A program made the position numbers and the translations under genes. This document shows positions 1 to 64,000 of a DNA stretch of 64,000 bases, one piece after another. Origin of the DNA: Candidatus Binatia bacterium (GTDB lineage Bacteria; Desulfobacterota; Binatia; Bin18). Location: positions 32,001 through 96,000 of the forward strand of contig CAXXHG010000046.1 in assembly GCA_963666315.2 (NCBI GenBank). Reading direction: 5' to 3'. The notes beneath the pieces are model-generated. The model did no database searches. It had not been told where the DNA came from and was given only the letters and a program-made list of their open reading frames with translations. Within the stretch, counting starts at the first letter, position 1, and each line of letters opens with the position of its first letter.

Positions 1-1
1 T

Positions 2-118
2 GTTGATGCGGCGGGTCGGGTCGAACGATTCCGGCGTCGATACGGACTCAAAAACCCAGAAGAGACCGAAGAGGCACAAGAAGGAAAAGAAGGACAAGAA
101 GAAAAAAAAGAGGCATAA
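2..118 (+). CDS. rpmE: 50S ribosomal protein L31, C-terminal part (runs off the window start), with acidic tail
   Basis: Frame 2 reads VDAAGRVERFRRRYGLKNPEETEEAQEGKEGQEEKKEA*, matching the L31 C-terminal VDxxGRVERF motif. It lies upstream of prfA-prmC, a conserved arrangement. Confidence 0.9.
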   Translation, partial: VDAAGRVERFRRRYGLKNPEETEEAQEGKEGQEEKKEA

Positions 119-163
119 TGATGCATACCCTCTGTCCCTGAGCGGAGAGACAGACAGTCCTGT

Positions 164-188
164 GTAGGGGCGGTGTTACACCGCCCCT
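164..188. repeat. GTAG-type REP-like palindrome
   Basis: Sequence begins GTAG; the perfect inverted repeat AGGGGCGGTGT-T-ACACCGCCCCT spans 166-188; intergenic. Confidence 0.65.
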
Positions 189-226
189 CATTGTATCCGC
201 CTCGTTCCATGACTTTTTCATTATTT

Positions 227-1312
227 ATGAGCGAAACAGCTGCACTCCTTGGAAAATTAGCCGAGGTCGAGAAGCGCTACGAGGAAGTTGAGGCCACATT
301 AGGCAAACCAGAGGTGGCCAGTAACCCCAAAGAGTATGCCAAACTGGCCAAAGAGCACGCGTCCCTGGAAGAAGTTGTGGCCTGTTTTCGGGAATGGCGC
401 AAAGTCGGCACTGAGATCGAGGGCAGTAAGGCCCTGCTCGACGATGCCGACCCGGAGGTGCATGAACTCGCCCAAGAAGAGATCGATGACTTGAGCGTGC
501 GCTCGACCGAACTTGAGGCCAAACTGCATGTCTTACTGCTGCCCAAAGACCCCCTCGACGAAAAGAACGTCATCCTCGAAATTCGGGCAGGCACGGGGGG
601 AGATGAGGCCGGTTTATTTGCCGCCGACCTGTTTCGGATGTATACCCACTACGCAGAACGTCAGAATTGGCGCATGGAAGTGCTCAGTTCGAGCCCGACC
701 GGCGTTGGTGGGTTTAAAGAAATCATCAGCACCGTCAGTGGCAAAAACGCCTATAGTCGCCTCAAGTTTGAAGGCGGCGTGCATCGCGTTCAGCGCGTTC
801 CAGAGACCGAATCGTCGGGCCGTATCCACACCTCGGCGGTGACTGTTGCCGTCCTGCCCGAAGCTGACGAGGTTGATGTCTCAATCGACGAGAAAGAGCT
901 ACGGATCGACGTCTTTCGCTCCTCTGGTCCGGGTGGACAGAGTGTTAATACTACAGACTCGGCCGTACGCATCACCCATCTCCCCACGAACTTAGTTGTC
1001 TCGTGCCAGGACGAGAAATCCCAGCACAAGAATAAAGCTAAGGCCCTGAAAATTCTGCGCGCCCGGCTCTTAGAGCGCGCGCAAGAAGAACAGCACGCGA
1101 AAATCTCAGCCTCACGCCGCAGCATGGTAGGATCGGGCGACCGCTCGGAGCGGATCCGGACGTATAATTTTCCACAATCGAGGATGACGGACCATCGTAT
1201 TAATATGACCGTACACACGCTTGAGCGTATTCTCGATGGTGAACTCGACGCAATTGTTGACGCACTCATGACCTCGCATCAAGCGGAAATGTTGAAATCC
1301 TCAGCAAGCTAA
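227..1312 (+). CDS. prfA: Peptide chain release factor 1
   Basis: GGQ motif ([16 protein letters not shown]), PET anticodon-mimic (VQRVPETES), followed by prmC. Start chosen at ATG 227. Confidence 0.97.
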
Positions 1313-1319
1313 TGTCGCT

Positions 1320-2225
1320 ATGAAGGCGGTTTCTCATTCTTCGCCCTCTTCGCCTGAATCCGACACCATAGCCTCCCTCTTGACCGCAGCACAGGCGGAT
1401 CTTGCCTCACGTCATGTCAGCACGCCTCGCTTAGACGCAGAAGTCCTCCTCAGCCATATACTGCAGACGGATCGTACGTCTTTGTACACGCGTCTCCAAA
1501 GACCTCTTTCCGCCGCTCACAAGAGACAGTTCACGGAACTCATTGCGCGGCGGAAACAGCGCGAACCGCTTGCCTATATCACCGGCAGCCGAGAATTTTG
1601 GTCCTTGGAATTCCGCGTTGATACGCACGTTTTAATTCCACGCCCGGAAACTGAAATTGTCGTACACACAGCCCTGCGCCTCCTCCACAACGCGGTAATA
1701 GCAACGCCGGCTATTCTGGACCTGGGAACAGGCAGCGGCTGTATTGGTATTGCCCTCGCCACGGAACTTCCTCAGGCAGCTCTGTGGGCGCTGGATATCG
1801 AAGATGAGGCGCTAGCGCTGGCACGCCAGAATGCCCGCCACCATGCTGTTGACGAACGTATGACCTTCTGTCAGGGAGATCTATTCGCCCCTATCTCGCA
1901 CCTGACTGAGCGCTTTCACCTCATTGTCACCAATCCCCCCTATATTGACCGCGAGACCCTCGGCACGCTCCAGCCTGAAGTCGGCCACTGGGAGCCCCAG
2001 CGTGCTTTAGACGGCGGGCAAGACGGTCTCGATTTTTATCGGCGCCTGCTGTACGATAGTCCGAACTATCTTCGACCCGGAGGATGGCTCGTCATGGAGA
2101 TCGGGCACGGCCAAAGGGGCGCCGTCCTCCACCTAGCACAGGCCCAATGCCGCCTTTCCATCCAGAGCTGTGTTCAAGACTACGCCGGACATGATCGGGT
2201 TGTGGTATTCCAACCAGCAGCCTAA
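1320..2225 (+). CDS. prmC: Release factor glutamine methyltransferase
   Basis: LIPRPETE, LDLGTGSGCI and NPPY motifs. Confidence 0.96.
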   Translation: MKAVSHSSPSSPESDTIASLLTAAQADLASRHVSTPRLDAEVLLSHILQTDRTSLYTRLQRPLSAAHKRQFTELIARRKQREPLAYITGSREFWSLEFRVDTHVLIPRPETEIVVHTALRLLHNAVIATPAILDLGTGSGCIGIALATELPQAALWALDIEDEALALARQNARHHAVDERMTFCQGDLFAPISHLTERFHLIVTNPPYIDRETLGTLQPEVGHWEPQRALDGGQDGLDFYRRLLYDSPNYLRPGGWLVMEIGHGQRGAVLHLAQAQCRLSIQSCVQDYAGHDRVVVFQPAA

Positions 2226-2262
2226 AAAAGATGTACACAAAAGCGGACACGGATGCATATAA

Positions 2263-3531
2263 ATGGATAAAATTGTTCTCCAAGGCGGTATTCCCCTTCA
2301 CGGCGCGGTAACCGTAAGCGGGGCAAAAAATGCGGCCTTGCCGTTACTCTTCGCCTCTCTTTTAACACAAGACGAATGCACCCTACGGCGCATACCGCGA
2401 CTCGTTGATATTCAGACGGCGCTGCGCTTGCTGAAGGAGCTCGGGGTGCAAACCGACTGGCTCGGCACCAACGAGGTCGCACTGCATGCCCGAGGGGTGC
2501 GGCAAATCGAAGCACCCTACGATTTGGTCAAAACCATGCGCGCCTCGTTCTTAGTGCTCGGGCCGCTCTTGGCCCGCTTTGGCCGCGCCCGGGTCTCAAC
2601 ACCCGGAGGCTGTGCCATCGGCACCCGTCCGGTCAATATTCACCTCAGCGGCCTGCAACAACTCGGCGCATCTATTCATATTCGACAAGGCTATGTCGAG
2701 GCCGAAGCCAGTCGGCTCAAGGGAGCGGACATCACCTTCGACTTTCCCTCTGTTGGCGCAACGGAGAATCTGATGATGGCGGCCACGTTGGCCGCCGGGA
2801 CAACCGTGCTCAACAATGTGGCCCGCGAGCCGGAAATCGAAGATCTGGCAGACATGCTCGTCGCTATGGGTGCTCGCATTCACGGTGCCGGCAGTCGAAC
2901 CATCGTGATTGATGGTGTGGAAGGACTGCACGGCGTGACCCACACCGTTATCCCGGATCGCGTTGAGGCTGGCACCTTTCTGATTGCTGGAGCCATCACC
3001 TCGGGCAACGTGCTAGTCCGTGGCGCGCGCGCTGACCACCTCCAGAGCTTTTTGCAAGCACTGCAACAGGCGGGAGTACAAGTCCACGAAGAAACGGCAG
3101 GCATCCGCGTACTCGGCAATGGTCGACCAACCGGAGTCCAGATTACGACCCAACCCTATCCCGGTTTTCCGACTGATCTCCAGGCGCAGATGATGGCGCT
3201 CTTAGCCTTGGGCCAGCAGCAAAGTGTGCTGACTGAAACGATCTTCGAGAATCGGTTTATGCACGCCCAAGAACTCGTACGTTTGGGCGCAGATATTTAT
3301 GTTCAGGGGCATACGGCCAGCGTCAAGGGTGTCGCCTTTCTGAGTGGAGCGCCGGTCATGGCAACCGATCTGCGCGCCAGCGTTTCACTGATTTTGGCCG
3401 GGCTCGCTGCGCGCGGAGAAACCGAGATTGGCCGCATTTATCATCTTGATCGTGGTTACGAGCAGATAGAGGCCAAGCTTTCACAACTGGGGGCGAGAAT
3501 CCAACGCCAGAAAAGTACGTCACAGCAATGA
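2263..3531 (+). CDS. murA: UDP-N-acetylglucosamine 1-carboxyvinyltransferase
   Basis: [19 protein letters not shown] (catalytic Cys), [19 protein letters not shown]. Confidence 0.98.
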
Positions 3532-4868
3532 CTACTGCGCGCAGATCAACACCCGCTCTTGTTCCTCTTCTAACCACAACGGACCCTGCCTGCCAGCGTC
3601 ATCTCAAGAAGCTCCTCGCTCGCGGAGAGAGTGCGAGCGCGGAAGTCGAAGGGACAGTCCGCTCGATTCTGCATGACGTGCAGAAACGGGGCGACCACGC
3701 ACTCCTTACTTTTACCAAAAAGTTTGATCGGGTAGCGCTCACCGCGTCGCAGCTGGGTGTGCCCCAAGCGGCGATGCAGGCGGCACTCAAAACCCTGCCC
3801 GTACCGATCAGAAAGGCGCTGCGGACAGCAGCCCAACGTATTCGACGTTTTCACCACAAGCAGCGCCTGTCCTCCTGGATGTATCGAGATGACCTGGGGG
3901 TCACCCTGGGCCAAAAAATCACGCCGCTCGAACGCGTCGGCGTATACGTTCCTGGAGGGACAGCGTCGTATCCATCCTCAGTTCTGATGAACGTCATTCC
4001 AGCCAAGGTCGCTGGGGTAAAAGAGATTATTATTGTCTCTCCACCGTCACCCCAGGGAGCCAACCCCACCCTCCTAGCTGCGGCTCATATTGCCGGCGCG
4101 GATGCGTTCTTCAAGGTAGGCGGGGCACAAGCAGTGGCCGCCCTGGCGTATGGCACCAGAACCATTCCGCGCGTAGACAAAATTGTCGGTCCCGGCAATA
4201 TATATGTAGCGACGGCCAAGCGACTCGTCTTCGGACAGGTGGATATCGACATGATCGCCGGGCCCAGCGAGGTCTTGGTGATTGCCGACCAGAGCGCAAC
4301 GCCGACCTATGTCGCGGCCGATATGCTCTCGCAGGCCGAGCATGATCCGCTGGCCGCAGCCGTATGCCTGACGACGTCCCAGCGCGTTGGCAAAGCCGTT
4401 GTCCGGGCGCTCACTGGGCAGCTCGCCACGCTAACACGACACAACATCGCAGCGACATCCCTGCGTCGCTTCGGGGCGGTGATTGTCGCCCGGAGTCGGT
4501 CGGAGGTGGTCGATCTGGCCAACGCCATTGCTCCGGAACACCTCGAGCTGGCAGTCGAAAATCCGCGCAGCTGGCTCAAAGATATTCGGAACGCAGGCGC
4601 AATCTTTCTGGGTCATCTCTCAACTGAACCGTTTGGAGATTATATCGCCGGCCCAAACCACGTCTTACCCACAGGCGGAACGGCCCGATTTTCTTCCCCA
4701 CTCGGGGTGTATGATTTTCTGAAACGGACGAGTGTGATAGAGGCCTCGTCGCGGGCGCTTGCGACCCTGGGTCCCGAAGTTATTCGGCTGGCCGAGCTTG
4801 AGGGACTTGAGGCCCACGCCCGCGCCGTACAGTATCGTTTGAACGGAGGTAGGCATGGCCGTACGTAA
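3528..4868 (+). CDS. hisD: Histidinol dehydrogenase
   Basis: [45 protein letters not shown]. Confidence 0.98.
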
Positions 4869-5445
4869 GGCAGAGGTGCACCGCAAAACCAACGAAACAG
4901 ATATCCAACTCAGCCTCCAGATCGAAGGCGAGGGTAAGTATACAGTGTCAACCGGCGTCCCCTTTCTGGACCACATGCTGGAGCTATTTACTCGACACGG
5001 ATTCTTTAACCTTACGCTGCACGCAAAAGGTGACACTGCAGTTGACGACCATCATACGGTCGAAGACGTCGGCTTGGCACTCGGACTCGCCTTTCGAGAG
5101 GCGCTCGGTGACAAACATGGCATTCGGCGCTTCGGGGACGCCACGGTCCCACTGGATGAAGCGCTGGTGTCATGCGTGGTCGATCTCAGCGGGCGGCCCT
5201 TTCTGGTCTATAATCTCGACATTCGCCAAGAAAAGGTCGGCACTCTTGCGACTGAGCTCATCCACGATTTTTTTCTGGCGTTTACCAATCAGATAGGCAT
5301 GAATCTGCACTTCAATATGACCCAAGGCCGAAATCCACATCACATCATTGAAGCCGGCTTCAAAGCCTTTGCCCGTGCGCTGAGCAGCGCGGTGCAGCAC
5401 GATCCCCGGGTGAAAGGAGTGCTTTCTACAAAAGGAAGTTTGTAG
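4855..5445 (+). CDS. hisB: Imidazoleglycerol-phosphate dehydratase
   Basis: RKTNETDI, FLDHML, DDHHTVEDVG, NPHHIIEA, STKGSL. Confidence 0.98.
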   Translation: MAVRKAEVHRKTNETDIQLSLQIEGEGKYTVSTGVPFLDHMLELFTRHGFFNLTLHAKGDTAVDDHHTVEDVGLALGLAFREALGDKHGIRRFGDATVPLDEALVSCVVDLSGRPFLVYNLDIRQEKVGTLATELIHDFFLAFTNQIGMNLHFNMTQGRNPHHIIEAGFKAFARALSSAVQHDPRVKGVLSTKGSL

Positions 5446-5541
5446 ACCGTCTTTCTGCGTCGAGCACTAAACCGCCACGAATGGGGCTGGCTGAAGAGAT
5501 GTGCCTCAGTCTTTCTGTATTTTTGTGCTATCCACATTGGC

Positions 5542-5826
5542 ATGAAAAAGAAAAAAGCACCCCGGGCCTCTCCGGTAAAAAAAAGACGTAAGACCGAGCT
5601 CGCCTCTCCCGCTCGGGCCCAGCCAGCCTCTCAGACGAAGAACCATCAACTACTCAAATCTCTCATCCTGAAGTCTCTGGATGCGTTTGAAGAGTCATTC
5701 CGGCGTAAATATCCTGATGCATCTCCGGAAGAGATCCTCAACCAGATGACTCGCTCCCTCTCAGAACGCACACGTCGTGAACACCAGCAGCCAAGGAGAT
5801 CGTTTCGTTTTGGCCGACATCATTGA
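5542..5826 (+). CDS. Small basic protein, putative MenA1-like antitoxin
   Basis: 94 aa ORF overlapping a downstream nucleotidyltransferase; carries the motif FRRKYPDASPEEI. Confidence 0.55.
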   Translation: MKKKKAPRASPVKKRRKTELASPARAQPASQTKNHQLLKSLILKSLDAFEESFRRKYPDASPEEILNQMTRSLSERTRREHQQPRRSFRFGRHH

Positions 5827-6352
5827 TCACACCTTCCGGTTGCTCCAGAGGCTTTTTCGTCACATCCCCATTCCTTACGCCATCGTCGGGGGATTTGCAG
5901 GAAACGTCTGGGGCGTCGCACGCGCAACGCTCGACATTGATGTTCTCGTCGGCGGGCGTCCATCTCAATTTGACAGGCTTATCTCCTTGGCAGACCGCAA
6001 CGATCTCCAGCCCCGACCAGAATTTCTCGAATTCAATCCACTCCTGCGGGGCTTCATGGTCCGCTGCCGGATAGAGAATCTGCATGTCGATTTCCTACGC
6101 CCTCGTGATGTCCATGATCGCAATGTATTACGACGCCGACGTCAGGCCACTTTTGCCGGACATCGACTCTGGTTTCCAACGGCCGAAGACTTGATCTTAA
6201 TGAAACTGAAGGTTGGACGAGATCGAGACTTCGACGATGCGACGCGCATCGTCGAACAGCAGTCTCCCAACCTCAACCGACGCTACCTCCGCCACTGGGC
6301 CGAACGGCTCGGTATTCAAGACGAACTGCGCTACGCCCTTCACGCCCTCTGA
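5777..6352 (+). CDS. Nucleotidyltransferase (AbiEii/MenT-like toxin); true start may be TTG near 5810
   Basis: YAIVGGFA...RATLDIDVLV (GG..DxD) and EDLILMKL..GRDRDFDD motifs. Confidence 0.8.
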   Translation: MNTSSQGDRFVLADIIDHTFRLLQRLFRHIPIPYAIVGGFAGNVWGVARATLDIDVLVGGRPSQFDRLISLADRNDLQPRPEFLEFNPLLRGFMVRCRIENLHVDFLRPRDVHDRNVLRRRRQATFAGHRLWFPTAEDLILMKLKVGRDRDFDDATRIVEQQSPNLNRRYLRHWAERLGIQDELRYALHAL

Positions 6353-6373
6353 CAACTTGGAGCTGTTTTCAAC

Positions 6374-6409
6374 AAAAAAGAAAAGGCGCACCGTCGTGCG
6401 CCCCTTTCT
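6374..6409 (-). terminator. Intrinsic terminator between convergent genes
   Basis: Stem GGCGCAC-CGTC-GTGCGCC followed on the minus strand by TTTTCTTTTTT. Confidence 0.7.
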
Positions 6410-6436
6410 GTCCTTCTCACTCGTCACAGCATCCGC

Positions 6437-7513
6437 TTACGCGTCGGCAAAGTTCGGGAGGACTTCTTCTATCAGCATGCGCTGAGAGTTTTCCCAGGCT
6501 TCATTATTTTCTGATTGATCGAAGGTCAACGCCAGCAGACACCCGAATCCACCCGTCTCGTCATGCATATCGCCCAGCTTCTGAGTGACGGTTTTGGGCG
6601 AGCCTACGAGCCAGACATAATCGGCCAGGTATTCCAGGGTCACATCAGAATCCGGCACTTCGGGCTGGTGCTTGAACAGACTCAGCATGTCGTACGACCG
6701 AAACAACGGCAGCAAATATTCTCCCCAGACGCGTCCCAGCATGCCCTTCAGGGCTTTTTCACGCGCCTCCTTATCCGTCTCTGCAATATAGACCTCGCGC
6801 GAAATGCGCCAGTCGCTGCGTGACGGGGTTAAGCCTGCTTTCTCCGCTCCTTCGACTACCGCCTGCCAATGCGTTTTGAGATAACTATTACTCAGCGCTA
6901 TGCTGAGCGGCAAAAACCCGTGTTCGCCGGCAAATTTCAGGGTCTCGGAGCCTGGGGTCAGTCCGGCAATGCCAATGGGCGGGTACGGTTTTTGATACGG
7001 TTTCAAATGGAATTTGAGTGAGTCCAGCATAGTGTCTATGCGGTTGAACGACCAGAACTCACCTCTATATTCGAAAGGCTCTTCGCTCTTCCACAGCTTG
7101 AGCATGATGTCGAGCGCTTCGAAGGTCATCCGACGGTTTTCTCCTGCGGCGCCGTCCACATTGAAGAGCTTCCAGTCACTCGGCAAACCGCCAGTGCCGA
7201 TCCCAAGCATGAAACGACCCTGAGCCATATGATCCAGAAAAGCCACCCGATGAGCCAGCTCAACAGGGTGGTGATACGGCAGAAGATGCGCACCAGGGCA
7301 CAGCTTCATCTTCTTTGTGCGTAGTAGCGCCTGGGCAATGAGCAGATCCGGAGCTGGATTCGGCTCCCAGGGCGCCGTAAAATGTTCCCCGATCCAGGCC
7401 TCGTGAAAGCCCACCTTGTCAGCGAATTCTAAGTGGTTGAGGTCCCACTGGTGACCCTCGAATAAACCCCTCTCAGGCGGATGAGAGGGCATCATAAAGA
7501 CTCCAGCTTTCAT
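6437..7513 (-). CDS. LLM-class flavin-dependent monooxygenase (limonene/diketocamphane monooxygenase-like)
   Basis: FMMPSHPP, EAWIGEHFT, LPYHHPVELAHRVAFLDH, GGLPSD. Confidence 0.9.
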   Translation of the reverse strand: MKAGVFMMPSHPPERGLFEGHQWDLNHLEFADKVGFHEAWIGEHFTAPWEPNPAPDLLIAQALLRTKKMKLCPGAHLLPYHHPVELAHRVAFLDHMAQGRFMLGIGTGGLPSDWKLFNVDGAAGENRRMTFEALDIMLKLWKSEEPFEYRGEFWSFNRIDTMLDSLKFHLKPYQKPYPPIGIAGLTPGSETLKFAGEHGFLPLSIALSNSYLKTHWQAVVEGAEKAGLTPSRSDWRISREVYIAETDKEAREKALKGMLGRVWGEYLLPLFRSYDMLSLFKHQPEVPDSDVTLEYLADYVWLVGSPKTVTQKLGDMHDETGGFGCLLALTFDQSENNEAWENSQRMLIEEVLPNFADA

Positions 7514-7743
7514 CTTTTTCTCCTTACTTCATTCCTTCGTAGCAAACTGTTTGAACACGTATCGGTTTTACTCTTCTGCCTCAAGTCCGCAGCCTCCCTT
7601 TCTTATTTGAAGTCCAGCCTGACACAGGCATCAGGTCTTTAAGGCGGCAGCAGCTCCTGCCGCAGCTCGCCTTCCCTTGATTCTCGTCAGTTGGACCGGA
7701 ATAATAGCCGTCCAGTGATGATAGCGTAGGATGATAGCTCCTA

Positions 7744-8409
7744 ATGATTGCCATTATTGATTACGGTATGGGGAATCTGCGCAGCGTTCAAAAAGGCTTT
7801 GAAAAAATGGGCCACGCGGCGGACGTCACCCGTGATGCGCAAAAGATCGAAGCCGCCGCCGGTGTGGTACTCCCTGGCGTGGGTGCATTTGGGGCCTGCA
7901 TGAACGGGCTCGCCGAATGTGGGCTGGTTGAAACTGTTCACCGGGTCGTTGAGCGCGGCACTCCGTTTCTCGGCATTTGTGTAGGGATGCAGATTTTGTT
8001 TTCCGAAAGTATTGAGTTCGGCCGGGTCCAAGGCCTCGATATTCTCAAGGGAACGGTGAGGCGTTTCGATCTTGCCACTCTACACGGCAATAAGATTCCG
8101 CACATGGGCTGGAATCAGCTTCATCTGGAACATCGGGAACAGCGCCCGCCGCATCTTGACGGTATCGAAGAGGGCGAGTGCGTATACTTCGTCCATTCCT
8201 ACTACCCCATTCCGGATGACGCCAAGATCATTGCGACCACGACAGAGTACGGCACGACCTTTGCCTCCAGCGTATGGTCGGGCAACGTATTCGCCACACA
8301 ATTCCACCCGGAAAAGAGCCAAACTGTCGGTCTGCGCATTCTTGCCAATTTCGGCAACCTGGTCAAAGACCACATGTTGGGCACCACCTCCCTACCCCCT
8401 AACCCCTAA
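7744..8409 (+). CDS. hisH: Imidazole glycerol phosphate synthase, glutaminase subunit
   Basis: IIDYGMGNL, LPGVGAF, GICVGMQ, YFVHSYY, QFHPEKS. Confidence 0.98.
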   Translation: MIAIIDYGMGNLRSVQKGFEKMGHAADVTRDAQKIEAAAGVVLPGVGAFGACMNGLAECGLVETVHRVVERGTPFLGICVGMQILFSESIEFGRVQGLDILKGTVRRFDLATLHGNKIPHMGWNQLHLEHREQRPPHLDGIEEGECVYFVHSYYPIPDDAKIIATTTEYGTTFASSVWSGNVFATQFHPEKSQTVGLRILANFGNLVKDHMLGTTSLPPNP

Positions 8410-8421
8410 TCCTGCGCTTTT

Positions 8422-9153
8422 ATGCTTATTATTCCTGCAATTGATCTTAAAGCTGGCCAGTGTGTCCGTCTGTATCAAGGCGATATGGACCAGGCTACTG
8501 TCTATTCAGAAGACCCGGTCGCCACCGCTTTGCGTTGGCAACAGGAAGGCGCACAGCGTCTGCACATCGTCGACCTTGACGGTGCCGTCTCCGGCGCAGG
8601 CGTCAACACCGCGGCTATTGGTCAGATCTGTCGAGCGCTAACCATTCCAGTCCAGGTCGGCGGAGGCATACGCAGCCTCTCAAGCCTGGAGCATATTTTG
8701 TCTCTGGGCGTAAGCCGGGCGATTCTCGGTACGGTGGCCCAACGTCAACCAGAGGTCGTTGCCGAGGCCTGCAAACGATTTCCAGGCCAAATCACAGTCG
8801 GCATAGACGCACGCAACGGCAAAGTTGCTGTCCAGGGTTGGACCGAATCGACCGATTTGGATGCCATTCAACTGGCAAAACGCTGTCAGGACTACGGTGT
8901 GGGTGAGATTGTGTATACCGACATTTCCCGGGACGGCACCGAACGGGGGGTCAATCGCGAGGAGACCGGCGCGCTCGCCCAGGCCATTAGCGTGCCGGTG
9001 ATCGCATCTGGCGGGGTCGCCAGCGCTGCCGACATTGAGCTCCTGCTCCCGCTCGAGGCGCACGGCGTTATGGGCGTGATTATCGGACGCGCGCTGTATA
9101 CCGGTGCGGTGCAATTGGACGCGGCTATTCGAATAGGCACCAGTCTAGCCTAG
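8422..9153 (+). CDS. hisA: ProFAR isomerase
   Basis: IIPAIDL, LHIVDLDGA, QVGGGIRS, YTDISRDG, IASGGV. Confidence 0.97.
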   Translation: MLIIPAIDLKAGQCVRLYQGDMDQATVYSEDPVATALRWQQEGAQRLHIVDLDGAVSGAGVNTAAIGQICRALTIPVQVGGGIRSLSSLEHILSLGVSRAILGTVAQRQPEVVAEACKRFPGQITVGIDARNGKVAVQGWTESTDLDAIQLAKRCQDYGVGEIVYTDISRDGTERGVNREETGALAQAISVPVIASGGVASAADIELLLPLEAHGVMGVIIGRALYTGAVQLDAAIRIGTSLA

Positions 9154-9251
9154 CTCTCTCGTCCTTTACTCAACTCGCTAAAACAACAGTATTTTCTCCT
9201 AACGTCGAAGATTATCTCGAAATATCCGATAATTCACCAGAGGATAAAGCC

Positions 9252-10733
9252 ACTAAGCTCAACGGCCTCCTCGTGCCGGGCGGGGATGTGGAATCTTTTC
9301 TCATCAGGCCGGACAGTCAGCGGGTGGTGTATGTCGCGGATCAGGACGAGGATCAGGTGTTTGAGGTGTACAGCGTGCCGCTGGGCGGCGGGACCGTCAC
9401 CAAGCTCAACGACCTGCTGGTGGCAAGCGGGGATGTGTTCGCTTTTCGCATCGGCCCAGGCAGTCAGCAGGTGGTATACGTGGCGGACCAGGACACAACT
9501 GGGGTGGATGAGCTGTACAGTGTGCCGCTAGGTGGCGGGACCGTGACCAAGCTCAATGGCCCGCTCGTAACCGGCGGGGATGTCATCGCCAATTTTTTCA
9601 TCAGCCCGAACAGTGGGCCGGTACTGTACCGGGCAGACCAGGACACGAATAATGTGCTTGAGCTGTACACGGACATCTTACAGGCCGAACTCAAAGCCCT
9701 GTTTGAGAGTCCGCTCGCAAATGCCGTCGCAGCCGGCATCGCCCTCATCCGGGGCTGGGCGTTTGACACGGTGGCCGGCGAGGTCATCGCCTCGGTGCAA
9801 CTCTTTATTGACGGAGTCCTGGACGCGGATGCGACGTGTTGTTCCGAGCGCAATGACGTGCGTGCGGCTTTTCCCGCCTTTCCGGCTCCGAACACGCTCA
9901 ATAGCGGCTGGGGGCTGACGAAGAACTGGGGCAATGAGGCCAGCGGGCCGCACACGGTGCGGGTAGAGATTACGAGCACCTCGGGCCAGGTGTTTCGTGA
10001 GAGCCGCACGGTCACGGTGGTGAAACCGGGCGACTTCGGGTTCTTGGATCAGTTTACGCTCAGTGGGGCTACGGCTGGAATTGTGGGCCAGCAGCTGCAA
10101 CTGGCCAGCGTGCAGATTCGAGATTCGGCCAGTCATGCTACGGCCACAGTGGATATGGCCTATATCTGGCAGCCCCCGTCACAACAGTTTGAGTTACAGA
10201 CCAGTACGGTGCTGGCCCAAACTGCTGCGCAGCGAACGTGGGCGTTCCAGACCTGGTGGCAGGCGCTGCAAACTCTGTTTACCCCGGCCAGTGTGTCCGC
10301 GCAGGGCCTGGGCCTGCGGATCGCGTGGGAGGGGCCAGTGGCCGGACCGGTCGGCGGGGTGGATCTGGTGCGCGGCTGGGGCTATGAGCAGGCACCGGCC
10401 GAGGAGCTCGCCACGATCCGGTTCTTTATCGACAGTGTGCAAAATGCCGTGGTGGTATGTTGTTCGCCGCGCCCAGATGTGGCTGCGGCCTTTCCGGCGG
10501 ATGTGAACGCCCTGCTCAGTGGCTGGGGGCTAACGTTGAACTGGGGCAATCTGAGCAGCGGGCCGCATACGGTACGGATAGAGATTACGAGTACGTCGGG
10601 CGAGGTGTTGAGTGAGAGCCGGATGGTGACGGTGACCGAAGCGGGGACGGCCAACACCGCACAGGTGACGCTACGCCTGCGCCGGGACGTCGGCGCCCAG
10701 GCGTTGCGCCTCGTCAGGACAACCACGTCGTGA
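9252..10733 (+). pseudogene. 5'-truncated surface/secreted-type protein: about three 50-aa beta-propeller-like repeats plus two copies of an Ig-like CCS-containing domain
   Basis: The frame begins inside a repeat (TKLNGLLVPGGDV at 9252) with no signal peptide. Repeat unit TKLNxxLVxxGDV...VVYVADQD...ELYSVPLGGGTV. The duplicated domain is IRGW..CCSxRxDV..SGWGLTxNWGN..GPHTVRxEITSTSG; the second copy is shorter at its end. Confidence 0.65.
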
Positions 10734-10945
10734 TGACAGCGTCGTCATCACGACGACCGCACAGTCGGGTTATGTCGTGCGTATCGTCAGTTTTTGCTGC
10801 GATCGTGACGACCGATCCGAACACGAGGGAAATACGGTAGCTCGTCGGCTTCGGCAGTGGACTCCGGATGCGGTCGATGCCTCGCTCTCTCGTTCTCGCT
10901 ATCGAATGGTTGGGTCTATTCTTCGGGCTGCGGAGTGGCAGATTC

Positions 10946-11362
10946 CTACTCGACCTGTTCTTGCATACGTTGAAACGTCTGCAGCAAGTCGGTCGAGGTC
11001 AGGATGCCACACAGCCGCCCGTTCTCATCAACGACGGGCAGACAGTTGATACGGCGGCTCAGCATCTGACCCGTGGCCTCAGACAGCAAGGTTTCCGGTC
11101 GTATCGTCACAACCTCATGCCACATCACATCCGCGACGGTTGCTGACCTAAGGTCAGCCCCGCTGCTCATAAAACGAAGCATATCTCGGTCAGAAATCAC
11201 ACCAGCCAGGCGTGCATCAGTTTCAGTCACAACGAGATGCCGAAAACGGTGCCGCGCTAAAAGGGCCAAGGCTTCAGTAAACGGCGCCGGCGGCGTGAGC
11301 GTCACAACCTCGTGCGTCATCACATCTTGCGCCTGTCGAGGCAGATTGATCTGTGCTGACAT
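10946..11362 (-). CDS. CBS domain pair protein
   Basis: AQDVMTHEVVT...RHLVV...GVISDRD; VADVM...INCLPVVDENGRLCGILTSTDLL. Confidence 0.9.
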   Translation of the reverse strand: MSAQINLPRQAQDVMTHEVVTLTPPAPFTEALALLARHRFRHLVVTETDARLAGVISDRDMLRFMSSGADLRSATVADVMWHEVVTIRPETLLSEATGQMLSRRINCLPVVDENGRLCGILTSTDLLQTFQRMQEQVE

Positions 11363-11537
11363 GGGATCTTTCCAACTTTATCAGAAAACCCGCTGAGCCA
11401 CTGAGCGGTTGAGCTAAAGCGATCCTAGCATAAGACCATTGAGTGCGACACTACAGGTACGGATCGTACCATATCGCTCTTGGCTCCTTGTCGCCTCCTA
11501 CTCGCTTCGCTTACAATATGGATAAGGGGCGATATCC

Positions 11538-12491
11538 ATGGCACAAGGGTTACACCCGCTTCGTCGTATACGACAAGCGCTAATTCGGCAGTTTGCGAGT
11601 CTCCTGACCAAGCCGCTCAAGAACTATGCCTTTCGTTTTCCCAACGACCTGGATGCGCTCAAGGGCCAAATCCAGAAAGGTGATATTCTTCTGGTTGAGG
11701 GGTCACAACGAATTAGTGAAGTTATTAAATACCTCACCCAGAGTTCCTGGTCACACTCGGCTCTCTATATTGGTGATGAGCTGATTCGGCGTAAACATCC
11801 TTTGGCAGGCCAAGCGCAAGCCGACCATGGCGAAGACGCAAAATTCCTTTTGGTTGAAGCGCTGGTTGCAGAAGGTGTGGTGCTGTCTCCCCTGTCCAAA
11901 TACGCTGAGTATAATATCCGTTTATGTCGACCTCACAATTTACAGCCAGAACACTTGCAGGTCATTCTGGACGATGTGATCAGTCAGCTCGGCTATACCT
12001 ATGATCTCCAGAACGTCCTTGATCTGGCACGCTATTTCCTCCCGGTGAGCCTCGTTCCGCGTCGCTTCCGCCGCAGCGTGCTCCACTTTGGAAATGGACT
12101 CCCGACTCAAGTCATTTGCTCCAGCATGTTCGCTACGGCGTTTGGCAAAGTCGGCTTTCCCATCTTGCCGCACGTAGAGTCGGACCCTGCCTCTCAAGAG
12201 CCGCCGCCGCCCTTACTGCGGCGGCTGTTCTCCAAACTTGGAGGTGTCACCTCACACCCCATCTTTCGCCGACGCCATCCAACCTTGATTACGCCTCGTG
12301 ATTTTGACCTCTCGCCATACTTCGACACCATAAAATTCAATATTATTGCCTCGCGACGTTTCGATTATCGCAATATCGTGTGGGCCGAAGATGTTGGAGT
12401 AGTAAGCGCCGCATCTGCTGAAACAGATGCGGTCGCAGATCGCCAAGCACCCGCCCTTCCCTCGCCTGGAGACCCCCAACCCACTTCTTAG
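11538..12491 (+). CDS. Permuted papain-like NlpC/P60 (YiiX/YebB-like) cysteine hydrolase
   Basis: KGDILLV...[13 protein letters not shown] (His precedes Cys)...YTYD...VICSS...[12 protein letters not shown]. Confidence 0.8.
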
Positions 12492-12538
12492 CGGCCGCCT
12501 CTCTTGACACCGTATCCCAAACCCCAGACACTTCAGCC

Positions 12539-13312
12539 ATGCTGTGTAAGCGCATTATTCCGTGCCTAGACGTAAAAGACGGCCGCGTGGTTAAAGGCGT
12601 CAATTTTATGGATTTGCGCGATGCCGGAGATCCCGTCGCAGTAGCTCAACGGTATGACGAAGAAGGTGCAGATGAGCTCACTTTTTTGGATATCACAGCC
12701 TCACACGAACGCCGGCAAATCATTCTGGATGTAGTCCGGAAAACAGCTGAAACCGTTTTCATGCCCCTCACTGTTGGCGGGGGCGTGCGCGAAAATCAGG
12801 ATATTCGTAACCTGCTCAACGCAGGTGCCGACAAAGTATCTATCAACACCGCTGCGGTGACTCGGCCCGAGTTTGTCAAACAGGCCGCGCAGCGGTTTGG
12901 CAGTCAGTGCATCGTGGTTGCCATTGATGCCAAGCGCAAGCTGGATTCCACACCGCTGAGCTGGGAGGTCTATATTCACGGCGGACGTACGCCAACGGAC
13001 ATCGACGCCGTAGAATGGGCCCAGCGCGTGGAGAGCTATGGGGCGGGTGAAATCCTGCTTACGAGCATGGACCGGGACGGCACCAAGGAGGGGTATGATA
13101 TTGCATTGACTCGTGCGATTTCTGAAGCAGTCACGATTCCAGTCATTGCTTCCGGCGGCGTGGGGAATCTCCAGCATATGTATGAAGGGCTTACTGCCGG
13201 GAAAGCCGATGCTGCGCTGGCAGCATCTATTTTTCACTATGCTGAATATACCATACGAGAGTGTAAGGCATTCTTAGCCGAGCGTGGGGTACGGGTTCGG
13301 CGTCAAAATTGA
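12539..13312 (+). CDS. hisF: Imidazole glycerol phosphate synthase, cyclase subunit
   Basis: [37 protein letters not shown]. Confidence 0.98.
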
Positions 13313-13333
13313 ACGAGTTTTCAGGAGGGATAT

Positions 13334-14206
13334 ATGGCCAAGATCATGATAGAGGCGGCGATCAATGGGAATGCGGATAAGGCGCTCAACCCCCATATCG
13401 CCTATAGCCCCGAGGATATTGCCAACGACGCGATTGCCACCTGCCGGGCGGGCGCGGCCGCTGTTCATTTTCATGTCCGTAATCCTGAGACCGGCGAATG
13501 GGTCCAGGATGTATCGTATTACAGCGAGGTGTTTAAGCGGACGCGGGCACAGTGCAATCCCATCTTGTGGCCCACGTTTCCTTTTGGCGACGATCCGGTC
13601 AAACGATTTGCACATTTCCTGGAATTGGCAAAAGACCCTGCAACCAAACCTGATCTGGGCTGGGCAGACCCCGGCTCAGTGAATCTGGTTTCTTATGATG
13701 CACGCACGAAAACCCTCTCCGGAGGAAACTTCGTCTATCAAAATTCTCACGATGCCAATCGGTATTTTCTCGAACAGTCACGAGAGTGCGGGGTGAGACC
13801 GACCCTCCAGATTTTTGACCCGAGCTTCCTGCGCGCTGTTTTGGTTTTTCTTGACCAAGGGCTCCTGACCGAACCCCTGTTGCTCAAGTTTTATTTCGGT
13901 GGACCAGAACTGCCTTTCGGGCTCCCGCCTTCACTCAAAAGCCTGGAAGCGTATTTGGACATGCTGACAGGCGTGCGCTGCAACTGGTTTGCCGCCACCC
14001 TGGGCGGAGACAATCTGCCCCTTATTCCGCAGATTATCAGCTTGGGCGGCCATGTCCGATTGGGACTTGAAGATTATCAGTACGCGCACGGCGGACAGTT
14101 GACCAATCCCCAACTCGTCGAACGTGCCGTTGCCACGATTACAGGTATGGGACATGAGGTCGCCACTCCAGACGAAGCACGTGAGACCATCCAAGTCGCA
14201 GTATAG
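13334..14206 (+). CDS. Beta-keto acid cleavage enzyme family (3-keto-5-aminohexanoate cleavage, DUF849)
   Basis: IEAAING, AGAAAVHFHVR (HxH), GGHVRLGLED, NxQLV, VATPDEAR. Confidence 0.88.
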   Translation: MAKIMIEAAINGNADKALNPHIAYSPEDIANDAIATCRAGAAAVHFHVRNPETGEWVQDVSYYSEVFKRTRAQCNPILWPTFPFGDDPVKRFAHFLELAKDPATKPDLGWADPGSVNLVSYDARTKTLSGGNFVYQNSHDANRYFLEQSRECGVRPTLQIFDPSFLRAVLVFLDQGLLTEPLLLKFYFGGPELPFGLPPSLKSLEAYLDMLTGVRCNWFAATLGGDNLPLIPQIISLGGHVRLGLEDYQYAHGGQLTNPQLVERAVATITGMGHEVATPDEARETIQVAV

Positions 14207-14208
14207 GC

Positions 14209-14766
14209 ATGCCGAAAGACCAAGCCACCCTCATCGCGCAGATTCACGCGAGCCCATTGATGGCGGTGCTGGTCGTGACAGGCGGTGGCACGCAAGCGCT
14301 GGCTGACTTGTTGGCTGTCCCTGGGGCATCACGCACCGTGCTGGAAGCCTTGGTTCCATACAGTGCAGCCGCACTCACAGAGTTCCTGGGGACGCTACCA
14401 AACCAAGTAGTCTCGATAGAAACCGCGGCGGCCCTGGCCCGGGCCGCTTATCAACGCGCGTCGACATTACACCATGAGCAGGAGACCCCGCTCGTCGGAG
14501 TCGCTTGCACCGCCGCTCTCGTGACAGACCGGCCCAAAAAAGGCGAGCACCGCGCGCACCTAGGGGTCAGTTCCTCAGATGAAACACGCGTTTACTCGCT
14601 GACCCTGACAAAGGGCGGCCGTGATCGGCGGGCGGAAGAACGCGTCGTGAGTGATCTTGTGTTGGACGTTCTCGCGCTAGCATGCGGAATTCCGGTTGCC
14701 CTGAACGCCTCGCTGCTGACAGAGGAGCGTGTCACTATACAGGCTATGCCGTCGCCCGCAGGATAG
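14209..14766 (+). CDS. CinA C-terminal-like domain protein
   Basis: VTGGG..A...LLAVPGASRTVLEA.VPYS, RPKKGEHRAH. Confidence 0.7.
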   Translation: MPKDQATLIAQIHASPLMAVLVVTGGGTQALADLLAVPGASRTVLEALVPYSAAALTEFLGTLPNQVVSIETAAALARAAYQRASTLHHEQETPLVGVACTAALVTDRPKKGEHRAHLGVSSSDETRVYSLTLTKGGRDRRAEERVVSDLVLDVLALACGIPVALNASLLTEERVTIQAMPSPAG

Positions 14767-14868
14767 CCTCCTCCCGTCCAGAGTGCAGCCAGAGTGTGGC
14801 CCAAGTATGAATTGCCTGCTAAGTTTCAGCCGTTGCCCCACTATCTCGGTAGAATAATGAGAAGAGGC

Positions 14869-14901
14869 CCCAAGCAAGAAGCCCCGGCCCTCTTGCTTGG
14901 G
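14869..14901. other. 11-bp intergenic hairpin without U-tract
   Basis: CCCAAGCAAGA-N11-TCTTGCTTGGG. Confidence 0.45.
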
Positions 14902-14969
14902 CAATCCGCAGCCCATACAAAATAGGGAAGTTTTTAATATTATCTTTCTTCTGGAATGCGAAGGAATGT

Positions 14970-15548
14970 ATGAAAATTGGCATTGTTTCTGACATCCATG
15001 CTGATGCTGGAGCGCTGAGACGTATTCTGGACGACATGCCGTCAACGGACCTGTTGTTATGTCCGGGCGATGCGATCAGTGAGTATCGATTCTGCCCTGA
15101 CACGATCTCTATTCTGCAAGACGAAAAATTCCTGTGCATTCAGGGCAATCATGAGGTCGTCCTGTTTGGTGGCCGGAATCCAGCTTATTTAAAGAAATGT
15201 CAGGAGACTTTTCCCGCAGCCTCCCTCGCCTTTCTTGCCCAGGCGCCGCTCACGCGTGAACTCGAATGTGGCAAGCTCAAGATCCTCATGATCCATGCCA
15301 GCCCGTGGGAGCCGTATGACGAGTATATCTATCCGGGCAGTAAGCTTTTAAACGAATTTTCCGCCCTGCCCTACGACATGGTCTGCTTTGGTCATACTCA
15401 CGTCCCTCTCGTCCACACAGCCGGAGACGTTGTAGTCATCAACCCAGGCTCGTGTTCACAACCACGTGACCAGGACCGGCGTGGTGCCTATGCTCTTTTT
15501 GACACCCAGACGAAAGAAGCCACGATCCACCGCGTAGCCCTTCATTGA
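14970..15548 (+). CDS. YfcE-like metallophosphoesterase
   Basis: SDIHA, PGD, QGNHE, HASP, FGHTHVP, INPGS. Confidence 0.9.
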   Translation: MKIGIVSDIHADAGALRRILDDMPSTDLLLCPGDAISEYRFCPDTISILQDEKFLCIQGNHEVVLFGGRNPAYLKKCQETFPAASLAFLAQAPLTRELECGKLKILMIHASPWEPYDEYIYPGSKLLNEFSALPYDMVCFGHTHVPLVHTAGDVVVINPGSCSQPRDQDRRGAYALFDTQTKEATIHRVALH

Positions 15549-15673
15549 TTTTGGTCTCCGTCCACGTAATCATGTGGATTGTCCACGCTTGCTCCTGATC
15601 ATGTGCACCTCTACACACGAACAGGACGCACTTCTTCTGTCGTCGCAGTCAGGAAGGAAAGAGGAAGTATTCC

Positions 15674-16969
15674 ATGCAAAAACAGCAGCCTGGCCGTCCC
15701 GAGTCTCTCCAGTCGGAAGAGCAGCCTATACAGCCTACCAGCCGTCGCCGGTTTCTAAGAAATGCGGCGCTTGGAGCTGTAGGCAGCGGTGCGGCCCTTG
15801 CCGCTGGCTGTGAGTATCAAACCCAGCTCTTTCTTTTGAGTCGGACGGAAACAGAGGCGGAAGAGCCGAGTCCGGACTGGCAGACGGCCCGTATTCGCAG
15901 CTACCGGCCACTAGGAAACACCGGCCTGGAAATATCTGATATTTCGTTTGGCTGTTCAGGCCTTGATAATCCAGATGTTGTCAAACGCGCCCTGGACCGA
16001 GGGATCAACTATTTCGACACCTCACCAGATTACTCGCGGGCCGGTTCGGAAAAAGCGTTGGGCCAGGGGATTAGAGGCTATCAACGCGATAGGCTGTGTA
16101 TCGTCTCGAAGTTTTGTACAACGGGGGGACATCTGAGCAATACCACCCCGGTCAAAGACGTCATGGCTGCAGTTGAAGCGAGTCTGCAACGCATCGGTAC
16201 CGACTATCTTGACCTGGCCCACATCCATGCCTGCAATTCCATAGATCGCCTCATGAATCCGAATATTCACGAAGCGTTTGATCGTCTCAAGGAGCAGGGC
16301 AAGCTCCGCTTTTTGGGCGTTTCGTCTCATACGCCTCGGCTGGAAGAGGTCATGCGGCATGCCGTCGATAGCGGACGCTTTGACGTCATTATGGTCGCCT
16401 ATAATTTTCGCAATTGGCCCGAGCTGAGCACTATTTTCCACGACGCCAAAGAGAAGGGCGTCGGTGTGGTTGCCATGAAAACGCTCAAAGGCGCCAGACA
16501 TACGGCGCTATCAGACTTCACGCCAACACAGCGTGTATCCTTTTCCCAGGCAGCCTTTAAGTGGGTGCTGTCCAATTCCGATGTCAGCGGCCTTGTCGTG
16601 ACCATCGGTTCGTTCAACCAAATCGACGAATATCTGTACGCCTCTGACCAGCAGTTCCAGCAAGCCGATCTGGACCTGCTCGACAAATATGATCGTCTTG
16701 TTGCCAACGACTACTGTCCGCCCGGCTGCGGCGAGTGCTTGGCGTCGTGTCCGTCCAACGTTCCGGTCGATGATATCCTGCGCTACGCGATGTATTATGA
16801 GAACTACGGTCAGCAGCGGGTTGGCATGGAAGAGTACGCCAAAATTGCGAGTCAGCACAACGTCTCGCAGTGCGTTGACTGTCGCGCCCCGTGCGAGCAG
16901 GCCTGTCCGCACGAGCTACCGATCAAGGCAAAGTTGCTCCGAGTGGATCAACTGCTTCGACTTGCGTAA
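15674..16969 (+). CDS. Aldo/keto reductase with Tat-type signal and C-terminal Fe-S cysteine clusters
   Basis: SRRRFLR Tat motif ending in AAGC; YRPLGNTG, GINYFDTSPDY, SLQRIGTDYLD; CPPGCGECLASCP and CVDCRAPCEQACP. Confidence 0.88.
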   Translation: MQKQQPGRPESLQSEEQPIQPTSRRRFLRNAALGAVGSGAALAAGCEYQTQLFLLSRTETEAEEPSPDWQTARIRSYRPLGNTGLEISDISFGCSGLDNPDVVKRALDRGINYFDTSPDYSRAGSEKALGQGIRGYQRDRLCIVSKFCTTGGHLSNTTPVKDVMAAVEASLQRIGTDYLDLAHIHACNSIDRLMNPNIHEAFDRLKEQGKLRFLGVSSHTPRLEEVMRHAVDSGRFDVIMVAYNFRNWPELSTIFHDAKEKGVGVVAMKTLKGARHTALSDFTPTQRVSFSQAAFKWVLSNSDVSGLVVTIGSFNQIDEYLYASDQQFQQADLDLLDKYDRLVANDYCPPGCGECLASCPSNVPVDDILRYAMYYENYGQQRVGMEEYAKIASQHNVSQCVDCRAPCEQACPHELPIKAKLLRVDQLLRLA

Positions 16970-17026
16970 ACGAAAGAGGAAAGCCAGCCTTCCGCTTGTC
17001 CTCACCCGACAACCGCGCTCACCGCT

Positions 17027-17525
17027 TCACGAAGCAGCCAGCGCACTATTTGTCGTGCGTTTGCCGTCCTTGGTCATATGACAGGTGCAGTCACGGCCAT
17101 ATAGACCGTAGCGATGTAAGATGGATTTTATCTTTTCTGGGATGCGATCAAGTAGTGTGCCTTTTAAGCTAATACTAAACGTATTGACGCTAATAGATGC
17201 GCTCAGAGATTCGACTTCGTGCCACCAGCCGCGCGGTATATACAACATCTGCCCGGAGTTGAGGTGAGAGGTTTGCATACGAACCTCGGCAAAACGAGGA
17301 AATTTCTGCGGATCGTATCGTCGTGAGTCGATTTGGCTCAACTTTGACCCATAGTCGAACTTCGTGCTGGGATACATGCAGGCTGACTACTCGGGCGAAA
17401 CGAGCCGAACAAATTTTTGACCGCAAACCTGGGCTAATAGACCATCCGCGTAGTCGAAGTGGAAACCAGTAAAGGTTCCTTTCGGTCCGATCCAGCCCAG
17501 CATAATGTTTTTCCATTTAGGCTGA
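17027..17525 (-). pseudogene. JmjC/cupin-8 oxygenase C-terminal fragment with in-frame TAG
   Basis: WIGPKGTFTGFHFD...GQK..RLVSPE*SACMYP...GQMLYIPRGWWHEVESL reads in one frame across TAG 17389-17387. Confidence 0.8.
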
Positions 17526-18004
17526 GTGAGGACCTCAAGATAGGCTTCGACCAGCTGCGCCAGGCGGTATTCTTTCGAGTAGGTCTCAGCCTCAGCATCA
17601 TAAAATATGGGATAATCCTGCAGGTGTTGTTCCGCAACGATTTGTATCGCTAAATGCCGACTGCGCAGAATTTCATACTGGGTCTCATAGTAATCGTGGG
17701 CATCAGTTCCCAGTGACTCAGACAAGACCTTGCGGATGTCCAAGATCGCGGGCGACCGTTCTTCAATCAGCAGGGTGGCAGAAGCGGTATAGACGGGCGT
17801 CATGAAAAAGGTCCCGATGCCCACACACAGCACCACAACGGCAAAAAAGACGGCGATCTGCCATTTTCGTTTCGTCAGCACCTGCCAGTAGCGTTGGAGG
17901 TTCAGGCTATTGTCGCCCGGCCGGAACTGATCGAATCCCGCCGGCCCTCCATCCGTTAGGACAAGAGTCGATGGGGCCGCATAGGGAGTGATGTCTCTCA
18001 CCAT
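17526..18004 (-). pseudogene. GumC/Wzc polysaccharide co-polymerase, N-terminal fragment fused to JmjC
   Basis: YWQVL.KRKW + TM + TPVYTASATLLIE...YYETQYEILRSR, then an abrupt switch to JmjC sequence. Junction position is approximate. Confidence 0.8.
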
Positions 18005-18013
18005 CTTTCTCCT

Positions 18014-19200
18014 CTATGGAACCACAGAAGCGCCGATACTGAGCACGCGCGTCGCAAAGTCATACAGCCCGTAGAAAATGAGTTTTCCGGTGGAAGAGGG
18101 GACCTCAATCACATCACCCGCTTGGACCGGCATATCGGACGCCTCACCACGCAGAATTCTTTCGAGGTCAGGCGACAGCACCTGGGTTTGCCCCTCACGG
18201 TCCGTACGAATCACTTTCACGATCCAGTTATCAGCGACAAATCGGGGCCCTCCGGCAGCAGCAATCGCACCAATAATCGTCAGCCCTGGGGTGATGGGAT
18301 AGGTGCCAGGCTGCTTGAGCCAGCCTTCCACCAGTACGCCACCAGCATCAGGCGCGATAATGACGTCTTGCGGGCGAACGGGGAGGGCAAGATAGATTTG
18401 ATCGCCGCCTTTGATCAGGTTCTGAACATCGATGATAATGGGCTCCCCGCGTTCCGCCAAAGAGGATGCTCGGAGAGAAGAGGACGTCAGAGGGACGGAG
18501 AACGGGACCGAATTCGCGTGTTGCCCTGCATCCCCCGCCGGCAGAAAATGAATCTGGGCCGCAGCTTTCTCGGTTCGTCCACCTGCCAGGGACAGCACAT
18601 CGAGAATCGTATCTGTCCGGCTGGTGGGGCTATAGAGTCCAGGCTTTTCGACCGCACCGACCACGGCAACTTGTCGGCTGCGATACTCACGCACAGAGAG
18701 GTTCACCTGGGATTATCCATATAGTCCCGTTCGAGCCGACTTCGAATCGCTTCCTTAAGGGTCTTTTCGGTCAGTCCACCGGCCTGCATGATGCCGATGA
18801 ACGGCAAGGAGATCGTGCCTTCTCGGGAGACACGCACAATATGGCCGGTATCAGATTGGCGTTCGAGCTCTACCATGCCCGGTACAGAAATCTCCAATAC
18901 GTCTCCGGGTCCAAGCGGATAATCTGCCGTCATGCTGTCCCCAGCTCGCTGAGCCCATAACTGCGCCAGTCGAGCTTCATCACGCTGAGCATGGCTGCGT
19001 GGGCTGTCCGTGCCCACGGGCGTGGGAGTAGTCGCCGGACTTTGTCTGAGAGACGCAGAGTGAGACCCGGTTGACTGAACGCTGGTCGTGCAGCCAGCTA
19101 CACACAGGATCACACCCACACCGAGAACAGCATGACCAAAAGGCGTCGGGCAGAGGTTCCGAATATGCAAAAAGAGGTTGGAAATTTTATCCATACACAA
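18014..19200 (-). pseudogene. Wza-like polysaccharide export lipoprotein with SLBB domains, frameshifted
   Basis: Lipobox VAGC, DYPLGPGDVL, GTISLPFIG. At about 18709 ATG GAT AAT CCC AGG TGA becomes NPQVNLSVREY if one C is added. Downstream: VAVVGAVEKPG, VLVEGWLKQPG. Confidence 0.85.
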
Positions 19201-19442
19201 TCAGCCCAGCGGCAGTTTTTCCCCTCTTTTATTTTCGGCTGACCGCGAACCGTCTTTAATTACGTAAAAGGAGGCTCTATAAGCTCTATAAACTCGGCCA
19301 TCCAGTATCTCATCTTCGGTATATATTTTGCGTACTTAAAGTTGGGACTGCTCTCAGACGGCACGGGTCTGCCCAAAGACAGCCGACAAGACCTCAGGCG
19401 ATGACGAAGTTGAGAGTGCAGGGTCTCTAAGGATGTGTAAGG

Positions 19443-20670
19443 ATGTACACTGAGGAGTTAGGATTTCAGAAAGAGCCTTTTAGCCCTACGGCTGATGTGG
19501 AATTCTTTTATGCTGCCCCGACCTACCGAGCAGCATACGAGCGCCTCGTCTTTGGAATTCAGAATCGTAAGGGCCTGCTCGCCTTGCTTGGTGAAGCGGG
19601 GACCGGGAAAACCACACTGCTGCGCTGGCTCATGCACAACATCGAGCCTAACGTACAGTTCGTCTACTTCTTCAATACGAATCTGACCTTTGAAGAAATG
19701 CTCATCTTTGTGTGTGACGACCGTGGCCTGCCTGCCGAAGGTGTCGATCGGGTAACAAAAATTAAGAACCTGTATAACTTCTTACAGACACAGTTTGAAA
19801 ACGGCGGGACCGGAGTCTTCTTAATTGACGAGGCCCAAAATTTAAGTGATGAATTCCTCGAACATCTGCGTCTCTTATCAAATGCGGAAACCGCAGGACA
19901 AAAACTCCTGCAGATCGTTCTGGTCGGGCAGCCAGAACTTGAACGCAAGTTATCCCACCACCATCTCCGCCAGTTGAAACAACGCATTACGACCTATTGC
20001 CGTCTCAAACCCCTTGACGCGCAAGAAGTTGGTCCGTTTATCAGCCACCGGCTCCAGGTTGCCGGGTACACAGGTGAACCACTTTTCCCTGACGAGGTCA
20101 CTCAGCGTATCGCACACTACTCGCACGGCATCCCCCGGCTTATTAATACCCTGTGCGAAAACACGCTGATTGCTTTGCCTGCGACAGGGCAGACGGTCGC
20201 TTCGGTGCAGCTCATTGATGAGATGGCCGACGAGCTGCAACTGTCCTCTGACCAGGCTACGCCTCACCAGGCTCCCCCCAGATTCACAGACCAGACCAAC
20301 ACCGGACGCCCGGCATCGTCCCAGCCGCCGCTCCTCCGCCCGGCACCGACGACAAAGACAGGGACAGACGAGCAGGCGTGGGCAACCGCAGTGCCACCCA
20401 AACCACTCCTCCATCCAGACGACCAAGCCTTATCTCCTACGCACAGTTTCCCGTATTTTCCTGGTGCGAGAATTCAATCCGCATATCACCGATCTGGATC
20501 GGACCGTCGTGGGCGAAACATTGGGGTTCCCACCCCTTGCCCAGGACACCCTGGTGCGGCGACAGCCTGATGGCTCCTACCTCTTTATTCTCAAATCCTT
20601 CTTCTCACTTGCAGATGCTCAGCACGCATGGAAACTCCTCCGCAGTCAGACAACCATGTCAGCCCTGTAA
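19443..20670 (+). pseudogene. ExeA-like AAA ATPase; C-terminal part out of frame
   Basis: GFQKEPFS, Walker A GEAGTGKTT, IDEAQNL, IVLVGQPEL, GIPRLIN. A LysM-like tail (NPHITDLDRTVVGETL) sits in another frame ending at 20670. Confidence 0.7.
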
Positions 20671-20692
20671 TCCAGACCCGCAAAAGAGACAC

Positions 20693-20855
20693 TCCGGTGC
20701 GTAACCCTCTTGTCCCGTAGGGATGAAAGGGAACTGGCGCGAACCGCTTGATTCTTGGGGATCGGGTTGTCACTCCACCGCCCTTCAAGCTAGGCTGTTC
20801 CGAACTACACGGAGGAGGACAGCCCATAGATCAGGTGCTGCGGTCAATGCATGGG
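20693..20855 (+). mobile_element. Probable IS110-family left non-coding end with decayed transposase start
   Basis: Structured non-coding segment (CTGGCGCGAACCGCTTGATTC...CGCCCTTCAAGCTAGGCTG) ending in RBS GGAGGAGG plus ATA GAT CAG GTG CTG. Resemblance to IS110 ends is from memory and was not searched. Confidence 0.5.
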
Positions 20856-20915
20856 CTTGCCAAGGAAGTGATGCCCAAGGTAGAAGCCTGACAAGGTGGG
20901 AAAAGCGGGGGGAGT

Positions 20916-21395
20916 ATGCAAAAACTCAGTCATGTCGATGCCCAGGGCCGCGCCCAAATGGTCGATGTCGGGGACAAATCTGTCACCGCACGGGAGGCAA
21001 TTGCAACAGGTACGGTACAGATGCGTCCAGAGACGCTGGACCTCATTGTCACCGGCCAAATGCCCAAGGGAGACGTTTTGGCAGTCGCTCGTATAGCCGG
21101 CATTATGGCTGCAAAGAAAACGCCAGAACTCATCCCGCTGTGCCATCCCCTCCTCATTTCATCGGTCACGGTGGAATTTACTTCACATAAGGAGACAGGG
21201 CGCATTGATATTGAAGCCCGCGTCGAGGTGAGCGGAAAAACCGGGGTCGAAATGGAAGCGCTGACCGCTGTCTCGGTGGCGGCCCTGACGATTTACGATA
21301 TGTGCAAAGCCGTGGAAAAAGACATAATCATCTCAGCAATCAGCCTCCAGCATAAAAGCGGAGGAAAAAGCGGAACCTATAGCAGAACGCCATGA
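20916..21395 (+). CDS. moaC: Cyclic pyranopterin monophosphate synthase
   Basis: [58 protein letters not shown]. Confidence 0.98.
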
Positions 21396-21893
21396 CCAGT
21401 CTGAGAATTTACAAGAGAACTATAAAATTGGAGAGATAAACGACAGACTGACAATTTCACTTCATGCACACATGCGGCCCCCATTCAGATGATCATGAGG
21501 AATTCTCTCTCATTATTCTTTCCGCCTTTAGGAGAAAATTTTTTCCAATTTGTCTTGGCTACTGCCGGAAGTCGATAAAACCAGTATTATCCGTCACTTA
21601 GGCCAAACAAAGGGCCATCCAGTAAACGCATTCCTCCCGGAGGGGCCTATTCAAAATAGCTGAGACTGCAGGTAGGGGATTGAATTATATGAGAAAAAAT
21701 GAAAATCTCTTACTTCCTATGACGTATTTAACTATTCCCTGTATGAACCCTTCTTTTGCCGAATAGCGTGCGCTAGACATCAAGACCACCTGTCTGGCCC
21801 CTGTATGCGTCACTGAGAAAAGAGGCAGATCAGCCGATATACACAGGTTTTTGAGCTTCTCGTCGTTAAGGGAAATTGAGAGGAAAACGTATA

Positions 21894-22534
21894 ATGAAAA
21901 GCCATGCTGTCCAGAGAACCAAAAAGGAGACACCGAAATCGAAAGCAGTGAAATCAGCCAAGAAACCGGCAAAAAAATTGGCCCGGACTGCTGCTCGTAA
22001 AACGGTGACAAAAAAGTGACCTCCCCCAAGAAGACGGCAATAAAAGAGAATCCGCCGCCGAAGGTCATGGCGACGAAAGTCGCGACAACTGAAATTGCCC
22101 CCCAAGAACTGGATGCCTCGAAAACGGCCACACCCCAAGACCCAATACTGCAACCAGAGCCTGCTACTCCGCCTCTTGAACTGTCACAAGGTTCTGAGGA
22201 ATTGCCTGCAAAGGATGCACCCCCGGTCACAGCTCCGCCTGTTTTTGTAGAACGTGATCTCACCGGACCAGATGGCAGCAAACGGCCGGGCTGGGAAATG
22301 TGGATCGGCGATCATTGTTTTGGTCGGGCAGATAGTAAAGACCTGTTACTTGCCAGCTTCGAGCGACTGCAGAGCCCGCCAAGCAGTTTTCACTGGCGCG
22401 AAGTCCGTAATCGTATGCCCATGCGCGGTCGACCCAGGAACGCGCCGGGACAAAAAGCCCCGAGACAGGCGCTGGCCTCCAAACAAGAGAAGCTCCCTGG
22501 GGAATTAGAGGAAGAGGTTCCAGAAATTTCTTAG
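21894..22534 (+). pseudogene. Hypothetical protein with Lys/Ala-rich histone-like N-terminus, frameshifted in an A run
   Basis: RBS GAGAGGA and ATG 21894 give MKSHAVQRTKKETPKSKAVKSAKKPAKK...VTKK*. One extra A in the A6 run at 22010-22015 joins it to the 22016-22534 ORF. Confidence 0.6.
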
Positions 22535-22569
22535 GCTGAAGACGATAGTCTGTTAAAAAAATGACATAA

Positions 22570-22597
22570 AAAAGGGTACCCAAATGGGTACCCTTTT
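22570..22597. terminator. Bidirectional intrinsic terminator
   Basis: AAAAGGGTACCCA-AA-TGGGTACCCTTTT between convergent genes. Confidence 0.75.
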
Positions 22598-22656
22598 CTC
22601 GTCAATTGCTCCCCAACGGGCTTCGCTACGGGTCAGGAGATCTCTAGGAGGACCTC

Positions 22657-22977
22657 CTAGCCCTCAGACAATTGCTTCAGATCTTCGGCCCAATTCTCGT
22701 AAGGGCGGAGGGGGATAACCTCAACGTCCTTGACGATATGCGCGTAGCCGAGCTGCCAGATGGGCAGACTGTGAATCGCAGCATCAAGCGCGTCGCCGGA
22801 TTCCACGTCCATCACCAGTATTACCTCAGGCTTTCCTGCGACTTTCCATATCCCTTTAATGACTCCAGCTTCCTTCGCAGCTAAGGCAGCTTCAGACTCC
22901 TTGCGCCACACAGTATAAAAATCTTTGTTCGACATATCGGCGGGTTTCTCGATGTGCGCCTTGAACAGAACCAGCAC
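22657..22977 (-). CDS. Muconolactone delta-isomerase family protein
   Basis: 106 aa; E..AA....EAGVIKGIWKVAG, DVESGDALDAAIHSLP, VEVIPL; RBS AAGGAG. Confidence 0.75.
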   Translation of the reverse strand: MLVLFKAHIEKPADMSNKDFYTVWRKESEAALAAKEAGVIKGIWKVAGKPEVILVMDVESGDALDAAIHSLPIWQLGYAHIVKDVEVIPLRPYENWAEDLKQLSEG

Positions 22978-23119
22978 GGTGTTCTCCTTTCTTCTGTAAT
23001 GTACAATTCTTTAGATTTGACCTATAGCCGACCCTTCACCAATCCGTCAAATCCTCTCCATAAGCAGGAGTCTTCTCCGCATGCGCTGGACAAGATGACA
23101 TTGCAAGCGTAAAGAAAGT

Positions 23120-24919
23120 ATGCATCTGTCTGAAATGGTGGAATCACAGCACACAACGATATCTAGTGCATTCTGGGGAGAGCCTCCACAAGCGAGTGTA
23201 TCTCGCTCAACCCCGAGCGAGAAAGTCCTTGCGCGGCTACGTTGGCTAGCCTTGGGCATATGGGGCGGCTTGCTAGAGCTCAATCCACACACTATGCTCC
23301 TGCCATTTGCGCATTACTGTCTCGGCGCAGGATTTGTCTACTGCACCTTCGGACAATATTTTGCGTACCGTCAGTATAAAGGCTATCTTCTTACCTTTCC
23401 CATAGGCCTCACCGATATTGCCTTTGTGGCGATCCTGTGTGCGTTCAACGGCGGTCTGTCTAGCCCAGCGTATGTCTATTTCTACGGACTCACATTAATC
23501 GCAACGCTCCGTTTTGGCTGGCAAGCAGGGTTTGGGATGGCCCTCCTGTCAAGTCTGACGGCTGGGCTGCTGTTTGCGCTGGCGCAGCCAGCAATATTCC
23601 CTCTCGCTTATCTGAGTGCAGATCTGGGCCTCCGATGTGTCCTCTTGTTCGGTATCGCCGGGCTCACCGGCCTCTTTTTTGGGCGAGAACAATCCCAGAC
23701 CAGCCAGCCCACGCCGGTTGTCCAAAAACAACCATTGGAACAACCACCAGCCGATCCTCTTCAGACTCTCAGTGAAGCACCTCTCACGCTTGAGCTCAAC
23801 AGTCTGTTACAACGCATTGTGGATGAAACGTTACAACGTATCCCCTGTCATGGAGTCGGTTTTGTCCTACTTCAGCCCGATACCCAAACGTACGAACACG
23901 TAGTCTCTGCCGGAAGCTTTCCCCTCCTGCCGGCATCCACATGGAAACAGGCGTTGGCCGCAGGAGGTGTCCTGCATAGTGCTCTTCACCACACCCCTGT
24001 GGTCCTCAATACACCACAAGATCTTCAGTCTCGCCTACAATCTCTTTCGGATACTATACTTGCGCAAAGGCATCTCCTTATTCTTCGGCTTGGTGACACA
24101 CCTGCGCTGGGTTGCTTTGTCTTGATTGATAGAAACCATCCGGATGGATTTCGTCCGGAGGATATCCGACTCCTTACCGAGATTGCGCAACTCACGGCTC
24201 CAGCGGTAAAGAATGCCTACGCTTTTACCGAAGCCAGCAGGTCATCGAAAGAACTGCGCGGCCTCCTGCATGCCGTGCTCGATGCGCAAGAGGAAGAACG
24301 CCAGCGTGTTGTCAGTGAATGGCACGACCAGTTGGGAAAAAGGCTGTTTCGCATGCTGCAAGATTTTCGGGGTTGTCAGGAATTTGTCCTTCAGCACGCC
24401 CCCGAAGGACGCGAACGCTTTGCCAAGCTGGCCTCTGAGATCGATTCGATTGCGGCCTTGGTCCGCCAGTTCGCCGATGACCTCCTGCCTCCTGTGCTTG
24501 AAGATTTCGGTTTTGTCGCCGCTGTGCGCGAATATGCGATCGAGCTGCAAGAGCACGAACCTTTTGAGGTCGTTATGCAGGCCGACAACGACGACCCGCC
24601 ATTGTCTACCCAGACGAGTCGTAAGCTCTTTCGGATTACGCAAGAAGCCCTCCTAAACGTCAAGAAACACGCGAAGGCCCAGCATGTCCGGATTGCGCTC
24701 ACCTTTGAGCAATCCGGGGTATCCCTCATGATTAAAGATGATGGTCAAGGATTTAATCGCGCAGCCTACACCCCTGGCCACTACGGTCTTCTGTATATGC
24801 GTGAACAGGCTGCTGCGTGTGGCGGACGGTTTTCTGTCCAGAGTGAGCAAGGGCAGGGAACCGAGGTCCGGGTAGAGCTACCGCTAGAAAAAGACACACT
24901 TCCAGCACCGTTGACGTAA
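23120..24919 (+). CDS. Membrane sensor histidine kinase (TM region, GAF, HisKA_3, HATPase)
   Basis: AQEEERQRVVSEWHD, FRITQEALLNVKKHA, IKDDGQGF, GHYGL..MRE, GQGTEV. Confidence 0.9.
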   Translation: MHLSEMVESQHTTISSAFWGEPPQASVSRSTPSEKVLARLRWLALGIWGGLLELNPHTMLLPFAHYCLGAGFVYCTFGQYFAYRQYKGYLLTFPIGLTDIAFVAILCAFNGGLSSPAYVYFYGLTLIATLRFGWQAGFGMALLSSLTAGLLFALAQPAIFPLAYLSADLGLRCVLLFGIAGLTGLFFGREQSQTSQPTPVVQKQPLEQPPADPLQTLSEAPLTLELNSLLQRIVDETLQRIPCHGVGFVLLQPDTQTYEHVVSAGSFPLLPASTWKQALAAGGVLHSALHHTPVVLNTPQDLQSRLQSLSDTILAQRHLLILRLGDTPALGCFVLIDRNHPDGFRPEDIRLLTEIAQLTAPAVKNAYAFTEASRSSKELRGLLHAVLDAQEEERQRVVSEWHDQLGKRLFRMLQDFRGCQEFVLQHAPEGRERFAKLASEIDSIAALVRQFADDLLPPVLEDFGFVAAVREYAIELQEHEPFEVVMQADNDDPPLSTQTSRKLFRITQEALLNVKKHAKAQHVRIALTFEQSGVSLMIKDDGQGFNRAAYTPGHYGLLYMREQAAACGGRFSVQSEQGQGTEVRVELPLEKDTLPAPLT

Positions 24920-24959
24920 GTGTCTGGCTGAAACCGACGTGCTGAAGTAGGCGTGCGCA

Positions 24960-25256
24960 GGTTCGTTGCCGTTTTTGGCTGGCCCGATAGATAAAAGCAA
25001 GAATTTCTGCCACAGTTTAGTATACGTGCGTGGGTACCTCCTGATCAAGATCGAGCCGTGAGAGGACCTGGATCATATCCTTATCCTCGTGAATTGGAAT
25101 CTTATGTTCACGCGCGGGCTGTACGATGCGTTTGGCCACATCTCCACGGCCTTTGGCCGTCACCAGAGGCGCACGATCTTCCCGCGGCGCGTATCGGCGA
25201 GCGACCGCCTGATATGATGCACCTTTAGAGCTCGAGGGAGTCTGCTTTGCTGCCAT
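24960..25256 (-). pseudogene. FlhB C-terminal-like (YlqH/EscU-type) export switch protein with nonsense mutation
   Basis: AP.VTAKGRG.VAKRI...AREH.IPIHED...EVPTHVY*TVAEILAFIYR. TAA at 25019-25017 replaces the expected Gln. The 3' end is approximate. Confidence 0.8.
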
Positions 25257-25257
25257 A

Positions 25258-26412
25258 TTAGACCTTCACATCCAGGAGACTCACGCTATGTGGCACTCCA
25301 CAAGCTGCTGTTAATGCCTCAAATGGCTGCCTTTTGCCTGGCGAGAGCAGGGCATAGGGCTTTGCTGAGAGCTGCAAGTGGGTATAATCCAGCGCGTGTA
25401 AGATTTCCTCAAAAACTGGGAATTCTTCACGGAGAAAGGCCTCTGCACCCGTCTCCTCAACCTAGAAAGTCGCCTTGAGGGACTGTTCAGTCAGCTGGGC
25501 ATCGACCCGTGTCAGGCCTAAGCCCCCAAGGTCGAGCAGAAATAGCAGGTGGTAGTGTGACTGTTCTCCACGGTCTTCCTGCTCCACGGTCTCTCGTACG
25601 CTTTCCCGATCATGTCCAATCGAGACATACGCCGCCGTCAGGACATGCCCGTCCAGAATCGGCAACTGGAGTTGTATAGGTTCGCCACGTGCTTGCGCCA
25701 AAAGATTCGTCGCTTGTTGCCGCTCGATCTGGCTCAAATGTGCGGTCAGAGGAGAGAGGTCCTCCGACCTTTTCGATACTGCCAGCAGATCATCAAGAAC
25801 CTGGAGGAGCAACCCTTTCACATCGGCTTCCGCAACTGTTTTCAGCGCTTGCGGAGAGAGCCGGTTCAGGCCGAGCAGCTTTGCCTCATATTGCAAGCCA
25901 GTAGCGCGAACCAATGCTGCAATATGTTCTGCATTCAGTCGCGTTCCCTCTGGCACGAGCGCGGTAAGCAAAGCCCGGAGCTGAGTCACACTTGCTGGGA
26001 CTTCGTATCCCGGCGCATCCGTGATGCGTACCAGCGCTTCCAAAAGGGCGGCGAGTGAACTATCAGCGTCGGTCTGGTGCGGTAAGGACATCCGGAGTAA
26101 GTTGAGTGTTTGCCCCTCATCGCCCTGCACATGGTTCAGCATGCGTAAGACTACCTGCGGCTGGAGTTGTTCGACACGAACGAACAGTGAGTCGCCGACG
26201 TTGAGCCCGCCCGAAGCGGTTGTCGCTAATAGCGTGCCACGGACATTCACCAAGTAACGACCGCTCGCCAAGCGATCAGCAACCGACACGTGGAGTTCTT
26301 CGCCAACTGCGAGATGGGGTTGGGACTGCCCGGGTCTTTGAACTCCCGCATGCTTACTGCCTACAGCCCTACGGGCACGCGAGGGATCTAACCTTCCACC
26401 TTCGACCTTCAC
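25258..26412 (-). pseudogene. FliK-like hook-length control protein with in-frame TAG
   Basis: Frame continues through TAG 25464-25462 (LKATF*VEETGAEAFL...LLDVKV*) to TAA at 25258, 1 nt before the flhB-like ATG. Contains the LFLLDLGGLG..RVD motif. Confidence 0.7.
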
Positions 26413-26512
26413 ATTCCTTAGTATACCGGATATGCAAGATGTATGGGGAGTCGTCGCGATCACCTCGTACTTCCCCGGCTGCAGTCGTGTAGACAATAAA
26501 GGAGTCTCTGAC

Positions 26513-27643
26513 ATGAAATTTCATCTTTTCATTTATGCTACCTTGGGCCGCCGACATGAACTTGAAGCCGGGATGGCAGGAAAACGACCCGAGCTCTATC
26601 AGCGCATGCTCGACGAGGTGGCTGAATATGTCCAGTTTGCGGATGAGGTAGGCTATGCCGGCTTTGGCCATCCCGAACACCATCTGCAAATTGAAGGATT
26701 TGAAGCCAGCAATGAACCCGGTCTGCTGTCCATGTGGATCGGCCAGCATAGCAAAAAGCTACGAGTGAATATGGTCGGCTGGGTGGCACCGACACATAAT
26801 CCGGTCCGTACGGCAGAGTATATTGCCACGCTGGATCACATGCTCAAAGGACGCCTGGCAGTGGGCATAGTCCGGGGCTATCAGACACGCTGGGTACATA
26901 ATTTTCGTATTCGGCCTGACCTGAATGCCGTTGGTGAATGGAACCGCAATTCGGCAGAGGACGACGCGAACCGCGAATACTTCCGCGAGTTCGTTGAAAT
27001 CGTGCTCAAAGCCTGGAAAGAAGACACCTTTAGTTACAAAGGGAAATACTGGACTATTCCGCCGGATGATTTTGTCAATCCGCACCAGCAGCCGGTGTAC
27101 ACCGAGTATGGGGCAGGTGTGGATGACACTATGCGCATTCGTGAAATCGGCATTGCGCCGAAGCCGTATCAAGACCCGCATCCGCCCCTCTATGGCGGGT
27201 TTACGCACAGTATGCGTACGGCACTCTTCTGGGCACGCCATGGCGGCAAACCCATCGTGCTGTCCTCAGACCTCGACTTTTGCCAGCGACTGTGGGCCGG
27301 CTATCACGACGAAGCCTTGAAACATGGCCACGATGTTCAGCCGGGAGACGAAGCCGCCTGGGGCGGCGCAATGATCTGCCATCCCAATAAGACGACGGCC
27401 CAAGAGTGGCTGACTGATCCGATGTGGATGTGGGATAAGTGGTTCAGCCCGTTTGGACAAGGCCACCCAGAGCTGCTGGTCGGCGATCCGGATTCCATTT
27501 CTCGGCGAATCGAAGAAGCCAGCAAAAAGTTTCCCATCAAAGAATGTTTTCTCCTCATCCCGCAAGGCATTCATGAACGTGAGCAGATCATGAGTTCGCT
27601 CGATCTGTTTGCCAACAAGGTCATGCCGCGCTTTGCAGACTGA
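26513..27643 (+). CDS. LLM-class flavin-dependent oxidoreductase
   Basis: RBS AAAGGAG; GHPEHH, HNPVRTAEYIATLDHM.KGRL, PKPYQDPHPP, LFANKVMPRF. Confidence 0.9.
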   Translation: MKFHLFIYATLGRRHELEAGMAGKRPELYQRMLDEVAEYVQFADEVGYAGFGHPEHHLQIEGFEASNEPGLLSMWIGQHSKKLRVNMVGWVAPTHNPVRTAEYIATLDHMLKGRLAVGIVRGYQTRWVHNFRIRPDLNAVGEWNRNSAEDDANREYFREFVEIVLKAWKEDTFSYKGKYWTIPPDDFVNPHQQPVYTEYGAGVDDTMRIREIGIAPKPYQDPHPPLYGGFTHSMRTALFWARHGGKPIVLSSDLDFCQRLWAGYHDEALKHGHDVQPGDEAAWGGAMICHPNKTTAQEWLTDPMWMWDKWFSPFGQGHPELLVGDPDSISRRIEEASKKFPIKECFLLIPQGIHEREQIMSSLDLFANKVMPRFAD

Positions 27644-27660
27644 CCACGTGGCCAGATGAT

Positions 27661-29790
27661 GTGGACAGGCCGTTGAGAACCCATGCCCCATCAACCAGGC
27701 GTTCCCCCTCAGGGAAGGGGTCAGCTACGGCTGGGATACGCGTCGGCATCGACATAGGCGGGACATTCACCGATGTCCTTGCCTATGATGAAGAAGGCCT
27801 GGTCTTCCGCAAGAAGCTCCCTTCTGCCCCAGATTCGTCTGCCAGTTTTCAAGCCGCGTTTGCCGCCCTGTGGAGCCAGCATCTTCACCCTGCCCAACTC
27901 TGCTACAGCACAACGGTGGCCACAAACGCACTGCTCGAACAGCAGCTACCGCCTATCGGGCTGCTCGTCACAGAAGGTTTTCGCCATATCTTGGAGCTTA
28001 CCCAGCCGCAAACCGATGAAGAAAACACACCGATGTCGCAGAGAGAGACCCTTCGCCCACTCGTTCCCCTAGAGCGCATCCGAGAAGTGCGTGAGCGCAT
28101 GGATGCAAAGGGCAGAGTGCAACGTCCGCTCGATGAGGACGCCGTGCGCACTGTTGCGGCGTGGTGCCGCGTGCAAGGCCTGACAACCATAGCTGTCTCA
28201 CTGCTGCACAGCTATCGCAACCCTGCGCATGAGAGACGCCTGAGGCATATTTTTGGAGGAGAAGATCCGCACCTGCGCGTCGTCCTGTCCTCCGATGTCT
28301 TCCCCGAATTTCACGAATACGAACGCACGGTGGCCACGTGTCTCAACGCGAGCTTACTCTCGCTCATGGGAAATCACCTCGATCAGGTGACGCAACAGCT
28401 TGAGCAGCACGGGGTTGCTCTTCCTCTTCTTGTCATGCAGTCGAGCGGTGGACTGCGCAGCACGAAAGTCATACGCCAACGCCCGCTGGCAACCCTCTTC
28501 TCCGGACCCAGCGCTGCAGCAGTTGGCATGGCTCGACTCGGAGTCCACGCCGGCGTTCCTGACCTGATTACGCTCGACATGGGAGGCACCTCAGCTGATA
28601 TTGCGCTCATCCAGGACGGCTGCCCTCTCCTGACGACCCGCGGTCAGGTCGGTGGCTATCCAATTCGGACGCTGACGATTGATATCATCTCTATTGGCGC
28701 CGGCGGGGGGTCGATTGCCACAGTTGGGGCGGACCAACGCTGGCATATTGGGCCACGCAGTGCGGGCTCCAGGCCGGGTCCGGTCTGTTATGGGCGAGGC
28801 GGAACAGAGGTGACCGTAACGGATGCCAACCTCTTGCTCGGTCGGCTGCCGCCTACCCTGCTGAACGGAGAGATATCGCTGTATGCGCAACAGGCTGAGG
28901 AGGCGCTGGCCAGTTTTGGACAGTCACGGAGCAAAGGGTCCGCTGAAACAGCCGCTGATCTTATTCAATTGGTCAATCACAATATGTGTGGAGTCATTCG
29001 GCGCGGATGCACCCAGCGCGGTCTCGATCCGCGGGATTCGGTCTTGATGGCCGTCGGGGGAGCCGGCCCACTCCACGCGGTCGATCTTGCTGACCTTTTA
29101 GGCATTGCCACTATTATCGTTCCCCGAGATCCGGGATTTGCTGCAGCTGCGGGTTTATTTGTGGCTGATATCAGAGAAGATCTTGCTCAGGCCTGTCCCC
29201 AAAAAGAATCCGCGCTCGATCCGGCGCAACTGACACACATTATGACTGAACTTGAACAGCAGGCACAGATCGTCTTCGCTGAAGAGAACATTCCTGCAAC
29301 CTCCCGACAGCTCATCCGTTCCGTGGACTGCCATTACCTCGATATGTCGGCCCAACTGACCATGGACCTGCCTGAGGGAACTCTCACCTCAGAGATCTTG
29401 CAGCAGGCGATTGCACAGTTTCATAACAAACACGAACAGCTGTACGGTTTTGCGTTTCGCCAGCGTCGGGAGGTCGTGTTAACGACCCTCCGTATGGGCG
29501 TGATAGGTATTCGGCCTAAGTTTGCTCTTCCCGCTCATATCCCCCCTGGGCCAGACGTTATCCTGCCTAAAGCGGAGCGGGCGGTTTTCTTTTTTGCTCC
29601 GAACCATTTTGTCGATTGTCCAGTCTACGACCGGACAGTGTTCGGAGCGGGCGCCCGCCTCAATGGCCCGGCCATTATCGAGCAGTATGACACCACAACG
29701 CTCATTCCGCCGCATTTTCAGGCACACGTCGATATGTTTGGCAATCTCATTTTGAAGCGAGCGGTCCCAGGCTATAATACCGCGGCATGA
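27661..29790 (+). CDS. Hydantoinase/oxoprolinase family, A-type (ATP-binding) subunit 1
   Basis: GIDIGGTFTD, STTVATNALL, EYERT, SGPSAA, DMGGTSADI, IGAGGGSI, TVTDANL, GGAGPLHA. Confidence 0.92.
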   Translation: MDRPLRTHAPSTRRSPSGKGSATAGIRVGIDIGGTFTDVLAYDEEGLVFRKKLPSAPDSSASFQAAFAALWSQHLHPAQLCYSTTVATNALLEQQLPPIGLLVTEGFRHILELTQPQTDEENTPMSQRETLRPLVPLERIREVRERMDAKGRVQRPLDEDAVRTVAAWCRVQGLTTIAVSLLHSYRNPAHERRLRHIFGGEDPHLRVVLSSDVFPEFHEYERTVATCLNASLLSLMGNHLDQVTQQLEQHGVALPLLVMQSSGGLRSTKVIRQRPLATLFSGPSAAAVGMARLGVHAGVPDLITLDMGGTSADIALIQDGCPLLTTRGQVGGYPIRTLTIDIISIGAGGGSIATVGADQRWHIGPRSAGSRPGPVCYGRGGTEVTVTDANLLLGRLPPTLLNGEISLYAQQAEEALASFGQSRSKGSAETAADLIQLVNHNMCGVIRRGCTQRGLDPRDSVLMAVGGAGPLHAVDLADLLGIATIIVPRDPGFAAAAGLFVADIREDLAQACPQKESALDPAQLTHIMTELEQQAQIVFAEENIPATSRQLIRSVDCHYLDMSAQLTMDLPEGTLTSEILQQAIAQFHNKHEQLYGFAFRQRREVVLTTLRMGVIGIRPKFALPAHIPPGPDVILPKAERAVFFFAPNHFVDCPVYDRTVFGAGARLNGPAIIEQYDTTTLIPPHFQAHVDMFGNLILKRAVPGYNTAA

Positions 29791-31145
29791 TTACTGAACA
29801 GCCTCCTCGTTGGGCTTTCTTGTCCTCCCCCCGGTGGCAGCTGGGCTGGCAGATTAGCCTTAATCTCGTTCTTCTTCTATCAGCGTTCGCGCTCTGGAAA
29901 TGGGTCACCTGGCGCGCAGTGTATTTCATGGCCCTGGTTCCGATCGCCATTGTCCCCTTCTCTTATGCTCGGCTTCGCCTCCACTCTCAATGCGTTCAAC
30001 TTTTTGGTTCCCATGCAGCACTTCTTGCTCTATTTGCCATTTTCGGCATGTTCTGTGACGCGACCATGATCGCCCAGATCCTCACTGCGCGTTCCGGTAG
30101 CCCCTTGCCCTTTCTCCATAGCCCAGGGATCGCCTGGATCGGCACAATCTGGTTTAGCACCTACGGCCTGCTCTTATTGGGGTATGCCGCGGTAGGAATC
30201 CTGTGCGTTGGTCAACGCGGGGTACAGTGGCTTTTTCAGCGGTATCGGCAGCGCCAACCGGATGCTCTGTCTTCTCTTGAACGGCGACAGTTTCTGCAAC
30301 AGCTTGGTCTCGTAGGCGCTGGAGCACCGTTTTTCTTTTCGCTTTCCAGTGTGAAACTGACGTATGATTTCCGAGTCGAAGAGCGAGAGATCAGTCTGTC
30401 CTCTTGGCCGCAGGCGTATGACGGTCTGCGTATTGCTCACTTGTCAGACATTCATGTTGGCGGAGGCATGGATCGCCCCAAGCTCCTGGACGTAGCGGCA
30501 CTGACGAATGCCGCTAAGCCTGACATCGTTCTCCATACAGGGGATTTTCTTACTCACCGGACCGGGGATTTTGATGCACCCCTGTATGAAGCCCTGGCGC
30601 AGATTCGTGCGCCCTACGGCCAGTGGGCATGTTTAGGCAATCACGATTTTGATACGCCCAGACGCTTAGTACATCGTTTACGTCAGGCTGGAGTGATCAC
30701 GCTGCGCAATCGCATTATTACTCTGCCTCTAGATGGATATCCGATTGAGTTGGCCGGCATCGACTTTCTTTTTCAGCGCCTTGACCAGGCAGCTTTATAC
30801 CAGCGCATCGTCACGTCCTGGGGACCGCGAGAGTCCGCGCCGCGCCTCCCTCGCATATTGCTCAACCACGATCCACGTGCCTTCACCGCCCTGCCGGCCG
30901 GCTGTGCGGATCTCGTGTTGTCCGGCCACACGCATGGCGGTCATGTCGGTATTCAGCTTGGGAAAGGCCGCGCACTTAGCATTGTCGGGCTGCTTGGTAT
31001 TCCCGATCAAGGCATTTTTCACCGAAAGGATATGCAGATGTTTGTCACCCGCTGTGTGGGTTTCTACGGCTACCCCATGCGGCTGGGTATTCCACCCGAG
31101 ATTGCTATTTTGACGCTGCGGTCACGAGGTTCTGTCTCCTTGTAG
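29787..31145 (+). CDS. Membrane-anchored metallophosphoesterase (YkuE/YaeI-like)
   Basis: N-terminal TM helices; HLSDIH, TGD, GNHD, LNHDP, SGHTHGG, R.GIPPEI. Confidence 0.88.
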   Translation: MITEQPPRWAFLSSPRWQLGWQISLNLVLLLSAFALWKWVTWRAVYFMALVPIAIVPFSYARLRLHSQCVQLFGSHAALLALFAIFGMFCDATMIAQILTARSGSPLPFLHSPGIAWIGTIWFSTYGLLLLGYAAVGILCVGQRGVQWLFQRYRQRQPDALSSLERRQFLQQLGLVGAGAPFFFSLSSVKLTYDFRVEEREISLSSWPQAYDGLRIAHLSDIHVGGGMDRPKLLDVAALTNAAKPDIVLHTGDFLTHRTGDFDAPLYEALAQIRAPYGQWACLGNHDFDTPRRLVHRLRQAGVITLRNRIITLPLDGYPIELAGIDFLFQRLDQAALYQRIVTSWGPRESAPRLPRILLNHDPRAFTALPAGCADLVLSGHTHGGHVGIQLGKGRALSIVGLLGIPDQGIFHRKDMQMFVTRCVGFYGYPMRLGIPPEIAILTLRSRGSVSL

Positions 31146-31201
31146 GTCAATTTTCTATCAACACATATTGATTCGCCACGCCGGGCTTGTAGCTTGGGTC
31201 C

Positions 31202-31448
31202 ACGAAAGAACTCGACGTGACAGAGTTTCAGACCAATTGTTTAGCCATCCTAGATGAGGTCAATAGGACCGGCCAGACCGTCATCATCCGCAAAAGAGGC
31301 AAAGCCGTTGCGCAGTTGGTTCCGCTAGCCTCCCAAATAGACCAGTATCCGCAGCAGTCGCTTATCGGCACTGCTACCATTACAAGGTGACATTATTTCG
31401 CCTGTTCTCGACCCCGACGAATGGGAAACTGATGAACCTCAGAAGTGA
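31202..31448 (+). pseudogene. Phd/YefM antitoxin remnant
   Basis: ACG (lost start) KELDVTEFQTNCLAILDEVNRTGQTVIIRKRGKAVAQLVP..., then a frameshift to GDIISPVLDPDEW. Confidence 0.75.
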
Positions 31449-31818
31449 ATGCGCACATTCAGATTAATCTCATCGTACGGAAGAGTGGGGGCTTGAGCTG
31501 CACCACGACGCTTCCCTTTTAGCTCGACCAAGCCCAAACGAGAGAGAAAAGCAAGATCTTGGCTGACATTTTGATATCGCGTTCTACCTGCCCAGCCAGC
31601 TCCCGCACAGACCGAGGCGTATGCTCAGCAATAGCCCACAAAAGGTCGAGTCGTTTCGGGGACAACGCTTTACGGAACGCCTCTAAGGTGGAGAAGTATA
31701 ACTCCTCTTCCCGTTCGGGCAGTTTTTCTCCTGCATCAATCCGTCTTGCTATTGCTTTCGCCTCTTTCAGCGAATCCTCGGGGCGTTGCACGCCAATCTT
31801 AATACGTCGAACTTTCAT
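31439..31818 (-). pseudogene. HVO_A0114-like HTH DNA-binding protein (putative antitoxin), frameshifted
   Basis: LSPKRLDLL..I....P.SVRELA..VERDIK; one added A restores NVSQDLAFLSRLGLVEL...PYDEI. Confidence 0.8.
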
Positions 31819-32111
31819 CGCTTACCTTCCAGAATACGTTGAACATCGTTGGCGAAATCGTCGAGTAATTCTTCAAGTCCTCGAAAGACGTATTGCGCTT
31901 CTTGTCCGCGAATATGTCGATGATGTCCTTTCCCTGGATGAATATCGTACCCAATAATTTTCGATCCGTTTTCGGGATCGACCTAGTAAAAAGAATACTT
32001 GATGCCTTCTGTGTATGTTCGACTGACTGGCACTTCATATATCCGAATCTCTCTGAGTAGCCCGCCAGGCAAATAGTCCTTGAGATGCAATAGCTGGCGA
32101 GCCTTTGGCAT
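31815..32111 (-). pseudogene. DUF6516 (TumE-like) putative toxin with in-frame TAG
   Basis: MPKARQLLHLK...EVPVS..Y.EGIKYSFY*VDPENG..IIGYDIHPGKGHHRH..G.E..Y.F.GLEELLDDF. TAG at 31985-31983; ATGA overlap with the partner gene. Absent from the ORF track. Confidence 0.8.
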
Positions 32112-32260
32112 ACTGATGGCATCTTGTACCATCACACAATTTCATTCAATAAAATTCACTCCAGAAACCCTACTTGCTTGTCGCAGACCCCCAACCTCCC
32201 AGCTCCTTTCCGTAGACAGGGCAAGCCGAGCACCATACACTGCGCCTGAGGAGGGGGAAC

Positions 32261-34327
32261 ATGATCTGGCGGCTCGCTGTTGATATTGGCGGAACGTTTA
32301 CTGACATTGTTGCTCTGGAAGAAACCAGTGGTGCGCTGCACTTAGCCAAAGTCCACAGCACCCAGGATGATCCGGCAAGCCGCTTCCTGACCGGAATCGA
32401 ACAGATCATGCAACAGGCCTCCATTGCGGCCCCAGATATCGGAGCGGTGTTTCATGGGACCACAGTTGCAACCAACGCAATCTTAGAGCGCAAATACTCG
32501 GAGCTGGGCCTCATCATCACCCAGGGCTATCGAGCAGCCTTGGAATGTGCCCGGCAAACCGTGCCTGGGGAATTTGGGGACATCACCTGGTGGATTAAAC
32601 CCCCACGCGTTGTTCCGCTTGAACGCATCCATGAGATCAGCGCCCGAATGGATGTCCAAGGGCATACTGTCCGGCCCGTGGACAACGACCAGGTTGCCGC
32701 CATTGCCCAAAGATTTAAGACAGAGGGCATTCAGGCTGTAGCGGTCTCGTTGCTGCATTCCTATCGCAACCCTGAGCATGAGGAGGAAGTCCGTCGGATT
32801 ATCCAGGATGTCTATCCCGAGTGCTTTATTTCCATCTCGTCGGATATTTTACGCGAATACCGTGAGTACGAACGCACCAATACGACGTGCTTAAACACGG
32901 CCCTTATGCCCCTCCTGTCCGCGTATCACAGCCGCATCGAACAACACTTACGCAAACGGAAAATCAGCGCTCCATTTTACATCATGCGCTCCAATGGCGG
33001 ACTGGCCCAGGCTCAAGAAATCTCTCGCTTGCCTATTGCTGCGGCCCTCTCTGGCCCGGCGGCTGGTGTCATTGCCGCCGCTCATTTTGGAGCGCAGAGC
33101 GGGGATCAGGACATAATTACTTTTGACATGGGTGGCACCTCGGCTGACATCTGCCTTGTCGAAAATGGCAAGCCCCGCATGCTGACCGAGGGGAAAATCG
33201 ATATCTATGACATCAAAACCCCAATGATCGATCTGCACACTGTTGGTGCCGGCGGAGGGTCGATTGCCTGGCTGGCAGGCGGACGTAGCCTGAAAGTTGG
33301 GCCTCATAGTGCTGGCGCGAATCCGGGGCCAGCGTGTTATGATCGTGGCGGCACCCAGCCCACGGTCACCGATGCCAATCTCGTTCTCGGTCGGATTACG
33401 CTGTCCATTGCCGGTGGAACGATTTCTCTGCATCCTACGAAAGCATCTCAAGTCATTGAAGATCTAGCGGCAGGTCTCAAACTCGATATTACAGCAGCAG
33501 CTGAGGGTATTCTGCGTATTGCCATTGAAAATATCGCGGCGGGCATTCGGACGGTCTCGGTCAAGCGCGGGCGCGATCCTCGGAGCTACGCCTTGGTAGC
33601 ATTCGGCGGAGCAGGACCGCTTCACGCCTGCTACCTCGCTGACTGGCTGGGGATGCAACGGGTCATTATTCCACCTAATCCGGGCGTTACTTCAGCCTAC
33701 GGCCTCCTGCTCACGGACGTGCGGGTTGATCTTGTTCATACCGATGTCCAACGTGAAGACCGCATGGATGTGAGCCGTATTGAGCAAGAGATGCAAGACC
33801 TTGAGCGTCGTGTCACAGCACGGCTGGGAGAAGAGGGCTTACACACACAGGGCATGCAACTGCTCCATTTTGTTGATATGCGCTACGCGAGCCAAGCGTA
33901 TGAAATTCGTATTCCGCTGCCGCAAGGAATCGCACCAGAGCCTATGCAGACGCGCATCCAGCAGGCTATCACCACATTTCACGACAGCCATAAAGATCTC
34001 TACGGCTATTCCTATGCGGGGAAAGAGCTGGTCGAACTGGTCAACGTCGGCGTGACAGGTTTAGGACTCCTTAAACGCCAGCAGGTGCCCGAAGCCCAAG
34101 CGGCAGGCAAGAGTCCGGAGCAGGCACAGACGGGTCAGACGCAAGTATATTTCTCCCATAATAAGAGTCGTGTCGACTGTCGGGTGTATGATCGCACGGC
34201 TTTGCTAACAGGTAACGAAATAGATGGCCCCGCCATTATCCAGCAGTACGATGCAACGACGGTTGTAGAACCGGGTTGGAGGGGGAGAGTCGATCAGTGG
34301 GGAACTTTGCTGCTCAACAAAAAGTAA
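32261..34327 (+). CDS. Hydantoinase/oxoprolinase family, A-type subunit 2
   Basis: AVDIGGTFTD, HGTTVATNAILE, REYERT, LSGPAAG, DMGGTSADI, PTVTDANL, FGGAGPLHA. Confidence 0.94.
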   Translation: MIWRLAVDIGGTFTDIVALEETSGALHLAKVHSTQDDPASRFLTGIEQIMQQASIAAPDIGAVFHGTTVATNAILERKYSELGLIITQGYRAALECARQTVPGEFGDITWWIKPPRVVPLERIHEISARMDVQGHTVRPVDNDQVAAIAQRFKTEGIQAVAVSLLHSYRNPEHEEEVRRIIQDVYPECFISISSDILREYREYERTNTTCLNTALMPLLSAYHSRIEQHLRKRKISAPFYIMRSNGGLAQAQEISRLPIAAALSGPAAGVIAAAHFGAQSGDQDIITFDMGGTSADICLVENGKPRMLTEGKIDIYDIKTPMIDLHTVGAGGGSIAWLAGGRSLKVGPHSAGANPGPACYDRGGTQPTVTDANLVLGRITLSIAGGTISLHPTKASQVIEDLAAGLKLDITAAAEGILRIAIENIAAGIRTVSVKRGRDPRSYALVAFGGAGPLHACYLADWLGMQRVIIPPNPGVTSAYGLLLTDVRVDLVHTDVQREDRMDVSRIEQEMQDLERRVTARLGEEGLHTQGMQLLHFVDMRYASQAYEIRIPLPQGIAPEPMQTRIQQAITTFHDSHKDLYGYSYAGKELVELVNVGVTGLGLLKRQQVPEAQAAGKSPEQAQTGQTQVYFSHNKSRVDCRVYDRTALLTGNEIDGPAIIQQYDATTVVEPGWRGRVDQWGTLLLNKK

Positions 34328-34361
34328 TCTTGCAGCAGTCTTCACCATAGGCGGAGGCAGT

Positions 34362-36386
34362 ATGCCGGACCAAAAACAGTTTTCGCGAACCTATTACGAT
34401 AAAGCCAATGAAGAAGAGGCATTTAAGGACTACGCCCCGTTCCGGTACGGCAAAGTCGAGCAAGATCCAACTGTCGCAGCGCGTGTCGAAGCGCTGCGGA
34501 GAGACCTCGACCCCATCCTAGTAGACATTGTGGATGGTGGGATTGAAGCTGCCATTATGGAGGCAGAAGCCGCAGTCGAACGCACCGCCCGGTCCACCAT
34601 TATTCGGGAACAGCATGACTACCGGGCGTCGCTCAATACACTCGATTGCCTGTCTGTCTCGCGAGTCTCATGGGCGGCTACCGCTGATCCGATTCGGATG
34701 AAATTTCCGGTTGAGAAGATCTTGGAAGGTGACGCTTTCATCTACAACGACGTGTACGAATCTGCTGGGACCATAGGCCATCTGCCCGACTACTGCATCG
34801 TCACCCCCATCTTTTGGGACCAGCGGCTGATCGGATTTGCCCAGATTTTCGGTCATGTGAATGACGTTGGCGGACGCATGGCGGGTTCTTGGCCCAATAC
34901 CTCAACCAGTATTTTCGAGGAAGGGACCATCTGCCCGCCCGTCAAGTTGTACGAAAAAGGTCAGCTCAACGAAGGACTGTACGATGTCCTGCTCAGGAAC
35001 AGCCGTTTTCCTGAGGACCTACGTGGAGACATTGACGCTTTTGTTGGCGCGAATGAAGTCATCCGACGCCGCATTACTGAATTATGCGAACGCTTTGGTG
35101 GTGATGAAGTAGAAGTCGCCTTTTATGAGATTATTGATCGCTGTGCTGAAATCGTACGCGAGAAGGGTCTCGCCCTCTTCCCTGAAGGAGAATTCACGGG
35201 TGAGGATTTTATTGAAAACGACGGTCTGACTTTAGACAAGCCAGTCAAGCTCCAGATCACCATGCGCAAGTATCCGGACAAGATGATTCTGGATTTCGAG
35301 GGGACCAGTCCCCAAGCCAAGGGTCCCATTAATTGGCCGGTGGATGGTCGCCATTACTCCAAGTGGCTCGGCGCGTTCTTTAAAGCCCAGATTCCTGGCA
35401 TCATTATCAACGAAGGTGTTACCCAAGTCTTTCGTTGTCGTATTCCTCAGCGGACGATTTTGAGCCCGGAGTTTCCCGCTCCGGTTGTGAGTCGTATGAC
35501 CTGCATGTTGCGCATGATTAGTGCCTACACAGTTGCGCTGGCCAAAGCCTTTGACGGAGAAGTTGTCGCCGACATGCAGAACATTCAGATCTATGGCCTG
35601 TACGGACAGGACTTTGACGGCAACTTATTTCTCATGCGCGAAATTTTTGGCGCAGGGTCTGGGGCTCGACCATATGCCGACGGCACCGATGTCGTAGATC
35701 TTGTCCCGTATTCGAAAAACCTCCCTGCCGAATTCATCGAACAGCGCTTTCCAGTCGAAGTGTTGCGGGTCGGTTTAGCAACTGATTCAGGTGGGGCAGG
35801 CAAGTATCGTGGCGGCCTCGGCTATGAAAAGGAGATTCGAACGCTTGTCGACGGCCATTATCTGACGGTCACCGAACGCACTGCCTTTGCCTGCACAGGC
35901 ATCAAAGGCGGCAAATGGGGCGCTCCGAGTTCCTGTATTAAGAACCCTGGAACACCACAAGAAGAGCACGTCTATTTCAGCCGTGACGCCATCCCTGTGA
36001 AAGCTGGTGACATCGTTCGCCTCACCACGCCAGGCGGTGGTGGTTGGGGCGATCCGTTAGAACGTGAAATCGAAGCCGTCCGAATGGATGTGATACGTCA
36101 GCTCGTTTCCCTTGAAAGTGCACAGCGGGATTATGGTGTGGTCATGGACCCGGTCTCGCATGAAGTCGATCAGTCAGGTACAGAAAAACTCCGCAAACGT
36201 AGTGCCGAAGAACGCGGACCGGTCAAACTCATCGACCGTGGGCCGTATGCAGAGACGTTAATCAAAAAGGGATTGCTGGAGGTTTCCGACCCAGAGCTTG
36301 AGTGTCTCAGTTGTGCGGACGACAAAATTTTAGACAAGTATTGGAAGGATCTGTATAAGTATACGGTAAGACCTTTGAGCGGATAG
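34362..36386 (+). CDS. Hydantoinase B/oxoprolinase family (metal-binding) subunit 1
   Basis: RTARSTIIREQHD, NDVY...GHLPD, GHVNDVGG, IFEEG, DSGGAGKYRGG, TPGGGGWGDP. Confidence 0.94.
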   Translation: MPDQKQFSRTYYDKANEEEAFKDYAPFRYGKVEQDPTVAARVEALRRDLDPILVDIVDGGIEAAIMEAEAAVERTARSTIIREQHDYRASLNTLDCLSVSRVSWAATADPIRMKFPVEKILEGDAFIYNDVYESAGTIGHLPDYCIVTPIFWDQRLIGFAQIFGHVNDVGGRMAGSWPNTSTSIFEEGTICPPVKLYEKGQLNEGLYDVLLRNSRFPEDLRGDIDAFVGANEVIRRRITELCERFGGDEVEVAFYEIIDRCAEIVREKGLALFPEGEFTGEDFIENDGLTLDKPVKLQITMRKYPDKMILDFEGTSPQAKGPINWPVDGRHYSKWLGAFFKAQIPGIIINEGVTQVFRCRIPQRTILSPEFPAPVVSRMTCMLRMISAYTVALAKAFDGEVVADMQNIQIYGLYGQDFDGNLFLMREIFGAGSGARPYADGTDVVDLVPYSKNLPAEFIEQRFPVEVLRVGLATDSGGAGKYRGGLGYEKEIRTLVDGHYLTVTERTAFACTGIKGGKWGAPSSCIKNPGTPQEEHVYFSRDAIPVKAGDIVRLTTPGGGGWGDPLEREIEAVRMDVIRQLVSLESAQRDYGVVMDPVSHEVDQSGTEKLRKRSAEERGPVKLIDRGPYAETLIKKGLLEVSDPELECLSCADDKILDKYWKDLYKYTVRPLSG

Positions 36387-36391
36387 AGATC

Positions 36392-36453
36392 GTAGAATGG
36401 GGCTAGCGTAACGCGACCTGCCACAAATAGGGTGAGTCATTGAGCCAGTCTAC
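36392..36453. repeat. Degenerate GTAG...CTAC REP-like doublet
   Basis: GTAGAATGGGGCTAGCGTAACGCGACC...GAGCCAGTCTAC. Confidence 0.5.
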
Positions 36454-36516
36454 TTCGCTGAGTGTTTTTATCTTTCCTTGAGCATCCTTATTGCATATTT
36501 TAATAGAATATTAATT

Positions 36517-36681
36517 ATGGAAACCATCTCTCTCAAGTTATCCGAAGAACTGCTCAAAACGAGTGGCCAATGCGCCGAGTTCCTCCAGTTATCGAGAGCC
36601 GAATACATTCGCCGATCTATCGCGAGGATGAATAGCGATACCCGCAAACAGCGCCGAGCTAAACGGTTTGCCGATGCCTCC
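36517..36681 (+). pseudogene. Ribbon-helix-helix (CopG-like) antitoxin, 3'-truncated
   Basis: METISLKLSEELL.......LQLSRAEYIRRSI; cut by a putative IS end, with no toxin following. Confidence 0.65.
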
Positions 36682-36750
36682 GAGGTCTTGTCAATAAGTG
36701 TGTAAACAGCAGAGCTGGCGGGGCGGGCGGCTTACGCCGCTCGCCCCGCC
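36682..36750. mobile_element. Putative IS256-like terminal repeat remnant plus GC hairpin
   Basis: GAGGTCTTGTCAATAAGTGTGTAAAC resembles IS256-family ends (TGTCAA...GTGTAAA; from memory). It is followed by a 15-bp stem at 36717-36750 and lies between two truncated genes. Confidence 0.45.
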
Positions 36751-36819
36751 CCCCAAAGGCCGAAGGGCCACAGGACGACTAGCGGACGCAACGAAAACCA
36801 ATAACGCTGTTCGCGTCCG

Positions 36820-38445
36820 ACGGCCCGATCTTCGACGAGGCCCTAGATTTTACCTGTGCGATTGCATCCCCAAAAGGAGAAATGCTTGCGGTTGCCGAAT
36901 TTTGCCCAGCCCAGATTGGTGGCATGCCGCTCCTGATTCGTTCCTGTCTGCAAGAAATCCCTCGGGAAGAGATCGAGCCGGGAGACGTCTTGGTGCACAA
37001 CGACCCCTATCGGGGCGGGCTGCATACACCTGAGCATACCCTCTTTTGCCCGGTCTACGTTGACGATGAACTGATGGCCTTTAGCGTCGCCATCGGCCAT
37101 ATCGCCGAGGTTGGGGGCATGGTGCCCGGCGGCTTCCCAGCTGAGGCAACCGAGATTTTCTATGAGGGCATCCGCGTCCCGCCGGTTAAAATCAGAAAGC
37201 GGGGCAAAGATGTCGCAGAGGTCTGGAAGATGTGGCTCGCGAACGTTCGGACGCCTCGTTACAACAATGGAGATATGCGGGCCTTGATTGCAGGCGTCGA
37301 GGTTGGCACTGACCGACTGACCCGGATCATCAACAAATACGGCCGTGAGGTGTTCCGTACGACCTGTCGCGACCTCATGGATTATTCAGAAGCGCGCATG
37401 CGCGCAGAAATCAGCGCTATTCCTAACGGCAAATATTACTTTGTAGACTATATGGATAACGACGGAGTGTCGGATTCAGAGATCCGCATTGAAACCAACT
37501 GCTACGTCCAGGATGAGACTATTGTGGTTGATTTCACGGGCAGCAAGCCCCAAGTCCGGGGTCCGATCAATGCCACGCTGGGCGTCACCTGGTCGGCATC
37601 GTATAATGCCATCCTGCACTTGACTGACCCATCCATCCCCAAGAACTCCGGCTGCTTTCGGCCCATAAAAGTCATTGCGCCCCAAGGCACCATCGTCAAT
37701 GTTGACTATCCCGCCCCGGAGGTCGGCGGGAATACAGAAACCCATCCTCGTATCGCCGGTGTCGTCATAGGCGCGCTCGCTCAAGCCACGCCGGAACGTG
37801 CCATGGCGGCGGAAGGCGGCACTCATCTGAATTTTGTGTTCGGCGGACATGATAAGAAAAATGATGAGTATTTTGCCTGCTATGACATTGAGACCGTCGG
37901 CTGGGGCGCCCGCCCATTTGCGGATGGGAATGATGCCACCGATTCTATTAAGGGTAATTGCCGGGTGATCCCGGTGGAAGTGTATGAGACGCGCTATCCG
38001 TGGCTGACGGAAGAATACAGCCTGCGTCCGGACTCGGGGGGAGCGGGCCAATACCGAGACGGATTGGGGACGCGCAAGGTCTGGCGGTGTATAGATGCGG
38101 AAATCACCTGCAGTCAGCTCACCTACCGACATGAGCATCAAGCCTGGGGTTTGCACGGCGGTGGGAAGGGCGCACCCCGACAAACCTTATTCAAAGCCGC
38201 CGAGAGTGAGACATGGCAGACTATGGTCGAAGCGTTTCAGAAACGCTCAACCAAGCAAATGGTCGAATGTTCGTATCCAGCCCGGCGACCGGATACAACT
38301 CTTAACTCCCGGCGGAGGTGGGTGGCGTAATCCGCGAGAACACGATCCCACCCTGATTGAAGAAGACCTGGCCGAAGGCTGGGTCAGCCCAGAGGCCGCC
38401 CGGACCGAGTACGGCCTTGAGCGCGGCGTTAATCGGAAGAGGTAA
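36820..38445 (+). pseudogene. Hydantoinase B family subunit 2, 5'-truncated and frameshifted near the 3' end
   Basis: Homology starts at PIFDEALDFTCAI, upstream of ATG 36882. NDPYRGGLHTPE, GHIAEVGG. Frameshift near 38250 to SKWSNV..QPGD..TPGGGGW..P. Confidence 0.85.
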
Positions 38446-38450
38446 GGAAT

Positions 38451-38663
38451 TTGCGATTTTCTGAGAACGGCTATTATATCGAACGCTATGTGAAGTGTGA
38501 TAACTGCGGCGTCCTTATCTACGATGAGAGCATTCCGGTCCAGCAACAAGAACATGGTGCCATGATTTTTTGTTCTGCCTGCTGCCAAGAATGGAAGGCC
38601 CAAAAACTAACAGGCGTAGATAGACCACAGGTTTCCATTGCATTTGAGGCGGATGGCTCATGA
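38451..38663 (+). CDS. Small Zn-finger-like protein (CxxC...FCSxxC)
   Basis: 70 aa; KCDNCG...FCSACCQEW; 5 nt after the hydantoinase B2 stop. Confidence 0.7.
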   Translation: MRFSENGYYIERYVKCDNCGVLIYDESIPVQQQEHGAMIFCSACCQEWKAQKLTGVDRPQVSIAFEADGS

Positions 38664-38721
38664 AACACAGCAGGCGAACCCACCTTCCTAGCTCAGCATG
38701 GCGAAAAAAAGGAGAGACGTT

Positions 38722-39117
38722 ATGCGTATTGAAGCTAACAAACAACTCGTTCGCGACGCGTATGCATCAATCTCCGCCGGCAACCTCGGCGGATTTATGG
38801 ACCGCCTCAGCGATGACGTGACCTGGACGTTTTTCGGCTCCCACCGTTTCGCAAAAACGTTCAACGGCAAAGAGGACATCACCCGGAATCTATTCGACGT
38901 CCTGGGCGCCCAGCTTGAGGGCAGCCTCACCGTCAACGTGAAAAATCTCGTTGCCGAAGGGAATCAAGTCGTGGTCGAGGCGCTCGGCGAGTCGCGCACC
39001 AAGGACGGACGAGACTATAACAACATCTATTGTCTCGTCCTCAGACTCGAAGACGAGAAAATTGCGGAGATTCGCGAATATTTGGATACTGAGCTGGTCA
39101 AAAGCATCTTTGGTTAA
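38722..39117 (+). CDS. NTF2/SnoaL-like protein
   Basis: NKQLVR, LSDDVTW, VAEGNQVVVE, YNNIYC, EIREYLDT. Confidence 0.88.
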   Translation: MRIEANKQLVRDAYASISAGNLGGFMDRLSDDVTWTFFGSHRFAKTFNGKEDITRNLFDVLGAQLEGSLTVNVKNLVAEGNQVVVEALGESRTKDGRDYNNIYCLVLRLEDEKIAEIREYLDTELVKSIFG

Positions 39118-39134
39118 TAGGCCAAGGGGACAGC

Positions 39135-39899
39135 ATGGCGGAAGAAATCTTATACGAGCATCGTGGACGTGTTGTCATTATCACCATCAACCGTCCCGAG
39201 TCGCGCAACGCGATCAATATCGGCGTGCGCGAGGGTTTGTTTGCGGCCTGGGGACGTTTTGAAAAAGACACTGCTGCGCGTGCGGCTATCCTCACTGGCG
39301 CAGGAGACAAAGCCTTTTGCGCGGGAGCGGATTTGAAGGAGATGTCGCACAAGAAGCTGGGCGTACTTCCGCGCAATTTCATGCCGACGCTCAACATGAA
39401 CGTTCACGTCACCAAGCCGGTGATCGCGGCGGTGAACGGGGTCGCGTATGCAGGCGGTTGGGCGCTGGTGCAGATGTGTGACATTGTCATGGCTTCTGAA
39501 ACCGCACGCTTCGCCATCACCGAGGCCAAAGTCGGTCGTGGTATGCCCTGGGCGGTTCCGCTCACACATTTGATTCCGCAAAAGGTATTACTCGAAATTC
39601 TCATGACGGGCGATCCGGTCAGCGCCCAGCGCGCCTACGAGATCGGCTTTGTGAATCATGTCGTTCCTGCGGACCAGCTCATGCCCAAAGCGCTGGAGAT
39701 CGCCGCAGCCATTGCCGAGAATGCACCCCTCACCGTCGCTGCGGCCAAAGAGATGGTGTATATGGCAACCGATATGGGCCGCCAAGCCGGGCTTGAGGCG
39801 GCCCGCCACCTCTTTGAGCATGTCTATAGTAGTGATGACGCCCAGGAAGGGCCACGCGCGTTTGCACAGAAGCGCAAGCCCAACTGGAAGGGCCGCTAA
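39135..39899 (+). CDS. Enoyl-CoA hydratase/isomerase
   Basis: INRPESRNA, AFCAGADL, KPVIAAVNG.A.AGG, DAQEGPRAF.QKRKP.WKGR. Confidence 0.93.
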   Translation: MAEEILYEHRGRVVIITINRPESRNAINIGVREGLFAAWGRFEKDTAARAAILTGAGDKAFCAGADLKEMSHKKLGVLPRNFMPTLNMNVHVTKPVIAAVNGVAYAGGWALVQMCDIVMASETARFAITEAKVGRGMPWAVPLTHLIPQKVLLEILMTGDPVSAQRAYEIGFVNHVVPADQLMPKALEIAAAIAENAPLTVAAAKEMVYMATDMGRQAGLEAARHLFEHVYSSDDAQEGPRAFAQKRKPNWKGR

Positions 39900-39926
39900 C
39901 GACTACGAGTATTTGGTTCAAAAAAA

Positions 39927-39951
39927 GTAGGTCTTGAAGGACCCACCCTAC
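39927..39951. repeat. GTAG-type REP-like element
   Basis: GTAGGTCTTGAAGGACCCACCCTAC; shares AAGGACCCAYCCTA with 41500-41576. Confidence 0.55.
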
Positions 39952-40158
39952 ACGCCTGACGACTCAACCAGGCGTAACCGACACCTGCTCCTCTCCACAC
40001 TGTTGTCAATTTGGATATTTTTTATCATTATCGAACCAGCATTGGAATAGTTATGAGTTGCCAACCAGCCGGGGGTAAGGCTGGACGATCATCATCTGTG
40101 ACTAGGTCCAGCTTCTTCATTCTCAGGAAAATCGTAGCTCTCGCGAAGGAGGAAGAAG

Positions 40159-40960
40159 ATGGCTGTTGACCCTAGGCTGCCGCGTAAAATTTTGGTCGTC
40201 CATGACGTTCAGACTTCCACGGACGCCCAGCAAAACCAACATAAAAAAATTGAGGCGCTTGTGAAGGACCGCCTCAACGGACTGCCGATCAATTTTGCGA
40301 CCGAGATGTACCGTTACGAGAATCTGAATGATGCAGCCCAAAAAAAGTTCCGCACAGTTCTCAATCTCTTCCTGACGCCGCTGAAGGCCGAGGTTCCTCT
40401 CGGTTGGGTCGATCCTGCGATAGATCTTGTGGGAGATGTGGTGATCGCACTCAAGGACGATTCAACCGCAGCCAAGATCCGTAAGGGTCTTTCGAACCGT
40501 ATCCTGCAAATCTATGACAAAGGCAATCCATGCTACGTCGTGGCCCATAGTCTGGGCTCTATCTATGCATTCGTTGTCATTAATCAGCTCATTACGGAAA
40601 ATGGCCTCTTTGATCGCGATCGTCGCCGAACCTGGCCGGTGCAGGGCTTAGTGACCATAGGCTCGCCGGTCGGCTTGTCCATGTTTAAACGCAACAAAGT
40701 CAAGAATATGGGGCCGGGCAGAAAGCTTCTGCGTTGGATCAATTACTGCGATCGAACCGATCCGGTTGTGAGTGGCTCCTTCTACGGAAAGCCCCACCAA
40801 GGCTACACTATTGTAGAACGCTTCAGCCAAGACGGACCCGATACCGGCTGGTTTATCCAGGATCGCGTCGTCGATATTGGCCGAGCCTGGCTGCTGGCCC
40901 ACTTCGGCTATTGGGATCACCCTGCGATTGGAGATGCCTGATTACGCTTATCTCCAGCTA
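40159..40960 (+). CDS. Alpha/beta hydrolase (lipase-like); last codons probably frameshifted
   Basis: VAHSLGS nucleophile elbow, VTIGSP, WINY.DRTDPV, AHFGYW. Stop at 40941; one added C gives DALITLISS*. Confidence 0.75.
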
Positions 40961-40977
40961 AAAGGAAGGGAAGACTC

Positions 40978-41478
40978 ATGAAAAAAATACTCGGGCTGAC
41001 TCTCCTTGTAGTGGTCATCTCAAGTTGTACGACGTATCAGTACCATGGCCGGATCAATGCCAAGAACAGCACCGGTGAAAATGCCCAAGTACTGGCATAT
41101 TGGCAGGCTACGCATCGTACGCTCTGGTATGACACGTATGCGGGAGCCGTCCGGGTGAAGACCCAGTGCAGTCCACCCACGCTCGTCTTCAATGAACGCG
41201 AAGACGGTATCGTCGCGCTGTGGGAGCCAGGTCTTGTCAAAGAAGACGGCAGTGGAGGAAGGGGGACCATTTGCGGGCGGGTGATTGGCGCGAAGCGGAT
41301 TCAAGACTTAGAAACCGGGCCGCTCCAGATCGAGGTCTAATGTAAAGCCGAGGTAGATGAGTTCGATGTCACTTCTGTGGACTCTTCTTTTATCGTACCA
41401 CAGGCCACGCCGTATACCTTCCAGATATCCAGAGAAAAGGGCAAAGACGCTCCCCCGGTTTCGAGATGTGTGCGGTAG
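40978..41478 (+). pseudogene. Lipoprotein with probable internal nonsense TAA
   Basis: MKK + hydrophobic stretch + ISSC lipobox. The frame stays open for 45 codons after TAA 41338-41340 (CKAEVDEF...RCVR*). Confidence 0.6.
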
Positions 41479-41499
41479 AGGGCTGTGGAGCGCAGAATC

Positions 41500-41576
41500 G
41501 TAGGGCGGGTTAAACGCAGAGCAACCCACTAAAAGAAAAGGTGGGTCCCTTCAGACGTTTTAAAGGACCCATCCTA
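41500..41576. repeat. GTAG-type REP-like doublet
   Basis: GTAGGGCGGGTTAAACGCAGAGCAACCCAC...GTGGGTCCCTT...AAGGACCCATCCTA. Confidence 0.55.
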
Positions 41577-41595
41577 GCCTCAAAAATCCAGCAGC

Positions 41596-42756
41596 TTACT
41601 TTCCCGCAGCCCGGACGCCGATCGCGCCGCACCCACGAAGTTGCTCGACCTCCGCGGCATTAAAACCCCAATCGCGTAACGCTTCTTCGGTATGCTGACC
41701 AGGACTGGCAGGCGGACCCTGGATAGCGCTGGGGGTACGGCTAAAACGGGGTGCCGGGGCCGGTTGTGGAACGCCGTCGACCTCGACAAAGGTTCCCCGT
41801 TCTTGGTTATGCGGATGACTCGGCGCTTCCCCCATATTAAGGACAGGCGCGAAGCATATATCGCTCCCCTCGAGCAGCTCATTCCACTCAGCCCGTGTCT
41901 TGGTCTTGAAAATAACCGCTAATTTCTGTGTTAAGTCCGGCCATTCAGAGCGATCATTCTGAGGCGGCAGCTCTTCTCGTTCCAATCCGGTCAGGCGTAG
42001 CAGTTCGGCATAGAACTTGGGCTCAATCGAACCGATGGAGATATATTGCTCATCGCTGGTTTCGTACACATTGTAATAATGTGCGCCAGTGTCCAGAATA
42101 TTTTCTCCGCGATTATCCGTCCACTTCCCAGCCGCGCGTAAACCATAGATCGCAGTCATGAGCGAGGCTGCCCCATCAATCATGGCCACGTCGATGACCT
42201 GGCCTTTACCCGACTTCTGCGTTTCCAGCAGCGCGCCGACCACACCCAGGGCAAGAAAGACACCACCCCCACCGAAGTCGCCGACCAGGTTGAGCGGGGG
42301 AAGCGGGGCTTCACCTCGTCGGCCAATAGAGTGCAATGCGCCTGTCAAGGCAATATAGTTAATGTCATGGCCGACCATCTTGGCCAGCGGCCCTTCCTGC
42401 CCCCAGCCAGTCATGCGTCCAAAGACCAGACGCGGGTTTCGTCCCAGGCACACGTCCGGGCCAAGTCCCAAACGTTCCATAACCCCAGGTCGAAAGCCTT
42501 CGATCACGGCATCGGCCTGCTCGATGAGTTTGAGCGCGGCCTCGGTGCCTTCTTTCTTCTTGAGATCAATCGCGACGGAACGGCGGCCACGACCCAGCAG
42601 GTTGAACTTGGCATCCATCGCAATGCCCAGATTTGCATCCGCTGCCCGGTCTATCAGTAATACCTCGGCTCCCATATCCGAAAGCAGCATGCCACACATT
42701 GGCGCAGGACCGATGCCCGCGAATTCCACGACTTTGTACCCAGATAATACGCCCAT
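41596..42756 (-). CDS. CaiB/BaiF family, alpha-methylacyl-CoA racemase-like
   Basis: EFAGIGPAP, EGFRPGVMERLGLGP, GHDINY, PLNLVGDFGGG, PAPAPRFSRT. Confidence 0.93.
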   Translation of the reverse strand: MGVLSGYKVVEFAGIGPAPMCGMLLSDMGAEVLLIDRAADANLGIAMDAKFNLLGRGRRSVAIDLKKKEGTEAALKLIEQADAVIEGFRPGVMERLGLGPDVCLGRNPRLVFGRMTGWGQEGPLAKMVGHDINYIALTGALHSIGRRGEAPLPPLNLVGDFGGGGVFLALGVVGALLETQKSGKGQVIDVAMIDGAASLMTAIYGLRAAGKWTDNRGENILDTGAHYYNVYETSDEQYISIGSIEPKFYAELLRLTGLEREELPPQNDRSEWPDLTQKLAVIFKTKTRAEWNELLEGSDICFAPVLNMGEAPSHPHNQERGTFVEVDGVPQPAPAPRFSRTPSAIQGPPASPGQHTEEALRDWGFNAAEVEQLRGCGAIGVRAAGK

Positions 42757-42945
42757 GACTTCTCCCTCCTAAATCATCAGATCTACCCGAAACTCTACAA
42801 ATAGATCAGATCATCATATTGAAAGACTATTGACTGCTCCGTCACAAAATTGCAAGACGTTCTATTAAGAACCCCAGCCAGGAGCTAGTAGTCTCGTCGC
42901 CATACACAAAATCCCACAGGCCACGAGAGCGAAAGGAATAAGATC

Positions 42946-43320
42946 ATGACTACAGAAGAAGAACGCAACATTGAAGTTGCGAAGCGCTACGAAGACCTTT
43001 ACAACACCGATATCGAGCGCTTCGTGCACGAGTGCTACACATCCGACTGCGAGGTGAATGGCGGTTTTATCCGCGGACACGAGCCATTCGTTAAAGTCGA
43101 ACGCGACGTGCTTGAGGCAGCACCCAAACGAAAAATGCGCGTTGATCGCAGGCATGCAACCGGAAACGTCGTCGTTGTCGAGGCTGTGCTGCTCGACCCG
43201 GACCAGGGCGAGGACTGGAATTTACCTTTCTGCGCGGTGCTGACGTGTCGGGACGGGAAGATTGCTACAGATTGGACCTACGCCGAATTCTCGAAATGGC
43301 CGGGACTGACAGGGCTTTAA
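42946..43320 (+). CDS. NTF2/SnoaL-like protein
   Basis: RN.EVA, A.GNVVVVE, PFCAVLT.RDGKI..D..Y. Confidence 0.8.
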   Translation: MTTEEERNIEVAKRYEDLYNTDIERFVHECYTSDCEVNGGFIRGHEPFVKVERDVLEAAPKRKMRVDRRHATGNVVVVEAVLLDPDQGEDWNLPFCAVLTCRDGKIATDWTYAEFSKWPGLTGL

Positions 43321-43401
43321 CCGATACGGAGCAGGTCGGTGCCGTCGCATTCGCTTGAGCGGCACCGATAACATCCAGATTCCCGCCCTAGGAAAAGAGG
43401 C

Positions 43402-44430
43402 ATGCACCGTATCCACAATGATACACGCGACGGCTTGCCTTCAGCTTCCCAGGGAGAGCCGTTTCTACCCGGTCCCACTTTTGCCGCTCCATATCATGCA
43501 GCCGGCGACCCTGCACAAGCGCCATTCACCTACGGCCGCTTCCACAATCCGACCTGGGCCCGTTTTGAACAGGCGCTCAGTGAACTGGAACGCGGGAGCG
43601 TCTTGGTCTTCGCCTCGGGCATGGCAGCCGTGAGCGCCGTTTTTGGAACCGTTTTACGGCCCAAAGATATTGCCGTTCTCCCCTCGGATAATTACTACAC
43701 CACGCGCGTCATTGCCCAGGGCTATTTTACGGAAATGGGGGTGCAAGTACGCATGGCACCCACGGCGGGAAACGCCTTAGGAGAGTGTCTCGATGGCGCA
43801 AAACTGTTGTGGCTCGAATCTCCCAGTAATCCGGGACTCGATGTGTGTGATATTGCCGCGCTGACAACACAAGCGCATACAGCCGGAGCCTTCGTCGCAG
43901 TTGATAACACCACGCCGACGATCCTGGGACACGTGGCAGTGCGTGACACCGAGTGGGCGGATCGGCTCCTCACCTGGCGTACCCAGGGCGGCGCTGTTGC
44001 CGGTCCGATGGAAGTCTGGTTGGCGCATCGGTCGCTGGCAACTCTAGGCGTACGGCTCGACAGACAATGCCGGAATGCGCACGCGATTGCTGCCTATTTG
44101 GCAACACGACCGGAAGTCAGCACCGTCCGCTATCCGGGCTTACCCACCGATCACGCCCACATACTTGCCAAACGTCAAATGCAACTGTTTGGACCAATTG
44201 TGAGTTTTGTCGTGGCTGACCAAGGTCACGCCGAACGTTTTCTCCAGTCATGTGAACTCGTGTATGAGGCGACCGGTTTCGGCGGTATCCATACGACTGC
44301 CGAACGCCGCGCGCGTTGGGGAGGCGATAACATCCCTGCGGGCTTCATTCGCTTGAGTGCCGGCTGCGAAAACACTGAGGACTTACTGAACGATCTGGCC
44401 CACGCGCTCGATACCGCCGGACATGTCTAA
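43402..44430 (+). pseudogene. Cystathionine gamma-lyase/MetC-like PLP enzyme with in-frame deletion of the PLP-lysine region
   Basis: YGR..NPTW, FASGMAA, LESPSNP and VDNT are present, but VDNTTPT-ILGHVAV lacks the P...GAD....S.TK...GHSD segment. Confidence 0.8.
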
Positions 44431-44450
44431 ACAAGGAAACGTGTAAGAGT

Positions 44451-45463
44451 GATGCTGAACGCTATACTGTCGTCGGCCAAAACGGCTCGCCCTACTCGCT
44501 GAAGCTGCGGGCGGTCATGCGCTACCGTCGACTGCCGTATTAAGCCGGGTGCTCCGCACCCGGCTTAATACGGAAGAGTTCGCAAACGTGAAACCGCTGC
44601 TCATGCCCATGATCCGTTTCCCTGGGGAGCAGCAATGGCGCATAGACTCAACGCCCATTATCGACGCGCTGGAGCAACGTCATCCCGGGCAGCGCTCGAT
44701 TATTCCAGACGCTCACGGCAGCGCCTTTCTGGCCTATCTCATTGAGGACTTTGCCGACGAATGGCTGACCAAAGCCATGTTTCATTATCGTTGGGCCTAT
44801 GAGACCGATATCAAGTATGCCTCGTTGTGGATCGCAGATGACGTTTTCCCTGATCAGAAAGGGGAGCCACGCGCGGCGGCAGCAAAAAGTTTTGCTGACC
44901 GACAGATTGAACGTGTGCCGCTTGTTGGCTGTACTCCAGAGAACGCCTCGGTGATCGAGGGAACATATAGACGCAGCCTGGAACTGCTCGAAAGTCACGT
45001 CGGGTTGCACGACTACTTATTCGGCACCCAGCCATCCGTCGCCGACTTTGGCCTGTTCGGACAGCTCAGGACTTTGGCTACAGATCCAACACCATTGGCC
45101 ATTATACGAGGGCAAGCCCAACGCACCGAGAGCTGGCTCCGTCAATTAGATGATGCCTCAGGCGTAGAAGGAGCATGGTATTCCGAATAGGAAGGACTAC
45201 CGGAAGCGACGGTCGGACTCCTACGTTTAATAGCGGACACCCATCTGCCCTTTCTCGTCGCCAACGCCACAGCAGCGCAGCGAGAAGATAACAGATTAGA
45301 GATCGAACTACTCGGTCTAACCTACACTCAAGCGCCGTTCGGCTATCAGGTGAAATGCCTCGCCGCACTTCGGGAACGATTCGCCGCGCTGGATGAGGCC
45401 AGCGTGAAGAAAACGGCTCCGCTGCTGGAGGAGACAGGGTGCCTACGCTATTTCGTGAAGTAG
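44451..45463 (+). pseudogene. Glutathione S-transferase-like protein with frameshift and in-frame TAG
   Basis: GSPYSLKLRAVMRYRRLPY* (TAA 44541), then a frame change to DSTPII..LE, EDFADEWL.K.MFHYRW. TAG 45188-45190 is followed by 90 more in-frame codons (LPFLVANA...YQVKCL...LEETGCL). Confidence 0.88.
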
Positions 45464-45517
45464 CTCGGATCCAACCGAGGGACAATCGGGGAGGTCTCCT
45501 TAGGCCGTTAGCCTGTT

Positions 45518-46168
45518 CTACTCCTGCCTCTTCCCCCACCGGCCCCAGTGGATAACCTCTTCAACCAGTGCGCGTGAGGTGGGGCCAAACCGGCCTTCCG
45601 GGAAGCCGAGCGGGATGAGGCCGGCAATCTCTATATCTTCAGGAATATCGAGCCTCTGCTTCAGCTCTTCTTCAAAAAAATGATGTACGGTCGTCAGCGT
45701 CGCACCGACGCCCAACGCACGGCATGCCAGAAGAATATTCTGAACCGCCGGATAGATCGAAGCATGCAGCGTTGCCGTAATAGACCGTGGATTGTCCGCA
45801 TCCGCATACGTGGGAAAATCTGTCCCTGCACACGCTAATAAGATAACCGGAGCTTCATCCATATGTTCCGCCAGATGGACAGCAGACGCAAACACACGTT
45901 GTCGGGCAGGCAGTAAGTCATCCATAGCCGGAATAGATCCCAGCCGCGCCAGCTTTTGATAAGTCTCCAGATAATGGTCGCGAATGAAACGTTTATCTTC
46001 CGGTTCTTGGACAAGAACAAACGCCCAGTTTTGAAAATTACTCCCGCTCGGGGCATGCACCCCCGCTTCTATTATCTTTTTAAGAGTCTCGTCTGGAATG
46101 AGATCAGGCTTGAGTCGGCGCATCGAGCGCGTTGAATAGATCGCCTCAAAAAGTCCGATTTCGGCCAT
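45518..46168 (-). CDS. Nitroreductase family protein
   Basis: STRSMRR, APSGSN.QNW.F, SIYPAVQNILLA.RALGVG, IPLGFP. Confidence 0.9.
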   Translation of the reverse strand: MAEIGLFEAIYSTRSMRRLKPDLIPDETLKKIIEAGVHAPSGSNFQNWAFVLVQEPEDKRFIRDHYLETYQKLARLGSIPAMDDLLPARQRVFASAVHLAEHMDEAPVILLACAGTDFPTYADADNPRSITATLHASIYPAVQNILLACRALGVGATLTTVHHFFEEELKQRLDIPEDIEIAGLIPLGFPEGRFGPTSRALVEEVIHWGRWGKRQE

Positions 46169-46309
46169 ATATTTTCCCCTTACTCCTGCTTCACTCAGAT
46201 CGCATAAATCTATGCTCTACAGCCAAAAAGCCCATTGTCTCGCCAGGAGCCACGCTCAGTCGGTCAGCGTAGCCAATGTTTCATTGCCGTGCTCCTTTAT
46301 GAAAACGGG

Positions 46310-46942
46310 CTAATGCCCCAAGCCGGGAATCTCTTCCAAATGTGGCAAGGGCCGACCAAGCACATCGGAAAACAGGGTGAGGACGCGTAGCGTGATACCC
46401 CAAATCACTTGATCCCGGAAACGAATCGCGGGGTACAGAAGAGATTTGCTGTCTTTGGCAAGACTCAAATGTGTAGCGTTCTTGCCATTCCACGGGTGGC
46501 CAAGCGGCATCCAATACGCCTCTGCCACTTCATGGTTGAGAGTAAACTCCGGAGGAGATTCGCCCAGGTAATACACACACGGAAAGAGATATAAAGGCTG
46601 TTCTCTCCCACTCAGCCAGATCGATATGGCTTCGAGCGAGCCGAGTCGGTGCGAGGGATGTACGACCAGACCCACTTCTTCGTGCGTTTCCCGTTCAGCC
46701 GTGACCTGCAGGTCCGCATCCTCGGCAGAAAAGCGCCCGCCAGGGAAAGCCATATGGCCTGACCACGGATCCCCTTTCTTCTCTGCGCGACGGATCACAC
46801 ACAGTTTCAGATCCGGTTCGCGGCCCGTCAACACCATTGCAACTGCGGCGCAGTTTCGGTTGGCCTCAAAGCGTGTCGGATCAGGTTTATGTTTGGCAAG
46901 GGCCGTTTCAATCTCTTCAATGCTGAACATTTGGCTGAACAT
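46310..46942 (-). CDS. Nudix hydrolase (CoA pyrophosphatase-like)
   Basis: DPWSGHMAFPGG....ED....TAERETHEEVGL, IWGITLR. Confidence 0.92.
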   Translation of the reverse strand: MFSQMFSIEEIETALAKHKPDPTRFEANRNCAAVAMVLTGREPDLKLCVIRRAEKKGDPWSGHMAFPGGRFSAEDADLQVTAERETHEEVGLVVHPSHRLGSLEAISIWLSGREQPLYLFPCVYYLGESPPEFTLNHEVAEAYWMPLGHPWNGKNATHLSLAKDSKSLLYPAIRFRDQVIWGITLRVLTLFSDVLGRPLPHLEEIPGLGH

Positions 46943-47035
46943 TTACAGGACTACCCTTTAATGGCTCTTCTGATAATGGCTCTTCTGACCGGCCGGAAGC
47001 GCGCACGGCTTCGTACTAGTTTGACAGCGTGTCTC

Positions 47036-48037
47036 CTAAAACGTAGCAAGCGGATTTACAGGTGAGCCCGTGCCGCCGGGAACCCGGAGCGGAGCCGCAA
47101 CAAAGAGAAATTCCCACCGGTTGCGGGCCTGTGCTGCTCGGGCCAAGTCCTCCAAATTGAGGTTATCCAAAAGCGGCATGCCGAGCGCGACCACGGCGAG
47201 CTGGTGAATAGGAAATGGGACCCCCTCGATTCCAGACGGGAAGACTTCGTTGGTTGCATCAGAGCCGACCACGGCAACATCACGTTCTTTGAGCCAGGTG
47301 GCCACCGAAGCGTGCAAGCCGGCGGCAGCCTGGACAAAGTTCCAGCTGCCCACCTGCCGTTGTCGCTCGTACAGACCCGTACGAACCAAAAGGACATCCC
47401 CGCTCTCGACGTGCAAACCCGTCTTCTGCTCCCACGCCTCCAGATCCTCTATCCGAATGGCCGTTCCTGGTGCGAGATACGGCACCCCTTTGAGCCACGG
47501 CACATCCACCAAGACCCCGCGCGTAAAAATACCCTGTTTCATGTGTTGGACGCCAAGCTTCTCGGCTCCCGACGGCTTCACCTCAGACCGCAAAAAGCCG
47601 TTATACATTTTTCCTTGATGAAAGATGTGACACAACGCGTCCACGTGTGAATGGGCAAACCCATGGTAGCGTATGATATAAGTGTCCTCGGCAAAGACGC
47701 CGCCGTCATTCTCATGCACCCGTAGGCTATGCTCAAGTGGAAATTCGTTATTAAGGTTGGCCTCCTTGGCTAGATCAAAGGCAAGAGACACGGAGACGCC
47801 CTCGGTAACGAGCGCGGCAGCCTGGCGGCGTTTCTCGGGGGTAATCAAATTGAGGGTGCCAAGTTCGTCCTCTTTTCCCCAGCGCCCCCAATTCGAGAGA
47901 TCGTCCATCCACTGATCGAGTATTACGGCTGTGAGCTTAGGGAGGGAGTCTACAGTTTGAGCGACAGCAGGACGTCCCGTCAGGAGAACGAGCAACAGCA
48001 GTAGGCCCACGGGCAACACTCGGGTTCGATGTCTCAT
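47036..48037 (-). CDS. Cyclase family (kynurenine formamidase-like) protein with signal peptide
   Basis: NWGRWG.EDELGTLNLITP, HG.AHSHVDAL.H, GDVLLVRTG, PL...GGTGSPVNP; RBS GGAGG before ATG 48037. Confidence 0.9.
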   Translation of the reverse strand: MRHRTRVLPVGLLLLLVLLTGRPAVAQTVDSLPKLTAVILDQWMDDLSNWGRWGKEDELGTLNLITPEKRRQAAALVTEGVSVSLAFDLAKEANLNNEFPLEHSLRVHENDGGVFAEDTYIIRYHGFAHSHVDALCHIFHQGKMYNGFLRSEVKPSGAEKLGVQHMKQGIFTRGVLVDVPWLKGVPYLAPGTAIRIEDLEAWEQKTGLHVESGDVLLVRTGLYERQRQVGSWNFVQAAAGLHASVATWLKERDVAVVGSDATNEVFPSGIEGVPFPIHQLAVVALGMPLLDNLNLEDLARAAQARNRWEFLFVAAPLRVPGGTGSPVNPLATF

Positions 48038-48254
48038 AGCTCCCCCTCCTCGGCTAGTCATGCTGGTGGCATGTGTACTCGGGATGAGGCTGGAGAGCAA
48101 GACAAGCGACCCGCCCAACGCCAATGCCGTAGGGCGGATGAGCGCAGCGTAATCCGCCACCGCAGGACTAAACCAGACTTCATGAGATTCGTGCACAACC
48201 CTGACAGCCGATGATTTTCCCTGGAGGCGTTCTTCTACCCGCCTCCGCCCGACG

Positions 48255-48340
48255 CTAAAGTCGCCAGGCTACAAGACAGCGCCCCATCAATGGGGCTAGC
48301 CGGCTTGAGCCGGCGTCGTTGTGTAGCCCGGACACTTCAT
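48255..48340. repeat. REP-like composite palindrome
   Basis: CTAAAGTCGCCAGGCTACA...GCCCCATCAATGGGGC, GCCGGCTTGAGCCGGC...TGTAGCCCGGACACTTCA. Confidence 0.5.
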
Positions 48341-48376
48341 GATCCTGTTGCACAATGCCTCTCTCTTCCGCTCTTC

Positions 48377-48431
48377 TTCCCGTAGGGTACAGCCTCTGCG
48401 CCGTTCTGATTGGTGCGCGGGCGCACCCTAC
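48377..48431. repeat. GTAG-type REP doublet, copy 1
   Basis: TTCCCGTAGGGTACAGCCTCTGCGCC...GGTGCGCGGGCGCACCCTAC; near-identical to 61597-61652. Confidence 0.75.
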
Positions 48432-48629
48432 CGGACACTACTGGCCTCTGGTCATGCTCAGACGGGTTATAAGTTTTGCAACAGCATCACTTCATGTCCG
48501 GGCGGGATGGGTTCATCACAGCCAGCGTACTCTTGTAACAATCTCTTGCATTTCGATTTATGGCATCGCCGTCTTTCGCATCAACTCGGCCAAGGGTAAA
48601 TTCCCATACATGAAAAGGAGTCAAGCAAT

Positions 48630-49427
48630 ATGGCAAGACTAACAAAGCTGAGTCGATCGATCAAAGGGAAAATTGCCTTGGTAACTGGGGCTGCAAGTGG
48701 TATGGGGCGAGCGACGGCACACCTGTTTGCTGATGAAGAAGCCAAAGTTGCGGTCCTAGATCGAAATGCTGAAGGTGTTTCAAGCGTCGTCGAGGAGATC
48801 AAACAAACCGGAGGGAACGCCACAGGCTGGACCTTAGACCTGTCCAATAGCACGGAGATTGCACCTACTGTGACCCAAATCGCCGAACATTTTGGAGGGC
48901 TAGATATTCTCGTCAACAATGCCGGCATCGATGCGTCCGCCCGTATTCAGAGTAGCAAGTACGAGGACGTTTGGGAGCACTGCTTCAACGTCAACTTGGC
49001 CGCTCACCACCGTCTCATCCGCGCTGCCCTGCCTCACCTCACTAAAGGTGGAGCTGGACGAATCGTCAACATTGCTTCTACCGAAGCGGTCGGAGGTAGC
49101 GCCTTTGCCAGTCCCTATACTGCGGCCAAGCATGGCGTTGTTGGCTTAACTCGTGCATTGGCAGTCGAGTTGGCCACACAAGGGGTCACGGTCAATTGCA
49201 TCTGTCCAGGCGCTATTCATACTGGTCTCACAGCCACAATCCCCGATAAAGCGAAGGACATCTTTGCCAGGCGACGTGTGCCACTCAAGCGCTACGGCGA
49301 TCCGGAAGAAGTCGCGCACGCGACCCTCAGCTTGGTCCTGCCAGCATCGTCGTACATCAATGGTGCCACCGTTGTCGTTGACGGAGGATTTACCATTCAA
49401 AACAACGGCAGCGCGTTGAGCCGTTGA
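48630..49427 (+). CDS. Short-chain dehydrogenase/reductase
   Basis: VTGAASGMG, LVNNAG, NIAS, YTAAKHG, VNCICPG, VDGG. Confidence 0.95.
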   Translation: MARLTKLSRSIKGKIALVTGAASGMGRATAHLFADEEAKVAVLDRNAEGVSSVVEEIKQTGGNATGWTLDLSNSTEIAPTVTQIAEHFGGLDILVNNAGIDASARIQSSKYEDVWEHCFNVNLAAHHRLIRAALPHLTKGGAGRIVNIASTEAVGGSAFASPYTAAKHGVVGLTRALAVELATQGVTVNCICPGAIHTGLTATIPDKAKDIFARRRVPLKRYGDPEEVAHATLSLVLPASSYINGATVVVDGGFTIQNNGSALSR

Positions 49428-49496
49428 AGTGGGCTGACGTAGTACTGAGAGCCTTGCCTCAACAAACCACAATAAAGAGATAACGCGGGGTTTAGA

Positions 49497-49874
49497 TTAG
49501 GAGATTACCTCAATACCGTATTGGGAAAAGACCACGTCAGTAGTCACCACGGGGAAATGATGAAGCTGAGCCGTAGCGATAATCGTCCTGTCGCAAGGGT
49601 CAGTATGAACAAGAGACAATTCAGTTGAACGGATACAAACATCCATGGTCAGTGCCAAAACCTCAATGTCATGATGTTCGAGGACTGAGTTAAACCAGTC
49701 AGCAGACTGAGCGGGGAGTTTCAGTTTCTTCTTCTGAACTTTAATCCCGATCTCGAAGCCGCTAATAGCAGATACATAGACCTCAGGTGCAGCCTCAATA
49801 GACTGCAACGCTATAGTAGATAACTCACCCCCTCCCTGGGCTAACCAAAGCAACGCGCATGTATCGAGGATCAC
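49497..49874 (-). CDS. VapC/PIN-domain toxin
   Basis: VILDTCALLW, VSAIS.FEI..K, H.DPCDR.IIATA, VVT.D. Confidence 0.9.
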   Translation of the reverse strand: MILDTCALLWLAQGGGELSTIALQSIEAAPEVYVSAISGFEIGIKVQKKKLKLPAQSADWFNSVLEHHDIEVLALTMDVCIRSTELSLVHTDPCDRTIIATAQLHHFPVVTTDVVFSQYGIEVIS

Positions 49875-50104
49875 CGACCACTCTCCGGCCACTCGTCTTC
49901 AGAGAGCGGCTCTGTTGGATCATAGTCGATATGGATCTCCCGCATCACTGGATGTGGCCTCAGACGGCTCCGCTTTCGATGCGGGACTAGTTCGGCGATC
50001 GGTTTGCCATGGCGACAGATCCGCACCTTCGAACCCGTCGCTTCTATTTCGGCCAGCAGAGCCGATAGATGTGTCTTTGCCTCATGGACGTTAACGGTTT
50101 TCAT
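49871..50104 (-). CDS. Phd/YefM-family antitoxin
   Basis: MKTVNVHEAKTHLS.LL...I.RHGKPIAELVP; GTGA overlap with the PIN gene. Confidence 0.92.
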   Translation of the reverse strand: MKTVNVHEAKTHLSALLAEIEATGSKVRICRHGKPIAELVPHRKRSRLRPHPVMREIHIDYDPTEPLSEDEWPESGR

Positions 50105-50143
50105 TATGCTCTCCTCATGCTTAACCGCAGTGACGATGCCGGA

Positions 50144-50237
50144 TGTCATTCTGAATCGAAGTGGAGCGCAGGTGAAGAATCTCTCAGGAGTACTACTGGG
50201 AGAGAGATGCTTCGTCGCTTTATTCCTCAGAATGGCA
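50144..50237. repeat. GTCATTCTGA-type REP-like doublet
   Basis: TGTCATTCTGA...GAAGAATCTC...GAGATGCTTC...TCAGAATGGCA inverted arms. Confidence 0.65.
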
Positions 50238-50681
50238 AGGCCGCAAAATCCATGCGCTGAGTGATTAGGCTTTTAAATTAGTTTAGTTAGTCCATTATTG
50301 CAATGGATGGAAATAGCCGCGACATCGGCGGCTCACAACCTCAGAGATCTCGGAGCCCAATTGAGAGCTTACAGCGTTTTTATGTTGGTGGCTGTGCTGC
50401 GGAGGCACTGTCCTATTTATGATGGACAGCTTTCCAGGCAACCCAGATCAGAGCGGCATACACACCCAGCCCACTTATTAAGGGCGAATAATTCATGCGT
50501 CTCCATACTGATCTTTCTCCTCAACGAGATTGCCAACCCTAAGGTACTGCGTCAAGCTAAGCACAATCAAGACAAACATGCCTGTACCGTGCGCTGTACG
50601 CGTGACGCCTGCTCTCTGCCTCGTAGGGCCAGCCCCCACTGTCTCTGTGACTGTACTTAGCTAAGCGCTATACTTATTCCA

Positions 50682-51437
50682 ATGAACCCTGACATTCCTG
50701 CCCTGTTAGCCGAAATCGGCCAACTCAAATCCCAGCTCGACGCTTTGCGTCCGCTACCGGAACATACCGTCCGCACTCTGCATGAACAACAAGTCCTAGA
50801 GTGGACCTACCACTCGAACGCCATTGAAGGGAACACGCTCAGCCTCAAAGAAACCAAAGTCGTACTGGAAGGCATCACCGTCGGTGGCAAATCCATGCGC
50901 GAGCACCTTGAAGCGATCAATCATCGTGAAGCGATTGACTACGTTGAAACTATTGTCTCCGGTGAAGAAACCCTGAGCGAGTGGCAGATCAAGAATATCC
51001 ATCAGCTCGTCCTAAAAAATATCGATGACCAGAACGCTGGGCGTTACCGGCAACAAAACGTCGTAATTGCTGGTGCCAGTCATACGCCAACAGATTTTCT
51101 CCAGCTTCCGCAGGCCATGACCGCACTCATAGCCTGGTATCAAACCGCTGCTGACCTGCATCCGCTAAGACGCGCAGCACGCCTACACGTCGATTTCGTT
51201 GGGATCCATCCCTTCGTTGACGGCAACGGTCGAACCGCGCGGCTCTTAATGAACTTCGAACTCATGCGCTACGGCTATCTTCCGGTCATAATCCGTGTTG
51301 AGCAACGCCTAGCCTACTATGACGCCCTCGATACTGCTCATATGTCCCAGAACTATGAACCCTTTATCCAGCTCCTTGCCGAAGAGGAACACCAGACACT
51401 CAAGCTCTACTTATCGGTGATTCATGGAGAAGCCTGA
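50682..51437 (+). CDS. Fic-domain AMPylase (class II, N-terminal inhibitory motif)
   Basis: HPFVDGNGRTAR and SNAIEGN. Confidence 0.95.
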   Translation: MNPDIPALLAEIGQLKSQLDALRPLPEHTVRTLHEQQVLEWTYHSNAIEGNTLSLKETKVVLEGITVGGKSMREHLEAINHREAIDYVETIVSGEETLSEWQIKNIHQLVLKNIDDQNAGRYRQQNVVIAGASHTPTDFLQLPQAMTALIAWYQTAADLHPLRRAARLHVDFVGIHPFVDGNGRTARLLMNFELMRYGYLPVIIRVEQRLAYYDALDTAHMSQNYEPFIQLLAEEEHQTLKLYLSVIHGEA

Positions 51438-51453
51438 CTGTGTCTAGTAGGGA

Positions 51454-51483
51454 GTCGGGTTACGCTACGCTCACCCGACCTAC
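51454..51483 (-). repeat. GTAG-type REP element
   Basis: Minus strand GTAGGTCGGGTGAGCGTAGCGTAACCCGAC. Confidence 0.7.
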
Positions 51484-51552
51484 GGTCTTCGCTCTCAGAT
51501 TTAGATCAGGAGGCCCGCGTAGCGAAGTAGGTAACGCGAGGACTTGTCCTCC

Positions 51553-51771
51553 TTACGACGCCCACTTCATTCTCAGTTTGCGCTCATTCATAGCACAGTC
51601 ACGGAGGTATAAATTAATGAGGCTCTGATATGGGATGCCTATTTCCTCGGCCATGGACTTGAAGTAGGCAACCGTATCCCTGTCTAAGCGCATAGTCACC
51701 GGCTGCTTGAGGTACTTGATATAAGGATTTTTGCGCCCTTTCATTTTTGAGAAGTCATAATGGTCTCTCAT
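51553..51771 (-). CDS. BrnA/CopG-like antitoxin
   Basis: MRDHYDFS....KNPY...K..VTMRLD...AYFK......GIPYQSLINLYL. Confidence 0.9.
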   Translation of the reverse strand: MRDHYDFSKMKGRKNPYIKYLKQPVTMRLDRDTVAYFKSMAEEIGIPYQSLINLYLRDCAMNERKLRMKWAS

Positions 51772-52061
51772 ATTTGCCGCCTCCAGTAATCGCGCTCTTC
51801 AGCTTTGTCTGCCTTCTTTACAGAAATAATGCGCACGACCGTCTCACTTTCGTGGAAACAGTGACAGACAACGACAACCCGCAGCTTGAAGCTCATGCTA
51901 AGAAGGATAAAATGATCTTCCTCTTGAGCATGATCCGGATCGAAGAACTGGATTGCGTTCTCGTCGTAGAAAGCCGTGCGTGCCTCTTCAAAAGCTACAC
52001 CATGCTTCCTAATGTTCCCTTTGTTTTTCCGCTCATCCCACTCAAAGCGTAGCTCACGCAT
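51768..52061 (-). CDS. BrnT family toxin
   Basis: FEWDE.KN..NIRKHGVAFEEA..AF.D, D.DH..EED, VRIIS. ISVKKA replaces the usual ISARKA. Confidence 0.9.
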   Translation of the reverse strand: MRELRFEWDERKNKGNIRKHGVAFEEARTAFYDENAIQFFDPDHAQEEDHFILLSMSFKLRVVVVCHCFHESETVVRIISVKKADKAEERDYWRRQI

Positions 52062-52097
52062 ATGTACAATGTACATATATTATAGCTGACGGATCAA
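52060..52097 (-). promoter_or_regulatory. Putative promoter and palindromic operator of brnTA (leaderless)
   Basis: Perfect palindrome ATATGTACA-A-TGTACATAT at 52060-52078. Minus strand TTGATC-N18-TACATT-N6-ATG. Confidence 0.6.
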
Positions 52098-52159
52098 GAC
52101 AACACCCAGAAGCCGATCTTTACACCTAGAATCGATTTCTTCTACTTCGAAAGAGCCTT

Positions 52160-52502
52160 AGCGGTCGGCGGCAGTGCCTTTGCCAGCCCCTATACTGCGG
52201 TCAAGCACGGCGTTGTGGGACTGACTCGCGCGCAGGCGGTCGAGTTAGCCACGCAGGGGGTCACCGTCAATTGCATCTGTCCAGGCGCTATTCACACGGG
52301 TCTCACCGCCAAAATCCCCGATAAAGTGAAAGACACTTTTGCCCGGCGGCGTGTGCCACTCAAGCGTTACGGTGATCCCGAAGAAGTCGCTCACGCGACC
52401 CTCAGCTTGGTTCTGCCAGCAGCGTCGTATATCAATGGTGCCACCGTTGTCGTTGACGGAGGATTTACCATTCAGAACAAGGGAAGCGCGTTGAGCCGGT
52501 AA
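52160..52502 (+). pseudogene. Diverged duplicate of the 3' 343 bp of the SDR gene (49085-49427)
   Basis: Colinear, ungapped match with mostly synonymous differences; no 5' half. Confidence 0.92.
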
Positions 52503-52621
52503 ATCGGATTGTGGGAGAGTTCTCCATTATTCAGAGGAAAGCGCACCCAGTGGCCCAGACCAACACTGTGCCGTTCGACTTCATCCTTGACCGTGCTTGT
52601 TCCCCGCTGTATAGCGCATGT

Positions 52622-52852
52622 ATGGCGCATAAACTTTCCACAACCGTCCAGCTGGATGTCGAAGATGTTGAGGCGCTGGCGCGCGCACGCGCCGATGGGC
52701 TGTCGGCTTCTGATCTCATTCGCCAGGGTCTACGTATCGTCGCGGCTAAATACTACCGCGGCCATCGACGGCCACCTTCGACCGGCCTTTTTATCTCGAC
52801 GATTGCCAAACTAGGTGAGGAATCTGAGCTATTCAAAGACCTCGGGGACTGA
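52622..52852 (+). CDS. CopG/RHH-like antitoxin
   Basis: STTVQLD.ED..AL..AR..GLSASDLIRQG; 2 nt before a PIN gene. Confidence 0.75.
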   Translation: MAHKLSTTVQLDVEDVEALARARADGLSASDLIRQGLRIVAAKYYRGHRRPPSTGLFISTIAKLGEESELFKDLGD

Positions 52853-52854
52853 GG

Positions 52855-53277
52855 TTGCCCCTTATTGCTGACACTGGCGGCTTGCTACGCGCCCTCGCCC
52901 GGCGACCAGCACGGCCAGCCTACGAGCAGGTGTTACGCCAGGCTGCGGTCGTGGTGGTGTCTGCCCTAGTGCTGGCCGAAGTCGATTATTTTTTACGTGG
53001 CGAGCGTGCAGCCATGCGCAAGCTGGTAGCCGAGCTGTTCGACCCGACAACGACCTACGAGTTTGAATCTATTCTGCCTTCCGATATTGTCCGGGCGCTT
53101 CAGATTGACGCGAAATTTCGCGAACTAGAGCTTGGCTTGGTAGACGGAAGCGTTGCTGCAGTAACGGAACGCCGACGGATATATCGCGTATTCACAATAG
53201 ACCGCAGGGACTTCGGCACTCTGCGGATTGGGGAACGATATAATCGCGCGCTTACCCTTTTGCCAGAGCAGCCCTAG
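52855..53277 (+). CDS. PIN-domain toxin
   Basis: LIADTGG, VLAEVDY, LGLVDGSV.A..ER, FTIDRRDF. Confidence 0.88.
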   Translation: MPLIADTGGLLRALARRPARPAYEQVLRQAAVVVVSALVLAEVDYFLRGERAAMRKLVAELFDPTTTYEFESILPSDIVRALQIDAKFRELELGLVDGSVAAVTERRRIYRVFTIDRRDFGTLRIGERYNRALTLLPEQP

Positions 53278-53313
53278 AAAAGGGCAGCCACACCACTGAT
53301 ACGCACAGACCGC

Positions 53314-54657
53314 TTACTGCTCCTCCGCGAGAGCCTTCCGTGCGGCGAGCCGCTCAACCTGGCCCGCCACAACGCGGACTTTACGCGGACTGGCCATCCA
53401 CATACTCCCAATGGATACGAAACACAGTCCCATAGCCAGCCAGAACGCCACGGTATAACTCCCGGTTTGGTCAAAGAACAGGCCCGTCACCCAGGGACCC
53501 GTCCCGCCACCCACACTGCCCGCTATCGTCAGCGTGCCGTAGATTCGGCCGTATTGTTTGCCTTGAAATATTTCTGCTGGGATTGCTCCGAACACCGAGA
53601 CTGTGCCATAGCCCAACATGCCTTGAGCGACGACCATACCATATAGTAAGACCGGGGTCGGATGCTCGGGCATGAGGAGCAGCAAGACGTAGCACAGCAC
53701 AAAACCTAGCATGCTGATCGTCCAGACCCATTCCCTCCCAATCCGGTCAGACAAAAACCCGAGCCCAATCTGACCACCGCTGGCGGTCAGCCCAACCAGT
53801 CCCAGAGCGAACGCCGCCGTCTCTAGCGAAAAACCAATGTCGTTGAGATATTTCGTTTGATGCACTTGGATGGCATACCAAGCGTATAGACAACTGGAAA
53901 AAGATACGCACAACCACCAAAAACGTGTGGTACGGATCGCACGGGCCAGCGTCCAATCGGTGGATGCCCAGGCATGATCAACAATATTGTCAGCGCCCGC
54001 CTGCCCGCCGGATGTTGTGTCAGGGATCGCGTCTCCGTCAGGCGCCAAGCCTAAATCCTCGGGACGGCGGCGTTGTAGCAGGATATTCAGCGGGAGCACG
54101 ATAACCAACAGCAAACCGGCCACGACCCAACACGCCTCACGCCAGCCAACCTGGTCGATCATGCTTTGGACCCACGGAAAGAGGATGATCGAGCCCACGC
54201 CCACGCCGGAAAAAGCGAGCCCAAGCGCTAAGCCGCGTTTACGGACAAACCAGTAGGGCAAAAACAAAGAATGACCGAGATAGCTCACCGCAGCACCGCC
54301 TCCACCAACCAGGGCACCGAAGGCCAGGTAGAGATGCCAGGGCTGACTGATGAGCGTAATCAGGACCATACCTGTACTCGCCATAACCGCACCGAGGGGG
54401 ATAACGAAGCGAGGTCCAAAGCGGTCCATCAATATCCCAATCAGTGGGGCGTACACCGTCGAACCGAGAAAACCGAAAGAAAACGCGGCCGCAGTGCTGC
54501 CCCGGTCCCAGCCAAATTCCGTCAGAATCGAGGGGAATAATAAAGAGAAGGTCGTCCGGGTATTCACCCCAATGGCCAGGGTGACAAAGGCGACGGCAAC
54601 CACTATCCAACCGTAAAAAATAGGCAATCTATTATGCGACATGATGACTGTTTCCAC
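53314..54657 (-). CDS. MFS transporter
   Basis: About 12 TM; FYGW.VV, G.LMDRFGPR, WF.RKRGLA, GFLSDRIGR. Confidence 0.93.
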   Translation of the reverse strand: METVIMSHNRLPIFYGWIVVAVAFVTLAIGVNTRTTFSLLFPSILTEFGWDRGSTAAAFSFGFLGSTVYAPLIGILMDRFGPRFVIPLGAVMASTGMVLITLISQPWHLYLAFGALVGGGGAAVSYLGHSLFLPYWFVRKRGLALGLAFSGVGVGSIILFPWVQSMIDQVGWREACWVVAGLLLVIVLPLNILLQRRRPEDLGLAPDGDAIPDTTSGGQAGADNIVDHAWASTDWTLARAIRTTRFWWLCVSFSSCLYAWYAIQVHQTKYLNDIGFSLETAAFALGLVGLTASGGQIGLGFLSDRIGREWVWTISMLGFVLCYVLLLLMPEHPTPVLLYGMVVAQGMLGYGTVSVFGAIPAEIFQGKQYGRIYGTLTIAGSVGGGTGPWVTGLFFDQTGSYTVAFWLAMGLCFVSIGSMWMASPRKVRVVAGQVERLAARKALAEEQ

Positions 54658-54752
54658 TCTACCAATAGCAACCCACTCGTTGCCCGTTGTCTTCTGTGCC
54701 CAGAGCGATTACCCTTTCTTGATCGCGATACAGCATGGTAAGGAGTGCCTAT

Positions 54753-55607
54753 ATGGAATTCGAAACCTTGGCCACTGGCTACGGACTTGTCGAAGGTCCA
54801 CGCACCGATGATCAGAATCGGCTCTATTACAGTGATGTCCGTGGTGGCGGCGTTTTTCGACGTAGCCCGGACGGAGAGATCGAGGCATTGCTCCCAGACC
54901 GCAAGTTTGTAGGCGGGATCGCGCTGAACGAGGGCGGCGGCATATTGGTCACGGGTCTGTCGCTTGCTCAATGGAATGAACAATCCGGCGAGCTGCGAGA
55001 AATCTTTACCGAATGGGAGGGCAAACGCCTTTTTGGTCTGAACGACTTGACCATGGATGACCAGGGCAGTATCTGGGTCGGCTCGTTCGGTTGCAATATC
55101 CAGCAATTCGATTTCAAGAGTACACCCCCGCCGGGCTCGCTCTTCCGGATCGATCCGCCCGGGCAGGTGACACATATGTGGGAGGGTGTCGAGGTGACAA
55201 ATGGTCTGGGTTTTAGTCCGGACCGGAAACTGCTCTACCACTGTGATTCAACCACGCGCGCCGTCTGGGTGTATGAAGTCCGGGCAGATCGAACGGTCAG
55301 CAATCGACAGCTCTTCGCCAAGCTGCCTGAAGGTATGCCCGACGGCATGACCGTTGACGTTGAAGGTGGCGTCTGGGTGGCCACAGTTGCCGGACGAGGT
55401 GAAATCATTCGTTTTAAGCCTGATGGGACAATTGATCAGCGCATCAAAGTCCCAGCCAAAACGGTCACCAGTGTCGCGTTTGGGGGTCCCGACATGTGCG
55501 ACCTCTACGTCGTTACCGCCAACAACGACCAGCGCGACCTCAAGGGGACCGTTTTTCGCACCCGTTCGGAGATTCCTGGTTTACCTGTTCCGAAGGCGCG
55601 CTTTTAG
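54753..55607 (+). CDS. SMP-30/gluconolactonase/LRE family protein
   Basis: LVEGP, LND...D.QG, NGLGFSPD, GMPDGMTVD.EG.VWVA, TSVAFGG. Confidence 0.93.
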   Translation: MEFETLATGYGLVEGPRTDDQNRLYYSDVRGGGVFRRSPDGEIEALLPDRKFVGGIALNEGGGILVTGLSLAQWNEQSGELREIFTEWEGKRLFGLNDLTMDDQGSIWVGSFGCNIQQFDFKSTPPPGSLFRIDPPGQVTHMWEGVEVTNGLGFSPDRKLLYHCDSTTRAVWVYEVRADRTVSNRQLFAKLPEGMPDGMTVDVEGGVWVATVAGRGEIIRFKPDGTIDQRIKVPAKTVTSVAFGGPDMCDLYVVTANNDQRDLKGTVFRTRSEIPGLPVPKARF

Positions 55608-55800
55608 TGCTGGCCATAGATGCAGCAACGTACTCAGAGCCCTCTCGTAGTCAACCACAGGGAAACCAAAATCGTTACGCATAAGTGGTAACTCGATACG
55701 GCTGGTCAGGTGTCTAAAGAATACGGCTTTTTTACACTGCGGACAGAGCTAGGACGGTTGGCATTAAGGAGCCTATGCCTATAAGGGAGAATCATTAGGA

Positions 55801-56985
55801 ATGAGGCACATAACACCCGGATGCGCCAGCATATTTGGTTGTCGGCTGCTTGTCCTCGATTTCTTCTTATTTGTCGTGCTCGGCTTGGACGTTTCCTTCG
55901 CTCAGGAACGCGATGAGTCTTACGGGCTGCAGCTTGACGGCTGGCAGGGAACGCGACCGGCGCCTCAACAAGCTCCCCGGCCCTCCTCTCCTCAACGATA
56001 TGCACCCCTCCAGCCACAAGTCTTGGAGTTGCCGCCGACCGGACAGCCGTCTGTCCAGGAGTTTCCTCAGCAGCAGACGATTCCATCTGTACGGCGACTG
56101 CCGTCCTCTAAACGGCCGAAGCAGTTGCTCACCATCACCGTAACCGACCAGAATGGGCAATACGTAAGCGGACTGCGGGCTGAAGACTTCATGCTATACG
56201 AAGGCGATCTATCGCAGCCGATTACGTATTTCAACACGGGCCAACAGGAACCGGTGAGTCTGGGCTTCCTGGTCGACATGAGTGAGAGCATGCATGGCAA
56301 GCGCAGACGGGCCGTACAAGCGCTACGTAAATTTGTGCTCGCTATCAGGCCCCGGGATGAGGTTTTTCTTGTCGGGTTTAACCATCAGCTCCATCTATTG
56401 CAGGACTTTACCGACAGCCGGACGCTCTTGACCCAAGCCACCGCCGGACTCCAGACCTCGGGAAATACGGCCCTGTACGATGCCTTGCTCGACGGGCTCC
56501 GACGGGTCCAAACAGGCCAGCGTCAGAAGAGAGCGCTCATTCTCATCAGTGACGGCATGGATACAGCGAGCCAGGCCTCTCGTGAAGAAGCCGTTCGTGC
56601 CGCGCGGCGTGCCAACATTCTCGTCTACACCATAGGTCTTGGCGATCTCAGCCAACCCACCCGGAGACCGAGCATGCCCATGATGGGAGGTATGGGTGGC
56701 CCTTTTATGCCCAGCCGCGGGCGGTCCAATCTCGGCGCGGTCGATGTGCGTCTGCTGCAGACCCTGAGTGATGTGACTGGAGCGCGGCACTTTTTTCTGA
56801 GCACTAGAGACGTCCTCGGCAGTCAGGATGTGCTCGAATATGCAACCCAGACCATAGCCCATGAACTCCGTCAGCAGTACAGCCTCGGCTACCTCTCCCC
56901 GCTCAAAGGCGACGTATACCGCGACGTACGAATCGAGACTCGACGGCGAGGACTGACCATCCGCACCCATAAGGGCAGCGGTTAG
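55801..56985 (+). CDS. Secreted VWA-domain protein (VWFA-related, Acidobacteria-like type)
   Basis: Signal-like N-terminus; VTDQNG.YVSGL..EDF, DMSESM MIDAS, TALYDA, ISDG.D, ELRQQYSLGY. Confidence 0.88.
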   Translation: MRHITPGCASIFGCRLLVLDFFLFVVLGLDVSFAQERDESYGLQLDGWQGTRPAPQQAPRPSSPQRYAPLQPQVLELPPTGQPSVQEFPQQQTIPSVRRLPSSKRPKQLLTITVTDQNGQYVSGLRAEDFMLYEGDLSQPITYFNTGQQEPVSLGFLVDMSESMHGKRRRAVQALRKFVLAIRPRDEVFLVGFNHQLHLLQDFTDSRTLLTQATAGLQTSGNTALYDALLDGLRRVQTGQRQKRALILISDGMDTASQASREEAVRAARRANILVYTIGLGDLSQPTRRPSMPMMGGMGGPFMPSRGRSNLGAVDVRLLQTLSDVTGARHFFLSTRDVLGSQDVLEYATQTIAHELRQQYSLGYLSPLKGDVYRDVRIETRRRGLTIRTHKGSG

Positions 56986-57124
56986 AACCTCTCTCGTGAC
57001 CTTCTCCGGGTGTGAGGACACGGCGCAATATACTCTGCCCAAGAGCCGTGCCGCCCACCGCTTCCTCTTGCCTAGACCTCCAGTCTCTTATATCTCTGAT
57101 ACTCTTAAACAAGGAGGGACGATT

Positions 57125-58474
57125 ATGCATTTCATGTGGTTCAGTGAACGAGCCTACCATTATGATCTGGACGAACATCCGGACAAATACCGTGAACTCG
57201 AAAACGAAGTCATACGCAAACGTAGCTTTTTTGGTACGCCGAATAGTATGTTTGAGCCTGCGCACGGTGCAAAACTGCTCAATCAGTATCTGGATGAGAA
57301 GATCTACACAGACCAAGAGCTGCTCAACTTCGATGGCATTATGCTCAATGAGCACCATGCCAACCCGTTTTGTCTGGGTGCAGTCATGGATGTCGAAGCC
57401 TCTGTTTTGGCCAAGACGACCCAGCGAATCAGAATCGCCCTGTTGGGAAATCCGGTTCCTACCGTAGCGAATGCGCTGCGTCTGGCCGAAGAGCTGGCTA
57501 TGATCGACCTGATTTCAAACGGCCGCTTGACCACAGGCTGGGTGCGTGGCGCGGGCCCCGAGCAGCTCGCCAATAATGCCAACCCGGCCTATAACCGTGA
57601 ATATTTTGAAGAGGGTGTAACCTTTATCGTGAAGGCATGGACCCAGGCCGGTCCGTTCCGCTATGAAGGCAAGCACTTTCACTTCCGGCATGTGAATCCG
57701 TGGGTACTGCCCGTCCAAAAGCCACATCCGCCCTTCTGGATCCCTGGCCTCATCAGCCCTGAGACAGTGGCGTGGTGCGCAAAAAACCGCTATCCCTACG
57801 TAGCCCTGGCGACGCGACTCGAGCCGACTTTAGAGCTATGGAATTTTTACAACCAGGCCGCCGCTCGTGAGGGCTACCAAGCCGGTCCGGAGAATTTCGG
57901 TTATTTGCAGCCCGTCATGGTCGCGGATACACAGGAGCGCGCCGAGGAGATGGGCAAACGCATTCTGTACGGCGGTGCCTTCGCCCACTTTGCCCGTCCC
58001 GAATGGATGTTCCCTCCGGGTTATAACTCGAAAGCCGCGACTCAACGCCTGGCCCAAACAAACTTCGGCATCAACGCCTCTGCGAGGGCGCTGTATGGTG
58101 AAGGCGGAGAAACGACTGACGAGGAGATCGAAGCCGTCAAGAAGGTCATTTATGACACCTATCCTGGGGTACAGAAAGAGATGGTTATGATCGCCGGCAC
58201 ACCTGACAACGTGATTGCGAAACTCAAAAAAATCCAGGATATTCTACGGCCGGGTATCTTCTCCTTCTGGCTCGACGGTCCGGTTCCGTTCAAGGATCGG
58301 AAGCGTTGCCTGGAGCTCCTCAACCGAGATGTCATTCCCGCCATGCGCGAGCACGGCAAGACGCTCGGCTTGGTCGGTCCGTTTGAACAGCAACCAGGTT
58401 TACGCCCACTGGCCAACGGCAAACCCGAGCCGGTCAGCGATCCACAGGTGCTGGCCGAGCTGATGGCTGCCTAA
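57125..58474 (+). CDS. LLM-class flavin-dependent oxidoreductase
   Basis: RBS AAGGAGG; LNEHH, LRLAEELAMIDLIS.GRL..G.VRG, WVLPVQKPHPP.W.PG. Confidence 0.92.
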   Translation: MHFMWFSERAYHYDLDEHPDKYRELENEVIRKRSFFGTPNSMFEPAHGAKLLNQYLDEKIYTDQELLNFDGIMLNEHHANPFCLGAVMDVEASVLAKTTQRIRIALLGNPVPTVANALRLAEELAMIDLISNGRLTTGWVRGAGPEQLANNANPAYNREYFEEGVTFIVKAWTQAGPFRYEGKHFHFRHVNPWVLPVQKPHPPFWIPGLISPETVAWCAKNRYPYVALATRLEPTLELWNFYNQAAAREGYQAGPENFGYLQPVMVADTQERAEEMGKRILYGGAFAHFARPEWMFPPGYNSKAATQRLAQTNFGINASARALYGEGGETTDEEIEAVKKVIYDTYPGVQKEMVMIAGTPDNVIAKLKKIQDILRPGIFSFWLDGPVPFKDRKRCLELLNRDVIPAMREHGKTLGLVGPFEQQPGLRPLANGKPEPVSDPQVLAELMAA

Positions 58475-58519
58475 GCCTCAAACGTCATTGATCAATCTCA
58501 CCGGCCGGACGGCTCTGCC

Positions 58520-58620
58520 TTGATTTGGGGAGCCCAATCCGGTCGGGATAACCCTTACCTCAGCACTAGAAATCATTATCGAGGCCGCTGGTGACGTGCC
58601 GCACCTGGAACAGCGTAAGG
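58520..58620 (+). pseudogene. Small alpha/beta hydrolase C-terminal remnant
   Basis: Fragments LIWGAQ and IIEAAGDVPHLEQ resemble the I..AGH.PHLEQ motif. Confidence 0.4.
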
Positions 58621-58636
58621 TCGTTGGAATAAAACC

Positions 58637-59659
58637 ATGCCCGCAGCCCATTCACTCCTCAAGCAGCAGCAAACCTTTCCCGCATATATCCGCTACCCCG
58701 TACTGGCCCTCACCTATGTACTGATCAAACCGGTCCTGTGGTTGGTGGACAAGGCCGGCTACTCCGATCGCCTCTGGACGGCGGTCGGATACAAAATGCG
58801 CGCGAAGCTTGTCGAGGGCCACGACTTCGGCGACTACCGCCCTAGCCAACACGATGTGGTGGTGTGTACCTTTCCCAAATGCGGCACAAATTGGACCATG
58901 CAGATTGCCTATCAAATCGCGATGCGGGGTCGGGGAGAGTATGGGCATATTCATGAAGTGATTCCGTGGCCGGATTTTGCCAAGCAAGACTTGGTGGTTC
59001 CCTTATCGGACGATACGGCGCGCCAAGCCGCCCCTACAGGACTGCGCGTGATTAAGACCCATTTGGAGTGGGACCGGGTACCCTACACCGATAAGGCACG
59101 CTATATCTGTGTGATCCGCGACCCTAAAGATGCCTTTGTCTCTAACTACCACTTTATCCGTGATGTGATGCTCGGTCCCCTGATGCCCGCTGTTGCCATA
59201 TGGGTACGACTCTTTTTTTCTGATGCGACTCCTTTTAACTGGTCTGAACACTTGCACGGCTACTGGCAGAACCGTCACCTGCCCAACTTGTTGATCCTGA
59301 CCTTTGAAGAGATGAAAGCAGACCTGCCCATGGTCGTGCGTCATATTGCCGAGTTTATGCGGGTGGAGCTGACGGACGGCGAGTTTGACCTGGTGTGCCA
59401 GAAGAGCACGTTTGCCTATATGAAAGGGATTAACGAAAAATTCGCCCCGCCGGCCTTGAGTCCATGGTCATCGCCCAACAGACAAATGATCCGCAAGGGT
59501 CAAAGCGGAGGATCGTCCGAACTCTTGTCTGCTGAGCTGCAGCGCTTTATCGATACCCAATGTAAAGCCGATCTTCAACGCTTGGAATGTGCCTTCCCCT
59601 ACGGCGAGGCGTGGGAGGACCTGTCCGTTGGCGCAGAGCGCGCCGCCGCCCAAGCGTAA
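58637..59659 (+). CDS. PAPS-dependent sulfotransferase
   Basis: TFPKCGTNW, KTHL, RDPKDAFVS, RKGQSG. Confidence 0.93.
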   Translation: MPAAHSLLKQQQTFPAYIRYPVLALTYVLIKPVLWLVDKAGYSDRLWTAVGYKMRAKLVEGHDFGDYRPSQHDVVVCTFPKCGTNWTMQIAYQIAMRGRGEYGHIHEVIPWPDFAKQDLVVPLSDDTARQAAPTGLRVIKTHLEWDRVPYTDKARYICVIRDPKDAFVSNYHFIRDVMLGPLMPAVAIWVRLFFSDATPFNWSEHLHGYWQNRHLPNLLILTFEEMKADLPMVVRHIAEFMRVELTDGEFDLVCQKSTFAYMKGINEKFAPPALSPWSSPNRQMIRKGQSGGSSELLSAELQRFIDTQCKADLQRLECAFPYGEAWEDLSVGAERAAAQA

Positions 59660-60559
59660 AGCGGTTTACCCAGCCCTCCGCTCGAGCCCAACGCTCCGCT
59701 TTTGCGCAGCGCGCTGACCCTGTCTGCATCGTATCCGAGTTCGGCCAGGACCTCGTCCGTGTGCTCGCCCAGCGGAGGTGCGCGCTGTGGCTGGCGTTTC
59801 GTTTCGCCCTGAAGCCAGATCGGACTGTTGACCACTTCTACCTTGCCTACGGTCTCATGCTCAAAGCCAACAAAGAAGTCGTTGGAACGCATCTGCGCAT
59901 CGTGGGGGGCCTCCTCAGTGCGTCCAACCACACCGAAGGTGATCTGCGCATCGTCCAAAATCTGCTTCCACTGGGCGAGGTCTTTAGTCTCAAAAGCAGC
60001 CTGGATCTCTTGGGCCAGGGCTTGGGCATTGTCAAGCCCTGGGCGGACTTCGGCGAAACGCACATCTTCCAGCCACTCAGGGTAGCCCAGGGCTGTGACG
60101 AAAAGGGGCCAGTCTTTGTCGGGCTGGATCACAGCCAGGCTTGTCTATCTCGTCCCCGTTTTCTCCGTCGCCCGTGACCTGGGCATAGACCAGGCGCTCA
60201 TTTACCGGCGCCAGGTCCTCGTAGCGTATCTTCAGCCGTTCCAGCACGCGGGGTGGGAAATTGGTCACGAATACGTCCGTTGTGCGGATCAGGTCGAGCA
60301 AGATTTCATGTCCGGCATCAACTTTCATATCAAGAACCATCCCATGCTTGTTACGGTTATCGTGCTGGAACATGTAGTCCAGTTCGCTGGCTGGGAAGGG
60401 CGTTACCTTATGCGCATAGCGGTACGGATCTCCAATGCCGGGGCTCTCGATCTTAATCACCTCTGCGCCGAAATCGGACATCACGGTGGTACTCGCCGGA
60501 CCAAAGATATAGGTCGCCATGTCTATCACCTGAATGCCGGACAAGATCCCTTGCGCCAT
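59599..60559 (-). pseudogene. CaiB/BaiF CoA transferase with internal deletion and frameshift
   Basis: The N-part (DFGAEVIKIE, NRNK, DVFVTNF) ends at DKPG near 60137. The C-part (LAVIQPDKDW...APPLGEHTDEVL) resumes in another frame, and the catalytic middle region is missing. Confidence 0.85.
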
Positions 60560-60781
60560 ACGCTCCTCCTGTCATGTGTGGACGGGTCAATGCGGTGACT
60601 TCATCTTTCGTCGGCCTGCGTAGCAAATTCCTGCGCTAGAGTCACGGGTTCAGCTGCGGAATCTTACGGTCGCACACAACTTTCCGAACGCCGAGCACTC
60701 GAATTTGTGGATGGAAAAAGTTACTATGCACCAAGGTGGCGATACGAGTCGCAAGTTTAGAGGGATACAGGAGGGATACAC

Positions 60782-61591
60782 ATGAGCGATTTCGATGCGA
60801 CGCAGCGTGTCCTAGTCAGCTATATAGACAAGTCGCGCGAGTACTACCTGGCACGCGGTCACGCCAATCCCTACCGCTGGGCGACCCATGAGGACACGCC
60901 CTTCGCATCGCTTGTCAAACCGCTCAGCGAGAGCCGGGTCGCCTTGGTCACGACCGCGAGCCTCAGCTCGGAGGATAGTCGTGCGCGGGCAGTGTACGCC
61001 GCTGCCACCCAACCAGCGCCGGAATCCCTGTATACGAACCACCTATCATGGCACAAAGAGGCCACGCACACGCGTGATGTCGAGTCCTTCCTGCCGATTC
61101 ACCGCCTTGAGGAGTACGCGGCTGCCGGTCGCATCGGCAGTCTGTCAGCACGCTTCTACGGCGTCCCAACAGACTTCAGCCAACGTCAGACCGTCTACGC
61201 CGATGCCCCGGCAGTCCTTGATCAGTGCCGCGCCGATGCCGTCGATGCCGTGCTGCTCGTCGCACTCTGACCGGTCTGCCACCAGACCGTGAGTCTGGTC
61301 GCTCGATACCTTGAGGCGAATGGCCTGCCGACCGTCATCCTCGGCTCGGCGCGGGATATCGTCGAGCAATGCGGCGTTGCTCGCTTTGTATTCACAGACT
61401 TTCCCCTGGGTAATCCGTGTGGCAAACCGGATGATGCCGCCATGCAACGAGAGATCGTCGCTATTGCACTCGACCTGCTTGAGACTGCGCGTTATCCGCG
61501 CACTACTGTCCAGACTCCGTTTCAGTGGGACGCAACCGGTGAGTGGCGCGCCACGTATATGGAGCTGCCGTCGGATAATGAGGCCGCGTAA
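60782..61591 (+). CDS. PrdB/GrdB-like reductase selenoprotein, 269 aa, UGA codon 163 predicted as Sec
   Basis: ORFs 60782-61270 and 61289-61591 are in the same frame. Read-through gives DAVLLVAL-U-PVCHQTVSLVARYLEANGLPTV...FPLGNPCG. The N-part has TPF..L.KPLSESRVALVTTA, typical of PrdB. Confidence 0.85.
61271..61299 (+). promoter_or_regulatory. Bacterial SECIS-like hairpin
   Basis: ACCAGAC-CGTGA-GTCTGGT: perfect 7-bp stem starting 11 nt after UGA, with 17 nt between UGA and the loop and GU at loop positions 2-3. Confidence 0.7.
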
Positions 61592-61596
61592 TAGTG

Positions 61597-61652
61597 TTCC
61601 CGTAGGGTGCAGCCTCTGCACCCTTCTGCTTGGTGCGCAGGGCGCACCCTAC
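61597..61652. repeat. GTAG-type REP doublet, copy 2
   Basis: TTCCCGTAGGGTGCAGCCTCTGCACC...GGTGCGCAGGGCGCACCCTAC. Confidence 0.75.
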
Positions 61653-61835
61653 TGTCGCGTCCGAGTCGAAACTGTGCGTTGTGTTGTGACCGATCCTTCC
61701 TTCGACTCTGCTCAGGACAGGCTTCGACAAGCTCAGGGCGAACGGAAAAAGAGGTGGCAGACAAGGTCCCTTCGTGCTGAGCCCCGTCGAAGCATGAACG
61801 GACCGTCATGCACAACTTCAACGTAGACGCGACCC
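61652..61835. mobile_element. Putative MITE with imperfect 26-bp TIRs and TA duplication, containing CTTCGACAAGCTCAG-type palindromes
   Basis: Left TA|CTGTCGCGTCCGAGTCGAAACTGTGC versus right (reverse complement) TA|GGGTCGCGTCTACGTTGAAGTTGTGC: 18 of 26 identical. Confidence 0.55.
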
Positions 61836-61854
61836 TACCAAAAGATCTCTCAGC

Positions 61855-63150
61855 CTACCCCAACAAATGCTCACGCAACGTCATACCGTCGTAGTCCTGT
61901 CGATACACGCCGCGTTTCTGTAGCTCCGGGACTAATAGGTTCACCAGGTCTTCATAATAGTCGGGGGCATAATACGGGGGCGTGATCTGGAAACCGTTGC
62001 CGCCACCTTCTTCTAAAAAATGCTGCATCGCATCCGCGACTTGCGCCGGTGTACCGACTAGCGGATTTTTGTCACTCCCGGAGAGATAGGTTTTCGCAAT
62101 ATCGCGCAACGTAATATTCGGGTCATATTTTTGGTACATCTCAAACAGGCCCCTGGTGCCGGGCACCTCTAAATTTTGGACCGGGACATCAATATCAAAC
62201 TGAGACAGGTCCAAATTAAAGTGCATGGACATCTGGGCCAACGAGGCTTCTAAAGGAATACGGGCACGAATGGCAGCATAGCGTTCACGCGCTTCGGTCT
62301 CACTCTCTGCCACGAGAGGCTGCCCGGCCCACATAATTGGGATCTCGTTCGGGTTACGTCCTAACTGCTCCGCCCGACTGGCAATATCGTCGCAAAACGA
62401 ACGCATCTGCTTTATGCCACGCGCTGCACTGAAAATGCCCTCAGCGTGCCGGGCGGCAAAGGCCCGGCCACGGTCTGACTGACCAGCCTGAAACAGAAAC
62501 GGCCGTCGTCGAGGAGAGGGAATCACCGTAAACGGCCCCTGGGTCTTATACCACTTGCCGTGAAAATCCACCCGATGAACTTTAGACGGATCGGCAAAGA
62601 TCTTGTGCTCCATGTCCATCTGTACGGCATCGTCATCCCAGCTATTCCATAAACGGTGACAGACTTCCATGTATTCGTCTGCACGGTCGTAACGCTCGTC
62701 ATGCGCTGGGAGATCGTCCAGGCCGAAATTTTTTGCCTCTGCCGTTGAGGTCGAAGATACAATATTCCATCCAATCCGGCCTTTGGTCAGATGATCCAGG
62801 GTCGCTAACGTCCGAGCCAACAAAAACGGCGGATAAAACGTCGTGGACATAGTCACGGCAAAGGCGAGCTTTTTAACAACAGCGGATAGATAGGTCACGA
62901 GAGAAACCGGATCATGGCTGGGGAATTGGATCGCATAGCGAATTTGATCGGGCTGCATTCCGCCGGCAAGCCCATCAGCAAAGAACAGCATGTCGAACTT
63001 GCCGCGTTCCAGCGTCTGCACGACTGATTCCCAGTACTCACCCTCATACCATTTGTAACGAATCTTCTCGCGCGGATAGACCCAGGACAGCGGCATATGC
63101 GGGGCTGGGGTAAAGAGCGCGAAGCCGGACAGGTGAATCTGCTTGGGCAC
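61855..63150 (-). CDS. NtaA/DmoA family FMN-dependent monooxygenase
   Basis: LERGKFDMLFFAD, ATLDHLTKGRIGWNIV, RYDRADEY, FQAGQS.RGR.FAARHAE, LVPELQKRG. Confidence 0.94.
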   Translation of the reverse strand: MPKQIHLSGFALFTPAPHMPLSWVYPREKIRYKWYEGEYWESVVQTLERGKFDMLFFADGLAGGMQPDQIRYAIQFPSHDPVSLVTYLSAVVKKLAFAVTMSTTFYPPFLLARTLATLDHLTKGRIGWNIVSSTSTAEAKNFGLDDLPAHDERYDRADEYMEVCHRLWNSWDDDAVQMDMEHKIFADPSKVHRVDFHGKWYKTQGPFTVIPSPRRRPFLFQAGQSDRGRAFAARHAEGIFSAARGIKQMRSFCDDIASRAEQLGRNPNEIPIMWAGQPLVAESETEARERYAAIRARIPLEASLAQMSMHFNLDLSQFDIDVPVQNLEVPGTRGLFEMYQKYDPNITLRDIAKTYLSGSDKNPLVGTPAQVADAMQHFLEEGGGNGFQITPPYYAPDYYEDLVNLLVPELQKRGVYRQDYDGMTLREHLLG

Positions 63151-63153
63151 CGA

Positions 63154-63408
63154 TTACCACCATCCCAGCTGAAACGTGTGGATCGCTCTCTTTTTATAGT
63201 CATACAGAGAGGTGCCACAGAACCCACACACGAGCGAAGACCAGACCGAACGCGGTCGAATCGCCGCATGAAGCGGCTTCATGAAATTCTGGTTGTCATC
63301 CAACAGATCCTCAGTCAGAGCCCAGCGAGTCACCTCGTAGAGTGCATAGCCACACGTCGGAGAGGGACAGGTGATGATCATCCCAGCAATGAACGGATGG
63401 CTCGTCAT
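63154..63408 (-). CDS. Small hypothetical protein with two Cys pairs (Zn-ribbon/rubredoxin-like)
   Basis: CPSPTC and CGFC; ends 3 nt before the monooxygenase start. Confidence 0.6.
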   Translation of the reverse strand: MTSHPFIAGMIITCPSPTCGYALYEVTRWALTEDLLDDNQNFMKPLHAAIRPRSVWSSLVCGFCGTSLYDYKKRAIHTFQLGWW

Positions 63409-63630
63409 GGTTGTTACACTATTCACACAAAAGGGATGAAACAACCGTGTGCTTTTGCATACGATCCCCTCATTACGCAAATGGGCTATCGTGCCCGCAT
63501 TATCCTCCAGGCAAGCAAAAGTTGTCAATCGAAAAAAGAGTCTGCGGTGTATCTTTTTCTCATTGACCTTTAGTGCCTTTAGCGCTAGAGGGAATCAAAG
63601 GGATATATCCATCTTTCAAAGGAGGGGACT

Positions 63631-63993
63631 ATGAAACTCAAAGTCACCCGTTGGGACAAACCGGAACCACCGACCCAATCGGAATTGGTCCGGGCTATGG
63701 AAGCCGAAGGCCTGGTTGCCTATATAGAAGATGATGAGCCCAATCATTCCTACGAGGCGCATACGCATCCGAACGATGAGGTTTTGGTTGCCGTCTTGGG
63801 TGAGATCACGCTGGGTGTCGGCGACCAGAAGTGGATGCTCCGGCCAGGCGATCGGCTCGATTTACCAGCGAACACGCTGCACTGGGCAGAGACTCCATCA
63901 ATGGGCCCGATCCGCCTACTGGGTGCAAGCATCGGAGACAAGCCCGATCCAACCCGGGCAGACCGTTCGGAGGCAACGCGCGCACGTCCGTAA
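63631..63993 (+). CDS. Cupin domain protein
   Basis: HTHPNDE....V.GEI......LRPGDRL.LPANT.H; RBS AGGAGG. Confidence 0.9.
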   Translation: MKLKVTRWDKPEPPTQSELVRAMEAEGLVAYIEDDEPNHSYEAHTHPNDEVLVAVLGEITLGVGDQKWMLRPGDRLDLPANTLHWAETPSMGPIRLLGASIGDKPDPTRADRSEATRARP

Positions 63994-64000
63994 GGCTGGT

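Follow-up and report, generated by a model that had tools for sequence, protein, structure and literature searches.

Does a pair of open reading frames parted by a single TGA in the genome of a Candidatus Binatia bacterium encode one selenoprotein, and if so, what would a protein resembling the B subunits of D-proline and glycine reductases do where the partner genes of those reductases are not found? The stretch of DNA analysed here (64,000 nucleotides, hereafter the window) had been read as carrying a hidden, stand-alone and uncharacterised PrdB/GrdB-like selenoprotein gene with a U-x-x-C motif. We followed up this original prediction by comparing homologous proteins and loci, by folding the putative SECIS element, and by profile searches of the genome and of a sample of its phylum.

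One reading frame with an in-frame UGA

The two listed frames (60782..61270 and 61289..61591) lie in the same phase and together make one frame of 269 codons closed by a TAA stop (61589-61591), of which the TGA at codon 163 is the sole interruption (Table 1). The codon stands in the context LLVAL-U-PVCHQT and yields L-U-P-V-C, exactly as the original prediction had it. A scan for promoters and terminators detected nothing promoter-like, and the two terminator-like sites that it gave both fall within genes.

Table 1. Features of the PrdB-like locus, in window coordinates
Feature	Position	Strand	Basis
Shine-Dalgarno-like AGGAGGG	60769-60775	+	6 nt upstream of the ATG; read off the sequence
PrdB-like selenoprotein gene with one in-frame UGA, start ATG at 60782	60782-61591	+	TIGR04483 match; alignment with full-length homologues (52-68% identity) continues through the TGA
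UGA, almost certainly selenocysteine codon 163	61268-61270	+	Aligned with a nearly invariant Cys; TGA/Cys split among loci
TGC, Cys166, proposed resolving Cys of U-P-V-C	61277-61279	+	Nearly invariant column; role inferred from PrdB/GrdB chemistry
SECIS-type hairpin	61278-61302	+	Folds, covariation, stem kept in all four paralogues
TGT, Cys213, third conserved Cys, in a nearly invariant F-P-L-G-N-P-C-G loop	61418-61420	+	Homologue alignment

Among the 3,769 database proteins that matched at E≤0.001, the full-length homologues (about 290 aa) read L-C-P-V-C-H-Q-T at this place; the column of the UGA is nearly invariant Cys, with Cys in all 14 full-length homologues aligned, and the alignment stays strong downstream of it. 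A 91%-identical database entry (P0023) is a stub of 162 residues that ends exactly at the position of the UGA. At the DNA level, at least 549 related loci were confirmed in species-representative genomes, and in the best 80 of these the aligned codon was TGA in 73 and TGC or TGT in seven. The Sec form is thus the majority form in these best 80 and is spread across many phyla, its records being labelled Binatia, Chloroflexota/Dehalococcoidia/Anaerolineae, Ilumatobacter, Blastocatellia and Delta-, Gamma- and Betaproteobacteria. Cys-form homologues occur in named Bradyrhizobium strains.

The machinery for selenocysteine insertion was also detected in the genome. Profile searches recovered SelB (378 bits), SelA (593 bits) and SelD (308 bits), all above the curated cut-offs, and Aragorn placed a tRNA-Sec gene (anticodon tca) beside selA. 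The co-occurrence of SelA with the family has little power as a test because 113 of 121 genomes in the phylum sample have SelA anyway, against 29 of the 29 that hold a relative of the protein. Taken from the alignments and the gene content, the pair of frames is confirmed as one real gene, and the in-frame UGA almost certainly encodes selenocysteine. Two 'hypothetical' ORFs of the Binatia genome would accordingly be annotated as one selenoprotein gene, and its three paralogues need the same correction.

Two arrangements were observed among the machinery genes. The tRNA-Sec gene lies within about 50 nt after selA on the opposite strand (contig C43, 402598-404077 of this genome, G000). SelD forms the C-terminal part of a 757-aa ORF (contig C28; locus L013, 1393-3663, minus strand), the N-terminal 317 residues of which are a pyridine-nucleotide-disulphide oxidoreductase domain, giving the domain order Pyr_redox_2, AIRS, AIRS_C.

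A conserved hairpin downstream of the UGA

A SECIS-like hairpin at the expected spacing formed part of the original prediction, and this held on closer analysis. The hairpin begins 11 nt after the UGA and consists of a 7-bp stem (61281-61287 with 61293-61299) closed by the apical loop CGUGA (61288-61292), with a lower stem of 2 bp (61278-61279 with 61301-61302) below a 1x1 internal loop. The minimum-free-energy fold of a 63-nt segment had -23.8 kcal/mol (z = -2.2), and four of 200 shuffled sequences folded as well. Across 24 sequences, 93.1% of the stem cells were paired, against 19-33% when the 3' partner was slid; four of nine pairs changed on both sides, and the covariation score was reached by none of 500 shuffles.

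Among the Sec-form loci the hairpin is almost letter-identical, synonymous positions included. At least six of the seven stem pairs were kept in 64 of 69 Sec-form loci, as against two of the seven Cys-form loci (best 80 of at least 549; the count took in 69 of the 73 TGA loci, and the four others, which fell outside the regex count, likewise carry TGA). Five of the seven Cys forms retained at most five pairs, and hence the hairpin has been lost in most of them. In a subgroup of loci (L046, L047, L050, L051, L053 and L056) the hairpin is shifted about 6 nt further downstream, and the genome's four paralogues share one hairpin geometry in other letters (CCAGAC/GTCTGG, TCAGTC/GACTGA, GCGTAC/GTACGC). 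One Cys-form locus (TGT) from a Bradyrhizobium-labelled MAG (L070, 6451-6486) carries all seven SECIS stem pairs, as would be expected of a recent change from Sec to Cys.

When contigs from four metagenome runs were mapped to the locus, their summed depth in the bin 61263-61301 was 744, 453, 40 and 64; most bins elsewhere in the gene had about 0-30, and the bin that follows had up to 83. Loose contig ends fall at 61268 and 61302. From this peak it follows that just the core formed by the UGA and the hairpin is common to many contigs of other organisms, and this is consistent with constraint at the nucleotide level. Pieces from RNA-labelled runs cover parts of the gene at 88-95% likeness, for which carry-over of DNA is possible, and this degree of likeness marks them as coming from relatives; among the assembled contigs of the four metagenome runs, the RNA-labelled pieces gave no evidence of expression.

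A distant branch of the PrdB/GrdB superfamily

The best match among curated NCBIfam models is PrdB (TIGR04483; E=6e-26), in which residues 41-249 align with profile positions 20-234 of 238. The score of 91.2 bits lies below the equivalog cut-off of 300 bits, and the next models, GrdH, TIGR01918 (39.8 bits against a cut-off of 65.45), GrdB and GrdF, are likewise below theirs. The Pfam model GRDB (PF07355) gave 19.6 bits against a gathering score of 22 and aligned at profile positions 209-345 of 347 only. With scores below the cut-offs, the protein belongs to the GrdB/PrdB superfamily as a genuine yet remote relative, and by these profile matches as one that may have a different chemistry; its branch is not represented by any of the curated models searched. 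Against TIGR04483 the paralogues reach 155, 112 and 124 bits, and the link to the superfamily is sound because the N-terminal pieces of paralogues 2-4 pass Pfam GRDB (59, 45.9 and 33.7 bits).

The three further PrdB-like paralogues lie on contigs C29 (11073-11879, minus strand), C41 (32650-33489, plus strand) and C43 (506557-507720, plus strand). In each, a single TGA stands in the motif U-P-V-C or U-P-L-C and is accompanied by a hairpin that covaries. An Amidohydro_2 gene immediately precedes the copies on C41 and C43, and luciferase-like monooxygenases are encoded in their vicinity. The copy on C43 extends about 140 aa further at its C-terminal end, and the one on C29 deviates from the family at its C-terminus, perhaps through a frameshift.

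Like the 26-kDa PrdB subunit of clostridial D-proline reductase, the window protein spans nearly the whole PrdB profile, is of similar length and has Sec three residues before Cys. It differs in about 25 extra N-terminal residues with an invariant motif of their own, in its low score against the PrdB model, and in belonging to a genome that has no PrdA match and encodes a haem-copper oxidase and luciferase-like monooxygenases. To GrdB, GrdF and GrdH (acting on glycine, sarcosine and betaine; PF07355, TIGR01918) it is homologous in their C-terminal half (profile positions about 210-425); those proteins are about 430 aa long, whereas the window protein has 269 residues and is without the N-terminal half. 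They also act with partners of the GrdE/GrdI type, GrdA and GrdC/D, unlike the window protein, in whose genome PF09338 and PF04723 were not found.

Most homologues end in a basic C-terminal tail of about 25 residues that is absent from the window gene. Outside the U-x-x-C motif the homologue alignment has about 40 invariant columns, and the invariant polar residues, including H96, D99, R124, Q134, R135, D206 and N211, suggest a defined small-molecule pocket. The AlphaFold model (pLDDT 75.7, pTM 0.80) predicts a Rossmann-like alpha/beta domain and places Sec163 between strand 156-160 and helix 164-179, at the N-terminus of the latter. A profile search of the PDB for solved relatives returned one chance match (E=0.78), Foldseek with the predicted model gave nothing at E≤0.001, and VIA-align gave generic LacI/PBP-type and SDR matches only (best Z 10.1).

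The novelty implied by the original prediction did not hold: proteins of the PrdB UxxC type have been listed in selenoprotein surveys since 2005, and the gene in the window is a further member of that family. In the available portions of these reports, the Sargasso Sea survey counted 42 Sec and one Cys form and ranked the family third in abundance among selenoproteins (Zhang, Fomenko and Gladyshev 2005, PMC1088965), the GOS survey counted 235 Sec and 110 Cys forms (Zhang and Gladyshev 2008, PMC2398784), and one deltaproteobacterial Olavius symbiont was found to have five PrdB copies with no GrdA or GrdB (Zhang and Gladyshev 2007, PMC1976440). In the GOS data, as in the Sargasso Sea, the family ranks among the most abundant. 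A later marine survey, in its accessible part, gives the PrdB family as 6.4% of selenoprotein genes. The window protein shares with the metagenomic family its PrdB/pfam07355 homology, the UxxC motif and the predominance of Sec forms; members of the survey family are abundant in oxic marine samples, and our marine MAG loci L065, L067 and L075 are of the Sec form. We infer that the two belong to the same branch, having matched them by the tables and descriptions of the surveys. In their available portions the surveys class the family as proline reductase, and the absence of PrdA goes unmentioned (PMC1088965, PMC2398784, PMC1976440). The word 'uncharacterised' is nonetheless apt, in that a literature search gave no functional study of the partner-less branch.

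The family is large, with Sec in most of the best 80 of the at least 549 loci confirmed, and it occurs in organisms with haem-copper oxidase. Public protein sets either contain it as shortened fragments or label it 'D-proline reductase PrdB' or 'glycine reductase', and the ESM Atlas entry for a Bradyrhizobium homologue carries the automatic name 'Glycine reductase family protein'. The names 'D-proline reductase PrdB' and 'glycine reductase' are probably wrong because PrdA/GrdE was not found in 28 of the 29 sampled genomes that hold the family.

Partner genes and genomic neighbourhood

As the PrdB and GrdB subunits work with partner proteins, we looked for these in the window, in the genome and across the phylum. 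Pfam scans found no prdA or grd family among the window ORFs of at least 100 or 110 aa, and no PrdC or proline racemase family among the window ORFs scanned. The earlier statement that the window has no prdA, grd or thioredoxin gene therefore stands for prdA and grd; for thioredoxin it is weaker, as a thioredoxin shorter than 110 aa would escape the scan. In the genome, which is 92% complete, neither PF09338 (PrdA/GrdE) nor PF04723 (GrdA) had a match, the latter in a search without a positive control, since the model also matched none of 14 control genomes. PF09338 likewise matched none of the 14 controls, and its search was repeated on a sample of 121 genomes of the phylum, where it matched strongly in four, and hence the search works. 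A relative of the PrdB-like protein at E≤1e-20 was present in 29 of the 121 genomes, with exactly one TGA in all 36 matches among those listed, and PF09338 was not found in 28 of these 29 genomes (the sole exception being G045) nor in a 100%-complete genome of the same genus. The description of the gene as stand-alone is thus borne out for the window and for the 92%-complete genome, of which the unassembled part could hold a partner gene.

The neighbours had been named correctly. The gene sits between a divergent, split CoA-transferase III gene (the remnant of the original prediction) and a convergent luciferase-like monooxygenase gene, and is flanked by a sulfotransferase and luciferase-like monooxygenases, of which the organism encodes many. 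Clustering of 864 ORFs from 81 loci revealed no neighbour conserved across phyla, sharing being confined to close kin; the convergent luciferase-like monooxygenase, for example, recurs in 13 loci including the window, most of them in Binatia-labelled records. A Pfam scan of 30 neighbours assigned them to families with no relation to one another, so a partner cannot be read from the neighbourhood, and no thioredoxin, glutaredoxin or peroxiredoxin was among them. Within 700 bp of the gene in 80 loci, nine small ORFs have a loose CxxC motif (C, P or G, any residue, C), none of them CPYC or CGPC and none glutaredoxin- or thioredoxin-like. No fusion recurred: the two longer proteins encountered, which carry an NHL repeat and LysR domains respectively, are single cases and probably gene-call artefacts.

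Proposed function and alternatives

By analogy with the characterised superfamily members, the gene is likely to encode a partner-less selenoprotein of the GrdB/PrdB superfamily, 269 residues long, that works as a Sec/Cys reductase without a pyruvoyl subunit or GrdA. On the comparative evidence, UGA163 is almost certainly recoded to selenocysteine by SelB and tRNA-Sec through the intra-coding hairpin 11 nt downstream. The selenolate of Sec163 would then, as in PrdB, be the nucleophile that attacks the bound substrate, and Cys166, by the biochemistry of PrdB and GrdB, would resolve the adduct to form an Se-S bond (selenenylsulfide), which a dithiol such as thioredoxin may re-reduce. The cycle would run with neither a pyruvoyl PrdA/GrdE subunit nor GrdA, for which reason the enzyme would not be a D-proline or glycine reductase; the lack of a pyruvoyl subunit further implies either a substrate that does not need Schiff-base activation or the disulfide of another protein.

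The partly available account of GrdB-type enzymes assigns Sec the role of nucleophile, expelling a leaving group from the carbon adjacent to a carboxylate, lists the partner subunits for betaine (GrdI) and fluoroacetate (FarE) as not being pyruvoyl proproteins, and records a proposed role of the GrdB-like FarB in reducing fluoroacetate (PMC10838667). By the example of the GrdH/GrdI and FarB/FarE systems, onium osmolytes and halo-acids are candidate substrates, and it is a tentative proposal of low confidence that partner-less PrdB-like proteins might be self-sufficient selenolate enzymes acting on such compounds, which would need no pyruvoyl activation, by reductive cleavage of a carbon-heteroatom bond adjacent to a carboxylate. 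If true, a selenoprotein family that ranks among the most abundant in oxic oceans and soils would perform a hitherto unrecognised reductive reaction in aerobes, and its database name 'proline reductase' would be wrong throughout. Were the substrate identified, a major use of selenium in the environment would gain a function.

A thiol/selenol redox carrier, in which U-x-x-C shuttles electrons to a protein such as a peroxiredoxin- or glutaredoxin-type partner encoded elsewhere, is an unlikely reading of the same motif. The UxxC at a helix N-terminus, as placed by the model, would be typical of carriers, and the selenoproteome surveys mark the family, in a footnote to Table 1 of the available portions, as a homologue of thiol-based oxidoreductases. 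However, no Trx, Grx or Prx neighbour was found here or in the 80 loci of the orthologue group (best 80 of at least 549), and the roughly 40 invariant columns outside the motif are more in keeping with a substrate pocket than with a generic carrier. A small-molecule reductase is ranked above the carrier, given the large extent of invariant surface and the fact that no partner for a carrier is linked to the gene.

That the protein is the genuine B subunit of a D-proline (or glycine or betaine) reductase, whose partners are encoded at other sites or within the 8% of the genome that is unassembled, is very improbable. PrdB is the best curated match over nearly its whole profile, with the same UxxC, and homologues bear the database names 'D-proline reductase PrdB' or 'glycine reductase', but the score is less than a third of the equivalog cut-off, PF09338 and PF04723 were missing from the genome search and PF09338 from 28 of the 29 holders and the complete congener. 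The genome also encodes a haem-copper oxidase subunit I, and Cys-form homologues are found in named strains of Bradyrhizobium, an aerobe; both stand against a genuine subunit. It is hardly credible that the TGA is a real stop in a broken gene or between two small genes, even with split genes such as the CoA-transferase III nearby and gene callers ending P0023 at residue 162, given TGA in 73 of the best 80 of at least 549 loci in many phyla, Cys in the rest, conserved in-frame coding after the codon, a covarying hairpin and a complete Sec machinery. The preferred reading is that of a U-x-x-C selenoprotein of the superfamily, as the original prediction held, with the Cys-aligned UGA, the SECIS hairpin and the Sec machinery all pointing to it.

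Split genes and an apparent repeat around the locus

Several nearby genes look broken, and gene decay in the region is possible on their frames. The CoA-transferase family III gene (59599-60559, minus strand) is split into two overlapping frames, of which 60077-60559 matches profile positions 1-142 and 59599-60132 matches 246-366; the gene is intact (403 aa) in the 89%-related locus L022. The split would be a frameshift or real decay, in agreement with the earlier remark on decay stops in this DNA. At 17390-19200 (minus strand) three abutting ORFs carry Poly_export, SLBB and Wzz domains and may be another split gene; Poly_export and SLBB normally occur in one polysaccharide-export protein.

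Just 3' of the selenoprotein gene, the intergenic segment 61692-61750 reached a summed contig depth of 2,205-3,687 in two of the metagenome runs, with many loose contig ends at 61710/61711 and 61744-61746, and looks like a short repeat common to very many contigs. Contig depth was also raised, to 83-223, over a GC-rich palindromic stretch at 61595-61653.
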